Shown piece after piece: positions 1 through 5,344 of a stretch of DNA of 5,344 nt. This DNA is from a virus (Duplodnaviria; Heunggongvirae; Uroviricota; Caudoviricetes). How positions within the stretch are numbered: position 1 is the stretch's first letter; each line of letters begins with the position of its first letter. The notes beneath the pieces were generated by a model, which saw nothing but the letters and a program-made list of their open reading frames with translations, ran no database searches and was not told where the DNA came from. The translations under genes and the position numbers were made by a program. The DNA lies in IMG/VR virus record IMGVR_UViG_2541047812_000002, positions 1 to 5,344 of that record, one strand, 5' to 3'.

Positions 1-73
1 TTTAACCAGGGCGGGTATCGCTCGGTTTCGGGTATAACCTTAGGAAATTTTTTCCCACCTGTAAAGCACTTTT

Positions 74-105
74 TATATAAATCTATAATTATATATTTAT
101 AGATT
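74..105. repeat. Iteron cluster A: four tandem 8-bp AT-rich units (TATATAAA TCTATAAT TATATATT TATAGATT), related to the clusters flanking the par genes
   Basis: Read directly from sequence. 8-bp periodicity with units starting TATA/TCTA. Contains TTATATAAATCTATA (74-88), the exact reverse complement of TATAGATTTATATAA found in clusters B and D. Outer arms AAATCTATAA / TTATAGATTT form a 10-bp inverted repeat. Confidence 0.6.
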
Positions 106-156
106 TTCGATGTTCCCGATATCTACACACCATCAAAACAGCTCAAAATGACACTT

Positions 157-534
157 TTACTCTCTTCGCTTTTTCAAATAGTCGACAACATACGCCCTGG
201 CTTTTGCCAGCTTCCGGCGATACTGTCTGAGACTAAGAGAAAGGGCGTGGGCTTTATCAATATGCGGTGCATTTATGTCGAGGCCCCGAATCTCCCACGC
301 CCCGTATTCAATTCGGACAACCAGCGCCGCAGTCTCATCAACTACCGTGAGGGCCGTCACCGCTCCCTCGATACTGGTTTCCAGTGAGTCATTTGGTGCG
401 CCGCCCCCTCCGGTAAACTGGCAGCGCGTAACCATCATCATTTCTAACATCGACGCGAAACCGCTACGGGCGTTGCAGCCATTGCGCACCCACAGCGCCC
501 ATAGCTCAAACAAGCTATCCAGATCGCGTCTCAC
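157..534 (-). CDS. Putative phage antitermination protein Q-like (short QuuD-type family)
   Basis: 125-aa ORF, last gene of the coupled minus-strand operon (3-nt gap to the upstream gene). N-terminal LFELWALWVRNG motif and helix-rich C-terminus (LSLSLRQYRRKLAKARAYVVDYL) resemble my recollection of the Phage_antitermQ family. Position at the distal end of a cro-led operon fits. Assigned from memory, not a search. Confidence 0.4.
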   Translation of the reverse strand: MRRDLDSLFELWALWVRNGCNARSGFASMLEMMMVTRCQFTGGGGAPNDSLETSIEGAVTALTVVDETAALVVRIEYGAWEIRGLDINAPHIDKAHALSLSLRQYRRKLAKARAYVVDYLKKRRE

Positions 535-537
535 TGT

Positions 538-870
538 TCAGATCTCCCGTATCGTGACGGGATAAAGCGCCTCTACCTGCTTTTTCTTCATGATGTAGAC
601 GTCTGTTCGCACACCTTTAGTGTCGACACAATCAATCGTCCCATCGTCATAAAACACCATGAAATCAAGTTTATAAACGACACCACCTGGCAGATGAAAA
701 GGCACCTGCATAAGAAACGTCACAACGCGGCCAGCTTTTCTCAGTAGCTTCAGTTCGCAGTAGTAATCAGCCTCTTTTTTGCTATCAAAAGAGATATCAT
801 CGACAACAGTTTTTTTATTGCCGTATTTGCTTTTCCTGGTCGCTGGTTTGCGAAAGCCGGTATATCTCAT
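538..870 (-). CDS. DUF1064-family phage protein (putative nuclease/resolvase-like)
   Basis: 110-aa translation contains KYGNKKTVVDDISFDSKKEADYYCELKLLRKAG ... YKLDFMVFYDDGTIDCVDTKGVRTDVYIMKKK ... IREI, matching the conserved pattern I recall for DUF1064 proteins (KYGNKKT..DG..FDSKKEA..Y.EL.LL.KAG ... DF.Y ... DVKG..T..Y..KKK). Start overlaps the upstream gene stop by 4 nt (ATGA). Confidence 0.65.
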   Translation of the reverse strand: MRYTGFRKPATRKSKYGNKKTVVDDISFDSKKEADYYCELKLLRKAGRVVTFLMQVPFHLPGGVVYKLDFMVFYDDGTIDCVDTKGVRTDVYIMKKKQVEALYPVTIREI

Positions 871-1271
871 TTGGTATCCCCTGGTACTTCACCAAGACTA
901 AGATCAAACCCAATTTCGTCTTTAACTGACTGCGGCAACAGCTCCCACGTCTGCGCACACAAAAATTCATCGGTGCCATAACGCTCAACAAAGCGAGCAC
1001 AATTACTCAGGGGAGGGTGACGAACGGCAATATGCGGAGGCACGCGCCCACCACCAGGCACAACACCGCGATGATGTGGTGCGCACAACCCAAAGCTATG
1101 GAAGTGGCAATTCTCATCAACGCTGCCGTAATCAGGATCGTGATGTAGCTCCGTCCACAGCTCTGGATTCTCAATTTCACGGCCATCAATAATGCAAGCT
1201 ATGCAACCCACGTGAGTGAGCACCGCTTGTATATAAAGTTTCTCTTTCTTCGTTGGTGTACGTCCGTTCAT
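867..1271 (-). CDS. Cys/His-rich hypothetical protein, possible Zn-binding phage nuclease-like protein
   Basis: 134-aa ORF in the coupled operon. Contains CIAC, HHD, CHFHSFGLC and HH clusters suggestive of metal binding. AAGGGG Shine-Dalgarno about 5 nt upstream of the ATG. Family not confidently recognised. Confidence 0.5.
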   Translation of the reverse strand: MNGRTPTKKEKLYIQAVLTHVGCIACIIDGREIENPELWTELHHDPDYGSVDENCHFHSFGLCAPHHRGVVPGGGRVPPHIAVRHPPLSNCARFVERYGTDEFLCAQTWELLPQSVKDEIGFDLSLGEVPGDTK

Positions 1272-1504
1272 CAGCGCCCCTTACCATTGATAAAGAGGTT
1301 GAACTCGTTGATTAACTGGACATACATGCTTCTGGCCGCGTAGTTCTTTGCCAGCTCTTTACGGGATGAGATCCCGCAAAACTCACGCAGAATCACAGAG
1401 GCCTCAGAACTGTTTGAAACGTTCTTCCCTGTTTTACTGGTCAGAAAGCGCCAGAATTGGGGATTCTGGCAATGCATCGCAGCACCGCGAACATAACTAC
1501 TCAT
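1271..1504 (-). CDS. Hypothetical small protein (77 aa)
   Basis: ORF in the coupled operon: its start overlaps the upstream stop (ATGA) and its stop shares one nucleotide with the downstream start (TGATG). No recognisable motif. Confidence 0.4.
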   Translation of the reverse strand: MSSYVRGAAMHCQNPQFWRFLTSKTGKNVSNSSEASVILREFCGISSRKELAKNYAARSMYVQLINEFNLFINGKGR

Positions 1505-2016
1505 TGATGGCCCCCGTCATTTCTGGTGCTTTTCACCGTGCGGCTTCTTAAAAACCTGCCATCACGAACAACAGACACTTCTCGTTTACCCAACCTCATT
1601 TCACGGCGGTAACATTCAGAAAATGCCTCGTCCGGCATCATATAAATGCGACGCTTCGCCTCCGTATCCAGAAGGGAACGGCTTGGGGTTACATATAAAA
1701 ACGACTCATCAATAGGGACAAAACCACGAGCAAGAATTGCTGGCAGAATGCCAGGAAGAACGCAGAAAACAGCTCCACGATGCAGCAACATCAGGTACTC
1801 CATGACCTCCGTTATCCCCGTGACTACTGTTACGGTGTCACGTCTGTTACGGCTGGCAACCAGTCGCTGCACACGTCCAATTTTCTGATCTACAGATAGA
1901 TGTTTGCTATCGTTATCAATATGATCGATAGCAAATCCTTTAATCGTTTGATCAAGGTAGTGCACCACCTTCGATTGAATCTGGTGATTATCACCAAAGA
2001 AGGCCAGAATCATCAT
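1501..2016 (-). CDS. Hypothetical protein (171 aa), second gene of the early operon
   Basis: Long ORF whose ATG overlaps the stop of the cro-like gene (ATGATGA). GGGAGG and GAGGA Shine-Dalgarno candidates upstream. No family recognised from the sequence alone. Confidence 0.55.
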   Translation of the reverse strand: MMILAFFGDNHQIQSKVVHYLDQTIKGFAIDHIDNDSKHLSVDQKIGRVQRLVASRNRRDTVTVVTGITEVMEYLMLLHRGAVFCVLPGILPAILARGFVPIDESFLYVTPSRSLLDTEAKRRIYMMPDEAFSECYRREMRLGKREVSVVRDGRFLRSRTVKSTRNDGGHQ

Positions 2017-2507
2017 TCCTCAAGCCTCCCAAGTGCTGAACGCCGGGCGTTGCTAATCTCCTTATGAATCAGCTCGATATCGCTGGAATCTTTATTCTTA
2101 AGCTCCAGCACGGTAATCGCATCACGAACCTCTGAAACGGTTACGTGTGAGTGTTTCCAGCGAGCAATGAATCGCGGACCGCGTAGATTGCAACGCTCCG
2201 CAGGCATCCCCAACTCAGAGAAAACCGCTTTCAGCCTTGATAAGCAGTTAACAGGGAGATTCCCTTTGATCTTGTTCTGCCGAACCGATGTGCCATCGCT
2301 ACGCTGGCGCTGACGTTCGGCAAAATCTGCCGCCCATTGCTGGACGTTAATCCGGCCTTCCGAATACGCCACCAGCAGCGTCAGGTTATCCGCACGAGGG
2401 AATCTCTCGAAGCGATACCAGGCACCAATCAGTGATGACGTAAAGCCAAACTTTCTGGCAACACCAATTTGGCCTCCATTTTCGTCAACCCACTCCTGAA
2501 AGGTCAT
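2013..2507 (-). CDS. Cro/CII-like HTH DNA-binding protein with about 100-aa C-terminal extension
   Basis: 164-aa ORF transcribed divergently from the repressor gene. N-terminus (QIGVARKFGFTSSLIGAWYRF) has the pattern of Cro/YdaS-type HTH proteins. GGAG Shine-Dalgarno 8 nt upstream of the ATG. Promoter and operators lie immediately upstream. Confidence 0.55.
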   Translation of the reverse strand: MTFQEWVDENGGQIGVARKFGFTSSLIGAWYRFERFPRADNLTLLVAYSEGRINVQQWAADFAERQRQRSDGTSVRQNKIKGNLPVNCLSRLKAVFSELGMPAERCNLRGPRFIARWKHSHVTVSEVRDAITVLELKNKDSSDIELIHKEISNARRSALGRLEE

Positions 2508-2526
2508 TTAACGAACTCCAGTTAAA

Positions 2527-2541
2527 ACCACGATATGTGGT
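2527..2541. promoter_or_regulatory. Operator-like palindrome O1 (ACCAC-GATAT-GTGGT)
   Basis: Perfect 5-bp inverted arms ACCAC/GTGGT with a 5-bp spacer. Lies just downstream of the -10 of the putative cro-like promoter, on the minus strand. Confidence 0.5.
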
Positions 2542-2570
2542 ATTAAAACCACATATCGTGAGTTTTTCAA
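2542..2570 (-). promoter_or_regulatory. Putative sigma70 promoter of the cro-like/early operon
   Basis: On the minus strand: -35 TTGAAA (2565-2570), 17-bp spacer, -10 TTTAAT (2542-2547). A T10 tract (A10 on the plus strand, 2576-2585) lies just upstream and could act as a UP element. Operator O2 fills the spacer. Confidence 0.45.
2548..2562. promoter_or_regulatory. Operator-like palindrome O2 (ACCAC-ATATC-GTGAG)
   Basis: Same ACCAC-N5-GTG(G) architecture as O1, with one imperfect arm. Its core is the reverse complement of the O1 core. Occupies 15 of the 17 spacer positions between the -35 and -10 of the putative cro-like promoter. Confidence 0.5.
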
Positions 2571-2628
2571 TGGGCAAAAAAAAAATAACCTTCTATTTGT
2601 GGTCCACCTCTCGTCTTACCATGTGAAA

Positions 2629-2643
2629 ACCACTAAATGTGGT
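2629..2643. promoter_or_regulatory. Operator-like palindrome O3 (ACCAC-TAAAT-GTGGT)
   Basis: Third copy of ACCAC-N5-GTGGT. Sits 5 bp upstream of a TATAAA -10-like hexamer (2648-2653, with TG at 2646-2647) about 28 bp ahead of the repressor ATG. Confidence 0.45.
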
Positions 2644-2680
2644 AATGTATAAATAACCCACCATTCACGATTGATGAGAC

Positions 2681-3337
2681 ATGAAAAGCAACGACGAGAA
2701 CATCAAGAAAGAAATAGGTCTGCGCATTCAGACTCTACGGAAACAATCCGGCATGACTGCCGGAGATCTCCAGCAAGTCACTGGAATAGGCTTAAGCACC
2801 TTGCAGAACTATGAGGCCGGATTAAGACAACCATCTATACCTGCCATCAAGAAAATCGCGCACGCCCTGAAAGCATCAGCGCCTTATATCGCGTGCTTAA
2901 CAGATAACCCGTTCCCACCCCAGAATACTAACGCTCCTGTTATTCCTGGGCTTGTAGCTATAAAAAATGACATAGCATCGCACGCCGGAGAAAAGCCAGT
3001 GCTGGCGATAGAACAGGAGATTCTACGAAGCAAGAACATCAACCCATCGTCTCTGTCAGTTCTCCAGAGCAACGATGAGTTAATGTCACCAACAATATCC
3101 CCTGGCTCCCAAGTCCTGATTGATACAGACGATACAGAGATTCATGAGGGGATCTATGCCCTTGAAGACAGAAATGGCCTGGTTGTTTTGAGGCACTGTA
3201 GAGTCATACCGGGTGACAATGCTGTTATGCTGTCAACCGAAAGGGATGCTGAAATGAACACTAAGCATCTGAATAACGAGGAATTTAAGCGTTATAAAGT
3301 TCTGGGCCGCGTAGTTAGTGTTGTCAACTGGTTATGA
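2681..3337 (+). CDS. CI-like transcriptional repressor: N-terminal XRE-type HTH plus C-terminal S24 (LexA/CI)-like domain, apparently catalytically degenerate
   Basis: 218-aa ORF. Residues about 11-70 have the classic XRE HTH pattern (GMTAGDLQQVTGIGLSTLQNYEAGLRQPSIPAIKKIAHAL). The C-terminal 90 aa align to the S24 fold (LMSPTISPGSQVLIDTD ... YKVLGRVVSV), but the GDSM serine position reads DELM and the conserved lysine position is R/H. Confidence 0.7.
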   Translation: MKSNDENIKKEIGLRIQTLRKQSGMTAGDLQQVTGIGLSTLQNYEAGLRQPSIPAIKKIAHALKASAPYIACLTDNPFPPQNTNAPVIPGLVAIKNDIASHAGEKPVLAIEQEILRSKNINPSSLSVLQSNDELMSPTISPGSQVLIDTDDTEIHEGIYALEDRNGLVVLRHCRVIPGDNAVMLSTERDAEMNTKHLNNEEFKRYKVLGRVVSVVNWL

Positions 3338-3379
3338 TACACAGCACGGCGAAAGCCGTGCATTTCTACGCTCAAAAAA

Positions 3380-3394
3380 ACCACATTTTGTGGT
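3380..3394. promoter_or_regulatory. Operator-like palindrome O4 (ACCAC-ATTTT-GTGGT)
   Basis: Fourth copy of the motif, within the longer palindrome AAAACCACATTTTGTGGTTTT, between the repressor stop and the next gene. A TTGACA hexamer follows at 3395-3400, and AGAGG (3419-3423) precedes the ATG at 3430. Confidence 0.45.
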
Positions 3395-3429
3395 TTTGAC
3401 AACATGTGAAAGTATAAAAGAGGCTACGC

Positions 3430-3804
3430 ATGGAATTACATACAGCCAATAAAAACGAAACTCTGATCACTGCTGGAATCGAAATCCAAGCGTTGAACAT
3501 AGCGATTGAGTGTATGTTATGCCAAATCATTGATAATGAGAAAGATATCGACTGGATATCATCTACCCTTCATCTTGCTTACGAGCAAAAAGCCTGCCTC
3601 AAAACAGCCTTACAATACGATGTGCCTTCTGTATCAAAGCTGTGCCAGTCATTGATGGCATATAACAGAGCTATCATTTCTGTATGCCTCATGATTCTCG
3701 ATGAGAATACCCCTCTTAGCGACCGCTCAGAAGCAGCTCTAACCCTCTCACGTAAACAGCGACAGCTAGCAAATCAACTGATATCAACGATAGCTGACCT
3801 CTGA
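3430..3804 (+). CDS. Hypothetical protein (124 aa) downstream of the repressor gene
   Basis: ORF with a good Shine-Dalgarno (AAGAGG, 6-nt spacing) and a stem-loop terminator immediately after its stop. Predicted mostly helical. No family recognised. Confidence 0.5.
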   Translation: MELHTANKNETLITAGIEIQALNIAIECMLCQIIDNEKDIDWISSTLHLAYEQKACLKTALQYDVPSVSKLCQSLMAYNRAIISVCLMILDENTPLSDRSEAALTLSRKQRQLANQLISTIADL

Positions 3805-3808
3805 CTGC

Positions 3809-3828
3809 AAGCGGGCTAACGCCCGCTT
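3809..3828 (+). terminator. Putative intrinsic terminator (stem AAGCGGGC / GCCCGCTT, loop TAAC)
   Basis: Perfect 8-bp GC-rich stem with a 4-nt loop starting 5 nt after the stop at 3804. Followed by AT-rich sequence, though not a clean T-run. Confidence 0.45.
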
Positions 3829-3859
3829 ATATGATTATAGATTTATATAATTATATAAA
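3828..3859. repeat. Iteron cluster B: four tandem 8-bp units (TATATGAT TATAGATT TATATAAT TATATAAA)
   Basis: Read directly from sequence. The 23-mer TATAGATTTATATAATTATATAA (3836-3858) recurs with one mismatch in cluster C. Confidence 0.6.
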
Positions 3860-3881
3860 ACGCTTTTCATCCGCCAAAAAG

Positions 3882-3910
3882 TTGGTTATGCTTACCTCGT
3901 TCTATAAATA
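3882..3910 (+). promoter_or_regulatory. Putative par operon promoter overlapping iteron cluster C
   Basis: -35-like TTGGTT (3882-3887) and a -10-like TATAAA/TAAATA within 3903-3910 at 15-17 bp spacing, between iteron clusters B and C, about 45 bp upstream of the parA-like start. Weak consensus match; inference only. Confidence 0.3.
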
Positions 3911-3932
3911 TAGATTTATAGAATTATATAAC
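3901..3932. repeat. Iteron cluster C: tandem 8-bp units (TCTATAAA TATAGATT TATAGAAT TATATAAC)
   Basis: Read directly from sequence. 3909-3931 (TATAGATTTATAGAATTATATAA) differs from the cluster B 23-mer at one position. Ends 23 bp before the parA-like start. Confidence 0.6.
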
Positions 3933-3954
3933 CAAACACATGGAGTCTCGACAA

Positions 3955-4608
3955 ATGACTATCTCTGTAGGTATTTTCAACGGAAAAGGCGGCGTAACCA
4001 AATCAACAATTGCCCGTGCTTTAGCAGTTGCTTATGCAAAGGCTGGCTGGAATGTATGCCTGATCGATATGGATGTGCTTAACGGAACGGTAACGCGTTG
4101 GGTACAACGCAGAATGGCCAACAATATCGAACCAGCAATCGCGGCGCAGCCGTGCGGCACACCATCACAAGTCCAGAAAATCATCGAATCAGAAGTATAC
4201 GACCTGGTTATCGTCGATGGCGGTGCCTACGCATCTGAATCAGTACCGAAGCTCTCTGAATTTCTGGATATGGTTATTTTGCCAACCAGATTCTCTACCG
4301 ATGACCTGGAAACCACCGTTAACACAGCTCACGGCATCGTTAAAAAGGGTGTACCAATCAAGAAAATTTGCATGGTGTTTTCCGGCGCGGCTGAAAACGA
4401 AGCTGACTATATTGAAGCCCAAGAGTACCTGGCTAATACGCCATACTTTGTTGTCGATAAGTACATTCCCCACAAGCCAGCTCTGAGCAAAGCTCAGGAT
4501 AAGGGCTTAAGCCTTATTGAGTGCTCATACGTTGCGCCACGCAAAAAGGCAGACGATGTTATCCAGGGGATTATCAATCAGCTTGAGGCTCTGACTACTG
4601 CCGCGTAA
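3955..4608 (+). CDS. parA: ParA/ParF-family partition ATPase (small, type Ib; deviant Walker A)
   Basis: N-terminus MTISVGIFNGKGGVTKSTIARALAVAYAKAGWNVCLIDMD carries the deviant Walker A motif KGGxxK[ST] typical of ParA/MinD ATPases. About 217 aa, the size of ParF-type proteins. I prefer the ATG at 3955 (GGAG 9 nt upstream) over the track's ATG at 3940, which has no Shine-Dalgarno. Confidence 0.85.
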   Translation: MTISVGIFNGKGGVTKSTIARALAVAYAKAGWNVCLIDMDVLNGTVTRWVQRRMANNIEPAIAAQPCGTPSQVQKIIESEVYDLVIVDGGAYASESVPKLSEFLDMVILPTRFSTDDLETTVNTAHGIVKKGVPIKKICMVFSGAAENEADYIEAQEYLANTPYFVVDKYIPHKPALSKAQDKGLSLIECSYVAPRKKADDVIQGIINQLEALTTAA

Positions 4609-4640
4609 TATATAATTATAGTTTTATAGATTTATATAAA
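4609..4640. repeat. Iteron cluster D: four tandem 8-bp units (TATATAAT TATAGTTT TATAGATT TATATAAA) filling the parA-parG spacer
   Basis: Read directly from sequence. Begins immediately after the parA-like stop (4606-4608) and ends 11 bp before the parG-like ATG. Shares TATAGATTTATATAA with cluster B. Confidence 0.6.
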
Positions 4641-4651
4641 AGGGGATACAC

Positions 4652-4900
4652 ATGGCCGCACCATCAAAACCACCGAAAAAGAACAGCAAAGGCGTACCGC
4701 CATCAATCGAACAACCGCAGGTTTTCGACCCGACTGAAACGCCGACCAGAACCAAATCAGGTGGGGCACAAATGGCGTTTAACGTCGACCCTGAATTTAA
4801 ACGCGAGTACAAAACGTTCGCCAGCTCAATGGATATGTCATTGAAAGAAGTGCTGACAAAATCTTTTGAGTTACTCAAGGCTCAATACAACCAGAAGTAA
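4652..4900 (+). CDS. ParG-like ribbon-helix-helix centromere-binding protein (82 aa)
   Basis: Immediately downstream of the ParA-like gene, with an AAGGGG Shine-Dalgarno. C-terminal 40 aa (MAFNVDPEFKREYKTFASSMDMSLKEVLTKSFELLKAQY) fits a beta-strand/helix/helix RHH pattern similar to TP228 ParG as I recall it. N-terminal 40 aa is a Pro/Lys-rich, probably disordered tail. Confidence 0.6.
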   Translation: MAAPSKPPKKNSKGVPPSIEQPQVFDPTETPTRTKSGGAQMAFNVDPEFKREYKTFASSMDMSLKEVLTKSFELLKAQYNQK

Positions 4901-4962
4901 GAGAAGGTGACGGCCTCCAGCGCCAACTGTTGGCCGTCGCGACACAACAAGGGGAATTTGTT

Positions 4963-5112
4963 ATGTCCGAGCAACAATATACACGGTTACTGAAAACTCG
5001 TCTAACCGACCTCAAACGGCTGCAAGCTGGTTGCTTATTTGCCCTGCTATCTACCAGGCCAGAATGGGTACGTGAAGCAGTTCTGAAAGGTTTAATGCGC
5101 TCCAGCGTTTAA
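4963..5112 (+). CDS. Hypothetical small protein (49 aa from the ATG at 4963; the track ORF starts at 4930)
   Basis: AAGGGGA Shine-Dalgarno 7 nt upstream of the ATG at 4963. Stop codon TAA (5110-5112) lies 9 bp before the IS terminal repeat. No motif recognised. Confidence 0.3.
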   Translation: MSEQQYTRLLKTRLTDLKRLQAGCLFALLSTRPEWVREAVLKGLMRSSV

Positions 5113-5120
5113 ATTCAACC

Positions 5121-5344
5121 GGCTTTGTTGAATAAATCGAACTTTTGCTGAGTTGAAGGATCAGATCACGCATCCTCCCGACAACACAGACCATTCCGTG
5201 GCAAAGCAAAAGTTCAGAATCACCAACTGGTCCACCTACAACAAAGCTCTCATCAACCGTGGCTCCCTCACTTTCTGGCTGGATGATGAAGCGATTCAGG
5301 CCTGGTATGAGTCGGCAACGCCTTCATCACGAGGAAGGCCCCAG
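5121..5344 (+). mobile_element. IS903-group insertion sequence (IS5 family), left end; partial, continues past the window
   Basis: 5121-5138 GGCTTTGTTGAATAAATC matches the 18-bp terminal inverted repeat of IS903 as I recall it. The following 200 bp match the known IS903 left end with a few substitutions. Confidence 0.85.
5198..5344 (+). CDS. tnp: IS903-family (IS5 family) transposase, N-terminal 49 codons (partial; GTG start; runs off the window)
   Basis: Translation from GTG 5198: VAKQKFRITNWSTYNKALINRGSLTFWLDDEAIQAWYESATPSSRGRPQ, near-identical to the IS903 transposase N-terminus as I remember it (MAKQKFKITNWSTYNKALINRGSLTFWLDDEAIQAWYESATPSSRGRPQ). Absent from the ORF track because it lacks an ATG and is truncated by the window edge. 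Confidence 0.8.
   Translation, partial: MAKQKFRITNWSTYNKALINRGSLTFWLDDEAIQAWYESATPSSRGRPQ

Follow-up and report, generated by a model that had tools for sequence, protein, structure and literature searches.

The locus studied here raises the question of what an array of short repeats, resembling those of a plasmid partition (par) locus, is doing just beyond a Q-like phage gene at a distance of several kilobases from the par genes. The array lies in a 5,344-nucleotide stretch of DNA from a Caudoviricetes record in IMG/VR, the whole of which is referred to here as the window. Positions 1–5120 of the window were 100% identical to the E. coli plasmid pP136-7 (NZ_CP080230.1, hereafter L001), a circular replicon of 48,077 bp in which window position 1 corresponds to position 28211; the remainder (positions 5121–5344) is the terminal part of an IS903-family element that is absent from pP136-7 at this place. 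The genes of pP136-7 include head, contractile-tail, and lysis genes as well as repA, a toxin-antitoxin pair, and parA, and the replicon is therefore a phage-plasmid. At least 57 plasmids span at least 80% of the window, with identities of approximately 98–100% among the matches listed; these plasmids are mostly from Escherichia, and E. coli ATCC 25922 (NZ_CP009073.1) is among the carriers. Matches of 98.8% identity to the window were also obtained with three Yersinia phages (vB_YpM_39, 41, and 44).

Two whole relatives, from Salmonella (L004) and Serratia (L003), were compared with this replicon, together with partial replicons obtained via homologues of the Q-like protein (L005–L008) or from IMG/VR (L021–L031); a profile search of genome contigs with the Q-like alignment returned one locus, which had no par region. 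The gene order was kept in all relatives: a cI-like repressor gene, a gene of approximately 124 codons, parA, and a gene for a ParG-like protein lie on one side, and the other side has a divergent early operon, the last genes of which are Ref-like, usually DUF1064, and Q-like. RepA in the relatives is of the IncFII_repA type. A literature search on this plasmid family, its partition system, or its arrays found no description.

The array beyond the Q-like gene, designated cluster A, consists of four phased 8-bp boxes on the minus strand at positions 72–103, namely TCTATAAA (96–103), TATATAAT (88–95), TATAGATT (80–87), and TATATAAA (72–79), as delimited by the repeat search, a matrix scan, and reading of the sequence. 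An earlier note on this DNA had placed the cluster at 74–105; the array proved to be real, but its bounds are shifted by 2 bp. The note had also observed that a 15-mer common to two of the par clusters (B and D) occurs in cluster A as its reverse complement, and TATAGATTTATATAA was indeed found exactly at 73–87 (minus strand), 3836–3850, and 4625–4639. When up to three mismatches were allowed, this sequence had 12 matches versus 0.11 expected, and none of 200 shuffles reached 12. The repeat search grouped positions 74–106 in one family with 3828–3860, 3901–3933, and 4609–4641, and the proposal that cluster A belongs to the 8-bp unit family of the par clusters is borne out by its four phased units, which have the same layout as cluster C, including the first unit TCTATAAA. 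The array ends 51 bp past the stop codon of the Q-like gene (157–534, minus strand), which encodes a protein of 125 amino acids; this matches the approximately 50 bp given before. The description of cluster A as a remote fourth cluster about 3.7 kb away is correct in its distance (3.72 kb from cluster B), but the array is the fourth only within the window, and the replicon has eight. In the E. coli lineage, the stretch between the Q-like stop codon and the array is variable and the array, promoter, and leader are almost fixed. A variant of cluster A in an E. fergusonii plasmid carries exactly 16 extra bp, that is, two more ATCTATAA units.

The arrays with which cluster A was compared belong to a locus organized like a type Ib partition system, with a small ParA gene, a small adaptor gene, and regular box arrays beside the par promoter. 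The parA gene (3955–4608, plus strand; RefSeq annotation) encodes a small Walker-type ParA (Pfam CbiA/ParA/MipZ, phrog_164), and ParA is 217–222 amino acids long and has no N-terminal DNA-binding domain; the open reading frame for the 82-amino-acid ParG-like protein starts 43 nt downstream (4652–4900, plus strand). Upstream of parA lies the 124-amino-acid protein gene, which is syntenic in all relatives. Clusters B (3828–3859), C (3901–3932), and D (4609–4640), all on the plus strand, have an exact 8-bp period and four units each, C opening with an inverted-looking unit. Cluster B ends 4 nt upstream of the -35 element of a putative par promoter read from the sequence (TTTTCA-17-TATGCT, 3864–3892, plus strand), cluster C lies in the par leader and is followed by GGAGTCTCGACAAATG, which contains the ribosome-binding site and the parA start, and cluster D occupies the gap between parA and the ParG-like gene. 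The layout of the par promoter is the same in Salmonella, Serratia, and L007. A promoter scan gave no call for the E. coli par promoter at 3864–3892, and it called promoter-like hexamers within arrays B and C on the minus strand. In unit, phasing, and unit number, cluster A is the same as the par arrays, as a type Ib site would be.

The presumed ligand of these boxes is the ParG-like protein, whose sequence comprises a disordered N-terminal tail followed by a strand-helix-helix segment. In an AF2 monomer model, residues 1–40 were disordered and helices spanned residues 47–59 and 62–79. The 82-amino-acid protein alone matched no Pfam family and no PDB sequence, Foldseek with its monomer model found no fold match, a profile built from six ParG-like sequences returned only noise, and a word-index protein search for homologues recovered only close relatives. 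A profile search of 1.84 billion representative proteins detected approximately 100 clusters of proteins of 70–90 amino acids, and among the 78 remote homologues aligned, matches were to RHH_10 (41/78), Antitox_RHH (23/78), 56B_RHH (8/78), and ParG PF09274 (5/78). The best PDB matches of the family profile were the 56B ribbon-helix-helix protein 2kel (E-value 0.1) and ParG 1p94 (E-value 0.13), both aligned in register across the strand-helix-helix. The protein is thus a predicted ribbon-helix-helix protein with a flexible N-terminal tail and weak similarity to ParG, an assignment that is transitive through the remote homologues because the protein itself has no Pfam, PDB, or fold match.

To define the extent of the array family, a matrix was derived solely from the par clusters B, C, and D (eleven direct units), and both strands of L001 were scanned for three consecutive units at exact 8-bp spacing with a threshold of 18. 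The 48-kb replicon contained exactly eight arrays, with scores of 32–34: three at the par locus (cluster B at L001 32038–32069, C at 32109–32142, and D at 32819–32850) and five remote ones, at L001 21681–21722, 22825–22858, 27065–27098, 28282–28315 (cluster A), and 37179–37204. The three-unit score of cluster A was 34.1, compared with 32.4–34.1 for the par arrays. In 100 shuffles within 40-bp blocks, in which the local AT content was kept, a mean of 0.06 arrays was found versus the 8 observed. Because a matrix built without cluster A finds it among so few sites, cluster A is probably an array for the ParG-like protein. All five remote arrays are intergenic and head genes or operons, up to approximately 10 kb from par, and the number of contiguous units per array ranges from three to five.

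These counts bear on another explanation, namely that no dedicated protein binds the clusters and that they are ordinary AT-rich DNA of promoters, such as UP-element-like tracts, -10-like TATAAT repeats, or curved DNA. The boxes do include TATAAT, the arrays are placed where UP elements lie, and promoter-like hexamers were called inside B and C on the minus strand; however, composition-preserving shuffles yielded 0.06 arrays against 8 observed, the 8-bp phasing is strict with one variant gaining an exact multiple of 8 bp, and the box types, one of them containing GC, are specific to each replicon and shared between its par and remote arrays. We consider this explanation extremely unlikely. Two further candidates were rejected. 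Iterons for replication initiators are repeats of approximately 17–22 bp clustered at the origin beside the rep gene; the units here are 8 bp, and the array nearest to repA (L001 39788–40768) is more than 2.5 kb away. Consensus sites for IHF or other host factors were ruled out by inspection and by the replicon-specific box types.

The box types themselves differ between replicons. The consensus in the E. coli replicon is TATA(G/T)AWW, and the boxes at the par promoter are TATAGATT/TATATAAT in E. coli and Salmonella, GATATAAA/TATATCTT in L007 and L023–L026 with a related ATATAAAT form in L030, TTTAAATA/AAATAAAT or TTAATTAT in Serratia, L005, L008, L027, and L028, and AAAGCACG/AAATAACG/AATTAACG in L031. 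Over 16 replicons, these fall into TATA, TTAA, and AAAGCACG (ACG group) types. The k-mers of a replicon's own par arrays detected remote arrays in every replicon, all 15 relatives having remote arrays of their own type, and a 13 × 13 cross-scan was block-diagonal: 4–7 remote clusters were detected in replicons of the same box group (TATA, TTAA, or ACG) and virtually none in replicons of a different group. The most informative replicon is L031, since its boxes contain GC as well as AT: exact AAAGCACG occurs six times in 13.8 kb, always within a phased array, at the par promoter and in three of the four remote arrays.

The predicted DNA-reading β-strand of the ParG-like protein changes along with the boxes. 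The identity of this protein to its E. coli counterpart is 89–91% in Salmonella L004 and approximately 40% in Serratia L003, and its strand takes the forms GAQM[AS]FNVD, GKQLL[LF][RQ]LD, G[KR][PA][LM][NH]F[NS][VM]D, and LKPLNFKRS according to box type. In L031, where the boxes contain GC, the protein has K-R at the strand position where the proteins of AT-box replicons have N-V or N-M, and an AT-hook-like GRGRP or VGRP motif is present in the tail of several TTAA-type proteins, whose boxes are pure AT. Across the 16 replicons, the box sequence of the remote arrays thus co-varies both with that of their own par arrays and with the strand of the ParG-like protein, a co-variation that is confounded by phylogeny, with approximately three independent box groups and other replicon proteins that also diverge. 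Because the box types match between par and remote arrays and track the ParG-like strand, the same protein probably binds both.

Co-variation cannot tell co-diverging proteins apart, and some other factor encoded by the replicon could bind the arrays, the par operon being just one member of its regulon. The candidates would be the 124-amino-acid protein, for which synteny in all relatives speaks, and another small regulator. The 124-amino-acid protein is, on inspection, acidic with few basic residues, and it matched no DNA-binding family. In type Ib systems, autoregulation by the adaptor is the rule and the repeats at the par promoter are the adaptor's sites (PMC3130281, PMC9499535), which argues against another factor, as do the shift of the ParG-like strand with box type, including K-R where the boxes have GC, and the AT-hook in some ParG-like tails where the boxes are pure AT. 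We therefore regard a different binder as quite improbable.

What the ParG-like protein would do at cluster A is suggested by the sequence next to the array. Cluster A forms the upstream end of one of three copies of a 117-nt cassette in the replicon (L001 21592–21708, 28193–28309, and 37090–37206). In a minus-strand alignment of the three cassettes, the part running from the last boxes to the start codon showed no differences beyond 2–3 substitutions and a gap of one base immediately ahead of the ATG; gene conversion among the copies could account for part of this identity. The order is boxes, AAGTGC-TTTACA-GGTGGGAAAAAATTTCC-TAAGGT-TATACCCGAAACCGAGCGATACCCGCCCTGGTTAAACCGGAGA, a few bases, and ATG. 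On the minus strand, a putative -35 element, TTTACA, was read at 60–65, 6 nt downstream of the last box, and a putative -10 element, TAAGGT, at 37–42, where the relatives have TATGGT, TATTCT, TAATAT, or TATTAT. The -35 position is conserved in the E. coli, Salmonella, Serratia, and L007 cassettes. A conserved -35/-10 pair adjoins three of the five remote arrays. TTTACA-17-TAAGGT matches 8 of 12 consensus positions, below the threshold of the promoter scan, and plausibly represents a weak sigma70 promoter; the Salmonella copy, TTTACA-17-TATGGT, passes the scan. The Serratia cassettes have TTGCAG, TTGCAA, or TTGTGC, a 17-nt spacer, and TATTCT or TAATAT, and the L007 cassette has TTGCGT-17-TATTAT. 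Thus TTG or TTT is kept in the -35 element and T1, A2, and T6 in the -10 element while the remaining positions drift, the pattern expected of a real promoter. The distance from the last box to the -35 element is always 4–9 nt in the four lineages, and cluster B has the same geometry at the par promoter.

Downstream of cluster A comes a DUF3560 gene, which begins outside the window, with its start codon 13 nt past position 1, and its operon comprises the first genes after the Q-like gene. The remaining two cassettes head small genes, with one of these operons also encoding a helix-turn-helix (HTH) protein, and one cassette heads an operon of the plasmid-maintenance region (L001 37093). Two other elements are found in the cassette. 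The 17-nt promoter spacer contains a palindrome, GGGAAAAAATTTCC (43–56), which has the form TAGGAAA..TTTCCTA in relatives (TAGGAAAATATTTCCTA in Salmonella and TAGGAAAAAAAGTCCTA in Serratia); because it recurs in the spacer of a fourth, box-free promoter (L001 39175–39191, L004 16340, and L003 16277), it is taken as a putative operator for some second regulator. A hairpin, AACCGAGCG-ATACC-CGCCCTGGTT (4–27, minus strand), lies in the conserved 5′ untranslated leader of the DUF3560 gene; its outer pairs, AACC/GGTT, are replaced by GGCC/GGCC in Serratia and L007. An Rfam search for the conserved leader gave no family matching it; C4, isrK, ryfA, and a tRNA were matched elsewhere.

The placement of the remote arrays at the starts of genes or operons in all five cases, together with the conservation of the cassette in Salmonella, Serratia, and L007, is the reason for reading cluster A as a candidate operator. 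Alternatively, cluster A might be solely an accessory centromere, at which the ParG-like protein loads ParA, as at the dispersed sites of N15, without a meaningful effect on transcription, the promoter site being simply available non-coding DNA. In the plasmid pSM19035, at least four contiguous repeats are required for full activation of its ParA, Delta (PMC9499535), and the arrays here, with 3–5 contiguous units, are near that minimum. Several of them also have no evident separate promoter, namely the array at L001 27065–27098, cluster D, and the site after the Q-like gene in the L007-like clade, which adjoins a ribosome-binding site instead, so that the mechanism may differ between sites. 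A purely centromeric role is nevertheless unlikely in our view, since the spacing between array and -35 element is held to 4–9 nt in four lineages and likewise at the par promoter, and the arrays move with the cassette in its three copies.

The position of cluster A beyond the Q-like gene suggests a further possibility, which the earlier note had raised: a late promoter and Q-utilization (qut) site of the lambdoid type, at which the Q-like protein would load onto RNA polymerase and the repeats or the palindrome would be the binding element. The predicted fold of the Q-like protein has antiterminator Q21 as its best, full-length match, the match being statistically weak, and a promoter-like element follows directly downstream of the gene; an array lies at most 51 bp from the Q-like stop codon in 9 of the 16 replicons and within approximately 900 bp in all 16. 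In phage lambda, the Q-binding element is located between the -35 and -10 hexamers, as the palindrome is here. No intrinsic terminator was found in L001 28100–28450, the leader hairpin has no T-tract, and no sigma-dependent pause element or conserved -10-like element after the promoter was recognized in the initially transcribed region. Unlike a lambdoid PR′/qut region, moreover, the cassette is present three times and heads a maintenance-region operon as well, and its repeats belong to the par-site family, boxes of which also flank the par promoter and sit in the gap between parA and the ParG-like gene, where an antitermination role is not evident. The boxes also co-vary with the ParG-like strand. 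Of the earlier proposal, a putative promoter region just past a gene for a protein with a predicted Q21-like fold stands, but we judge it very unlikely that cluster A is part of a late promoter with a qut site.

Taken together, we favor, with somewhat better than even confidence, the interpretation that cluster A is an operator and probably also an accessory centromere of the ParG-like protein, as a member of a replicon-wide regulon. Because the array lies directly against a conserved promoter, the partition protein probably also tunes phage gene expression. The predicted binder is the 82-amino-acid ParG-like type Ib adaptor, with one dimer per 8-bp box by analogy with known systems. Cluster A would be placed at approximately -40 to -71 of a putative sigma70-type promoter reading leftward into the DUF3560 operon, where the ParG-like protein may coat the array cooperatively and set promoter activity; control at cluster A is inferred from cluster B, which has the same geometry at the par promoter, the site of type Ib autoregulation. 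Repression is the most likely outcome, through masking of the AT-rich upstream region and the -35 element, although activation from this position is also conceivable. Expression of the DUF3560 operon would then be tied to the autoregulated level of ParG and hence to plasmid copy number. A second regulator may act through the spacer palindrome, and the eight arrays probably double as dispersed ParA-loading (centromere) sites. In a bolder version, which we consider rather doubtful, the adaptor would be a master regulator of plasmid state and a copy-number sensor: its autoregulated pool would be shared by the eight arrays of each genome copy, and runaway replication after induction would titrate it, releasing the three cassette promoters and other array-fronted genes and so coupling partition to a switch between maintenance and the lytic programme, possibly acting jointly with the Q21-like protein and the palindrome-binding regulator.

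One of the closest known systems is the type Ib ParF/ParG system of plasmid TP228. The sites of its ParG are ACTC boxes that alternate with 4-bp AT spacers, giving an 8-bp period; they occur as direct and inverted copies, take up one dimer each, and are found both in the centromere parH and in the operator OF (PMC3130281). As in TP228, a small ParA gene is followed by the gene for a small ribbon-helix-helix adaptor with a flexible tail, and arrays with an 8-bp period lie upstream of the par genes. The similarity to TP228 ParG is marginal, however (E-value 0.13 with the family profile), and whereas TP228 has 20 ACTC boxes that are all upstream of parFG, here the boxes are of the TATA(G/T)A type, or of the TTAA or ACG type in relatives, and five remote sites, as well as the gap that follows parA, also have arrays of approximately four boxes. 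The ACTC periodicity that marks TP228 specificity is absent from the arrays, so that the system would work like ParG and parH and yet not belong to the same specificity group.

In pSM19035, arrays of 7-bp repeats for omega, a ribbon-helix-helix ParB, overlap the promoters of copS, delta, and omega (PMC9499535). The resemblance to omega lies in a ribbon-helix-helix adaptor and in short contiguous repeats of mixed orientation; as is proposed here, each omega repeat takes one dimer, and the omega sites double as centromeres and operators that connect partition to further functions of the plasmid. The differences are that omega reads 7-bp WATCACW repeats in arrays of 7–10, whereas the arrays here consist of three to five 8-bp units; that the omega regulon consists of plasmid maintenance genes only, whereas the remote arrays here head phage-region operons and are accompanied by a second putative operator in the spacer; and that the host of omega is a Firmicute, whereas here it is an enterobacterium. 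KorB of RK2 (IncP) is a ParB homologue that is also a global transcriptional regulator acting via dispersed OB operators. It differs in being a helix-turn-helix ParB that binds 13-bp palindromes, and RK2 has neither phage genes nor short-box arrays.

The N15 Sop system is said, in the title of a 2008 paper by Ravin, Rech, and Lane (cited in PMC11652158), to facilitate late gene expression. The centromere sites of this system are several (IR1–4) and extend beyond the par locus (PMC7205306), and the replicon studied here is likewise a phage-plasmid with several partition sites that are not confined to the par locus. The analogy with N15 drawn in the earlier note, in which dispersed partition sites lie at phage promoters, fits in principle, given the five remote arrays that stand at gene or operon starts and apparently co-vary in 16 replicons. 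The two differ in kind, however: N15 is linear and has a type Ia system with a large SopA, a helix-turn-helix SopB, and single inverted-repeat sites, whereas here a circular replicon carries a type Ib system, in which the adaptor is a predicted ribbon-helix-helix protein and the sites are arrays of several boxes.

A partition adaptor that regulates multiple promoters is thus already known from omega, KorB, and N15. What is new is the occurrence, in a phage-plasmid of enterobacteria, of a type Ib system with a ribbon-helix-helix adaptor and with short arrays at phage-region operons, and, judging from the sequence comparisons, the joining of these arrays with a second putative operator in a triplicated cassette and at least three specificities that seem to have co-evolved naturally. 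A phage-plasmid has to be inherited stably at low copy number and still be able to run a lytic programme, and except for P1 and N15, little is understood of how these two demands are linked. The element is frequent in E. coli, where its carriers include the reference strain ATCC 25922, and it has also been recovered as an infectious phage. The data define a testable regulon of eight arrays and three promoter cassettes, with at least three natural specificity variants for swaps. If the proposed interpretation is true, the principle known from omega and KorB would extend to the type Ib systems of enterobacterial phage-plasmids, in which short portable operator cassettes would move with cargo genes.

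The promoter-leader cassette, 117 nt in length, consists of boxes (phased 8-bp units, putative sites of the ParG-like protein), a -35 element, a palindrome, a -10 element, a hairpin leader, a ribosome-binding site, and an ATG, in that order. Three copies, almost identical to one another, were found per replicon (window 1-103, equal to 28211-28313 of the E. coli plasmid pP136-7; and pP136-7 21592-21708 and 37090-37206), and the Salmonella and Serratia relatives carried equivalent triplicates. The leader hairpin lies on the minus strand at window 4-27 and also occurs in the cassette copies of the Salmonella and Serratia relatives and of the partial related replicon L007. Its stem showed compensatory changes (AACC/GGTT to GGCC/GGCC), and one inner G-C pair was replaced by A-U in L007; the loop was kept as ATACC, with ATAGT or ATAGC in Salmonella. 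The hairpin lacked a T-tract and matched no Rfam family.

Each replicon has four promoters whose 17-nt spacer holds the palindrome TAGGAAA..TTTCCTA (window 43-56; pP136-7 39175-39191; Salmonella relative, 16340; Serratia relative, 16277), and one of the four lacks boxes. The palindrome looks like an operator for a separate regulator. Candidates for this regulator are small genes that are themselves driven by palindrome-bearing promoters, such as that at pP136-7 38857-39144, which weakly matched a repressor phrog. A different set of repeated palindromes, ACCAC-N5/6-GTGGT (window 2521-2567, 2622-2653, and 3375-3404), is situated on both sides of the cI-like repressor gene (2681-3337) and in the divergent early promoter region, and these are probably the operators of the cI-like repressor.

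In E. fergusonii NZ_CP055602.1, the region matching window 96-110 contained a natural variant of cluster A (window 72-103) with a 16-bp insertion, which is exactly two more ATCTATAA units. GC-rich hairpins (window 3814-3829; pP136-7 27098-27125) directly adjoin array B and the pP136-7 array at 27065-27098 on the upstream side; they look terminator-like, with the array in place of the T-tract, and both failed the terminator scan. A tRNA gene (pP136-7 22615-22687), annotated as tRNA-Met in a Yersinia phage record, lies approximately 140 bp downstream of the remote array at 22825-22858 and upstream of an MT-A70 methyltransferase gene.

Among the replicons with TTAA-type boxes, the tails of the ParG-like proteins (L005 3872-4165; L008 4368-4652; and L027) were longer and carried an AT-hook-like motif (KRGRGRPRK or RGVGRPK). 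After the ParG-like gene of the window, a small ORF (4963-5112; approximately 49-60 aa, MSEQQYTRLL...), conserved in the corresponding place in the Salmonella and Serratia relatives, may be a third par-operon gene. At its end, the window carries an IS903-family terminus (5121-5344) that pP136-7 does not have. The insertion point directly adjoins pP136-7 matches (33333-34187) to ryfA RNA and then to isrK and C4 antisense RNA (a P1-like immunity region that includes an ORF6N antirepressor-like gene).

Directly 3' of an array, parA and one unrelated second gene per replicon share the translation-initiation region GGAnnCCTCGACA(A)ATG (window 3940-3957; pP136-7 27053-27072; Salmonella relative, 27988-28002; Serratia relative, 27713-27729; L007 6363-6388). 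The second genes were a MarR-like gene, a DGQHR gene, a Lar-like gene, and one unknown gene. The array and this ribosome-binding site look like a portable module. In the clade of L007, L023-L026, and L030, the array directly past the Q-like gene contains TGATATAAA (L007 6340-6365; near 10380-10400 in the others), a good extended -10 motif, suggesting that some arrays may themselves be promoters.

Follow-up and report, generated by a model that had tools for sequence, protein, structure and literature searches.

A probable p-p47-type phage-plasmid backbone: repressor, early operon, partition genes and dispersed tetramer-box arrays

Genes and sites of the window

The window (the whole stretch of DNA analysed, 5344 nucleotides) contains a CI-like repressor gene, a divergent leftward operon of six genes, a partition (par) module and the end of an insertion sequence. 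All the features that an earlier note on this DNA had listed were found at or near their given coordinates; together with those added here they are:

1-71, minus strand: candidate promoter and leader module, copy A (-35 TTTACA, 65-60; -10 TAAGGT, 42-37)
72-103, minus strand: array A, four 8-bp units of the par-array type, TCTATAAA TATATAAT TATAGATT TATATAAA
157-534, minus strand: Q-like protein, 125 aa, with a sigma-region-4-like core; putative remote relative of the phage 21 Q antiterminator
538-870, minus strand: DUF1064 protein (PHROG 190, annotated Holliday junction resolvase)
867-1271, minus strand: Ref-family RecA-dependent nuclease (PF16786, E = 1.6e-11; also its RefSeq name)
1271-1504, minus strand: early protein, 77 aa (PHROG 5358)
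1501-2016, minus strand: early protein, 171 aa (PHROG 7047)
2013-2507, minus strand: 'cro-like' first early gene, 164 aa (PHROG 7452, function unknown)
2527-2541 and 2548-2562: operators O1 (exact ACCAC-N5-GTGGT) and O2 (two mismatches), beside the early-operon start
2629-2643: operator O3, exact palindrome, upstream of the repressor gene
2681-3337, plus strand: CI-like repressor, XRE helix-turn-helix and degenerate S24-like domain
3380-3394: operator O4, exact palindrome, between a terminator-like hairpin (3344-3361) and the 124-aa ORF
3430-3804, plus strand: 124-aa ORF (PHROG 7632), between the repressor gene and par
3828-3859, plus strand: array B, four units, upstream of candidate P_par
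3864-3869 and 3887-3892: candidate P_par, -35 TTTTCA and -10 TATGCT, 17-nt spacer
3901-3932, plus strand: array C, four units, between candidate P_par and the parA ribosome-binding site
3955-4608, plus strand: ParA, small Walker-type (type Ib) ATPase, 217 aa (RefSeq start; the ORF is open from 3940)
4609-4640, plus strand: array D, four units, between parA and the 82-aa gene
4652-4900, plus strand: 82-aa candidate centromere-binding protein ('ParG-like', from the topology of an AF2 model)
4963-5112, plus strand: conserved 49-aa ORF downstream of the 82-aa gene, unannotated in RefSeq
5121-5344, no strand: IS903-type insertion sequence end, outside the backbone

The repressor proposed in the earlier note is real: its product matches HTH_3 (E = 4.5e-11) and the PHROG 4 repressor family (E = 1.8e-27), with a weak match to Peptidase_S24 (20 bits; cutoff 23.3). 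Alignment with lambda CI and LexA showed that the LexA-type catalytic serine and lysine and the Ala-Gly cleavage site are missing; GNSM/GMSM stands opposite DELM, and TFKKL/TVKRL opposite VVLRH. Three exact ACCAC-N5-GTGGT operators lie in the window, compared with 0.01 expected, and Serratia p2 has a site equivalent to O4. The repressor had been placed within 150 bp of the partition module, but this distance applies only to the 124-aa ORF, which ends 150 bp before parA; the repressor gene itself is 618 bp from parA. A GC-rich hairpin (3809-3828) follows the 124-aa ORF, and the position of this ORF is occupied by 1-3 ORFs in every related element examined.

The early operon runs from 2507 down to 157, and its last gene encodes the 125-aa remotely Q21-like protein. 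The product of its first gene has a possible YdaS/Cro-type helix-turn-helix at the N-terminus and an unassigned C-terminal half. It has no match in Pfam or the PDB, and hhalign places it in register with YdaS of Rac, weakly (E = 0.005, probability 7%). The gene is kept in Serratia p2 at 42%. The protein is not recognizably Cro, and we use 'cro-like' for the position of its gene opposite the repressor gene. The 171-aa protein (PHROG 7047 aside) and the 77-aa protein gave no match in Pfam, NCBIfam or PADLOC. None of the six early-operon proteins matched a replication family in Pfam, PHROGs or NCBIfam, in agreement with the claim that no replication-initiation genes lie between the cro-like and Q-like genes. 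The divergent repressor and early units and the multiple palindromic operators resemble those of lambda and phage 21, as do the nin-like genes (Ref nuclease, DUF1064) followed by a Q21-like gene just before the lysis and virion genes. Unlike the lambdoid phages, the element has no O/P replication genes, its repressor lacks autocleavage residues, its first early protein (164 aa) is not an evident Cro, and a promoter/leader module present three times takes the place of a single PR'.

Identity of the element and state of this copy

Positions 1-5120 are 100% identical to the Escherichia coli plasmid pP136-7, with the homology ending at 5120, and 98.8% identical to three isolated Yersinia myophages (vB_YpM_39/41/44); 57 PLSDB records match the window at a coverage of at least 80%. 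The 82-aa gene and the Q-like gene are both found, at 98-99%, in accession CP032086.1. This accession is named in an August 2026 preprint that describes the p-p47 family of phage-plasmids (bioRxiv 10.64898/2026.08.19.745698), and we therefore assign the window to this family. Over 1-5120 the window is the same element as the family (p-p49) and the Yersinia phages, at 98.8-100% DNA identity. The p-p47 replicons are circular, 47-54 kb in size and found mostly in E. coli. Their copy number is 1.2-2.6, with RepA under CopA/CopT control; a member was moved as a plasmid by phage preparations, which required a tail gene, and neither mitomycin C nor ciprofloxacin gave induction (bioRxiv 10.64898/2026.08.19.745698). 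A word search of the preprint returned no mention of the repressor, operators, Q-like gene, partition genes or repeats.

The complete replicon of pP136-7 is a 48-kb circle. Downstream of the Q-like gene it has virion genes (terminase, portal, capsid, sheath/tube, baseplate and tail-fibre) together with genes for holins and an endolysin; an IncFII-like plasmid RepA lies ∼ 6.5 kb to the right of par. The earlier note had proposed to look for structural and lysis genes, a plasmid replicon and the topology, and pP136-7 shows all of these. It had offered two readings. The first, an episomal prophage maintained by plasmid functions, is correct: RepA accompanies virion and lysis genes on pP136-7, and near-identical DNA comes from isolated phages. 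The second, a defective remnant captured on a plasmid, is incorrect for the family, whose 48-kb replicons are intact and whose members are infectious. We are highly confident that the backbone seen in the window, with its immunity, early and partition genes, is that of a p-p47-type phage-plasmid, an already known element, and it is equally very probable that elements of this type are temperate myoviruses of ∼ 48 kb that are kept in E. coli as low-copy circular plasmids.

The copy in the window differs from the p-p47 database copies by its IS903 insertion. The sequence at 5121-5344, beginning 8 bp after the 49-aa ORF, is 92-95% identical to annotated IS903 in P7 and HK022, and its junction with the backbone was not found in PLSDB or in complete E. 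coli genomes. A backbone broken at 5121, at a junction seen in none of the plasmids or genomes searched, might be taken to mean that this particular copy is a defective prophage remnant on a plasmid. We regard this as very unlikely, since every ORF in the preceding 5120 bp is open, this stretch matches intact 48-kb replicons at 100% identity, the insertion falls in a non-coding stretch past the par genes, and infectious family members exist. This IS903-bearing copy could nevertheless be damaged elsewhere on its replicon.

The absence of autocleavage residues in the repressor sequence fits the reported lack of SOS induction. We propose a model in which the repressor, unable to cleave itself, binds the ACCAC-N5-GTGGT operators and keeps the leftward operon silent, and with it the cro-like gene, the two unassigned genes, the Ref nuclease, DUF1064 and the Q21-like protein. 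Derepression would probably proceed via an antirepressor and not by RecA-stimulated autocleavage.

The Q-like protein and its presumed target

Foldseek searches with the 125-aa protein returned 21Q in all of the top seven places, and no other structure aligned over a greater length (99 of 125 residues). An N-terminal helix that is absent from sigma region 4 is included in the profile match to 21Q. These results give moderate support to a remote relationship with phage 21 Q; there is no similarity to lambda Q. The Q-like antiterminator of the earlier note, the last gene of the early operon, is supported as a remote relative.

Array A and the repeated promoter module lie 50 bp beyond the end of this gene, and copy A of the module points leftwards, into a DUF3560 gene outside the window. 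Its 17-nt spacer holds a GGAAA/TTTCC inverted repeat, and the module is found at three places on pP136-7, 100% identical over ∼ 95 nt. The hexamers score under the threshold of the consensus scan, as do those of the other proposed promoters, P_par included; we infer a promoter in copy A because its geometry is conserved with P_par and with Serratia. The fold of the leader RNA is not unusual (z = -0.62), and the leader has no Rfam match. The first gene downstream of the Q-like gene is followed by a strong hairpin.

After derepression the Q21-like protein would act on RNA polymerase at the promoter/leader module, which starts right past its own gene and is identical at two further operon starts, and transcription would then pass terminators into the lysis and virion genes. 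It is possible, if doubtful, that the protein is not an antiterminator but a small sigma-region-4-like DNA-binding regulator of the repeated module, acting as activator, repressor or RNA polymerase appropriator. Against this reading, 21Q itself has a sigma-region-4-like fold, the profile match covers the extra N-terminal helix, 21Q dominates the structural comparisons described above, and the gene is placed like Q, between nin-like recombination genes and those for lysis and the virion.

Partition genes and dispersed arrays

ParA matches CbiA/ParA families and PHROG 164 (E = 2e-39) and has no N-terminal DNA-binding domain; it scores 78.5 bits against NCBIfam ParA_partition, under the cutoff of 180. 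The AF2 model of the 82-aa protein (pLDDT 65) has a disordered N-terminal region of 40 residues, a short extended segment and two helices. No significant match to ParG or to ribbon-helix-helix families was found in Pfam, the PDB or Foldseek, and homologues adjoin ParA in Serratia, Edwardsiella, Pseudomonas and pTP33. A type Ib ParA/ParG-like module had been claimed; the small ParA and the adjacent 82-aa gene are both present, while 'ParG-like' denotes position and predicted topology only.

In ParG of plasmid TP228, a protein of ∼ 80 aa, a floppy N-terminal tail precedes a C-terminal strand-helix-helix; ParF is a small ParA-type ATPase, and the parH sites, 4-bp boxes with 4-bp spacers (8-bp period) upstream of the operon, serve as operator and centromere. 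In the window, too, a small ATPase gene precedes one for a protein of similar size and topology, and an 8-bp period was measured in the arrays. The window differs from TP228 in that the 82-aa protein has no detectable ParG sequence or fold match, the boxes are TATA, and arrays also lie between the two par genes and at distant operon starts.

Each array consists of four tetramer boxes at 8 bp spacing, AT-rich in the window. The earlier note had given the partition module its own iterons: arrays B, C and D are indeed at par, but the repeats are not private to it. A matrix made from the par arrays only gives 39-41 bits for array A, which follows the Q-like gene, stands immediately upstream of the copy A candidate -35 and lies a little beyond the coordinates covered by the earlier note; no array locus was found in 30 composition-preserving shuffles. 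Further intergenic loci, detected with par-array matrices, number 4-5 in the E. coli element, 5 in Serratia, 3-4 in Edwardsiella and 4 in Pseudomonas. These dispersed arrays outside par are a newly described detail of the p-p47-type element. The array-promoter-array arrangement at par recurs in Serratia, Edwardsiella and Pseudomonas. The boxes are element-specific (TATA, TAAA, TAAC and TCGC in E. coli, Serratia, Edwardsiella and Pseudomonas respectively), and among related phage-plasmids they shift in step with the ParG-like protein. In Edwardsiella and Pseudomonas two extra array sites occur at the same gene junctions, although the boxes differ.

In the plasmid state, the 217-aa ParA and the 82-aa ParG-like protein would form a type Ib pair that segregates the replicon. 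The ParG-like protein would recognize the arrays, which around the par promoter may provide both autoregulation and the centromere. Arrays also stand at several other operon starts, including the one past the Q-like gene; the partition protein is therefore probably also a dispersed-centromere binder or a regulator of the array-bearing operons.

Could the arrays instead be QBE-like loading sites of the Q21-like protein, making par and the other operons a Q-dependent regulon? Phage 21 Q binds two 6-bp direct repeats with centres 8 bp apart, and given these repeats the 8-bp period alone is compatible with the Q-like protein as array binder. The Q-like gene has array A directly downstream, it occurs together with the ParG-like gene in all four elements with 8-bp arrays, and box changes also track Q-like divergence. 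We nevertheless consider this unlikely. The arrays flank parA and precede the small gene in 4/4 elements, the classic type Ib layout, and they are upstream of the candidate -35 or downstream of the -10, whereas the phage 21 QBE sits between these hexamers. A Vibrio relative keeps the Q-like gene but has no 8-bp arrays; it has an unrelated small protein and par repeats with an 11-bp period. Conversely, the Q-like gene is missing from pTP33, where the Pseudomonas-type box stands beside parA together with the matching beta-strand motif of the Pseudomonas ParG-like protein. The separation of the two candidate binders rests on these two genomes only.

It is highly improbable that the arrays are mere AT-rich promoter/UP-element or low-complexity DNA with no dedicated binder. 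The E. coli units do look like -10 hexamers (the consensus scan detects TATAAT inside arrays), and the arrays occupy UP-element positions. However, the periodicity is strictly 8 bp, with no other period from 6 to 12, the shuffles yielded no arrays, and in Pseudomonas, whose TCGC boxes are not AT-rich and do not resemble a -10 hexamer, both the layout and the dispersed positions are retained.

Dispersed partition sites are known in the plasmids pSM19035 and RK2, where Omega and KorB, like the ParG-like protein, are centromere-binding proteins with repeat sites before several operons around the replicon. Their replicons are not phages but conjugative or broad-host-range plasmids; the Omega sites are 7-bp heptads, KorB is a CTPase of the ParB family, and for the present element regulation is a prediction. 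The phage-plasmid N15 also has centromere-type (SopB) sites dispersed over its genome, including near lytic control elements, and it has a CI-like repressor and a Q-type antiterminator, like the repressor and the candidate antiterminator of the present element. It is linear, with a telomerase and its own RepA primase-helicase, and its partition system is type Ia, with a large SopA, the ParB-family SopB and single inverted repeats, whereas that of the window is type Ib, with a small ParA, the 82-aa protein and arrays of direct tetramer boxes. Downstream of the 82-aa gene in the window, the 49-aa ORF is 51% identical to an equally placed ORF in Serratia p2.

Replicon, family and gene content

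Window positions 1-5120 are 100% identical to pP136-7, a circular E. coli plasmid of 48,077 bp (NZ_CP080230.1). PLSDB contains 57 records that cover 80% or more of the window, and vB_YpM_39/41/44, deposited as phages isolated on Yersinia pestis, share 98.8% identity with positions 1-5120. The annotation of pP136-7 includes virion and packaging genes (terminase, portal, protease, capsid, tube, tape measure, contractile tail, baseplate and tail fibres), lysis genes (two holins and an endolysin), a RelE/HigB toxin pair and a DNA invertase. Its own replication initiator, repA (39788-40768), lies ~6.5 kb to the right of par, and the late genes all continue from the 125-aa gene of the window on the same strand. 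The phage record likewise has its own initiator. Just upstream of the terminase genes, at 15748-19628 of pP136-7, are genes for three proteins with a ParB/Srx N-terminal domain, separate from the ParA/82-aa pair. An earlier note on this DNA had seen a switch, an early operon, a partition module and repeats, which we confirm overall. It had read them as a candidate phage-plasmid backbone and named structural and lysis genes, a plasmid replicon and topology as the points to check. All are present on the pP136-7 circle, and RepA, virion and lysis genes on a circular replicon identical over 5120 bp bear out the phage-plasmid reading.

CP032086.1 (94,204 bp) carries the 82-aa and the Q-like 125-aa genes of the window at 98-99% and is named as a family outlier in an August 2026 preprint on p-p47, phage-plasmids of 47-54 kb found mostly in E. 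coli (bioRxiv 10.64898/2026.08.19.745698). The window element therefore belongs to p-p47 and, judged by sequence comparison, is a member of an already-known phage-plasmid family with dozens of database records; the regulatory details leave this basic verdict, a known kind in a known family, unchanged. Copy number in p-p47 is 1.2-2.6 and controlled by CopA/CopT-RepA, the member p-p49 was moved by phage preparations in a tail-gene-dependent, DNA-independent transfer, and neither mitomycin C nor ciprofloxacin caused induction (bioRxiv 10.64898/2026.08.19.745698). Membership of the pSLy3 group was rejected: pSLy3 sits in the ~100-kb SSU5 supergroup and p-p47 is unrelated to the ten recognised phage-plasmid types (bioRxiv 10.64898/2026.08.19.745698). 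NZ_CP009073.1 (48,488 bp) is a family member in the quality-control strain E. coli ATCC 25922. Phage-plasmids carry antibiotic-resistance genes between clinical E. coli, and the link between p-p47 and beta-lactam heteroresistance dates only from 2026. The p-p47 control region had no earlier description; the preprint makes no mention of repressor, partition genes or repeats (bioRxiv 10.64898/2026.08.19.745698).

The window holds eleven ORFs in two divergent blocks, plus the end of an insertion sequence.

Table. Genes of the window, by position and strand. The leftward block runs from 2507 down to 157.
2013-2507 (-): 164-aa protein, first of the leftward block; PHROG 7452, function unknown
leftward block (-): 171-aa protein; PHROG 7047
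leftward block (-): 77-aa protein; PHROG 5358
leftward block (-): Ref-family RecA-dependent nuclease; PF16786, E 1.6e-11
leftward block (-): DUF1064 protein; PHROG 190, annotated as Holliday junction resolvase
157-534 (-): 125-aa protein, last of the leftward block; PHROG 5285, function unknown
2681-3337 (+): 218-aa XRE-HTH protein, C-terminal domain weakly S24-like
3430-3804 (+): 124-aa ORF
3955 (RefSeq start)-4608 (+): small ParA
4652-4900 (+): 82-aa ORF
4963-5112 (+): 49-aa ORF, conserved, unannotated, downstream of the 82-aa gene
5121-5344: IS903-type end, 92-95% identical to the annotated IS903 of P7 and HK022

None of the six leftward proteins matches a replication family in Pfam, PHROGs or NCBIfam, so the claim that the early operon lacks O/P equivalents was correct. 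Seven small proteins gave no match in PADLOC, lending no support to a defence gene beside the repressor gene, and an Rfam search of the window (E up to 1) gave none either. IS903 is inserted 8 bp past the stop codon of the 49-aa ORF. Its junction was not found among the PLSDB plasmids or the complete E. coli genomes searched, which places the source of the window in a variant outside those collections. The 49-aa ORF is 51% identical to the ORF at the same position in Serratia p2 and may be the third gene of the par operon.

Repressor and operators

The N-terminus of the 218-aa repressor is a helix-turn-helix domain (HTH_3, E 4.5e-11; HTH_31, E 2.8e-9), and its match to Peptidase S24 scores 20 bits, under the Pfam cutoff of 23.3. 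Pairwise BLAST against lambda CI gave no match, and a multiple alignment with lambda CI and LexA was used instead; at 16-18% identity this carries some risk of register error, and it is anchored on the motif SM.P...G..VLID. Leucine occupies the positions of both the catalytic Ser (DELM vs GNSM/GMSM) and the catalytic Lys (VVLRH vs TFKKL/TVKRL), and the Ala-Gly cleavage site was not found in the aligned C-terminal domain. The Serratia homologue has the same losses; in the same alignment that of Edwardsiella keeps the Ser (GDSM) and not the Lys. Since Ser, Lys and Ala-Gly are all missing, RecA-stimulated autocleavage of the repressor appears unlikely. This would fit, and would explain, the failed SOS induction in the p-p47 preprint, and it points to an antirepressor route.

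Three exact ACCAC-N5-GTGGT palindromes occur in the window (2527-2541, 2629-2643 and 3380-3394) against 0.01 expected, and an imperfect fourth copy abuts the site at 2527-2541. With a 6-nt spacer the pattern is at chance level; the correct spacer is 5 nt. Two of these operators are placed at the start of the early operon and one upstream of the repressor gene, while the site at 3380-3394 is separated from the repressor gene by a hairpin and precedes the 124-aa ORF. Elsewhere on the replicon, a fourth exact operator (AAAACCACGTAACGTGGTT; pP136-7 40805-40819, phage record 24005-24019) is found 37 nt before the start codon of repA, and a copy with one mismatch at 33927 of pP136-7 lies between par and an ORF6N (antirepressor-like) gene. 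Upstream of the Serratia rep gene there is a half-site-like match only. From the placement of these sites, the repressor may act on replication and on an antirepressor operon as well; the operator near repA suggests a possible link between immunity and copy number. One copy-up mutant of p-p47 (strain DA81419) has its sole element change in 'a potential transcriptional regulator' (bioRxiv 10.64898/2026.08.19.745698).

The 164-aa first early protein had been called cro-like, and this holds for its position and not for any recognisable family. It has no Pfam, NCBIfam or PDB match (the last in single-sequence and profile searches), tblastn returned the same phages only and homologue searches close relatives only. 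Beyond position, hhalign aligns it weakly with Rac YdaS (E 0.005, probability 7%), and the register is the one expected.

Partition genes and tetramer-box arrays

ParA is a 217-aa Walker-type ATPase lacking an N-terminal DNA-binding domain, with a KGG..K Walker A motif at residues 7-14 of the RefSeq protein. It matches CbiA (E 1.7e-12) and PHROG 164 (E 2e-39) and scores 78.5 bits against NCBIfam ParA_partition, under the cutoff of 180. The 82-aa protein had no Pfam match, and PDB searches by sequence and by profile, like Foldseek on its model, gave only noise. Its AF2 model (pLDDT 65) is disordered at residues 1-40, extended at 41-46 and helical at 47-59 and 62-79, which with modest confidence suggests a ParG-like layout. 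The type Ib ParA/ParG-like module of the earlier note thus stands as to the small ParA and the repeat arrays; 'ParG-like' describes the model topology and is not backed by a family match.

The repeats, described earlier as iterons of the partition module, are sets of four 8-bp units with a nearly invariant TATA tetramer (TATAGATT, TATATAAT and TATATAAA).

Table. Arrays of tetramer boxes in the window.
3828-3859: array B, just upstream of the candidate parA promoter TTTTCA-17-TATGCT
3901-3932: array C, between the candidate promoter and the parA ribosome-binding site
4609-4640: array D, between parA and the 82-aa gene
72-103 (opposite strand): array A, 50 bp downstream of the Q-like gene and directly upstream of TTTACA-17-TAAGGT with an 85-nt leader

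Arrays B, C and D, in each of which four boxes recur every 8 bp, flank the candidate promoter and parA. We liken them to TP228 ParG/parH, which combines box-plus-spacer arrays of 8-bp period with a small floppy-tailed protein; the likeness we draw is one of layout and not of family membership. The repeats at par are real but they are not private to it, given array A and further loci elsewhere. Using a matrix made only from arrays B-D, we found four further four-unit loci on pP136-7 (21681, 22825, 27065 and 28282) and another five on the phage genome; pP136-7 also has a three-unit array at 37171. Every one of them lies between genes, in the orientation of the gene downstream. Thirty composition-preserving shuffles gave no array locus, and periods other than 8 gave no such arrays. 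The parA start region GGAGTCTCGACAAATG (3940-3957) resembles the start of the gene after the 27065 array, as well as the Serratia counterpart of that start, AAGGACGyCTCGACAATG.

A promoter/leader module of ~95 nt occurs on pP136-7 in three copies that are 100% identical (21590-21700, 28192-28290 and 37088-37190), preceding a DUF3560 gene and the genes starting at 21595 and 37093; window 1-71 is the second copy. Each copy ends AAACCGGAGA..ATG and has an array in front, and flanks and coding sequences differ. The candidate parA promoter aligns with the module as a diverged copy. The Serratia equivalent has diverged: it matches sigma-70 better (TTGATG-17-TAATAT), and its spacer holds another inverted repeat. 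The switch region gave no convincing promoter in a consensus scan, whose matches within the arrays coincide with the TATAAT-like units. Because the hexamers of the module and of the parA promoter fall below the scan threshold, these promoters are proposed from conserved geometry. A riboregulator reading of the repeated leader was dropped, its folding energy being unremarkable (z -0.62).

The same gene order, namely small protein, ParA, one to three ORFs, repressor and then, divergent, an early operon that includes a Q-like gene, recurs in four elements of other genera.

Table. Elements with the conserved gene order.
Serratia marcescens p2: 46.8 kb, par box TAAA
Edwardsiella ictaluri pEI-2083-2: 36.7 kb, par box TAAC
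Pseudomonas aeruginosa pPAC1.3b: 42.8 kb, par box TCGC
Vibrio cyclitrophicus p-ED287: 36.7 kb

The plasmids sharing this block are non-mobilizable and 36-48 kb in size, with virion modules that differ (myovirus-like, or HK97-type siphovirus-like in Vibrio); tblastn also finds the Q-like gene in Aeromonas, Halomonas and Delftia plasmids. The Edwardsiella parA spans the start of its circular record (36652-36669 joined to 1-~640), is absent from the PLSDB gene table and was read between two arrays. In Serratia, Edwardsiella and Pseudomonas, arrays of 8-bp period bracket the par promoter, and each element's own matrix found extra dispersed arrays, with none in shuffles. When the matrices were cross-tested, the own genome gave most loci every time (diagonal 7, 8, 4, 4). 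Two of the extra arrays occupy gene junctions common to Edwardsiella and Pseudomonas, one upstream of the integrase gene and the other separating the tape-measure gene from the tail gene that follows it, and the boxes differ. A plain UP-element or low-complexity explanation of the arrays was ruled out, as the Pseudomonas boxes are not AT-rich. These comparisons suggest that in several genera the box sequences co-evolve with the small partition protein and that partition-type arrays are dispersed at operon starts. The shared repressor/ParA/small-protein/Q-like block may mark a broad phage-plasmid group, and the repressor/par/Q-like module in Pseudomonas, Vibrio, Edwardsiella and Serratia could type phage-plasmids missed by present schemes.

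The Q-like protein and recognition of the arrays

The 125-aa protein gave no Pfam match, PF06530 included, even at E 10, and a full-length, sub-threshold match to NCBIfam PA0613_fam, a Pseudomonas pyocin cluster gene. A profile of 102 relatives matched phage 21 Q in the PDB (E 1.3e-4) over only 38 N-terminal positions, which form a helix, and showed no similarity to lambda Q. PF06530 matched weakly in six of the 102 relatives (best E 3.6e-4), and about as many matched sigma-70 region 4 or ECF sigma models. Downstream of the gene lies the triplicated promoter-like module, whose spacer contains an inverted repeat and whose hexamers fall below the scan threshold; no pause element or Q-binding element could be defined at it, and a strong hairpin follows the first gene downstream. 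We regard the protein as a putative, remotely Q21-like late regulator adjoining the triplicated promoter module.

The target of phage 21 Q is a pair of direct repeats 8 bp apart, which makes the Q-like protein a real rival for the role of array binder. Set against this, every element has its arrays on both sides of parA and ahead of the small gene. The Vibrio element keeps the Q-like gene, yet its small protein is unrelated (hhalign E 0.67), its par repeats have an 11-bp period and it has no 8-bp arrays. Y. pestis pTP33, conversely, lacks the Q-like gene and has two Pseudomonas-type units (TCGCTTTTTCGCTAAA) immediately upstream of parA, and its ParG-like protein shares the strand D(L/F)NFKV with the Pseudomonas protein. 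These data are suggestive, though not decisive, of the 82-aa protein rather than the Q-like protein as the binder.

With arrays at the par promoter and at late-side operon starts, including the module after the Q-like gene, the 82-aa protein could gate or assist lytic expression. Dispersed centromere-type sites are known in N15, RK2, pSM19035 and pMF1, and in N15 the Sop system reportedly facilitates late gene expression; here the system would be of type Ib and in a different phage-plasmid lineage. The full proposal is that the 82-aa protein is both centromere binder and genome-wide regulator, and that this coupling and the repressor/ParA/ParG-like/Q-like super-module are conserved, with co-evolving boxes, across Escherichia, Serratia, Edwardsiella and Pseudomonas. 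We put it forward tentatively and think it rather unlikely to be right in full. If true, the N15 Sop effect on late genes would have a type Ib counterpart here, and the shared backbone would define a broad, so far unrecognised phage-plasmid group whose members have different virion modules. Partition-type sites before late-side operons would give a handle on how segregation is coordinated with the lytic programme. We did not find earlier descriptions of the apparently non-cleavable repressor, the putative 21Q-like regulator with its triplicated promoter module, or the dispersed, seemingly co-evolving arrays.

Two translation-initiation regions of the window are near-duplicates, TATAAAAGAGGCTACGCATGG before the 124-aa ORF (3413-3433) and TATAAAAGGGGATACACATGG before the 82-aa gene (4635-4655).

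Follow-up and report, generated by a model that had tools for sequence, protein, structure and literature searches.

Ref of phage P1 is an HNH endonuclease that cleaves DNA in a RecA filament-dependent manner (PMC3973344, PMC4330346). Its basic, disordered N-terminal DNA-binding segment of 76 residues is needed for DNA binding and efficient cleavage; when this tail is missing, DNA binding is lost and ~100-fold more protein is required (PMC4330346). H153 is needed for second-strand cleavage, and the helix in question carries a long finger insertion in P1 Ref (PMC5714182). The P1 ref gene stands alone, is controlled by the phage repressor as part of the lytic program, and has a host-toxic product (PMC4713147). 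Gp16 of Staphylococcus phage PhiNM1, an early HNH nuclease from a siphovirus of Gram-positive bacteria, uses host RecA and a catalytic Cys181, arrests host replication, and is required for phage DNA replication (PMC12817073). In the nin region of lambdoid phages, YbcO and DUF968 (group 7) are small prophage His-Me finger nucleases located near RusA and Q (PMC5714182). A fourth system, the immB switch region (cB, cro, and Q) of the telomere phages N15 and PY54, which are plasmid prophages, was compared by arrangement; there, the repressor gene diverges from a Cro-first operon that ends with a putative antiterminator gene (PMC4488713).

Here, we describe a 5,344-nucleotide stretch of DNA (the window) that resembles each of these systems in part. 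The reading that we favor, with confidence only a little better than even, is that it carries a phage-plasmid early operon with a Ref-like nuclease module and a core pair of genes encoding proteins of 171 and 77 amino acids (aa). The window was derived from a ~48-kb RepA-type Escherichia coli phage-plasmid and was 100% identical to plasmid pP136-7 and 98.8% identical to Yersinia phage vB_YpM_39, of which no mention was found in the literature. The genes for RepA, ParA, and the phage structural proteins were located elsewhere on the plasmid. The element probably belongs to the recently named p-p47 family; CP032086, which is named in the p-p47 preprint, carried the operon at 98.6% identity. That preprint describes a circular element with RepA, distinct from phage-plasmids of the N15 type. 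Membership in the pSLy3 group was also considered and was rejected, as pSLy3 is of the SSU5 type. Among 5,426 complete E. coli genomes, 71 contained the three-gene region at the center of this study, and plasmids accounted for 73 of its 74 places. E. coli ATCC 25922 likewise carried the element.

All six genes of the operon were located on the minus strand. The first (positions 2013 to 2507) encoded a 164-aa protein with a Cro-like N-terminal HTH region (approximately residues 1 to 70) and a C-terminal domain. It was followed by the 171-aa gene (1501 to 2016), the 77-aa gene (1271 to 1504), the Ref-like 134-aa gene (867 to 1271), a 110-aa DUF1064 gene (538 to 870), and a 125-aa gene that was Q-like by position (157 to 534). 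The stop of the 164-aa gene overlapped the start of the 171-aa gene in an ATGA junction (tcat at 2013 to 2016), and the same junction joined the 171-aa gene to the 77-aa gene (tcat at 1501 to 1504) and the 134-aa stop to the DUF1064 start (tcat at 867 to 870). The 77-aa and 134-aa genes overlapped by 1 nt in a TGATG junction (catca at 1269 to 1273), and a gap of 3 nt separated the DUF1064 gene from the 125-aa gene. Each start was preceded, 6 to 11 nt upstream, by a purine-rich element resembling a Shine-Dalgarno sequence. On the minus strand, neither a promoter-like site nor a convincing terminator was found within the operon, and an Rfam search of the window returned no RNA family.

A divergent gene on the plus strand (2681 to 3337) encoded a 218-aa CI/LexA-like repressor that matched Pfam HTH_3 (E = 4.5e-11) and Peptidase_S24 (E = 5.7e-4), as well as phrog_4, "transcriptional repressor" (1.8e-27). 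Operator-like palindromes of the form AAAACCAC-N5/6-GTGG occupied the divergent control region (2524 to 2643), with inverted and direct repeats at 2524 to 2565 and 2622 to 2643 and an extra copy at 3377 to 3402. The 164-aa protein belonged to phrog_7452 and weakly matched phrog_35, "transcriptional repressor" (0.0023). Its N terminus resembled the products of the 69- to 81-aa first genes of VPHZ6, H905, Aeromonas phage 3, K303, PARCL1pr, and contig L031, and its C-terminal domain resembled the end of the products of separate second genes of 188 to 192 aa in related phages. The DUF1064 protein matched Pfam DUF1064 (E = 8.4e-19) and phrog_190, "Holliday junction resolvase" (7.1e-38), and was 64% identical to the DUF1064 protein of VPHZ6. 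In the case of the 125-aa protein, no Pfam match was found; it fell in phrog_5285 (annotated as unknown), with a weak match to phrog_79, "anti-termination protein Q-like" (E = 0.091), and a match to the NCBIfam PA0613 family (2.5e-4) whose 21 bits lay below the cut-off of 100. As the last gene of the early operon, it does lie where Q would be expected. The window shares its outline with the immB region but differs in that cro and the Q-like gene are separated by four others, namely the 171-aa, 77-aa, Ref-like, and DUF1064 genes.

Orthologues with 58 to 92% protein identity showed pN values of 0.06 to 0.28 versus pS values of 0.70 to 0.82 (saturated), and homologues in distant phages were retrieved with profile HMMs at E values of 1e-23 to 1e-63. 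By these results, the three ORFs are genuine genes under strong purifying selection and not chance ORFs. The region is the middle of a repressor-controlled early operon that is otherwise ordinary for a phage. An earlier note on this DNA had placed three ORFs, coupled by overlap, between cro-like and DUF1064/Q-like genes, and the coordinates and the ATGA and TGATG junctions agreed with that description. Its view that all three were unannotatable held for the 171-aa and 77-aa proteins, neither of which had a Pfam family, but not for the 134-aa protein, which was placed in the Ref family; one of the three proteins was therefore assigned to a known family. In agreement with the note, none was O, P, NinB, or RusA, to which Pfam gave no match for any of them, and a wider set of lambdoid replication and nin families (O, P, NinB, NinG/Rap, RusA, NinH, and others) had no Pfam or PHROG match to the 171-aa and 77-aa proteins. 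The apparent lack of replication genes in the operon needs no special explanation because plasmid RepA, encoded elsewhere, replicates the element.

The 134-aa protein matched PF16786 (RecA_dep_nuc) over essentially the full model (residues 6 to 112 on model positions 1 to 102 of 103); its score of 44.7 bits (E = 1.6e-11) was well above the family cut-off of 26.9. It also matched phrog_2321, "Ref-like RecA filament endonuclease" (9.5e-8), and the P1 Ref structure 3PLW (E = 0.003), and its RefSeq name is "Ref family recombination enhancement nuclease." All nine Cys and His residues in the zinc-binding His-Me finger core of P1 Ref, between C96 and H134 (C96, C99, H112, H113, C122, H123, C130, H133, and H134) were conserved, with C23, C26, H43, H44, C55, H56, C63, H66, and H67 as their counterparts. 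MAFFT set P1 H153 opposite A92, with a conserved H85 (motif VRHP) located 7 residues before, but the alignment was unreliable at this point because of the finger insertion in that helix of P1 Ref. By sequence, the 134-aa protein is thus a His-Me finger (HNH) nuclease of the Ref family that consists of the core only, and the gene, which adjoins the DUF1064 gene, is a recombination function of the nin-region kind.

The two proteins differed in several ways. The MAFFT alignment gave an identity of only 32%. The start of the 134-aa protein (MNGRTPT) aligned opposite P1 residues 75 to 81, where the globular domain of P1 Ref begins, and the basic, disordered N-terminal segment of ~76 residues was absent. 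This lowers the likelihood that the protein works exactly like P1 Ref but not its family membership, because the tail is a feature of P1 Ref and not of the Pfam domain. Moreover, the protein from the window was acidic (pI 5.6) and had a C-terminal extension of ~25 residues, and its gene was embedded in a cro-to-Q operon, although both genes are under phage repressor control in a lytic program. The YbcO and DUF968 nucleases differed in that the window nuclease scored as RecA_dep_nuc and matched neither of those two groups. RecA dependence of the 134-aa protein was assumed, and PhiNM1 Gp16 was adopted as a functional model by analogy only. A host-takeover or anti-defense role is plausible for the Ref-like nuclease on the same analogies, because host damage or arrest results from the action of both P1 Ref and PhiNM1 Gp16 (PMC4713147, PMC12817073).

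The 171-aa protein (PHROG 7047) was confidently predicted to be a three-layer alpha/beta protein with a nucleotide-kinase-like fold, apart from a disordered C-terminal stretch of ~26 aa. The model had kinase-fold matches in the PDB and BFVD, and the best of these were small-molecule kinases. In contrast to the P-loop kinases that we compared (T4 dNMP kinase 1DEK, UMP kinase 1UKZ, and Kti12 6QP0), to which there was no significant sequence similarity, the 171-aa protein lacked Walker A (GxxxxGK[ST]), the sequence at that place being FFGDNHQIQSK, and the loop at the P-loop site, which follows strand 1, was shortened to ~3 residues in the model. GK[ST] occurred in none of 25 family members, whose consensus was GG(T/S)xxxQ, and a Walker B motif was likewise absent. 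Conserved positions included an invariant Glu73 and glycines where strands end. Because the P-loop has been lost, the 171-aa protein, as modeled, is most likely non-catalytic.

Sequence searches gave the 171-aa protein no family name. As a single sequence, it had no significant match in Pfam, NCBIfam, PADLOC, or PDB sequences, and the 25 family members had no recurrent family in Pfam, with one member weakly matching DNMK (E = 0.28). An exhaustive profile search found 23 clusters, a word-indexed homologue search found close relatives only, and a profile search of genome contigs yielded no confirmed locus. The family profile also matched the NYN domain of MARF1 (E = 0.0023). An NYN/PIN-like nuclease was rejected on alignment: the register was shifted by one beta-alpha unit, and therefore the DxxN strand had no counterpart, and the catalytic Asp positions were occupied by Gly or Thr.

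The 77-aa protein (PHROG 5358) was small, basic (pI 10.0), and predicted to form five helices. The single sequence had no significant match in Pfam, NCBIfam, PADLOC, or PDB sequences, and searching Pfam with all members of the family alignment revealed no recurrent family. At each of 18 loci, a 77-like gene directly adjoined a 171-like gene, and the same was true of contigs L031 and L032. Two lineages, Vibrio phage K303 and Pseudomonas phage PARCL1pr, had a 171-like gene and no 77-like gene. Conversely, prophages of Ralstonia, Halomonas, and Modicisalibacter carried 77-like genes but had no 171-like gene, and the pair is therefore not obligate. The two domains were never fused in a single protein; the longer 77-like proteins bore an unrelated N-terminal domain.

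The earlier note had viewed the genes as early-operon accessory genes, a kind that it called a frequent home of anti-defense or host-takeover functions. For the 171-aa and 77-aa genes, together with the Ref-like gene, we considered this explanation unlikely, although several features are in its favor: the genes are early, small, and without a known family, a nucleotide signal might in principle be sequestered by a kinase-like fold that has no catalytic residues, and nucleases of the Ref type have a documented role in host takeover (PMC4713147, PMC12817073). However, the distribution of the pair fitted accessory status poorly. A cassette of the order cro, 171, (77), (nucleases), and Q was shared by eight lineages of phages, which came from five genera (Escherichia, Vibrio, Aliivibrio, Aeromonas, and Pseudomonas). 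In all eight lineages, the 171-like gene kept a fixed place after the cro-like gene and before the Q-like gene, the 77-like gene came directly after it in six, and homologues of the 125-aa gene ended the cassette in every one. Gene order was kept down to 41 to 48% protein identity and across genera. In addition, of 59 records of related plasmids, 56 aligned with the operon over its whole length. The minimal cassette, cro-171-77-Q in contig L031, of which the 171/77 pair was the only part without an assigned role, left little space for non-core functions. Known anti-defense loci are variable and patchy, and the operon displayed neither the patchy presence nor the variable gene content of an anti-defense or "moron" locus. 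A PADLOC scan returned no match, with a library that comprised defense proteins, not anti-defense proteins. Because the operon was present in nearly all of the plasmids and its position was fixed in eight lineages, the 171/77 pair followed the pattern of core genes, and we suggest, with low confidence, that a core early or switch function is a better account of it than variable anti-defense cargo.

A role for the pair as a stand-in for the replication module, with the 171-aa protein as a degenerate NTPase-fold helicase loader or replisome accessory factor for the switch to lytic replication, appeared quite doubtful. The pair holds the O/P position directly after cro, and the fold of the 171-aa protein is of the P-loop NTPase type. 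Furthermore, in VPHZ6 and PARCL1pr, a protein of 188 to 192 aa, the C-terminal end of which resembles the C-terminal domain of the 164-aa protein, precedes the 171-like protein, and the N-terminal end of the PARCL1pr protein weakly matched Lin1244_N (E = 0.079), a domain of phage replisome-organizer proteins. On this reading, the 171-aa protein would work with an organizer-like domain of the upstream gene. However, the Lin1244_N match was below threshold, K303 and L031 have a 171-like gene and no organizer-like protein, neither Walker motif was present, the best fold matches were not AAA+ loaders, and the element has its own RepA.

We gave a similarly low probability to the idea that the core-only, acidic Ref-like nuclease has its DNA-binding subunit in a separate polypeptide, the 77-aa protein, which would replace the P1 Ref tail in trans. 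The opposite charges of the two proteins, the 1-nt overlap of their genes, and the start of the nuclease exactly at the beginning of the P1 Ref globular domain would fit this idea, as would the dependence of P1 Ref on its tail (PMC4330346). Ralstonia phage GP4 and contig L030 both encoded a YbcO-group His-Me finger nuclease directly downstream of a 77-like domain, which parallels the order of the 77-aa and Ref-like genes in the window. On the other hand, the 77-like genes of VPHZ6, H905, Aeromonas phage 3, L031, and Modicisalibacter had no Ref or YbcO gene nearby, and the core-only Ref-like genes of Vibrio phages douglas 12A4 and 1F273_PE002 had no 77-like neighbor in HMM searches at E values up to 10. 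The 77-like gene tracked with the 171-like gene, not with the nuclease. Finally, enzymatic activity of the 171-aa protein, whether as a nucleotide kinase of a non-canonical type or as a divergent nuclease of the NYN/PIN-like kind, is very unlikely; its kinase fold, the conserved glycines and Glu73, and the weak DNMK and MARF1 matches would suggest one, but the missing GK[ST], the ~3-residue loop, and the shifted NYN register with Gly or Thr at the catalytic Asp positions argue against both.

On the reading of a phage-plasmid early operon with a Ref-like nuclease module and a core 171/77 pair, events might proceed as follows. The CI/LexA-like repressor would leave the putative ACCAC...GTGG operators, permitting a single leftward transcript from which the six cistrons would be read serially, with translation presumably coupled via the ATGA and TGATG overlaps. 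The 134-aa nuclease would most likely nick or cut RecA-bound DNA, as P1 Ref does, and this cleavage could cause host chromosome damage or arrest and generate recombinogenic ends. The adjacent DUF1064 junction nuclease may help to process those ends, such that the two nucleases would form a nin-like recombination module supporting the changeover to lytic DNA replication. The 171-aa and 77-aa proteins would be made in matched amounts and would act jointly as a non-enzymatic factor, and its target might be DNA, replication, or the lysis-lysogeny switch, which we propose with low confidence.

A more specific proposal, that the pair is a previously unrecognized component of the lysis-lysogeny or replication switch that is common to plasmid-like and integrative myophages of five genera, seems improbable to us at present. 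In that case, the pair might serve as a commitment factor with the repressor, RepA copy-number control, or host RecA as its target, and it might work via a ligand-binding, non-catalytic kinase-like domain.

The element is common among E. coli, and the reference strain ATCC 25922 is included among its hosts. A 2026 preprint reported that p-p47 phage-plasmids spread bla-TEM-1 and that copy-number increase gives rise to heteroresistance, and in the p-p47 preprint, mitomycin and ciprofloxacin gave no induction. The control of p-p47 induction and of the switch from plasmid-mode to lytic replication must sit in the early operon. In addition, the presence of a Ref-type nuclease in this operon could bear on antibiotic-phage synergy, as shown for P1 Ref.

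On the minus strand of the window, a 164-aa cro-like ORF was followed by ORFs of 171 aa (2016-1501), 77 aa (1504-1271), 134 aa (1271-867), 110 aa (DUF1064, 870-538), and 125 aa (Q-like, 534-157). The first four gene junctions in operon order were ATGA, ATGA, TGATG, and ATGA, the fifth was a 3-nt gap, and a purine-rich SD-like motif was located ahead of each start. When the 171-, 77-, and 134-aa ORFs were compared with their orthologues in viral contigs L016 and L017, non-synonymous differences were low (0.06-0.28 per site), whereas synonymous differences were saturated (0.70-0.82). These data established the architecture of the operon and the status of the three ORFs as genes, and they bore out the earlier note, which had placed three overlapping ORFs in a coupled layout at 867-2016. 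The region was correctly observed and is an ordinary phage early operon.

A consensus scan of the operon strand found no promoter-like site within the operon, and the terminator-like hairpins that it detected there were all weak; a search of Rfam found no family. Operator-like palindromes of the form ACCAC-N5/6-GTGG (AAAACCAC-N5/6-GTGG) were located at 2524-2565 and 2622-2643 in the repressor/cro intergenic region, and this 2524-2643 stretch adjoined a divergent CI/LexA-like repressor gene (HTH_3 and Peptidase_S24 domains). One repressor-controlled transcript probably covers the operon, and translation of the operon genes is likely to be coupled.

Several other features of the window were noted. 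The 164-aa cro-like gene (2507-2013, minus strand) was a fusion: residues ~1-70 of its product matched the 69-81-aa Cro-position proteins of related phages, and residues ~97-161 matched the C terminus of a separate 188-192-aa second gene (VPHZ6 and PARCL1pr). The N terminus of the PARCL1pr second-gene protein weakly resembled Lin1244_N (E 0.079). An extra operator-like palindrome (3377-3402) was found 3' of the repressor gene, ahead of a 124-aa ORF (3430-3804, plus strand) that belonged to the unannotated family phrog_7632. AT-rich repeats of ~33 nt (TATAGATTTATA / TAATTATATA) were located at 74-106, 3828-3860, 3901-3941, and 4609-4649, on both sides of parA, with one copy just 3' of the Q-like gene at the entry to the late region. 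The repeats look like dispersed partition (centromere) sites, an arrangement found in N15 sopC. The 82-aa ORF after parA (4652-4900, plus strand; unannotated family phrog_6024) occupied the expected place of a small ParG/ParB-type centromere-binding protein, and a ParB-type protein bound at the repeat near the late region could affect late transcription.

The earlier note had called all three genes unannotatable. This held for the 171- and 77-aa genes, whose products had no Pfam family and belonged only to the unannotated families PHROG 7047 and PHROG 5358, respectively, but not for the 134-aa gene, which is already annotated in public records. The 134-aa protein scored 44.7 bits against Pfam RecA_dep_nuc (PF16786; cut-off, 26.9 bits) with the entire model covered, it matched the PHROG family "Ref-like RecA filament endonuclease" and the sequence of the P1 Ref crystal structure 3PLW, and its existing RefSeq name is Ref family nuclease. 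In an alignment with P1 Ref taken from the P1 genome, the zinc-binding His-Me finger core (P1 Ref C96-H134) kept each of its nine Cys/His residues. Judged by its sequence, the protein belongs to the Ref family.

The first residue of the 134-aa protein coincided exactly with the start of the P1 Ref globular domain, so the protein lacked the N-terminal segment of 76 residues, basic and disordered, on which P1 Ref relies for DNA binding and efficient cleavage (PMC4330346). Unlike P1 Ref, it was acidic (pI 5.6), and no counterpart could be placed for H153; the H153-region helix of P1 Ref contains a long finger insertion (PMC5714182). The following gene, DUF1064, is annotated in PHROGs as a Holliday junction resolvase, and the two genes resemble a recombination module of the nin type. 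P1 ref is under repressor control (P1 genome), and its lytic-cycle function degrades and disturbs host DNA (PMC4713147). In S. aureus phage PhiNM1, an early RecA-dependent nuclease halts replication of the host, and phage DNA replication depends on the enzyme (PMC12817073). By analogy, the 134-aa protein probably takes that role, in which RecA-dependent nicking would support host arrest and recombination-dependent lytic replication.

The 171-aa protein had no match in Pfam, NCBIfam, PADLOC, or PDB sequences, and when 1.84 billion representative proteins were searched with a profile, its family came to only 23 clusters, all 130-156 aa. A Walker A motif was absent throughout the family. The strand-1 loop was GG(T/S)xxxQ in the family and GDNHQIQ in the window, and it was ~3 residues long in the structural model. 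The model showed a kinase-like fold without a P-loop. The protein is most aptly viewed as an alpha/beta domain of the kinase-like type whose catalytic apparatus has been lost. A family profile also matched the MARF1 NYN domain (E 0.0023), but an NYN reading was rejected because the alignment ran one beta-alpha unit out of register and lacked the catalytic aspartates.

In all 18 first-collected loci with a 171-like gene, a 77-like gene abutted or overlapped its 3' end, and the same was true of metagenomic contigs L031 and L032. The genes were ordered cro-like – [188-192-aa protein] – 171-like – [77-like] – [Ref, DUF1064, or small genes] – Q-like (125-aa family), and this cassette adjoined a divergent repressor gene in eight lineages: the E. 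coli elements, the L018-L022 group (41-48% identical), Vibrio phage VPHZ6, Aliivibrio phage H905, Aeromonas phage 3, L031/L032 (a minimal cro-171-77-Q form), and Vibrio phage K303 and Pseudomonas phage PARCL1pr, which were without a 77-like gene. These comparisons demonstrated the 171/77 linkage and the core status of these genes. For the Ref-like nuclease, the anti-defence or host-takeover role proposed in the earlier note makes sense as host takeover, but it suits the 171/77 pair poorly, given the pair's fixed position and near-universal presence. In Vibrio phage 1.111.A (L027, 4480-4848), a homologue of the 125-aa protein came first on the side opposite the repressor, and a cro-like gene was missing from between the two, which raises the question of whether the Q-like family is an antiterminator or the primary lytic regulator.

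A profile built from distant phage homologues of the 77-aa protein retrieved 249 proteins, and none of them was a named protein or contained a Pfam domain. Most family members came from Halomonadaceae prophages. Such domains were also present in settings other than the cro-to-Q cassette. In Ralstonia phage GP4 (gp42; L006, 2725-3216) and contig L030 (36-482), the 77-like domain was fused to an unrelated N-domain of ~60 residues (motif ADGTxRVQIDIDP...FG.PGTPVALA) without a family assignment, and a YbcO-type His-Me finger nuclease gene was located directly 3' of the fused gene. Halomonas phage QHHSV-1 (L007, 2977-3261 and 3443-3703) carried two 77-like paralogues ~180 bp apart, with a DUF3310 gene before them and RusA after, and in a Modicisalibacter prophage, the 77-like gene was just ahead of a PyocinActivator-type late regulator.

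We considered whether the 171/77 pair is an analogue of a replication module, as hinted by the weak, below-threshold Lin1244_N signal, but no NTPase motifs were found. The 77-aa protein could instead serve the core-only Ref as a separately encoded DNA-binding tail. This idea draws appeal from charge complementarity and from the YbcO contexts, but 77-like genes were found without such nucleases, and core-only Ref genes were found without a 77-like gene. An active kinase or NYN nuclease is contradicted by the missing catalytic residues of the 171-aa protein. We tentatively favor the view that the 171- and 77-aa proteins would act jointly and non-enzymatically on DNA, replication, or the switch.

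Plasmid pP136-7 of E. coli (NZ_CP080230.1; 48,077 bp, circular, non-mobilizable) was 100% identical to window positions 1-5120, and Yersinia phage vB_YpM_39 was 98.8% identical to the same 1-5120 stretch. The pP136-7 record carried both phage genes (capsid, portal, terminase, tail, holin, and lysozyme) and plasmid genes (ParA, a RelE/ParE toxin pair, and a plasmid RepA initiator), and the element is therefore a phage-plasmid. The last 225 bases of the window (5120-5344) were the end of an IS903-type insertion sequence, with 92-95% identity to the IS903 copies of phages P7 and HK022; this end was missing from all reference phage-plasmids, whose matches stopped at 5120. [quoted passage not shown] The operon was present at 98.6% identity in CP032086, an accession named in that preprint, and the window very probably belongs to the p-p47 family. 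Among 59 plasmid records of the E. coli family, 56 aligned with the operon over its full length, and of 5,426 complete genomes of E. coli, 71 contained the three-gene region, which was on a plasmid in nearly every case.

One of these genomes is that of E. coli ATCC 25922, whose plasmid records (NZ_CP009073.1 and NZ_CP037450.1) showed the phage-plasmid with an operon 98.3-98.6% identical, and its presence in this widely used quality-control strain makes experiments straightforward. What is new here is only the recognition of the conserved 171/77 pair and its pseudo-kinase character; the two genes, both uncharacterised, are part of the core of a phage-plasmid lineage that is widespread but has been little studied.

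Follow-up and report, generated by a model that had tools for sequence, protein, structure and literature searches.

What is a protein of 164 amino acids doing in the position of Cro? The question is raised by the immunity region in the stretch of viral DNA analysed here (5,344 nucleotides, hereafter the window), where the original prediction, made from the letters alone, had seen a Cro- or YdaS-like helix-turn-helix (HTH) in the first 60 residues of such a protein and about 100 residues beyond it, and had supposed a fused regulator, perhaps with a CII-like or antirepressor-like domain. The answer that we favour, with a probability of roughly 0.4 for the explanation as a whole, is a Cro-equivalent repressor to which one phage-plasmid lineage has added an accessory, most likely self-associating C-terminal domain.

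The host element

Positions 1 to 5120 of the window are 100% identical to the Escherichia coli plasmid pP136-7 (NZ_CP080230.1, 48,077 bp) and 98.8% identical to the Yersinia phages vB_YpM_39, 41 and 44 (about 49 kb each), while from 5121 onward the window matches IS903. On the complete plasmid, head, tail, lysis and terminase genes of myovirus type are accompanied by an IncFII-type repA, parA and a toxin-antitoxin pair, and since phage structural and lysis genes are combined with repA and parA on one plasmid, the host element is a phage-plasmid of E. coli of about 48 kb. Its sole lytic replication module is repA, and an ORF6N/Rha antirepressor-type gene is already present on it. The element probably belongs to the p-p47 family, which was described in August 2026 in a preprint without accessions to compare. 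[quoted passage not shown] A literature search for the accession of the 164-residue protein (WP_001523091.1) and for the names of the Yersinia phages returned nothing.

The gene and its conservation

The gene occupies positions 2013 to 2507 on the minus strand, with its stop codon at 2013-2015; its ATG start is preceded at a distance of 8 nt by GGAG (2516-2519, minus strand), which reads as a ribosome-binding site, and its stop overlaps the start of the next gene, which encodes a protein of 171 residues (1501-2016, minus strand, phrog_7047), in the form ATGA (2013-2016). The predicted length is genuine: RefSeq annotates the full-length product as the hypothetical protein WP_001523091.1 in complete plasmids and phages, and the profile of phrog_7452, of unknown function, is matched end to end (residues 1-164 on profile positions 1-164, E 3.1e-104), its C-terminal domain alone giving E 2.2e-52. 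The protein is, therefore, already catalogued and unnamed. Of 5,426 complete E. coli genomes, 71 have the gene, and 71 of the 72 places in which it occurs are on plasmids.

All 12 relatives of 71-99% identity keep the reading frame, with insertions and deletions of whole codons that fall only within residues 64-76. Against relatives of 73-76% identity, at which distance synonymous change has reached saturation (pS 0.7-0.9), the N-terminal domain has a pN of 0.11-0.12 and the C-terminal domain one of 0.16-0.17, and the value rises to 0.28-0.41 over residues 64-78 in the linker region, where constraint is relaxed; judged from these substitutions, both halves of the protein are under purifying selection. 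The family is small. Searched exhaustively with HMMER, 1.84 billion representatives yielded only 27 relatives, among them about ten full-length two-domain proteins (159-196 residues, 29-41% identity) and about a dozen proteins of 70-82 residues that match residues 1-70 only, and no relative was found among GTDB representative genomes.

An N-terminal domain of the Cro family

Residues 1-70 (2298-2507, minus strand) are modelled by AlphaFold with a pLDDT above 90 as a five-helix, all-alpha HTH domain, its helices at residues 3-9, 12-20, 24-31, 39-48 and 55-70 and the HTH formed by the second and third of these. The model is a monomer prediction; given 12 close sequences its pLDDT was 56.7, and with distant full-length sequences added it reached 88.7, with a pTM of 0.53 that is consistent with two independent domains. 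Foldseek places Xfaso 1 Cro (3bd1) first among the PDB matches of this domain (probability 0.96, target TM 0.64-0.66), followed by XPH1, YdaS and N15 Cro. Profile matches to PDB sequences fall between E 0.009 and 0.1 and comprise P22 Cro (0.009), XPH1 (0.014), lambda Cro (0.022), Xfaso 1 (0.034), Pfl 6 (0.095) and also XPH2; each is weak by itself, and as a set they appear consistent. At Pfam thresholds the 164-residue protein matches nothing, YdaS (PF15943) included, and weak YdaS matches come from three of 18 family members (the best at E 0.029) and from the short homologue P0030. Residues 1-63 are acidic (pI 5.1). Taken together, the predicted helices and the matches in sequence and fold uphold a Cro/YdaS-like HTH at the N-terminus, and the model indicates that the five-helix fold of the Cro family, in its all-alpha, P22-Cro type, is present in residues 1-70.

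The same five-helix fold is found in P22 Cro (1rzs), Xfaso 1 Cro (3bd1) and N15 Cro (2hin, 6on0), and these all-alpha Cro proteins have the same genetic position too, being encoded at the head of the lytic operon and divergently from the repressor gene, with palindromic operators separating the two. They differ in being single-domain proteins, with PDB chains of 61-79 residues, whereas the window protein adds a linker of 14 residues and a domain of 80. The size that had been taken as classical for Cro, 60-80 residues in a small single domain, thus describes the matched structures and also the short relatives of the N-terminal domain (70-82 residues), and not the 164-residue protein itself. YdaS of the cryptic prophage CP-933P (8co2, 8c7k; PF15943) likewise extends a Cro-like HTH at its N-terminus by further residues towards the C-terminus, but this tail is short and is not known to form a conserved four-helix domain.

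A conserved C-terminal domain

The extra region, put at about 100 residues in the original prediction, in fact measures 94, divided between a linker (residues 71-84; 2256-2297, minus strand) and a domain (residues 85-164; 2016-2255, minus strand). The linker is basic, predicted to be disordered (pLDDT below 50 at residues 73-76) and variable in both sequence and length; over residues 64-78, which include the end of helix 5, close relatives are 38% identical, compared with 75-80% for the two domains. The C-terminal domain is predicted with a pLDDT of about 88-95 to form four helices (89-98, 103-120, 124-136 and 144-163). Its conserved positions are L92, E98, R116, W117, V124, E126, R128, A130, H148, R155 and L162, and include the motifs R116-W117 and V124-x-E126-x-R128; the peptide CNLRGPRFIARWKHSHVTVSEVRDAIT, which the original prediction had quoted from the extension, covers residues 106-132. 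The domain is basic, with a pI of 9.7 in the window protein (computed on residues 79-164), about 9.5-10 in most members and 6.3-8.2 in three.

Profile searches and structure prediction, which had been suggested as the check, matched the C-terminal part to no known domain. Searches of Pfam, NCBIfam and PHROGs with the whole protein and with 12 diverse C-terminal domains gave no match to this region beyond its own phrog_7452; searches of PDB sequences, run with the protein itself and with three profiles, matched the N-terminal domain only; and in Foldseek searches of PDB and BFVD with the model of the whole protein, the matches listed were of HTH or Cro type or were two-domain matches of low probability, with nothing further from the first, low-confidence model (pLDDT 56.7). 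PDB matches to EF-hand proteins, at E above 0.3, were at chance level and were discarded as relatives. Origin as a duplicated N-terminal domain was also rejected (hhalign probability 0.7%). Neither the exhaustive HMMER search nor a word-indexed profile search found the domain on its own or in any other fusion; proteins that looked C-only were fragments of genes at contig edges or of disrupted genes, and a six-frame HMM search of the whole plasmid and of all fetched loci found no paralogue. On the strength of its frame, its selection and its model, the extension is a genuine, conserved domain, confidently predicted to have four helices, that is distinct from the N-terminal domain, joined to it by a variable linker, and an orphan specific to this lineage.

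Operators and promoters of the immunity region

The gene is the first of a leftward unit, in which it is followed by the genes for the 171-residue protein, a 77-residue protein, a Ref-like nuclease, a DUF1064 protein and a 125-residue protein that weakly resembles Q-type antiterminators and the PA0613 family, and then by the lysis and virion genes; all plasmid genes from 30717 to the tail genes share one strand. Divergent from it lies the gene for a CI-like repressor of 218 residues (2681-3337, plus strand), which combines HTH_3 with a degenerate S24-like domain. This placement, at the head of the lytic operon and facing away from a repressor of this kind, bears out the assignment to the Cro position, and the arrangement is conserved in relatives.

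The spacer of 173 bp between the two genes contains two perfect and one imperfect palindromes of the form ACCAC-N5-GTGGT, which we regard as putative operators for the CI-like protein, the Cro-like protein or both. Operator O1 (ACCACGATATGTGGT, 2527-2541), a perfect copy from the motif scan, stands directly downstream of the -10 hexamer of a candidate lytic promoter; O2 (ACCACATATCGTGAG, 2548-2562), an imperfect inverted repeat, fills most of the spacer of that promoter, with 21 bp from centre to centre between it and O1; and O3 (ACCACTAAATGTGGT, 2629-2643), the second perfect copy from the scan, closely precedes a TATAAA (2648-2653), a possible promoter element of the cI-like gene. The candidate lytic promoter (2542-2570, minus strand) would consist of a -35 TTGAAA (2565-2570), a spacer of 17 nt and a -10 TTTAAT (2542-2547), with O2 within the spacer and O1 at the start site. 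A consensus promoter scan reported neither promoter of the switch, the lytic -10 being without A at its second position; a hexamer of the -35 type, TTGAAA or TTGATA, occurs at the equivalent place in relatives.

A further perfect copy (ACCACATTTTGTGGT, 3380-3394) is located upstream of an open reading frame of 124 codons and the parA operon, and is kept in three related loci (L023, L024 and L017). The window thus holds three perfect palindromes where 0.10 would be expected, and the 48-kb plasmid holds only four, all of them in intergenic control regions, the fourth being about 37 nt upstream of repA. In a relative of 76% identity the operators at par and repA are conserved and their spacers changed. 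A motif that seemed common to the switch region and the region upstream of repA in locus L010 was dismissed as being at chance level. The copies at the par and repA regions mean that the regulators of the switch probably also control partition and replication, as the switch regulators of N15 likewise do.

Long and short forms in the same circuit

We compared 13 loci that encode the long form, including IMG/VR contigs of 45-47 kb. In all 13 the gene is in the Cro position and is followed by homologues of the 171-residue protein, the Ref-like nuclease and the Q-like protein, the gene for the 77-residue protein going undetected in two (L009 and L010). The short homologues of the N-terminal domain (P0027-P0041) have 70-82 residues, are 23-40% identical to it over residues 1-70 (alignment A4) and occupy the Cro position too, with a CI-like gene opposite. 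In the gene calls of three short-form loci (L011, L012 and L035) the overlap with the next gene is 4 nt, as in the window; homologues of the 171-residue, 77-residue and Q-like proteins occur downstream, not all being detected in each locus; and in L035 the succession of cI, a small open reading frame, ParA and another small open reading frame is that of the window. Perfect ACCAC-N5-GTGGT palindromes are found in L011, L012 and L033, the other loci, long or short, having A[AC]CAC or ACTAC variants. Short and long forms therefore share their position, their downstream genes and their operator family, and differ in that the short-form operons are without the Ref-like nuclease.

Two consequences follow for the division of labour between the domains. 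HTH-only homologues of 70-72 residues adjoin the same ACCAC-N5-GTGGT operators, a natural counterpart, in outline, of the truncation test suggested in the original prediction, and since these homologues accompany the same operator family, operator recognition should not need the C-terminal domain. Equally, as the short homologues evidently function without that domain, the dimerisation needed for binding a palindrome must reside in the N-terminal domain. The short forms end in a short basic tail at the point where the linker of the long form starts.

The two domains also have different evolutionary company. Identity to distant relatives is 47-57% for the C-terminal domain, like that of the backbone genes, compared with 33-40% for the N-terminal domain and 27-31% for CI, and a neighbour-joining tree of the N-terminal domain (66 columns, no bootstrap) places the clade of the window among the short forms. 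This pattern suggests that the HTH, CI and the operators form an exchangeable immunity module; the C-terminal domain travels with the backbone of the early operon, from which we infer that it makes no contact with the determinants of specificity.

The Ref-like nuclease accompanies the C-terminal domain in 13 of 13 long-form loci and is found in none of the five informative short-form loci. This co-occurrence may reflect ancestry rather than function, with the short-form elements forming a more distant group; the Q-like protein, too, has an identity of 31-39% in short-form loci against 41-64%. Two other candidate correlates of the long form were rejected: a plasmid lifestyle, given that ParA is also carried by the short-form loci L032 and L035, and the loss of the catalytic Ser of the S24-like domain, given that the CI-like repressors of all long-form loci are without the catalytic Ser and Lys but the Ser is also lost in four of six short-form loci.

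Proposed mechanism

That the N-terminal domain acts as Cro, the lytic-side repressor of the immunity switch of this phage-plasmid, we consider highly probable. In our model this domain and its basic tail would constitute, within a switch of the lambda type, a complete operator-binding unit. Bound at O3, the protein would shut off the cI-like gene, and at O1 and O2 it would hold its own promoter in check; the palindromes that precede the parA operon and repA may be bound by it as well. The C-terminal domain would be an accessory module gained in this lineage that does not itself recognise a DNA sequence but holds Cro subunits together, as a dimer or in a higher order, so raising occupancy and cooperativity at both phased and distant operators.

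Self-association is a tentative choice, which we favour because phage HTH repressors usually employ a second domain in this way and because such a role would suit operators that are phased or far apart. In two-domain phage repressors of the HTH type, the second domain usually mediates oligomerisation, and P22 Cro, like other all-alpha Cro proteins, forms weak dimers by itself. The architecture of N-terminal HTH, linker and C-terminal domain recurs in repressors of the lambda CI type and in CII of coliphage 186 (169 residues), in which the C-terminal domain mediates oligomerisation and cooperativity. The likeness is one of analogy only: the C-terminal domain resembles neither S24 nor lambda CII in sequence or fold, and the window protein, unlike those regulators, stands on the lytic side of the switch. 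Comparison with known oligomerisation domains, through PDB sequences and through PDB and BFVD folds, likewise gave no match, and the conserved charged residues and basic character of the domain would also suit a surface for a partner or for nucleic acid.

Alternative roles for the C-terminal domain

A role in contacting another protein is nearly as likely as self-association. The domain would then be an effector module, through which DNA-bound Cro would dock to a conserved partner, for instance RNA polymerase, some host factor or one of the element's backbone proteins (the translationally coupled 171-residue protein, the Ref-like nuclease or RepA), and which would add activation or some other output. 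Such a module might be expected to be conserved with the backbone genes and not with the immunity module, as the C-terminal domain is, and to keep several charged residues; short forms that work without it are what an add-on output would predict, and the invariable company of the Ref-like nuclease in the long-form loci fits as well, as does an element with no lytic replication module besides repA and with an operator adjoining that gene. On the other hand, the co-occurrence with Ref could be plain shared ancestry, the Q-like protein of the short-form loci being more distant too, a structural role seems to account for some of the conserved polar residues, as in the T/S-x-x-E capping box at residues 123-126, and no homology of the domain points to any partner.

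Binding of nucleic acid by the C-terminal domain itself, whether as a second, non-canonical helix-turn-helix or helix-extension-helix close to the operators or on RNA, seems to us improbable. The high pI of most members contrasts with the acidic N-terminal domain, and the domain contains a helix-GxP-helix segment (residues 89-120) and the conserved R116, R128, H148 and R155, all of which could be read in this way. However, three members have a pI of 6.3-8.2, no HTH, SAP/HeH or winged-helix match is significant (the best, to HeH at E 0.18, comes from one of 12 members and lies in a different segment), the hhalign comparison makes the domain unrelated to its own N-terminal HTH, and, as we read them, the switch regions of long-form loci had in common no additional DNA motif that those of short-form loci lacked.

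Still more doubtful is the proposal with which the original prediction began, that Cro is fused to a CII-like activator of lysogeny or to an antirepressor-like domain, directed in that case against the CI-like repressor. It has some appeal, in that the operon revealed no separate cII-like gene and every long-form CI-like repressor is without the catalytic Ser and Lys of S24; moreover, p-p47 does not respond to mitomycin C or ciprofloxacin (10.64898/2026.08.19.745698), so that some route of CI inactivation other than SOS is needed. But the loss of the catalytic Ser extends to several short-form loci, an ORF6N/Rha antirepressor-type gene is already on the element, and divergence is far greater among the CI-like proteins than in the C-terminal domain, which disfavours a co-evolving contact. 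Nor did direct comparison lend it support: hhalign against lambda CII gave a probability of 0.5%, Pfam and PHROGs gave no match to CII, and searches of both with 12 C-terminal domains gave none to Ant, KilA-N, Bro, ORF6N or Rha at E of 10 or below, while the supposed gene fusion found no free-standing homologue of the domain that would show it.

Finally, we can all but dismiss the notion that the long frame is an artefact of two genes joined in error, or that a conventional short Cro arises from it by internal initiation or recoding, for although rare alleles reduce the protein to N-terminal domain and linker (P0014 and P0015 by frameshifts, P0013 by a transposon insertion), 221 near-identical sequences, and relatives of as little as 29% identity, preserve the frame over its full length, with whole-codon insertions and deletions only, the C-terminal domain is under purifying selection, there is no conserved in-frame slippery heptamer, and the only internal methionine, M101, is replaced by I or L in relatives and as a start would yield a C-terminal fragment and not Cro.

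Implications

As far as could be found, the combination of a Cro fold with an orphan domain, its HTH-only counterparts in the same circuit and the operator set have apparently not been described before. The practical gain is modest, amounting to the definition of one domain boundary and a set of operators. One version of the effector reading would have wider consequences, although we think it distinctly unlikely: if the C-terminal domain were a new effector linking plasmid functions to the lytic switch, the Cro HTH would tether it at two places, the par operon and the operator beside repA within the copA/copT control region, so that on going lytic copy-number control would be released or partition shut off, and the phage-plasmid would be supplied with a lytic replication switch that it otherwise does not have.

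Whatever the C-terminal domain does, Cro is the textbook minimal regulator, and here is a lineage in which it carries a conserved second domain that is structurally unmatched. Its natural HTH-only relatives, operating in the same circuit, make this a clean system for studying the additional functions of a lytic-switch repressor, and, with immunity operators at the par and repA regions as well, an understanding of this regulator bears on how phage-plasmids of this kind choose between maintenance as a plasmid and production of phage.

Disrupted alleles and the CI-like repressor

Naturally disrupted alleles of the 164-aa gene reflect five events (locus L036 of OZ039804.1, positions 8001-14481, and the proteins P0013, P0014, P0015, P0029 and P0009). 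At L036 the gene is interrupted at approximately codon 86 by a Tn3-family transposon of about 6 kb, the cargo of which comprises a resolvase, a transposase and a 698-aa ORC/CDC6-like gene. Two frameshift alleles, one of them shifted at an AAAGGG run, each leave a 91-aa product consisting of the N domain (the Cro-type HTH) and linker, and two more carry N-terminal frameshifts; the C domain alone is lost in three of the five events. These alleles may represent locked-in plasmids or sequencing errors. Elsewhere, five separate segments of a 1,755-aa protein (P0026) match profile positions 9-82, corresponding to the N domain and linker.

In an alignment of the CI-like repressor (window 2681-3337) to LexA and lambda CI, leucine stands at the position of the S24 catalytic serine and arginine at that of the lysine, around which the alignment is uncertain. 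The catalytic serine is likewise lost in all nine long-form loci (9/9), that is, those encoding both N and C domains. A preprint on the p-p47 phage-plasmids reports that induction by mitomycin C or ciprofloxacin is absent (10.64898/2026.08.19.745698), with which this loss is consistent. In the switch region, a ten-A run (T on the - strand; window 2574-2585) lies between operators O2 and O3, and is not kept in the 76% relative, L023.

Flanking genes and repeats

The last gene of the early operon (window 157-534) encodes a 125-aa protein that is kept in long-form and short-form loci alike. It matches Q-type antiterminators faintly (phrog_79, E 0.09) and the PA0613 family at E 2.5e-4, which is also faint and below the cut-off, making the protein a candidate regulator of late genes.

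An AT-rich repeat, TATAGATTTATA(T/G)AATTATATA, occurs in clusters at window 74-106, 3828-3860, 3901-3941 and 4609-4649. The clusters bordering the parA and 82-aa genes are probably centromere or par-operator sites; one more adjoins the Q-like gene about 3.7 kb off. At the distant long-form locus of P0022 (L009/L010), a gene for a ParA homologue takes the place of the CI-like gene opposite the divergent Cro-like gene, and the intervening spacer contains an 8-bp repeat, AAGAAAGC, in inverted arrays that recur 1.2 kb away. The window closes with the end of an IS903-family element (5121-5344; 92-95% identity to IS903 of P7 and HK022), and since homology to all related plasmids ends at 5120, this is an insertion in the window copy of the phage-plasmid, downstream of the par region.

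Operator copies at partition and replication genes

Perfect operators are also found beyond the switch region. A fourth, ACCACGTTACGTGGT, precedes the start of repA by approximately 37 nt in the full plasmid NZ_CP080230.1 (40805-40819), has the same TTAAAA flank, and is kept in L023 (2045-2059) with a different spacer. It falls in the repA leader, to which the p-p47 preprint assigns CopA/CopT (10.64898/2026.08.19.745698), and the palindrome could instead be an RNA stem. Read as an operator, it could allow the immunity regulators to control repA, or an antisense copA promoter. Another perfect copy separates the cI-like gene from the 124-aa ORF/parA operon (window 3380-3394), and its conservation in three relatives (L017, L023 and L024) suggests that the switch proteins regulate the partition genes.

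Follow-up and report, generated by a model that had tools for sequence, protein, structure and literature searches.

The stretch of DNA analysed here (the window) is 5,344 nucleotides long and contains the immunity region of a 47-49 kb E. coli phage-plasmid of the p-p47 family. A gene for a 218-amino-acid protein with a CI-type architecture, i.e. a helix-turn-helix (HTH) domain followed by an S24-like domain, is separated by an intergenic region of 173 bp (2508-2680) from a divergent early operon that comprises orf164, orf171, orf77, a Ref nuclease gene, a DUF1064 gene and others. Palindromic sites flank the CI-like gene on both sides, and the outermost of them, O4, lies ahead of a partition operon. 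An ORF6N/Rha protein is encoded downstream. The features are collected in Table 1.

Table 1. Features of the immunity region (coordinates are those of the window).
Feature	Position	Strand	Remarks
orf164 (164 aa)	2013-2507	-	opens the divergent early operon; "cro-like" by position only
O1, ACCACGATATGTGGT	2527-2541	.	perfect operator candidate; covers the predicted leftward early start at ~2535
Candidate early (lytic) promoter	2542-2570	-	-35 TTGAAA (2570-2565), 17-nt spacer, -10 TTTAAT (2547-2542)
O2, ACCACATATCGTGAG	2548-2562	.	imperfect; right arm GTGAG, GTGGG in relatives; fills the early-promoter spacer
Ox, CCTTCTATTTGTGGT	2589-2603	.	possible weak fifth site; one half-site is the consensus GTGGT, the other is degenerate
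Candidate repressor-gene promoter	2621-2653	+	weak -35 ATGTGA (2621-2626); -10 TAATGT (2643-2648) or TATAAA (2648-2653)
O3, ACCACTAAATGTGGT	2629-2643	.	perfect; inside the core promoter proposed for the repressor gene
218-aa immunity repressor gene	2681-3337	+	N-terminal HTH_3 and divergent S24-like C-terminal domain, no Ser/Lys dyad
Likely repressor-gene terminator	3344-3361	+	GC-rich hairpin GCACGGC-GAAA-GCCGTGC, then a T-rich tail; read from the sequence
O4, ACCACATTTTGTGGT	3380-3394	.	perfect; A/T-tract flanks; directly past the terminator hairpin; candidate auxiliary or looping operator

Positions 1-5120 of the window are 98.6-100% identical to non-mobilizable E. coli plasmids of 47-51 kb with matching gene content. 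E. coli ATCC 25922 carries the same region, and so does, at 97.4% identity, CP032086.1 (94,204 bp), which has been named as a member of the p-p47 family (Svedholm et al., bioRxiv 10.64898/2026.08.19.745698). The exact IS junction of the window was not found in complete E. coli genomes. Phage-plasmids of this family are frequent in E. coli; PLSDB has 58 of them, and others are phages that can be plated on Yersinia pestis (vB_YpM_39/41/44). Its members are described as elements of 42-56 kb, mostly from E. coli, that have myovirus-type genes, are without a typeable replicon or relaxase, and replicate from an IncFII-like repA with CopA/CopT-like antisense control; reportedly neither mitomycin C nor ciprofloxacin induces them, and they have newly been tied to beta-lactam heteroresistance via an increase in copy number (bioRxiv 10.64898/2026.08.19.745698). 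The repressor and its putative operators are not mentioned in this paper, the only one on the family, and a literature search for the palindrome motif returned nothing relevant.

The palindrome ACCACNNNNNGTGGT is present in three exact copies (O1, O3 and O4), where 0.01 would be expected in the window by chance, and three or more exact copies were reached in none of 200 shuffles of the window. A first, sequence-only reading had counted four copies; the fourth, O2, is in fact degenerate and has two mismatches, both in the right arm. In the entire 48-kb plasmid the shorter form CCAC-N5-GTGG occurs at six sites, as against about 0.4 expected. The placement given by that reading, with three sites in the intergenic region and one past the repressor gene, holds, O4 beginning 43 nt after the stop codon and lying 751 bp from O3. 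The centres of O1, O2 and O3 are at 2534, 2555 and 2636, i.e. 21 and 81 bp apart; if the weak site Ox (centre 2596) is counted, the distances become 21, 41 and 40 bp. On the minus strand Ox reads ACCAC-AAATA-GAAGG, as in distant Serratia-type relatives, and in the alignment of relatives the block (A/C)CCT(T/C)CTnTTT(T/C)GTGGT is almost invariant. Ox thus resembles the asymmetric sites of distant groups, and it may possibly be bound as well.

Conservation of the sites was followed across nine distinct relatives, with repressors of only 61-67% identity. O1-O4 are found at the same positions in all nine, and the 6-bp gap between O1 and O2 is unchanged throughout. Within each relative locus (6.7-8.7 kb) the four homologous sites are practically the only ones. 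The CCAC/GTGG arms are invariant in 31 of 32 columns, as compared to 91 of 215 (42%) of the other intergenic columns and 3 of 20 of the centre columns (Fisher p ~7e-10 and ~9e-10, respectively). The same tendency is seen within the Escherichia lineage, where 4 of 20 centre columns vary and only 1 of 40 arm columns does, the latter in the already degenerate arm of O2. O4 follows this pattern too, i.e. its position and arms are conserved and its centre is variable. These figures indicate strong sequence-specific purifying selection that acts on the arms only. Arms that are invariant around centres that are free to vary fit sites that are read by a dimeric helix-turn-helix protein, rather than hairpins or chance repeats.

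The layout extends further. Among IMG/VR records, AT-rich tandem O1-O2 matches with the same layout encode both the repressor and orf164 in 12 of 12 cases; an initial scan of genome contigs with the repressor alignment had found no relative. In distant relatives, whose repressors are ~30-37% identical and in which the start of the recognition helix changes from GL to PR, the sites occupy the same places and have ACYAC half-sites. One Serratia relative, with ACTAC-N5-GTAGT paired with the GL to PR change, had looked like a clean switch of specificity, a reading that we dropped when more loci gave mixed asymmetric ACYAC-N5-G... sites. Since these mixed sites include ACCAC, the covariation of helix and half-site is to be taken as suggestive only. 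We likewise rejected as a core operator a site with one mismatch that lies ahead of the ORF6N/Rha antirepressor-like operon (L001, position 33927), as it is limited to the Escherichia lineage.

The sites are closely interwoven with the predicted promoters. In each relative the best match on the minus strand at the homologous position is the candidate early promoter, 15 of whose 17 spacer bases are filled by O2 in the window. The description of this promoter as near-consensus was overstated: its -10 element has T for A at the second position, for which reason it was rejected by the promoter scan, and its position-weight score of 9.9 is not above shuffled sequences, whose best hits have a median of 9.1. 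We regard it as a plausible promoter, recurrent in the relatives yet statistically unremarkable as a sigma-70 match. Its predicted start, about 7 nt past the -10 element, falls within O1, as had been proposed. On the other strand O3 would occupy the spacer of the repressor-gene promoter; it overlaps the -10-like TAATGT and ends 4 nt ahead of the alternative TATAAA, which agrees with the earlier remark that it abuts such an element. The relatives have a related pattern, (A/G)TGAAA-16-TAAnGT, at the corresponding position, and on these grounds we infer the position of the repressor-gene promoter. At O4 no conserved promoter match was found. The hairpin that precedes O4 has a conserved stem, a variable loop and a longer T-run in the relatives, i.e. 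it behaves like a terminator.

The N-terminal part of the repressor is a helix-turn-helix domain. Residues 11-69 match the Pfam families HTH_3 (E=4.5e-11) and HTH_31 (E=2.8e-9), and the AlphaFold model has five confident helices here (pLDDT ~92 over residues 10-50). The protein also matches phrog_4 (E=1.8e-27) and, over residues 110-214, phrog_6201, a "CI-like repressor" family (E=1.4e-9). Membership of the C-terminal domain in the S24 fold rests on sub-threshold matches: the Pfam Peptidase_S24 score is 20 bits, under the cut-off of 23.3, and an hhalign comparison with LexA, CI and UmuD sequences gave E=6.6e-4 with a probability of only 27%. A precomputed PF00717 hit exists for some distant relatives. 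The AlphaFold model failed in this domain (pLDDT below 50; mean of the whole protein 56), and in a PDB sequence search the C-terminal domain had no match and the full-length repressor hit nothing but generic HTH domains. The Ser/Lys dyad is absent: in a low-confidence alignment S119 of LexA falls on E133/L134 (DELM for G-x-S-M) and K156 on H172, and the 22 family members, aligned with the same low confidence, share neither a Ser nor a Lys at or beside the dyad columns. Nor is an Ala-Gly or Cys-Gly cleavage site conserved, as A103-G104 of this protein is replaced by SG, -G, GS or -D in the relatives. Across the relatives identity is 91% in the HTH core (residues 12-49), 41% in the linker and 58% in the C-terminal domain.

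Taken together, the kept positions, the invariant arms and the free centres, next to a gene for an HTH_3/CI-like protein, give good support to the core of the proposal of the sequence-only reading, and we consider it likely that the palindromes are operators of the immunity repressor of the phage-plasmid. Repressor dimers would read AAAACCAC half-sites. Dimers on O1 and O2, two helical turns apart, would cover the spacer and the start of the early promoter and thereby switch the early operon off, and a dimer on O3, between the -35 and -10 elements of the repressor's own promoter, would bring about negative autoregulation. O4 and the weak Ox, which have no promoters of their own, would probably assist by looping or cooperativity. 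Release would be expected via an antirepressor (the ORF6N/Rha protein) and not via RecA-stimulated self-cleavage, because the C-terminal domain is without the Ser/Lys dyad; the missing dyad also fits the reported non-induction by mitomycin C and ciprofloxacin. A search of the plasmid for LexA boxes gave one match, within a structural gene, which is at chance level.

Other HTH proteins are encoded on the plasmid, and the sites may be bound by orf164 as well; their assignment to the repressor is therefore circumstantial. The main reader of protein-bound sites might in principle be orf164 acting as a Cro-type lytic repressor, an HTH_3 protein of 90 aa whose gene lies elsewhere on the plasmid, or a factor of the host. 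In lambda-type switches Cro uses the same operators as the repressor. The phiKO2 Cro, however, binds OR3 alone (PMC4997575). In the same relatives orf164 is found in synteny, with 71-76% conservation, and it belongs to phrog_7452, a family of unknown function, but no DNA-binding domain is detectable in it (no Pfam match, no PDB sequence match, AlphaFold pLDDT 56). The gene of the 90-aa protein is present in E. coli and Salmonella plasmids; it is, however, the CI-like gene that is bracketed by sites on both sides, and no part of the repressor is more conserved than its HTH core, in step with the invariant arms. Palindromes of 15 bp suit a dimeric HTH_3 protein, and we know of no host regulator with an ACCAC-type half-site. 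On balance a different main reader appears rather unlikely.

It could also be argued that the palindromes act as nucleic-acid hairpins: upstream of the early operon O1 and O2 would form a bidirectional terminator or a leader attenuator, and O4 would be a second terminator following the repressor gene. The scan lists O1+O2 as a terminator-like element in both orientations (stem of 13-14 bp, T-run), the composite hairpin has a folding energy of -16.4 kcal/mol (z = -7.8, this window), and O4 has A- and T-tract flanks and comes after the terminator. The composite hairpin depends on complementary centres. In the window O1 and O2 are indeed reverse complements of each other, centres included (GATAT/ATATC), and they form the larger inverted repeat that had been pointed out, with a 14-bp stem. 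This complementarity is not conserved: the relatives have interior loops (L003), poor folding (L009) or mismatches in the centres (ATCC 25922). Pairing of O1 with O2 as an intrinsic terminator is thus not maintained, and there is no covariation in the arms, which are sequence-invariant at five separate loci. Neighbouring palindromes pair automatically, and the O1/O2 inverted repeat is a lineage-specific by-product of this. O3 by itself folds weakly (-4.1 kcal/mol), and an Rfam search of the window had no match. Moreover, if the early promoter is as predicted, its transcript starts within O1, which leaves the O1+O2 hairpin untranscribed. We consider a role as hairpins highly improbable. That the repeats arose by chance or are a functionless relic of a local duplication, for which the degenerate O2 and the unremarkable promoter scores might speak, is effectively refuted by the shuffles and by the arm-only conservation across genera (p ~1e-9), the positions of the sites being kept even where the repressors are ~30% identical.

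As to known systems, the operator reading of the palindromes had been likened to the lambda OR. As in lambda, a repressor with an N-terminal HTH and a C-terminal oligomerisation-type domain is divergent from an early operon, palindromic operators lie over both promoters, and a distal site could support looping. In the lambda OR three operators lie side by side across two back-to-back promoters, at distances of about two helical turns, and the middle one (OR2) activates the maintenance promoter. Here only O1 and O2 are adjacent, so the arrangement is not that of a tripartite switch, and O3, lying within the core of the repressor promoter, is in a repressing position, i.e. OR2-like activation is not suggested. 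The half-site is unrelated, and the repressor has neither the Ser/Lys dyad nor a conserved Ala-Gly site. The likeness to lambda is thus a loose one.

The closest functional analogue is CB, the immunity repressor of the linear phage-plasmids N15 and phiKO2, which acts on OR and OL operators (PMC4997575). These, too, are phages that live as plasmids and have three operators in the divergent repressor/cro intergenic region; CB has no RecA cleavage site and no Ser/Lys residues, and it regulates its own gene (PMC4997575), for which the present system offers a candidate counterpart in O3. The N15 and phiKO2 operators are of 16 bp with the form T-A-(N)10-T-A (PMC4997575), as opposed to the 15-bp ACCAC-N5-GTGGT, and the present replicon is circular and IncFII-type. 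[quoted passage not shown] Binding of CB was demonstrated by EMSA (PMC4997575), whereas the candidate operators described here are known from their sequence. No sequence relationship to CB was detected: when 50,697 phage records were searched with the repressor by tblastn, N15, phiKO2 and PY54 were absent from the hits at E<=1e-5.

The set of sites reaches past the window, to the repA promoter. A single further site with the immunity motif adjoins a -10-like TATGAT upstream of the leader of the IncFII-type repA, whose product belongs to the IncFII_repA family. This site is conserved in E. coli, a Yersinia phage, two Salmonella plasmids and Serratia; it adjoins TATGAT or TATGAA ahead of the repA leader in L001, L002, L016 and L024, and in the Serratia locus L017 a one-mismatch version is at the same place. 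Judged by position, candidate operators are thus present both in the repressor/early-gene intergenic region and at the repA promoter. An Rfam search of the repA leader gave sub-threshold noise and no hit to the CopA family.

The same repressor, bound at this site, would damp the transcription of repA and in this way tie plasmid copy number to lysogeny, like CB in N15 and phiKO2. By analogy it may stand in the role of CopB of the IncFII plasmids R1 and NR1, where a plasmid-encoded repressor likewise has its site at a promoter that feeds the CopT leader of repA; here, in contrast, a DNA invertase gene lies upstream of repA, there is no copB, and the site has the phage immunity motif. A tentative and somewhat doubtful extension is that the immunity repressor took over the CopB role in an IncFII-type CopA/CopT replicon, so that one operator holds the element at 1-3 copies, induction frees both the early operon and repA, and the plasmid initiator serves as the engine of lytic replication. 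Neither the annotated genome nor the early operon has a recognisable phage replicase, helicase or primase. Repression of repA in a lysogen that replicates as a plasmid would need to be balanced and partial.

N15 and phiKO2 already provide examples of repressor/operator switches of this kind, with repA under the control of the prophage repressor (PMC4997575), and no new principle is involved here. Nevertheless, the operator set gives a testable map of the lysis-lysogeny switch of the family, and a non-cleavable repressor would explain the reported lack of SOS induction. Moreover, there is a candidate link from the immunity repressor via repA transcription to copy number. One high-copy heteroresistant mutant that was left unexplained (DA81419) has a SNP in "a potential transcriptional regulator" of the element and not in CopA/CopT (bioRxiv 10.64898/2026.08.19.745698); if the repressor does act in the place of CopB, this mutant would be accounted for as well.

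Positions 1-5120 of the window are 98.6-100% identical to non-mobilizable plasmids of 47-51 kb from E. coli, E. fergusonii, E. albertii and Klebsiella aerogenes, and three Yersinia pestis myophages (vB_YpM_39/41/44) match them at 98.8% identity; a copy of the element is present in E. coli ATCC 25922. The best match is plasmid pP136-7 (NZ_CP080230.1, locus L001). It has genes for a contractile tail, capsid, terminase and lysis alongside repA, parA and a toxin-antitoxin pair, therefore the element is a phage-plasmid. It is a member of the p-p47 family, the subject of a 2026 preprint (bioRxiv 10.64898/2026.08.19.745698), and CP032086.1 (94,204 bp), named there as a member, carries the immunity region of the window at 97.4% identity. 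The preprint makes no mention of the repressor, the operators or the palindromes. The window closes with the end of an IS903-group (IS5-family) insertion sequence, absent from pP136-7 and inserted directly past a small ORF ending at 5112. This end shares 92-95% identity with the IS903 of P7/HK022 and ~98% with chromosomal E. coli copies; its exact junction had no match among complete E. coli genomes or PLSDB plasmids.

Three exact copies of ACCAC-N5-GTGGT occur in the window, where 0.01 would be expected by chance, and none of 200 shuffled sequences contained three. The sequence-only reading had counted four copies, but O2 proved to be imperfect in its right arm. A left-hand A-tract (AAAACCAC) is common to all four sites. 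O4 starts 43 nt past the stop codon of the repressor gene, just beyond a GC-rich hairpin that looks like the terminator of this gene. The geometry proposed for the intergenic region was borne out, i.e. the two minus-strand hexamers are separated by a 17-nt spacer that contains O2, O1 lies over the expected start and O3 adjoins -10-like hexamers.

Sites and neighbouring features of the immunity region. Coordinates are those of the window unless a locus (L number) is named; L001 is pP136-7, L017 the Serratia relative, the others loci of further relatives or contigs
Feature	Position	Sequence or remark
O1	2527-2541	exact ACCAC-N5-GTGGT
O2	2548-2562	ACCACATATCGTGAG, right arm with two mismatches
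O3	2629-2643	exact ACCAC-N5-GTGGT
O4	3380-3394	exact ACCAC-N5-GTGGT
Repressor/orf164 intergenic region	2508-2680	173 bp
Early -35-like hexamer (minus strand)	2570-2565	TTGAAA
Early -10-like hexamer (minus strand)	2547-2542	TTTAAT
Conserved block (minus strand)	2589-2603	ACCAC-AAATA-GAAGG
Short palindrome	2599-2607	GTGGTCCAC
Repressor gene (plus strand)	2681-3337	218 aa
GC-rich hairpin	3344-3361	
Early operon (minus strand)	157-2507	
21-nt repeat	3413-3433; 4635-4655	TATAAAAGAGGCTACGCATGG; TATAAAAGGGGATACACATGG
AT-rich repeat	74-106; 3828-3860; 3901-3941; 4609-4649	TATAGATTTATATAATTATATA-like
Insertion sequence end	5121-5344	
repA-upstream palindrome	L001 40805-40819; L002 25010; L016 20880; L024 14713; L017 about 25371	AAAACCAC-N5-GTGGTT
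One-mismatch site	within L001 33900-34240	CCCACACTATGTGGT
Tandem pair	L044 4911-4947	ACCACGATATGTGGT-6-ACCACAATGTGTGGT

Other repeats were also seen in the window. The 21-nt repeat (86% identity between copies) is found once at the translation-initiation region of orf124 and once at that of orf82. The AT-rich repeats (~31-33 nt, direct and inverted copies) bracket orf124, parA and orf82, with one further copy 3.7 kb away, past the end of the early operon; they may serve as the centromere for partition or in regulation of the ParA operon. The short palindrome has the opposite arrangement and overlaps a conserved GTGGT half-site. It is restricted to some Escherichia-lineage copies, within which positions 2605 and 2607 are variable, and the relatives read GTGGTTGAT or GTGGTTATT at this place.

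The conservation of the sites was investigated in loci of relatives with 61-67% repressor identity, which came from Salmonella, Citrobacter, Klebsiella aerogenes and Yokenella. The four sites are at the same positions in every locus, and CCAC-N5-GTGG is nearly absent elsewhere in the 6.7-8.7 kb of flanking DNA. Across nine distinct aligned sequences, 31/32 core arm columns are invariant, as against 91/215 other intergenic columns and 3/20 centre columns (Fisher p ~7e-10 versus the rest, 9e-10 versus the centres). Among seven Escherichia-lineage copies, 4/20 centre columns and 1/40 arm columns vary, the latter in the O2 right arm, which is degenerate already. No covariation of the arms was seen among the relatives' sites. 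In other words, the arms are fixed at several separate loci while the centres drift, which is the pattern of a sequence-specific dimeric DNA-binding protein and not of a hairpin. The palindromes are real and almost certainly functional operators, and it is likely that the adjacent CI-like protein reads them.

A search of IMG/VR with the tandem pattern gave 44 contigs. Twelve have the AT-rich layout, and all of these have genes for the repressor as well as orf164; the remaining contigs carry unrelated repeats rich in GC, save one 119-kb contig (L044, IMGVR_UViG_3300003878_000001). Its tandem pair adjoins what by eye appears to be the end of a tRNA gene, no homologues of the repressor or orf164 were found in the contig, and the pair is either a coincidence or belongs to an unrelated regulator with the same half-site.

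More distant groups (Serratia, Enterobacter and others; repressor identity about 30-37%) keep the gene order and the site clusters at the same places, and their recognition helix starts with PR, not GL. Their sites are asymmetric, i.e. ACYAC-N5-G followed by a degenerate arm, which supports ACCAC as the putative recognition unit. It also suggests that the conserved minus-strand block between O2 and O3 is a fifth, weak site. A clean specificity switch does not emerge from these sites, so we make no claim of covariation.

The larger inverted repeat pointed out in the sequence-only reading is present in the window, where O2 is the reverse complement of O1 down to the centre and the pair folds into a 14-bp stem (-16.4 kcal/mol), and a scan tool flags the composite as terminator-like on both strands. 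A terminator or attenuator is unlikely, however: ATCC 25922 and other Escherichia copies have lost the complementarity of the centres, and in the relatives the stem opens into interior loops. Since two neighbouring palindromes pair automatically, we regard the composite as a by-product.

In every relative the best sigma-70-like minus-strand match at the homologous place is TTGAAA-17-TTTAAT (or TTGATA/TTAAAT). This early promoter had been called near-consensus; the hexamers do recur, but the -10 has no A at position 2, so that the scan tool rejects it, and its score (9.9) is no better than that of the best shuffled-sequence match (median 9.1). The recurring plus-strand match in the relatives is TAAnGT downstream of a weak -35; the window additionally has TATAAA four bases beyond, and with either -10 O3 lies between the -35 and -10 of the candidate repressor promoter. 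The layout is the same at the repA site, where GTGGT is directly followed by TATGAT or TATGAA. An operator filling the spacer would repress all three candidate promoters (leftward early, repressor and repA); no conserved promoter was found at O4. We infer these assignments from sequence; the set of promoters controlled, any function of O4 and the regulation of repA are reasoned proposals.

An HTH_3 domain (E=4.5e-11) was recognised in the repressor, whose full length matches PHROG 4 "transcriptional repressor" (E=1.8e-27) and whose C-terminal half matches PHROG 6201 "CI-like repressor"; the Peptidase_S24 match is sub-threshold (20 bits, cut-off 23.3). Across operator-sharing relatives identity is 91% in the HTH core (residues 12-49), as against 41% in the linker and 58% in the C-terminal domain, therefore the DNA-reading part is conserved in step with the sites. 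The protein was compared by profile with LexA, lambda CI and UmuD. In this weak alignment (27% probability) LexA S119 falls on E133/L134 and K156 on H172, and across 22 family members the dyad-aligned positions show no conserved Ser or Lys. Within residues 125-175 the S24-like domain reads DELM where autocleaving repressors have G-x-S-M and has no conserved Lys; AlphaFold offered no usable model of the C-terminal domain. The linker Ala-Gly of the window's repressor is not kept in relatives. Given the absent Ser/Lys and the unconserved Ala-Gly, the repressor has a CI-like architecture but very probably does not cleave itself. The missing dyad fits the reported lack of induction of the element by mitomycin C or ciprofloxacin (bioRxiv 10.64898/2026.08.19.745698).

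The one-mismatch site on pP136-7, found in the Escherichia lineage only, precedes a 63-aa ORF and an antirepressor-like gene of the ORF6N/Rha type. The ~250 nt 3' of it contain several hairpins and a terminator-like element and may be a regulatory RNA or leader. ORF6N/Rha-type proteins are the usual kind of antirepressor, and one is encoded a few kilobases downstream.

The whole of pP136-7 has six CCAC-N5-GTGG sites (~0.4 expected). The site upstream of the repA leader (AAAACCACGTAACGTGGTT) abuts a -10-like TATGAT and is kept in the Yersinia phage and two Salmonella plasmids (repA region only 76% identical), its centre again varying; in a Serratia plasmid whose repressor shares only 33% identity, the equivalent position reads ACCACATTTCGGGGT. 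RepA is a member of the IncFII_repA family and no copB-like gene lies ahead of repA on pP136-7. Because of this and the conserved site, we propose that the immunity repressor would also damp repA transcription, which suggests that a phage repressor may control plasmid replication too. CopA/CopT-like antisense control and copy-up mutations are reported at repA, and the SNP of one copy-up mutant lies in a "potential transcriptional regulator" that is not named (bioRxiv 10.64898/2026.08.19.745698). The products of the early operon are orf164, orf171, orf77, a Ref-type RecA-dependent nuclease, DUF1064 and orf125. Among them we recognised no replicase, helicase or primase, and none is annotated elsewhere on pP136-7, therefore lytic replication may depend on the plasmid's RepA.

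The lambdoid OR logic of the sequence-only reading holds only loosely: the system fails the tripartite-operator, dyad and cleavage-site tests, and its likeness to lambda is in the divergent layout only. The term "cro-like" suits orf164 by position, but no domain is detectable in it. By analogy, the switch would work most like CB, the prophage repressor of the linear phage-plasmids N15/phiKO2, which is devoid of the cleavage site and the Ser/Lys residues; CB acts on cro, on repA and on its own gene, and copy number is thereby under its control (PMC4997575). A tblastn search of phage genomes gave the window's repressor no match in N15, phiKO2 or PY54, and the system stands outside the CB family by sequence and by operator motif. 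It adds another member to a known kind of repressor/operator switch, in a phage-plasmid family that is clinically relevant and barely studied.

Follow-up and report, generated by a model that had tools for sequence, protein, structure and literature searches.

The locus studied here lies in a window of 5,344 nt, the whole stretch of phage DNA that was analyzed, and centers on a 124-aa open reading frame (ORF) that directly follows the gene of a CI-like prophage repressor on the same strand (Table 1). The 92 nt between the repressor stop and the ORF start are nearly filled by a hairpin, the operator copy O4 and a Shine-Dalgarno (SD) sequence; a second hairpin follows the ORF, and the genes for ParA and an 82-aa protein come next. 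On the other side of the repressor gene, a leftward early operon that starts at position 2507 encodes a 164-aa protein in the Cro position, proteins of 171 and 77 aa, a Ref nuclease and a DUF1064 protein, and its promoter (TTGAAA-17 nt-TTTAAT, PWM score 11) is covered by O1 and O2. A sequence-only reading of the window had described the ORF as a gene directly after the repressor, with a strong SD, a dedicated terminator and its own operator copy about 35 bp upstream, and each of these elements is confirmed, its coordinates being right to within one base.

Table 1. Coordinates of the features discussed in the text; positions refer to the window unless another record is named.
Feature	Position	Strand	Remarks
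First gene of leftward operon, 164 aa	2013-2507	-	Cro position; phrog_7452
Operators O1, O2, O3	2524-2544, 2545-2565, 2626-2646		AAAACCAC-N5-GTGGTTTT, same motif as O4
Isolated half-site	2591-2606		CTATTTGTGGT, between O2 and O3
CI-like prophage repressor, 218 aa	2681-3337	+	N-terminal HTH_3 and diverged C-terminal domain
Terminator hairpin of repressor transcript	3344-3361	+	GCACGGC-GAAA-GCCGTGC; -15 kcal/mol, z = -4.3
Operator O4	3377-3397		AAAACCAC-ATTTT-GTGGTTTT; perfect 8+5+8 palindrome, ends 32 nt before ATG
Orphan TTGACA hexamer	3396-3401	+	17-18 nt spacing lands on AGAGGC/GAGGCT; no -10 at 16-18 nt
Weak extended -10-like element	3405-3413	+	TGT-GAAAGT; 8 nt downstream of O4
Shine-Dalgarno	3418-3423	+	AAGAGG, 6 nt before ATG
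124-aa ORF	3430-3804	+	ATG start; from ORF list
Antisense promoter-like element	3496-3525	-	TTGGCA (3525-3520), 18 nt, TATGTT (3501-3496); inside ORF
Terminator hairpin of ORF	3809-3828	+	8 bp, -14.9 kcal/mol, z = -3.5; abuts first partition-repeat array
Repeat arrays	74-103, 3827-3939, 4608-4640; L014 21683-21721, 22826-22856, 27066-27097, 37181-37195		TTATAGAT/TTATATAA, AT-rich, 8-bp period
Small ORF	4963-5112		IS903 end inserted just past it
IS903 end	5120-5344		starts at ~5120
Solitary operators (repA promoter region / ahead of ant operon)	L014 (NZ_CP080230) 40803-40821 and 33925-33943; L021 27460-27478		
ryfA, isrK and C4 antisense RNA	L014 33333-33629, 34001-34074, 34099-34187		Rfam
Match to repressor C-terminal domain	L022 3001-3285		residues 118-218, 29% identity

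The element that carries the locus

Positions 1 to 5120 of the window are 100% identical to the E. coli plasmid pP136-7 (NZ_CP080230, 48 kb, non-mobilizable), and the window shows ~98.8% identity to many Escherichia plasmids of 47-50 kb and to three Yersinia phage isolates (vB_YpM_39, 41 and 44), on which a literature search returned nothing. Alongside the head, tail and lysis genes of a myovirus, the full element has a RepA initiator, toxin-antitoxin genes and a ParA partition operon, which makes it a phage-plasmid. CP032086, one of the records matching the window, has been named as a member of the "p-p47 family" (bioRxiv 10.64898/2026.08.19.745698), and the window is part of a ~48 kb phage-plasmid of this family. 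Another member of the p-p47 family is the 48.5 kb plasmid found in E. coli ATCC 25922, a quality-control strain that figures among the 61 matching records in PLSDB. The element pSLy3, met in the literature, is a different one. Members of the family have been reported not to be induced by mitomycin C or ciprofloxacin, and some of them carry bla-TEM and give rise to heteroresistance through an increase in copy number (bioRxiv 10.64898/2026.08.19.745698).

The last part of the window, from about position 5120, is an IS903 end without counterpart in the reference plasmids; it shares 92-95% identity with the copies of IS903 found in P7 and HK022. At this point the reference plasmids run into a ryfA-like element and then into a C4-RNA/antirepressor locus, and hence the copy of the element sampled by the window has an insertion upstream of the antirepressor region. 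An Rfam search of the window gave no match. AT-rich arrays of repeats with a period of 8 bp (TTATAGAT/TTATATAA) flank the operon for ParA and the 82-aa protein on both sides and recur in several further intergenic regions of the element, an arrangement reminiscent of the dispersed centromere sites of N15; it may be to these repeats that the 82-aa partition protein binds.

Conservation of the 124-aa gene

The ORF is a real gene and belongs to the conserved core of a phage-plasmid family that is common in E. coli. It lies directly 3' of the repressor gene in nine diverged loci (E. coli, Salmonella, Yokenella, Citrobacter and metagenomes), and all relatives found, at identities between 94% and 26%, have it in that position. 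All 61 PLSDB matches and the three Yersinia phage isolates contain the gene. Gene order (repressor, ORF, ParA, 82-aa protein) is identical in every locus that reaches that far, and the SD region (GAGAGGC) is invariant in all relatives (alignment A3). The variable presence typical of morons and lysogenic-conversion cargo is thus not seen here, the ORF being fixed in all relatives found. Pairwise dN/dS values of 0.16-0.30 reveal purifying selection on the coding sequence.

Together with the C-terminal domain of the repressor, the ORF shows the fastest protein evolution of the neighborhood, with identities across relatives of 47-60% for the ORF product, 61-66% for the repressor, 92-96% for ParA and 89-96% for ParA/ParG. 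Synonymous divergence, on the other hand, equals that of the neighbors (dS ~2 for both the ORF and parA), so that the fast divergence of the ORF points to relaxed constraint and not to a recombination patch. A mosaic boundary between the ORF and parA was accordingly rejected, as dS is ~2 on both sides and the partition genes are simply more constrained. Frameshifted ORF copies do occur in sequenced elements. The joint disruption of repressor and ORF in Escherichia sp. E2593 (L017) was weighed as a genetic hint and dropped, because its lesions, single-base indels scattered over several genes, look like assembly errors.

Family and predicted fold of the ORF product

The only family matched by the ORF product is phrog_7632, which is annotated as "unknown function" and is matched over its full length (E = 4.5e-79; residues 1-124 of the protein align to positions 1-124 of the profile). 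When 1.84 billion cluster representatives were searched exhaustively with a profile, only seven proteins came up, all from this same family, and a word-indexed search of 5.8 billion gave 11 clusters. No family was found in Pfam, none among the PADLOC defence profiles at E <= 1, and only a chance match in NCBIfam (14.7 bits against a cut-off of 325); a search of PDB sequences gave no match, and the literature returned nothing for the protein accessions or for phrog_7632.

An AlphaFold2 (AF2) model with four helices (pLDDT 90.5) presents the ORF product as a soluble, acidic four-helix bundle, for which no characterized homolog was found. The protein and its relatives have a pI of 4.5-4.9 (4.9 for the window copy) and a net charge of -5 to -11. 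No membrane segment was detected, the maximum Kyte-Doolittle mean over 19 residues (1.51) falling in an amphipathic helix with charged residues, and the protein lacks the membrane segment, signal peptide or lipobox that would be looked for in superinfection-exclusion proteins of the SieA/SieB, Sim, Imm and Cor types. Conservation concentrates in helix 1 (G-I-E-I-x-A-x-N-I-x-I-E-C), a D-I-D-W loop and helix 4 (E-A...K-Q-R...I-A-D), which in the model make up a strongly conserved acidic face. Structural matches were to generic bundles only, and the four-helix fold is uninformative as to the target. An internal duplication of a helix hairpin, raised by the DNA repeat D4, was rejected, as 95 of 500 shuffles reach the alignment score of the two halves.

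The repressor and its predicted regulon

The repressor matches Pfam HTH_3 (4.5e-11) and phrog_4, "transcriptional repressor" (1.8e-27), and its C-terminal domain is weakly S24-like, with a Peptidase_S24 match (5.7e-4) below the cut-off. Its HTH is 90-96% conserved across the family and its C-terminal domain 50-60%. Where S24 repressors have G-D-S-M-x-P, the C-terminal domain conserves N-D-E-L-M-S/A-P and thus has no G-D/N-S-M motif; comparison with E. coli LexA was not significant by hhalign, and the MAFFT alignment was unreliable. The missing motif, the sub-threshold S24 match and the reported lack of induction by mitomycin C or ciprofloxacin concur in indicating that the repressor is probably not self-cleaving. 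The non-induction of the family would indeed fit a non-cleavable repressor that needs protein antagonists. Locus searches based on the repressor returned the same family and one distant Halodesulfovibrio plasmid match. The latter, in the 32.7 kb plasmid p1 of Halodesulfovibrio aestuarii (L022), is the sole match to the C-terminal domain from outside the Enterobacteriaceae.

The 164-aa protein encoded opposite the repressor is far larger than a typical Cro; it has a weak N-terminal match to phrog_35, a phage repressor family (E = 0.002), and its role as lytic repressor is assumed. The isolated half-site CTATTTGTGGT between O2 and O3 is kept in all relatives and may be a binding site of this protein or a weak extra site for the repressor.

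The operator motif CCAC-N5-GTGG, with at most one mismatch, occurs five times in the window against 1.5 expected. Of all copies in the window O4 is the best, and it is likewise the best in seven of the eight relatives scanned, where it matches 12 of 12 specified bases, and the site of the most distant relative (L011) matches 10 of 12. Its central five bases vary among relatives, and its distance to the ATG stays within 28-37 nt in all relatives scanned, even though the bases in between turn over. A scan of the complete plasmid yields six operators, namely O1-O3 at the divergent switch, O4, one at the ant operon and one at repA, which makes O4 one of three solitary operators. The ant operator has a terminator before it and TGTTAAAAT after it, stands ahead of the antirepressor operon and is kept in the ATCC 25922, Yokenella and Citrobacter elements. 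The repA operator lies in the repA promoter region, about 9 kb from O4, and is kept in a Salmonella relative with a repressor of only 66% identity. Since O4 shares its solitary state with the operators ahead of repA and of the C4-RNA/antirepressor operon, it seems reasonable to postulate a dispersed repressor regulon. The repressor probably also sets plasmid copy number, and this may explain the copy-number mutant reported for p-p49, whose SNP lies in "a potential transcriptional regulator".

In pP136-7 (L014), Rfam matches at gathering score place ryfA, isrK and C4 antisense RNA between the partition operon and an ORF6N/pRha antirepressor gene, with C4 and isrK in the ant leader and the ryfA element nearby, all in the region beyond the IS903 junction of the window. 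This region is an immI module of the P1/P7 type in a non-P1 phage-plasmid, and the element thus combines an antirepressor locus of the P1/N15 type with a CI-type switch.

Transcription signals around the ORF

The sequence-only reading had supposed that the ORF might be co-transcribed with the repressor gene. It had missed the hairpin that lies directly after the repressor stop and upstream of O4, a conserved intrinsic terminator with a GC stem of 7 bp whose presence between the two genes argues against simple co-transcription. Among relatives its loop turns over, and L012 shows one compensatory change from A-U to G-C; its tail is U6-7 in all diverged relatives and AUUUCU in the E. coli clade of the window, where this decay of the U-tract may allow the terminator to leak. 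The hairpin behind the ORF is kept in L002, L005, L009 and L013, so that terminators flank the gene on both sides. A consensus scan calls the repressor-end terminator in L009 and L002 and the ORF terminator in L002, and it makes no call for the latter in the window because the tail is U-poor (UUAUAU).

With the 92-nt gap almost filled by hairpin, O4 and SD, any promoter of the ORF must overlap O4. As already noted by the sequence-only reading for the window, no convincing -35/-10 pair is found, and this holds for all relatives: no convincing sigma-70 promoter was identified for the ORF in the window or in any of them. That reading was right in that the TTGACA hexamer has no -10 at 16-18 nt, and one base off in placing it at 3395-3400; in relatives the hexamer is replaced by TTGACG, TTAACG, TTCCAG or TTTTAG. 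Attempts to fit a promoter upstream of O4, one with O4 as part of its spacer or one built on TTGACA were all discarded, none being consistent across relatives. The only promoter-like feature conserved in position is the TGT-GAAAGT element, which recurs in most relatives as a hexamer N-A-A/C-A-G-T (TGn-NA(A/C)AGT) about 22 nt before the ATG and scores 3-6 on the PWM, as against 11 for the leftward early promoter. Its status as a promoter is doubtful, since transcription from it would begin at ~3420, within the SD.

Among promoter-like elements near the ORF, the one with the best score lies inside the gene on the opposite strand; it recurs in relatives, changed at one position at most. Its -10 overlies the codons AAC ATA (ATA being a rare Ile codon), which are identical in six of six lineages despite a dS of ~2, and four of the six fully codon-invariant positions of the ORF fall in codons 23-35. 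An RNA from this element would cover the first 60 nt of the ORF, the SD and O4, and in the window the O4 hairpin is followed on the antisense strand by U7. The conservation of the element may reflect coding constraint in the most conserved peptide segment, or chance.

Comparison with known immunity regions

The ORF is an ordinary-looking core gene, an orphan whose regulatory context is N15-like and not rex-like. The genes rexA/rexB of lambda and nun of HK022 share with the ORF a place immediately behind a prophage repressor gene and in the same orientation. In the lysogen they are transcribed together with cI, and neither a terminator nor an operator intervenes; they are lineage-variable cargo, and RexB is a membrane protein. 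The ORF, in contrast, is insulated by terminators, preceded by an operator and part of the core, and its product is soluble.

In N15 and phiKO2, the repressor CB binds three OR sites and, in addition, OL sites that separate cB from repA, the gene that follows it; CB reduces copy number and has no Ser/Lys self-cleavage residues (PMC4997575). The likeness to the present element is manifold, both systems being plasmid prophages with a CI-like repressor that lacks self-cleavage residues and with three operators in the divergent region (cB-cro in N15, O1-O3 here). In both, extra operators of the same consensus stand just downstream of the repressor gene, apparently to control the next gene: O4 shares the consensus of O1-O3 and, like OL, sits between the repressor gene and the gene that follows. 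Control of repA by the repressor, predicted here from operator position, would be a further shared trait. Several differences must be noted. The gene behind OL is repA, whereas here it is an orphan gene for a four-helix bundle and the solitary operator of repA lies 9 kb away; OL comprises two operators and O4 is single; a terminator precedes the operator here, and no promoter was found for the gene behind O4; and the contact between repressor and operator is in our case a prediction from sequence.

The nearest functional analogy to the ORF seems to be P1 coi, which encodes the C1 inactivator. In P1 immC, as here, a small gene adjoins the repressor gene under the operators of the repressor (coi/c1, NC_005856), a control that is predicted for the ORF, and the element shares with P1 a C4 antisense RNA/antirepressor locus. 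The regulatory logic would be equal if the ORF product were to antagonize the repressor. Nonetheless, coi precedes c1 and shares a transcript with it, whereas the ORF lies downstream of its repressor gene, and Coi has 69 aa compared with 124. Homology between the two proteins was rejected (hhalign probability of 0.2% over two aligned columns, alignment A7).

Function of the ORF and alternative explanations

The best explanation we can offer is that the ORF constitutes a core single-gene transcription unit of the p-p47-family immunity module, which intrinsic terminators would insulate from the repressor gene and from the partition operon. We infer that repressor bound at O4 keeps the ORF low in the plasmid-prophage state, that the gene is made when the repressor is absent, either just after infection or after derepression, and that its product binds another protein. 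The favored target would be the lysis-lysogeny or establishment switch, on which the product could act as a Coi-like inactivator of the repressor or as a commitment factor. A separate unit controlled through O4 strikes us as reasonably probable, because the terminator-operator-gene-terminator layout is conserved and solitary operators appear to be used locally in this element. As to the product, a fixed, lineage-specific, soluble acidic bundle encoded in an immunity module is more likely to be a regulator of switch or establishment than defence cargo; that it acts on the switch by protein binding is nevertheless a doubtful proposition when taken by itself. Viewed as a whole, as a repressor-repressed separate unit whose product acts on the switch or on establishment by protein binding, the explanation is tentative and falls somewhat short of an even chance. 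Speaking against it, no convincing promoter overlaps O4, and the only -10-like element conserved in position would start its mRNA inside the SD; the degraded U-tract in the clade of the window may permit read-through from the repressor promoter; and the modelled four-helix fold is generic and would be silent on the target. The presence of an operator is moreover no proof of silence, since repA has a solitary operator and yet must be expressed in the lysogen.

The role put forward by the sequence-only reading, that of a rex-like host-protective gene acting in superinfection exclusion or abortive infection, would require transcription from the repressor promoter to read through into the ORF in the lysogen, to an extent tuned by O4. 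The position of the ORF directly downstream of the repressor gene on the same strand, the lack of a recognizable promoter of its own, the weak U-tract (AUUUCU) of the intervening terminator in the E. coli clade and the fast evolution of the gene are all compatible with such a role, but it finds no support in the defence, Pfam and NCBIfam profiles, in a protein devoid of membrane segment or signal, or in a core gene held at a fixed position instead of variable cargo. The dN/dS values (0.2-0.3) carry no sign of an arms race, and in relatives a strong terminator with U6-7 separates the two genes. In addition, the strongest operator sits between that terminator and the gene, which leads us to predict that the gene is expressed at a low level in the lysogen, contrary to what protection of the lysogen would require. 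We therefore deem this role unlikely. The same prediction of expression only in non-immune cells would suit an early anti-defence protein, such as an acidic, DNA-mimic-like anti-restriction factor made on host entry and then shut off via O4, and so would a small, acidic, soluble and helical product of an orphan family with fast protein evolution. Known DNA mimics, however, are more strongly charged than the ORF product, whose charge is moderate, and its model shows no match to structures of the Ocr, ArdA or Acr type beyond a generic bundle. Genes of this kind are also usually accessory and swapped between relatives, whereas the ORF is fixed in all members, and an anti-defence function appears improbable.

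Two further alternatives place the emphasis outside the ORF product or on the plasmid state. O4 could serve mainly as an auxiliary operator that loops to O1-O3, some 750-850 bp away, and tightens the main switch, leaving regulation and function of the ORF unrelated to it; that O4 is the highest-quality palindrome and that no promoter can be placed on it would both be in keeping with this. Lambda CI and 186 CI are well known to cooperate over long distances. For CB it has been raised as an open question (PMC4997575). The other solitary operators, though, sit directly at the promoter regions of repA and of the ant operon, suggesting that such sites are used as local operators in the element, and O4 keeps its distance to the ORF start (28-37 nt) despite the turnover in between, all of which gives looping as the main function a low probability in our view. 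A plasmid-maintenance accessory, working with the partition operon of ParA and the 82-aa protein or with RepA in copy-number control, would account for the constant position of the ORF immediately upstream of the partition operon, with its terminator abutting the partition repeats, and for the inclusion of repA in the repressor regulon. Type Ib partition, however, requires nothing but an ATPase, a small DNA-binding protein and repeats, the divergence of the ORF (47-60% identity) tracks that of the immunity genes and not that of ParA/ParG (89-96%), and frameshifted copies are found in sequenced elements, so that we hold a maintenance role to be very unlikely.

Within the preferred reading of a repressor-controlled unit acting on the switch, a more specific version would have the ORF encode a small anti-repressor or commitment factor of a new kind, in a family that is not SOS-inducible. 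Such a factor would be doubly held off, by repressor at O4 and by antisense RNA from TTGGCA-18-TATGTT, and, once repressor activity dips, would commit the element to lytic development or to runaway replication. We advance this version as a long shot.

Phage-plasmids of the p-p47 family are common in E. coli and can be isolated as infectious phages, and their lysis-lysogeny control, which has been unstudied so far, is apparently not driven by the SOS response. Their predicted repressor regulon is now mapped, with three operators at the switch and solitary ones before the ORF, repA and the antirepressor operon. Within it, the ORF is the one core, repressor-linked gene without a functional assignment, and it hence provides a concrete target for understanding how p-p47 elements choose between plasmid maintenance and virion production.

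Follow-up and report, generated by a model that had tools for sequence, protein, structure and literature searches.

A probable type Ib-like partition cassette with 8-bp repeat arrays on an Escherichia coli phage-plasmid

The whole stretch of DNA analysed here, 5,344 nucleotides long and called the window below, probably (about 65%) carries a type Ib-like partition (par) cassette, in which an omega/ParG-like RHH protein acts on arrays of 8-bp units as both centromere and operator and may also regulate several operons. The type Ib features found are a small ParA, a downstream RHH protein (by predicted fold), repeats at the promoter and an extrachromosomal replicon. Phage-plasmids are common gene carriers in the Enterobacteriaceae, and the analysis addresses the maintenance functions of one that occurs in E. 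coli, the reference strain ATCC 25922 included. It offers a predicted function for the uncharacterised phage family phrog_6024, a probable binding code, in which 8-bp units built on the core TATAKA are grouped in fours, and eight predicted candidate sites.

The element and its par genes

The window is 100% identical to an E. coli phage-plasmid of ~48 kb, and the same element is found in ATCC 25922. Of 5426 complete E. coli genomes, 71 carry the element, and among the complete genomes the cassette is plasmid-borne, hence extrachromosomal, at 71 of 72 places. Matches in PLSDB were 61 plasmids of ~44-52 kb and one record of 94 kb; no copy of the element of the related locus L014 was found there. 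A search of the whole window against Rfam at E<=1 gave no match, and a literature search on the element names vB_YpM_39/41 and pP136-7, and on phage-plasmids together with RHH centromeres, returned nothing on this par system.

The original prediction named a partition ATPase gene followed by an RHH gene, and this pair is supported by Pfam and NCBIfam for ParA and by AF2, Foldseek and hhalign for the RHH protein. parA (3955-4608, plus strand) encodes a small Walker ATPase of 217 aa with the motif GKGGVTKST, a deviant Walker A near the N-terminus, and the product is without an N-terminal HTH or other DNA-binding domain. Its ATG at 3955, which is also the start given in RefSeq, has GGAG 9 nt upstream. 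The protein matches the Pfam families CbiA/ParA/MipZ and the ParA-like phrog_164 (8.9e-39), aligns end-to-end with the NCBIfam model ParA_partition (residues 5-206 of 217) at 78.6 bits, below the 180-bit cutoff, and is a distant match of TP228 ParF (4dzz, 3e-4).

The RHH gene (4652-4900, plus strand) encodes an 82-aa protein of the centromere-binding type, as judged by predicted fold and remote homology, and belongs to phrog_6024. It had no Pfam match at E<=0.1 and no NCBIfam match, and phmmer against the PDB found nothing. In the AF2 model, residues 41-80, which form the RHH domain, have a pLDDT of 92-97 with helices at 47-59 and 64-80; the model is a monomer, in which the beta-ribbon cannot show. 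Residues 1-40 are a basic, proline-rich tail with an invariant KG, modelled without regular secondary structure at block pLDDT values of 63-72. Most of the best 40 Foldseek matches of this model are RHH proteins, with E-values of 0.5-5. A first AF2 model, built from 10 close homologues, had a pLDDT of 65 and Foldseek matches that were ribosomal noise, and it was discarded. Alignment with hhalign to the RHH domain of ParG gave a probability of 84%, and ParG (1p94) is the best PDB match of the family profile at E=0.099. Since a word-indexed search reached only relatives of at least 79% identity, an exhaustive profile search was needed for the distant ones; a scan of genome contigs yielded only two Pantoea loci. 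Among the relatives, 29 of 57 match Pfam RHH_10 and four of 57 weakly touch PF09274 (ParG). The models thus predict an RHH domain preceded by a disordered basic tail. Membership in the ParG family (PF09274) was rejected, the similarity being remote with no significant sequence match. Membership in the omega family was rejected as well: neither the protein nor the families commonest among its relatives match an omega-family Pfam entry, and the units here are 8 bp long and of another sequence.

Two further genes flank the pair. Downstream of the RHH gene is a conserved ORF of 49 aa (4963-5112, plus strand) with homologues in the same position (86% identical in Salmonella, 43% in locus L017 and 33% in L014) and a weak match to phrog_22022; it may be a third cassette gene. 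The upstream gene of 124 aa is not conserved in distant cassettes and was therefore rejected, both as a third conserved component and as the source of the array-binding protein. Of the genes immediately around the arrays, then, those for ParA and the RHH protein are the only ones to accompany them.

Tandem 8-bp arrays at the par genes

Three tandem 8-bp clusters, B, C and D, had been predicted around parA, and TRF and a repeat search found all of them in place with four units each. Array B (3827-3858, plus strand) reads TTATATGA TTATAGAT TTATATAA TTATATAA in register and ends 5 nt upstream of a predicted -35 hexamer. Array C (3900-3931, plus strand) reads TTCTATAA ATATAGAT TTATAGAA TTATATAA, with the first unit inverted, and covers ~+1 to +32 of the predicted transcript. 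Array D (4608-4639, plus strand) reads ATATATAA TTATAGTT TTATAGAT TTATATAA and begins on the final base of the parA stop codon, extending up to the Shine-Dalgarno sequence that serves the RHH gene. B ends 96 nt and C 23 nt before the parA ATG, and the three arrays place 12 units within 813 bp. TRF called period 8 at 3827-3858 (4.0 copies), 3909-3928 and 4616-4636, and the repeat search joined B, C and D with a fourth site at 74-106 in one 33-nt family. The 23-mer said to be common to B and C with one mismatch was found at 3836 and 3909.

The unit consensus of the three arrays is TTATAKAW, with the core TATAKA. Units in inverted orientation, such as TTCTATAA and ATCTATAA, also occur. All 32 units have T4 and A5, and T2, A3 and A7 are each present in 28-31 of them. 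A PWM scan, in which an array was at least three in-register units and the null was 300 dinucleotide-preserving shuffles, found 4 arrays within the window and 8 across the 48-kb element, with 0 in 300 shuffles of each. Shuffling the pooled array sequence alone (94% A+T) gave 0.57 arrays expected against 8 observed, a control that is partly circular because the PWM was derived from the same units. A chance origin of the 8-bp arrays is excluded. No array was found in the window downstream of the RHH gene.

Array B directly adjoins a GC hairpin (3809-3828, plus strand; stem GCGGGC/GCCCGC, loop TAAC), read from the sequence, which ends the upstream 124-aa gene. The hairpin looks like a terminator, and a terminator scan did not flag it because its T run is broken. 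The same arrangement of hairpin and then array is found in Salmonella, at loci L014 and L015, and at the array at 27066 of the element. Between B and C, our reading places a par promoter, TTTTCA (3864-3869) and TATGCT (3887-3892) with a 17-nt spacing, on the plus strand, which puts the predicted transcription start at ~3899-3900. The consensus promoter scan did not pick it up, as it is too weak. At the same place the relatives have TTCCAA-17-TATCAT (Salmonella), TTCCAA-17-TATGAT (L013) and TTTACT-17-TAATCT (L014), so that the predicted position is kept in E. coli, Salmonella and a 46%-identical relative. The claim that B and C bracket a promoter-like region upstream of parA holds in this sense. 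Thirteen related loci conserve array B, which has 3 units in Salmonella. In the Salmonella elements the flanks are 71-82% identical and the arrays are kept, and the promoter DNA between B and C has diverged.

Array D had been described as filling the whole 43-bp spacer between the two genes. It does lie in that 43-nt spacer, but it takes up 31 of these nucleotides and shares one further base, the last of the stop codon, with parA; the Shine-Dalgarno sequence (AGGGG) and the spacing that goes with it make up the other 12 nt. D is present in Salmonella and restricted to this E. coli/Salmonella clade. At nine distant relatives the junction of parA and the RHH gene overlaps or is at most 33 nt long and holds no array. 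A site between the par genes is therefore unusual within the family, as had been proposed, but it has a precedent in pSM19035, where the omega gene has its own promoter overlapped by repeat arrays (PMC9499535, PMC5016525). A promoter sought in D, through which differential control of the RHH gene had been proposed, gave TTGAGG-17-TAATAT as its best hexamers (8/12, below the scan threshold) and none that was convincing. The number of units in D varies by whole units, with 4 here, 5 in L012 and 7 in the ECOR39 plasmid, as expected of a tolerated binding array. Its absence from the distant relatives suggests that D is dispensable for partition in the family as a whole. D most likely supplies extra binding units inside the operon, and it may be a roadblock that damps RHH synthesis relative to ParA.

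Distant cassettes keep the period and change the unit

Distant cassettes, with RHH proteins 33-46% and ParA proteins 30-52% identical to those here, show lag-8 or lag-4 periodicity upstream of parA at 10 of 11 loci. Their units differ (AATCTTTA, GCGAATTA, TTCTGTAT, GATAAAGA), and some are not simply AT-rich, such as GCGAATTA in L016 and TTCTGKMT in L020, which still have the 8-bp period. A constant period with units that shift as the protein does is what cognate sites of the RHH protein should show, and it ties the repeats to that protein. In the two elements compared, the predicted outward-facing beta-strand residues are Q-A-N here (with Q40 and A42) and L-N-N in the syntenic relative L023.

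L023 has arrays of the AATCTTTA type at 6 sites against 0.19 expected, although only 2 of the 6 have at least three clean units. One of them is at the position equivalent to array A (described below), 4 kb from par. The dispersed arrays thus follow the par-type unit. The unit of the window and that of L023 are one base apart in a shifted register (ATAGATT vs AAAGATT) and the scans cross-match, which weakens the argument from the changing unit sequence.

Arrays elsewhere on the element, and what may bind them

Array A (73-104, minus strand) has four units of the par type, at a distance of 3.7 kb from the par genes. Following it after 7 nt is a leftward promoter, TTTACA (60-65) and TAAGGT (37-42) with a 17-nt spacing, which reads out of the window towards a DUF3560 gene. 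The element has eight arrays in total, ~32 units per copy, all of them intergenic and most beside promoters or ribosome-binding sites: four stop 5-8 nt short of the predicted -35 that follows, and three immediately precede a ribosome-binding site. They stand at the par promoter and also head the DUF3560, lysis-proximal, tRNA/methylase and late-region units. The eight recur in ATCC 25922, on plasmid NZ_CP009073.1 at coordinates 16212, 21357, 22065, 22138, 25898, 27115, 31392 and 32536, and Salmonella keeps every one of the eight positions. A structured RNA was considered for the 72-nt conserved leader and rejected, since it folds no better than shuffles (z = -0.47).

The repeats had been proposed as candidate centromere and autoregulatory operator sites of the RHH protein. 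Conservation and the joint change of unit and protein favour this assignment, but its purely local scope does not stand: the same arrays at five non-par places make "centromere plus auto-operator" too narrow. Arrays in front of other phage operons mean that the RHH protein may regulate those operons too.

The same layout can be read in another way, in which the arrays are operators or promoter elements of another regulator of the element, or of host H-NS, Fis or RNA polymerase alpha (UP-like), and the arrays at par merely reflect a shared promoter design. Five of the eight arrays are at non-par units, three of these fused to an identical promoter and leader module, and the element codes for several further HTH proteins. 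A+T makes up 91-94% of the arrays but 53% of the window, and the scan flagged TATAAT-like (-10-like) hexamers in them on the minus strand. Yet the distant arrays that are not simply AT-rich keep the 8-bp period, and this period is out of helix phase and so gives no hint of curvature. D lies inside an operon beside a ribosome-binding site, which is a senseless place for a UP element. The CI-like repressor of the element has palindromes of its own, distinct from the 8-bp arrays, and among the immediate neighbours ParA and the RHH protein alone are conserved with the arrays. Based on these points, we consider another binder unlikely.

We regard as improbable the view that the RHH protein binds the arrays solely as the transcription factor of a regulon, with ParA using another centromere or the cassette being inactive in partition. 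The geometry of the arrays is indeed promoter-centred, as they stand 5-8 nt upstream of a -35 or before a ribosome-binding site, and three ParB/Srx-domain proteins are encoded elsewhere on the element. These three genes, however, are in the packaging region and not beside parA. The tail of the RHH protein has a conserved basic KG motif akin to the ParA-stimulating tails of similar proteins, and the element is kept as a plasmid. Moreover, the operator repeats double as the centromere in all type Ib systems characterised (PMC3130281, PMC9499535, PMC5016525).

Replication iterons for RepA, or chance low-complexity DNA, can be dismissed: the original prediction used the word iterons and the element does encode RepA (repA at 39788-40768 in element coordinates), but the closest array is 2.6 kb from repA, where no clear Rep-type iterons were found either, and the 0 arrays in 300 shuffles and the eight positions conserved in Salmonella count against this view. 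Typical Rep iterons are 17-22 bp, far longer than these 8-bp units.

Proposed mechanism

In the type Ib-like reading, dimers of the RHH protein would bind cooperatively, one per 8-bp unit (core T-A-T-A-K-A), and coat arrays of about four units. Array B in front of the -35, array C across the transcription start and array D at the junction of parA and the RHH gene would serve as the centromere, at which the basic N-terminal tail of the RHH protein would engage ParA, and the par arrays would double as the operator by which the par operon is autoregulated. The RHH protein most likely also occupies the five equivalent arrays before other transcription units of the element, and the outcome may be an omega-like regulator of several operons or a set of dispersed centromere sites. 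The analysis shows the sequences, how they are conserved, the shift in unit from relative to relative and the predicted protein fold; binding, stoichiometry, repression, centromere activity and the part played by D are what we infer.

A bolder extension, tentative and on balance doubtful, is that the RHH partition protein is a copy-number-sensing master regulator of the phage-plasmid that couples segregation with the lysogeny-to-lysis programme. It would hold the array-headed units down while the element is a low-copy plasmid and would be titrated away on amplification after induction, and D would tune the ratio of ParA to RHH protein. Should the dispersed arrays prove to be genuine operators, phage gene control would have a partition protein built into it, and the omega/KorB idea would extend to a Gram-negative temperate phage. 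Otherwise the locus is no more than a new, well-documented par locus of type Ib.

Comparison with known systems

Like parFGH of TP228, the cassette encodes a small ParA and then a protein of ~80 aa whose N-terminal tail is flexible and whose C-terminal part is an RHH domain. The family profile has its best PDB match in ParG, and ParA matches ParF weakly. In TP228 one ParG dimer binds per 4-bp box, with 4-bp AT spacers that give an 8-bp period, and the boxes are direct and inverted, in two clusters upstream of the operon that act as centromere and operator (PMC3130281). Sites here likewise recur every 8 bp, direct and inverted, with two clusters upstream of the operon, and the placement of B just upstream of the predicted -35 and of C from about +1 is like that of parH and OF. 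The differences are that the 82-aa protein lacks a Pfam ParG match, that the core is TATAKA here and ACTC there, and that short four-unit arrays split into B, C and D replace contiguous runs of 12 and 8 boxes. Here, too, one array is between the genes and five are elsewhere on the replicon, and the host replicon is a phage-plasmid.

In par2 of pB171, a type Ib system, the RHH protein ParB binds two repeat clusters (parC1, parC2) that flank the par genes. The distant relative L016 is similar, its arrays lying both before parA and after the RHH gene. The extra site of the window is between the genes and not after them, and the repeats are 8 bp long against 6 bp in pB171.

Partition sites scattered over a replicon are described for sopC of N15 and the OB sites of RK2 KorB (both cited in PMC5016525), and StbA of R388 binds repeat arrays and regulates several operons (bioRxiv 10.1101/2022.04.29.490116). 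N15 is a phage-plasmid as well. The proteins of these three systems, however, are HTH ParB/KorB or StbA proteins and not RHH proteins, with no homology to those here, and their sites are palindromes or 9-bp repeats.

In the delta/omega system of pSM19035, of the inc18 plasmids of Firmicutes, the RHH centromere-binding protein is also a global regulator (PMC9499535, PMC5016525). Its arrays overlap three promoters, and at least four contiguous repeats are required to activate ParA (PMC9499535); four units are typical of the arrays here. The systems differ in that omega binds the 7-bp WATCACW in arrays of 7-10, against 8 bp and 3-5 (up to 7) units here, and in sequence the 82-aa protein is not similar to omega. 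parA and the RHH gene here are apparently co-transcribed, D is without an evident promoter, and the host is Gram-negative with phage genes as candidate targets. In both, short contiguous repeats, direct and inverted, stand at several promoters, with one array between the ParA and RHH genes. Altogether, the layout of the arrays at several predicted promoters, those of non-par genes included, matches the omega-like pattern.

Results

Tandem repeats of period 8 were found by TRF at 73-101, 3827-3858, 3909-3928 and 4616-4636, and a repeat-family search of the window assigned all four to a single family. They make up arrays A (73-104), B (3827-3858), C (3900-3931) and D (4608-4639), with four in-register 8-bp units apiece. 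A scan of the complete element, using a PWM derived from the same arrays that it scores, gave eight arrays, all eight intergenic, and arrays lie at the same eight places in the Salmonella element and in ATCC 25922. Unit positions 4 and 5 are T and A in 32/32 units of the whole element, positions 2, 3 and 7 are kept in 28-31/32, and position 6 is T or G, which gives the unit as TTATAKAW. TTATATAA reads as a perfect palindrome; TTCTATAA and ATCTATAA represent TTATAGAW in inverted orientation. The palindromic unit is nearest the downstream gene in 6/8 arrays and next-nearest in 2/8. Arrays of at least three units appeared in none of 300 dinucleotide-preserving shuffles each of the window and the 48-kb element. 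The distances given in the original prediction, and the 23-mer it saw shared by B and C, were borne out by sequence comparison. Its claim that D fills the whole 43-nt spacer between parA and the next gene holds for 31 of the 43 nt, the remainder being the ribosome-binding site.

The element is a phage-plasmid, since the full record combines capsid, terminase, contractile tail, holin and lysozyme genes with RepA, a RelE/ParE toxin-antitoxin pair and a ParA gene. E. coli plasmid pP136-7 (NZ_CP080230.1, 48,077 bp) matches window 3400-5120 at 100% identity, ~56 further non-mobilizable Escherichia plasmids of ~46-52 kb match it at 96-99%, and three Yersinia myophages at ~98%. The cassette is carried by 71/5426 complete E. 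coli genomes, ATCC 25922 among them, and is plasmid-borne in 71/72 places. The window closes with ~220 nt (~5121-5344) that belong to an insertion sequence of the IS5 family (IS903-like) and form its end, starting GGCTTTGTTGAATAAATCG. Related plasmids are without it, their similarity ending at window 5120, so the source of the window differs there from pP136-7. Palindromes of the AAAACCAC-N6-GTGGTTTT type (2524-2565, 2626-2643, 3377-3400) lie on both sides of a CI-like repressor gene (2681-3337; HTH_3 and a weak Peptidase_S24 match). The repressor probably uses these palindromes as operators, and they have no relation to the 8-bp arrays.

The par locus is real and conserved. parA (3955-4608) encodes 217 aa with a deviant Walker A motif and an end-to-end match to ParA-type models; its relationship to TP228 ParF is distant only. 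The gene after it (4652-4900) encodes an 82-aa protein of phrog_6024, a function-unknown family, and the protein itself had no sequence match in Pfam, NCBIfam or PDB searches. An exhaustive profile search recovered ~100 relatives of 75-90 aa, which have in common an N-terminal MA..KPPKK..KG.PP motif, then a variable linker, and a C-terminal block, LNFKV..EF.REFK.FA...D.SM.ELL...FE..K. Half of them match Pfam RHH_10 and a few match ParG. In PDB, the family profile matches ParG 1p94 best, across the RHH domain (E=0.099), and hhalign scores the ParG RHH domain at 84% probability. With a deeper alignment, AlphaFold predicts residues 41-80 at pLDDT 92-97, as an extended segment followed by helices 47-59 and 64-80, and residues 1-40 without regular secondary structure. 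The best 40 Foldseek matches to this model are mainly RHH proteins (such as StnY, CdbA, AmrZ, CopG, ParD and Arc), with target TM-scores up to 0.86 and rmsd 1.1-2 Å over ~42 residues, at weak E-values. That the 82-aa protein is an RHH protein is well supported but not proven.

Between E. coli and Salmonella (window 3430-4900 against L002 5616-7086), identity is 96% for ParA and ~90% for the RHH protein, versus 60% for the adjacent 124-aa protein and 71-82% for flanking DNA. Either the par cassette is the best-conserved part of the region or it was recently exchanged. A conserved 49-aa ORF (4963-5112; MS.QQY..L..RL.DL...PEW...) lies 3' of the RHH gene beyond a hairpin (4909-4938) and ends 8 nt before the insertion point of the IS5-family element. 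Its homologues occupy the same position in Salmonella and in the related loci L014 and L017. The ORF may belong to the cassette as a third gene.

Array B begins directly after a GC hairpin (3809-3828) that closes the upstream gene. It is followed by 5 nt, TTTTCA, a 17-nt spacer, TATGCT, 7 nt and array C. Hexamers stand at the same place in Salmonella plasmids (TTCCAA-17-TATCAT), in locus L013 (TTCCAA-17-TATGAT) and in L014 (TTTACT-17-TAATCT), a cassette whose RHH protein is only 46% identical; the sequence around them has diverged in all three. A par promoter is inferred between B and C. Its hexamers are too weak to pass a consensus promoter scan; their positions would put array B at about -41 to -72 and array C at about +1 to +32.

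Array D has four units in most copies, five in an IMG/VR relative (L012) and seven in the otherwise near-identical ECOR39 plasmid (NZ_LT985302.1; locus L004, 6809-6864). Its length always changes by whole TTATAGAT units, a pattern that fits slippage during replication of a tolerated array. The array is specific to the E. coli/Salmonella clade, where 4-7 units are tolerated, because in nine distant relatives the parA-RHH junctions overlap or are <=33 nt and have no array. No convincing promoter of its own was found for D. It is possible that D is a roadblock cutting RHH synthesis relative to ParA, or merely extra centromere units.

Four observations tie the arrays to the RHH protein: their conservation, the change of unit sequence between cassettes, the genes found beside them, and the whole-unit variation of D. 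Salmonella elements, with flanks 71-82% identical, keep them at B, C, D and all five other sites. In nine distant IMG/VR cassettes (RHH 33-46%, ParA 30-52% identical to the window proteins), taken with the window and the Salmonella locus, the strongest local self-similarity upstream of parA is at lag 8 or lag 4 in 10 of the 11 loci. The unit itself varies between loci: it is AATCTTTA in L014, TTCTGTAT in L020, GATAAAGA in L021 and GCGAATTA in L016, where it lies upstream of parA and also downstream of the RHH gene. The predicted DNA-facing beta-strand residues are Q-A-N in the window protein versus L-N-N in L014 and L023. The distant cassettes show no conservation of the ~125-aa gene upstream of par, which leaves ParA and the RHH protein as the only immediate neighbours to go with the arrays. 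Locus L023 is a syntenic relative (33-67% aa identity, shared gene order). The dispersed arrays appear to follow the unit used at the par promoter, because L023 carries AATCTTTA-type arrays at six sites in 20 kb (0.19 expected; several sites have only two clean units), including one at a position equivalent to that of array A, where a -35 hexamer again follows directly (TTGTCA-17-TACTAT). The window and L023 units differ by a single base in shifted register, and scans for them cross-hit.

Outside par, array A and the arrays at 21682 and 37180 (NZ_CP080230.1) each end 7 nt upstream of TTTACA-17-TAAGGT, and an identical ~75-nt leader, of which window 1-72 is part, follows each. This array-leader module has three copies in the element (NZ_CP080230.1 21595-21721, 28197-28314, 37093-37203; in the window, 1-104, minus strand) and reads array, 7 nt, TTTACA, 17-nt spacer, TAAGGT, ~45-nt leader, GGAG, ATG. 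The three leftward genes behind it are mutually unrelated. Concerted evolution of the module is suggested, because the Salmonella copies are nearly identical among themselves yet ~87% identical to those of E. coli. Compared with shuffles, the leader shows no improved folding (z = -0.47), and Rfam gave no match to it. Between the -35 and -10 hexamers of the repeated promoter (43-55, minus strand) sits an inverted repeat, GGAAA-N3-TTTCC; the same spacer holds AGGAAAATATTTCCT in Salmonella and a different inverted repeat, TAGGTC-N5-GWCCTA, in L023 (5177-5193, 11090-11106). It looks like a second operator for another regulator, and dual control of these promoters is therefore possible. A hairpin precedes array 27066, which ends 14 nt ahead of a start codon, much as C (23 nt) and D (12 nt) do. 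Array 22826 lies upstream of a methyltransferase gene and a tRNA-like sequence, and so may stand at the head of a transcription unit comprising both. The tRNA-like sequence falls in an annotation gap (NZ_CP080230.1 22304-22980) and has a CAT anticodon as read by eye. Among the array-headed leftward units are a DUF3560 gene, a block leading towards the genes for holin and lysozyme, and the stretch that precedes the ParB/Srx and terminase genes.

Discussion

A mechanism is proposed by analogy with two characterised systems, TP228 ParG and pSM19035 omega. TP228 ParG binds 4-bp boxes that recur every 8 bp, direct or inverted, with one dimer on each; it coats DNA cooperatively at centromere and operator alike, and activates ParF with its tail (PMC3130281). 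Arrays bound by omega overlap three promoters, and ParA activation needs at least four contiguous repeats (PMC9499535). Here, each array would be coated by four RHH dimers; arrays B, C and D would make up a partition complex and repress the par promoter, and the basic RHH tail, which includes an invariant K13-G14, would interact with ParA. The five remaining arrays would either put further promoters under the RHH protein or supply more sites for partition complexes, in the manner of the sites scattered over N15 and RK2 (PMC5016525). By the same analogy, repression is more likely than activation.

The RHH protein might act purely in regulation and play no part in a centromere. Three points disfavour another binder or a promoter element that is AT-rich in a generic way: there are relatives whose arrays are not AT-rich, the phase is 8 bp, and array D is located inside the operon. 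Rep iterons and chance are ruled out by the array positions and the shuffles.

The favoured reading, RHH-coated arrays serving partition and par repression, concerns a locus directly testable in ATCC 25922. The locus is likened in its working to TP228 parFGH and to pSM19035 delta-omega, but is a sequence member of neither family. The cassette counts as a new member of the type Ib kind, and the array at the parA-RHH junction and the eight arrays across a phage-plasmid set it apart within that kind.

What the first reader, a model, noticed from the sequence alone, without database searches (positions are those of the whole stretch)
4963..5344. IS903-group insertion immediately downstream of the partition module
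The 18-bp terminal repeat begins at 5121, 9 bp after the stop of a small ORF. IS903 makes 9-bp target duplications, so AATTCAACC (5112-5120) is the candidate duplicated target. The insertion may have cut off whatever followed the par operon and marks this backbone as an IS target. The copy differs from canonical IS903 at several positions in the first 200 bp, so it is probably an isoform.
Basis: partly seen in the sequence, partly recalled or inferred. Interest (0 to 1): 0.35.

Follow-up and report, generated by a model that had tools for sequence, protein, structure and literature searches.

The report
IS102-type insertion sequence after par genes
The last 224 bases of the window are the end of a common jumping gene (an IS903-group, IS102-type insertion sequence) that landed between two genes of a ~48-kb E. 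coli phage-plasmid; this is real but ordinary.

Summary
The 18-bp IS903-group terminal repeat GGCTTTGTTGAATAAATC occurs once in the window, at 5121-5138. Window 1-5120 is 100% identical to the IS-free E. coli plasmid pP136-7. All 11 IS-free relatives read ...TTTAAATTCAACC|ATAAAAAAGGCCCC..., so similarity breaks exactly at 5120|5121.

The 224 visible IS bases are 100% identical to many E. coli copies of a 1056-bp isoform. They are 99.1% identical to IS102 of pSC101 and only 92-95% identical to IS903 copies. The element is therefore IS102-type, not IS903 proper.

The proposed duplication AATTCAACC is plausible:
- The isoform carries 9-bp duplications in 4 of 7 independent contexts.
- The site scores 7/10 against the published IS903 target motif.

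It cannot be tested, because the window ends inside the IS and no collection holds either junction.

In relatives the insertion point lies 2 bp before the 3' end of a convergent ryfA/timP-type toxin RNA. An isrK-C4-antirepressor immunity module follows that. A simple insertion would cut no gene, although it separates the par genes from the only hairpin downstream of them. An IS-mediated deletion or a composite transposon cannot be excluded.

Verdict: a known element doing a known thing. Interest is low.

The parts
5121..5138 (+). 18-bp terminal inverted repeat of an IS903-group element, at the transposase-proximal end
   Evidence: It is the only match in the window, with 0.01 expected by chance. 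It is identical to the ends of IS102 (pSC101) and of IS903 in P7 and HK022. Backbone similarity ends at 5120.
5121..5344 (+). First 224 bp of the IS, cut off by the end of the window. It is IS102-type.
   Evidence: It is 100% identical to many E. coli chromosomal and plasmid copies. These copies are 1056 bp long. Identity is 99.1% to IS102, 94.6% to the Tn903 IS903, and 92.9% and 92.4% to the P7 and HK022 IS903.
5198..5344 (+). First 49 codons of the DDE transposase, with a GTG start. RefSeq also annotates a longer form from TTG at 5153.
   Evidence: The start is placed by correspondence with the P7, HK022 and L018 annotations and with the longer form in L002. The fragment hits PF13737 DDE_Tnp_1_5 at 27.6 bits and NF033579 transpos_IS5_2 at 38.8 bits, both below cut-off because it is truncated. 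The full 307-aa protein of an identical-start copy scores 132.8 and 354.5 bits.
5112..5120 (.). Candidate 9-bp target that would be duplicated at the unseen far end of the IS (AATTCAACC)
   Evidence: It lies directly next to the repeat. The isoform makes 9-bp duplications in 4 of 7 independent contexts. The site GTTTA|AATTCAACC|ATAAA scores 7/10 against the IS903 motif WTTYA-N9-TRAAW given in PMC2577343, and only 3.2% of backbone positions score that high. The duplication itself was not observed.
4963..5112 (+). Small 49-aa ORF, the last gene before the IS. It has no family match.
   Evidence: It is intact in all 11 relatives, with 10 synonymous-only and 4 amino-acid-changing variable codons. 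A GGGGA Shine-Dalgarno-like motif sits upstream. It has no Pfam or NCBIfam hit.
4652..4900 (+). 82-aa protein after parA, presumed to be the centromere-binding partner
   Evidence: The assignment rests on position and size only. It has no Pfam or NCBIfam hit. The gene is extremely widespread, listed in 11101 index blocks.
3955..4608 (+). ParA-type partition ATPase (217 aa)
   Evidence: It hits PF01656 CbiA at 48 bits. It hits NF041546 ParA_partition at 78.6 bits, below that model's cut-off. RefSeq annotates it as 'ParA family protein'.
5139..5215 (+). 11-nt perfect inverted repeat inside the IS (5139-5149 and 5205-5215). The second arm covers transposase codons 3-6.
   Evidence: The repeat was found. 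The stem appears in the minimum-energy RNA fold, but the z-score is only -1.45. Any function is an inference.

Best explanation
An IS903-group insertion sequence of the IS5 family, of the IS102 type, transposed into a ~48-kb E. coli phage-plasmid. It most likely belongs to the widespread 1056-bp isoform. It landed in the short spacer between the last small ORF after the parA genes and the 3' end of a convergent ryfA/timP-type RNA gene.

Mechanism, from established knowledge of IS903: the DDE transposase binds the 18-bp terminal repeats and makes cuts staggered by 9 bp in the target. Repair then duplicates the 9 bp, so the unseen far end should read ...CAACAAAGCC-AATTCAACC-ATAAAAAAGGCCCC.

What is shown: the identity of the element, the exact insertion point, and the empty site in relatives. 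What is inferred: that the element is complete, that it is a simple insertion with the duplication, and that the neighbouring genes are left intact. The transposase gene points away from the par genes and no terminator lies between them, so par transcripts probably read into the IS. That is also an inference.
For: - **Exact repeat at the break.** The terminal repeat sits exactly where backbone similarity ends.
- **Backbone identity.** Window 1-5120 is 100% identical to the IS-free plasmid pP136-7. All 11 relatives show the uninterrupted site.
- **Element identity.** The IS part is 100% identical to many complete copies and 99.1% identical to IS102.
- **Complete copies.** They are 1056 bp long with an intact 307-aa IS5-family transposase.
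- **Duplications.** Perfect 9-bp duplications flank the isoform in 4 of 7 independent contexts.
- **Target motif.** The site scores 7/10 against the published IS903 target motif, in the top 3.2% of backbone positions.
- **Neutral site.** The point lies between convergent genes, next to a terminator hairpin.
Against: Only one end of the IS is visible, so completeness and the duplication are unverified. In 3 of 7 independent contexts the same isoform lacks a duplication or is truncated, so rearrangement is common for this element. Neither the real left junction nor the predicted right junction exists in any collection searched, so there is no independent copy of this event to inspect.
Confidence: 0.6

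Rival explanations
1. The IS end is real, but it marks a rearrangement rather than a simple insertion. One possibility is an IS-mediated adjacent deletion that removed backbone to the right (ryfA/timP, isrK-C4-antirepressor). Others are a cointegrate, or the edge of a composite transposon bounded by two IS copies and carrying cargo such as a resistance gene.
For: In 3 of 7 independent contexts of this isoform the duplication is missing or the element is truncated. IS903-group elements bound composite transposons such as Tn903, Tn602 and the IS102-bounded aphA1 transposon, and IS903 makes adjacent deletions and cointegrates (PMC12670165). The region right of the par genes varies in length among relatives. 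A similar-looking family of ~47-54 kb E. coli phage-plasmids is reported to carry acquired resistance genes in some members (bioRxiv 10.64898/2026.08.19.745698).
Against: Nothing in the window points to cargo or deletion. These phage-plasmids fall in a narrow size range of 47-52 kb among the hits, which limits large additions. The 30 best relatives carry no IS903-group copy that could act as a recombination partner.
Confidence: 0.3
2. The element is a remnant: a solo end or a truncated, dead IS fragment rather than a complete IS.
For: Only 224 bp are visible. One of 7 contexts sampled (L019) lacks a right end at the expected distance.
Against: The visible part is 100% identical to active-looking complete copies, including the intact start of the transposase gene. 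Nothing suggests decay.
Confidence: 0.07
3. The join is an assembly artefact: a plasmid contig wrongly joined to, or ended in, a repeated IS that lies elsewhere in the genome.
For: The window stops inside a highly repeated element, which is typical of contigs from short-read assemblies. The junction is found in no other record.
Against: The join falls exactly at the first base of the terminal repeat, at a site that fits the IS903 target motif. That is the signature of transposition, not of a random misjoin.
Confidence: 0.03

Closest known systems
IS102 (pSC101; IS903 group, IS5 family)
   Same: The 18-bp end is identical. There are 222/224 identical bases in the visible part, and the first 49 transposase residues are the same.
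   Different: There are two mismatches, at 5290 and 5320. The copies that match the window perfectly are 1056 bp long and differ from IS102 by about 13% over their last ~350 bp, giving 94.9% identity overall and 97.4% at the protein level. The window does not reach the part that tells the two apart.
Unnamed 1056-bp IS102-like isoform common in E. coli (for example next to csgD in strain S30; transposase WP_000654811.1)
   Same: It is 100% identical over all 224 visible bases. It makes 9-bp duplications.
   Different: Nothing differs in the visible part. The far repeat of these copies matches at 17 of 18 positions. I could not check its ISfinder name.
IS903 (Tn903) and IS903 / IS903B-type copies in phages P7 and HK022
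   Same: They share the terminal repeat, the layout, the 9-bp duplication and the transposase family.
   Different: They have 12-17 mismatches in 224 bp (92.4-94.6% identity). Whole-length identity to the matching isoform is about 88%.

Membership tests
IS903 group of the IS5 family | 18-bp terminal repeat GGCTTTGTTGAATAAATC at the very end of the element | tested here: met
   There is an exact match at 5121-5138. It coincides with the break in backbone similarity and with base 1 of the annotated IS903 in P7 and HK022.
IS903 group of the IS5 family | A second, inverted copy of the repeat about 1.05 kb away | not testable with these tools
   The window ends 224 bp into the element. No collection holds the source sequence.
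IS903 group of the IS5 family | A single DDE transposase of about 307 aa (IS5 family) | tested here: inconclusive
   Only 49 codons are visible. They match the N-terminus of PF13737 and NF033579 but fall below the cut-offs. Full-length copies with an identical start score 132.8 and 354.5 bits.
IS903 group of the IS5 family | 9-bp direct duplication of the target | not testable with these tools
   The far junction is unseen. The same isoform shows perfect 9-bp duplications in 4 of 7 independent contexts elsewhere.
IS102 (as a named isoform) | About 95% or more nucleotide identity to the reference. The threshold is recalled from ISfinder practice, not checked here. | tested here: inconclusive
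   Identity is 99.1% over the visible 224 bp. The perfectly matching full copies are 94.9% identical to IS102 overall, so the name depends on the unseen 3' part.
IS903 sensu stricto / IS903B | About 95% or more nucleotide identity to the reference | tested here: not met
   Identity is 94.6% to the Tn903 copy, 92.9% to P7 and 92.4% to HK022 over 224 bp.

The most novel reading that the evidence does not exclude
The IS end is the edge of an IS102-type composite transposon, or of an IS-mediated deletion. Such an event would have added cargo (for example a resistance gene) to this family of transmissible ~48-kb E. coli phage-plasmids, or removed its ryfA/timP toxin and C4-antirepressor immunity region.
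Probability: 0.15. Interest if true: 0.3.

Novelty: already known. Interest (0 to 1): 0.08.

Why it matters
It matters little. It is one more insertion of a very common enterobacterial IS. The visible 224 bp are present in 1948 of 5426 complete E. coli genomes at some level of identity.

It has modest practical value:
- It dates this copy of the phage-plasmid as a derived variant of pP136-7-like elements.
- It explains why the sequence stops here, since it is probably a contig broken at a repeat.
- It flags that the gene content to the right should be checked in the full assembly. That content is a type I toxin RNA and the immunity/antirepressor module.

Tried and rejected
**Searches for the source sequence or a second copy of this insertion**
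- The exact 35-mer left junction was absent from viral, genome and metagenome contigs.
- The predicted right junction was absent from viral contigs.
- A looser right-junction pattern, an IS end within 0-12 bp of the terminator, was absent from genome and metagenome contigs.
- A synthetic right-junction query found nothing spanning it in 5426 complete E. coli genomes.
- No record in the plasmid, E. coli or phage collections spans the left junction.

**Lookup by the 82-aa protein**
- All 10 places returned are IS-free.

**Linking the backbone to the 'p-p47' phage-plasmid family of a 2026 preprint**
- The two accessions the preprint names are not in the collections, and it lists no others in the text. 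The link is likely but unverified.

**RNA hairpin inside the IS over the start of the transposase gene**
- It is predicted but not significant, with a z-score of -1.45.

**The six bases TCAACC next to the IS**
- They are shared with one other copy (L002), which briefly suggested a longer element end. This was rejected because other copies have unrelated flanks.

Full report
**What is in the sequence**

From 5121 to the end of the window (5344) the DNA is the end of an IS903-group insertion sequence. The 18-bp terminal repeat GGCTTTGTTGAATAAATC occurs once in the window, at 5121-5138. No other match exists even with 3 mismatches, and 0.01 are expected by chance. Position 5121 aligns with base 1 of the features annotated as IS903 in phages P7 and HK022, and with the end of IS102 in pSC101.

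By correspondence with those annotations, the transposase gene starts with GTG at 5198 on the + strand. RefSeq also annotates a longer form that corresponds to TTG at 5153. The gene runs off the window after 49 codons.

These codons match the N-terminus of the IS5-family transposase models, but fall below the cut-offs because the fragment is short. The full 307-aa protein from a copy with an identical start scores 132.8 bits (PF13737), 111.4 bits (PF01609) and 354.5 bits (NF033579).

**It is an insertion**

Window 1-5120 is 100% identical to the 48,077-bp E. coli plasmid pP136-7 (NZ_CP080230.1). It is 98-99% identical to about 60 other plasmids of 47-52 kb, mostly from E. coli and typed as non-mobilizable. 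It is 98.3% identical over 4600-5120 to three Yersinia phages of about 49 kb.

Alignments to the closest relatives stop at 5120; three of the 30 listed stop 3-6 bp earlier. In pP136-7 and ten further relatives the site is uninterrupted...GCGTTTAAATTCAACC|ATAAAAAAGGCCCCCGAAGGGGCC.... One of them, L007, has a variant spacer and a different hairpin. The break therefore falls exactly at the first base of the terminal repeat. That is the signature of transposition, not of a random misjoin.

**Which element**

| Reference | Mismatches in the 224 visible bases | Identity |
|---|---|---|
| Many E. coli chromosomal and plasmid copies | 0 | 100% |
| IS102 of pSC101 | 2 | 99.1% |
| IS903 of the Tn903 kanamycin cassette | 12 | 94.6% |
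| IS903 of phage P7 | 16 | 92.9% |
| IS903 of phage HK022 | 17 | 92.4% |

The perfectly matching copies that are complete are 1056 bp long.

The group is mosaic:
- The 1056-bp isoform equals IS102 over the first ~700 bp, with 2 differences.
- It differs from IS102 by about 13% over the last ~350 bp.
- IS102 itself is nearly identical to the P7 IS903 over those last ~350 bp.

The visible part is therefore IS102-type. Whether the whole element is IS102 or the 1056-bp isoform depends on sequence beyond the window, although the two differing bases favour the isoform.

**The proposed target duplication**

AATTCAACC is at 5112-5120 and overlaps the last base of the TAA stop at 5110-5112. IS903-group elements make 9-bp duplications (PMC2577343 and PMC12670165). 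I confirmed this for the matching isoform. Of 7 independent insertion contexts, 4 have perfect 9-bp duplications, 2 have unrelated flanks and 1 lacks the far end.

The site GTTTA|AATTCAACC|ATAAA matches the published target motif WTTYA-N9-TRAAW at 7 of 10 positions. Only 3.2% of positions in 11 kb of backbone score as high. This is modest support for the register.

The duplication itself cannot be seen, because the window ends inside the IS. Neither the real left junction nor the predicted right junction exists in any collection available. A lookup through the neighbouring 82-aa protein returned only IS-free places.

**What the IS sits next to**

To the left are three genes:
- A ParA-type ATPase at 3955-4608 (PF01656, 48 bits).
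- An 82-aa protein with no family match at 4652-4900. It is presumed to be the partner of ParA from position and size only.
- The 49-aa ORF at 4963-5112. It is intact in all 11 relatives, with 10 synonymous-only against 4 amino-acid-changing variable codons, so it is probably a real gene.

To the right, the IS-free relatives all carry the following:
- A ryfA RNA gene (Rfam RF00126, 137-145 bits) on the opposite strand. Its 3' end lies 2 bp beyond the insertion point in nine of the ten relatives scanned (it is about 175 bp further right in L007), and its terminator hairpin and T-run directly adjoin the insertion point.
- isrK and C4 antisense RNA matches.
- A 63-aa ORF and an ORF6N/pRha antirepressor-like gene.

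ryfA encodes the small toxin TimP of a type I toxin-antitoxin pair in Salmonella (PMC7667032). The plasmid copy contains a 40-aa ORF of that kind, by my own reading.

The IS therefore landed in a spacer of about 10 bp between convergent genes. A simple insertion with the duplication would leave both genes and the terminator intact. No terminator lies between the par genes and the IS, and the transposase gene has the same orientation. Read-through from the par genes into the IS is therefore likely, but that is an inference.

**What cannot be decided**

The window does not show whether the element is complete. It also does not show whether it is a simple insertion, or whether it caused a deletion or bounds a composite transposon. 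The sample above suggests rearranged contexts are common for this isoform (3 of 7). Against that, the narrow size range of these phage-plasmids limits large additions, and the absence of IS903-group copies in the 30 closest relatives removes an obvious recombination partner.

My estimates are:
- Simple insertion: about 0.6.
- Rearrangement or composite transposon: about 0.3.
- Truncated remnant: about 0.07.
- Assembly artefact: about 0.03.

The claim that this 'marks the backbone as an IS target' has no support. No relative examined has an IS at this site.

**Backbone**

The size, the host range and the close Yersinia phage relatives indicate a phage-plasmid. It resembles the 'p-p47' family of 47-54 kb E. 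coli phage-plasmids described in a 2026 preprint (bioRxiv 10.64898/2026.08.19.745698). I could not verify the link by accession.

**Verdict**

This is a real and correctly recognised feature of a well-known kind: an IS102-type, IS903-group element in a neutral intergenic site of a known phage-plasmid backbone. It is not novel, and interest is low.

Noticed in passing
L001 8123-8419 (-), 8791-8864 (+), 8889-8977 (+). This equals window-equivalent 5123 onward in IS-free relatives. The same features are in L003-L012.: All IS-free relatives carry a plasmid-borne ryfA RNA (timP-type type I toxin mRNA, with a 40-aa ORF MKKYCMCIFIVVTGALF...) convergent with the par genes. It is followed by isrK and C4 antisense RNA matches upstream of a 63-aa ORF and an ORF6N/pRha antirepressor-like gene. 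This arrangement resembles the immI region of phage P1 (that resemblance is from my own knowledge).
   Followed up: partly
window 3828-3941 and 4609-4649: AT-rich repeats of the type TATAGATTTATA(T/G)AATTATATAA lie upstream of parA and again between parA and the 82-aa gene. They are likely centromere or operator sites of the partition system.
   Followed up: no
window 4792-4804 and 5105-5117: A perfect 13-nt inverted repeat (TGAATTTAAACGC / GCGTTTAAATTCA) lies 300 nt apart. One arm is inside the 82-aa gene. The other spans the stop of the small ORF and overlaps the proposed target duplication. By a rough estimate of my own, about 0.03 such repeats would be expected by chance in 2 kb. Its meaning is unknown.
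   Followed up: no
L016 6916-7972 (IS102), L013 1201-2257 (P7 IS903), L017 1301-2356 (1056-bp isoform): IS903-group isoforms are block mosaics. IS102 and the 1056-bp isoform share the first ~700 bp, while IS102 and the P7 IS903 share the last ~350 bp. Naming an isoform from one end alone is therefore unsafe.
   Followed up: yes
L007 6460-6540; L003-L005 6250-8170: The stretch right after the small ORF is a mosaic boundary among relatives. L007 has a different spacer and terminator hairpin and about 175 bp of extra DNA before ryfA. L003-L005 have 650-800 bp of extra DNA, including an HTH gene, between ryfA and the C4 region.
   Followed up: partly
L008 (CP050217.1, a 6.65-Mb record), 5304-10800: The same parA, 82-aa gene, ryfA, isrK/C4 and antirepressor block sits in a different left-hand context there (PIN-domain, Hha and SNase genes, CopA-like RNA). 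The block therefore also travels outside the ~48-kb phage-plasmid backbone.
   Followed up: no
window 5139-5149 and 5205-5215: An 11-nt perfect inverted repeat inside the IS could pair the region just inside the terminal repeat with transposase codons 3-6. That might block translation of read-through transcripts. The predicted fold is not significant, with z = -1.45.
   Followed up: partly
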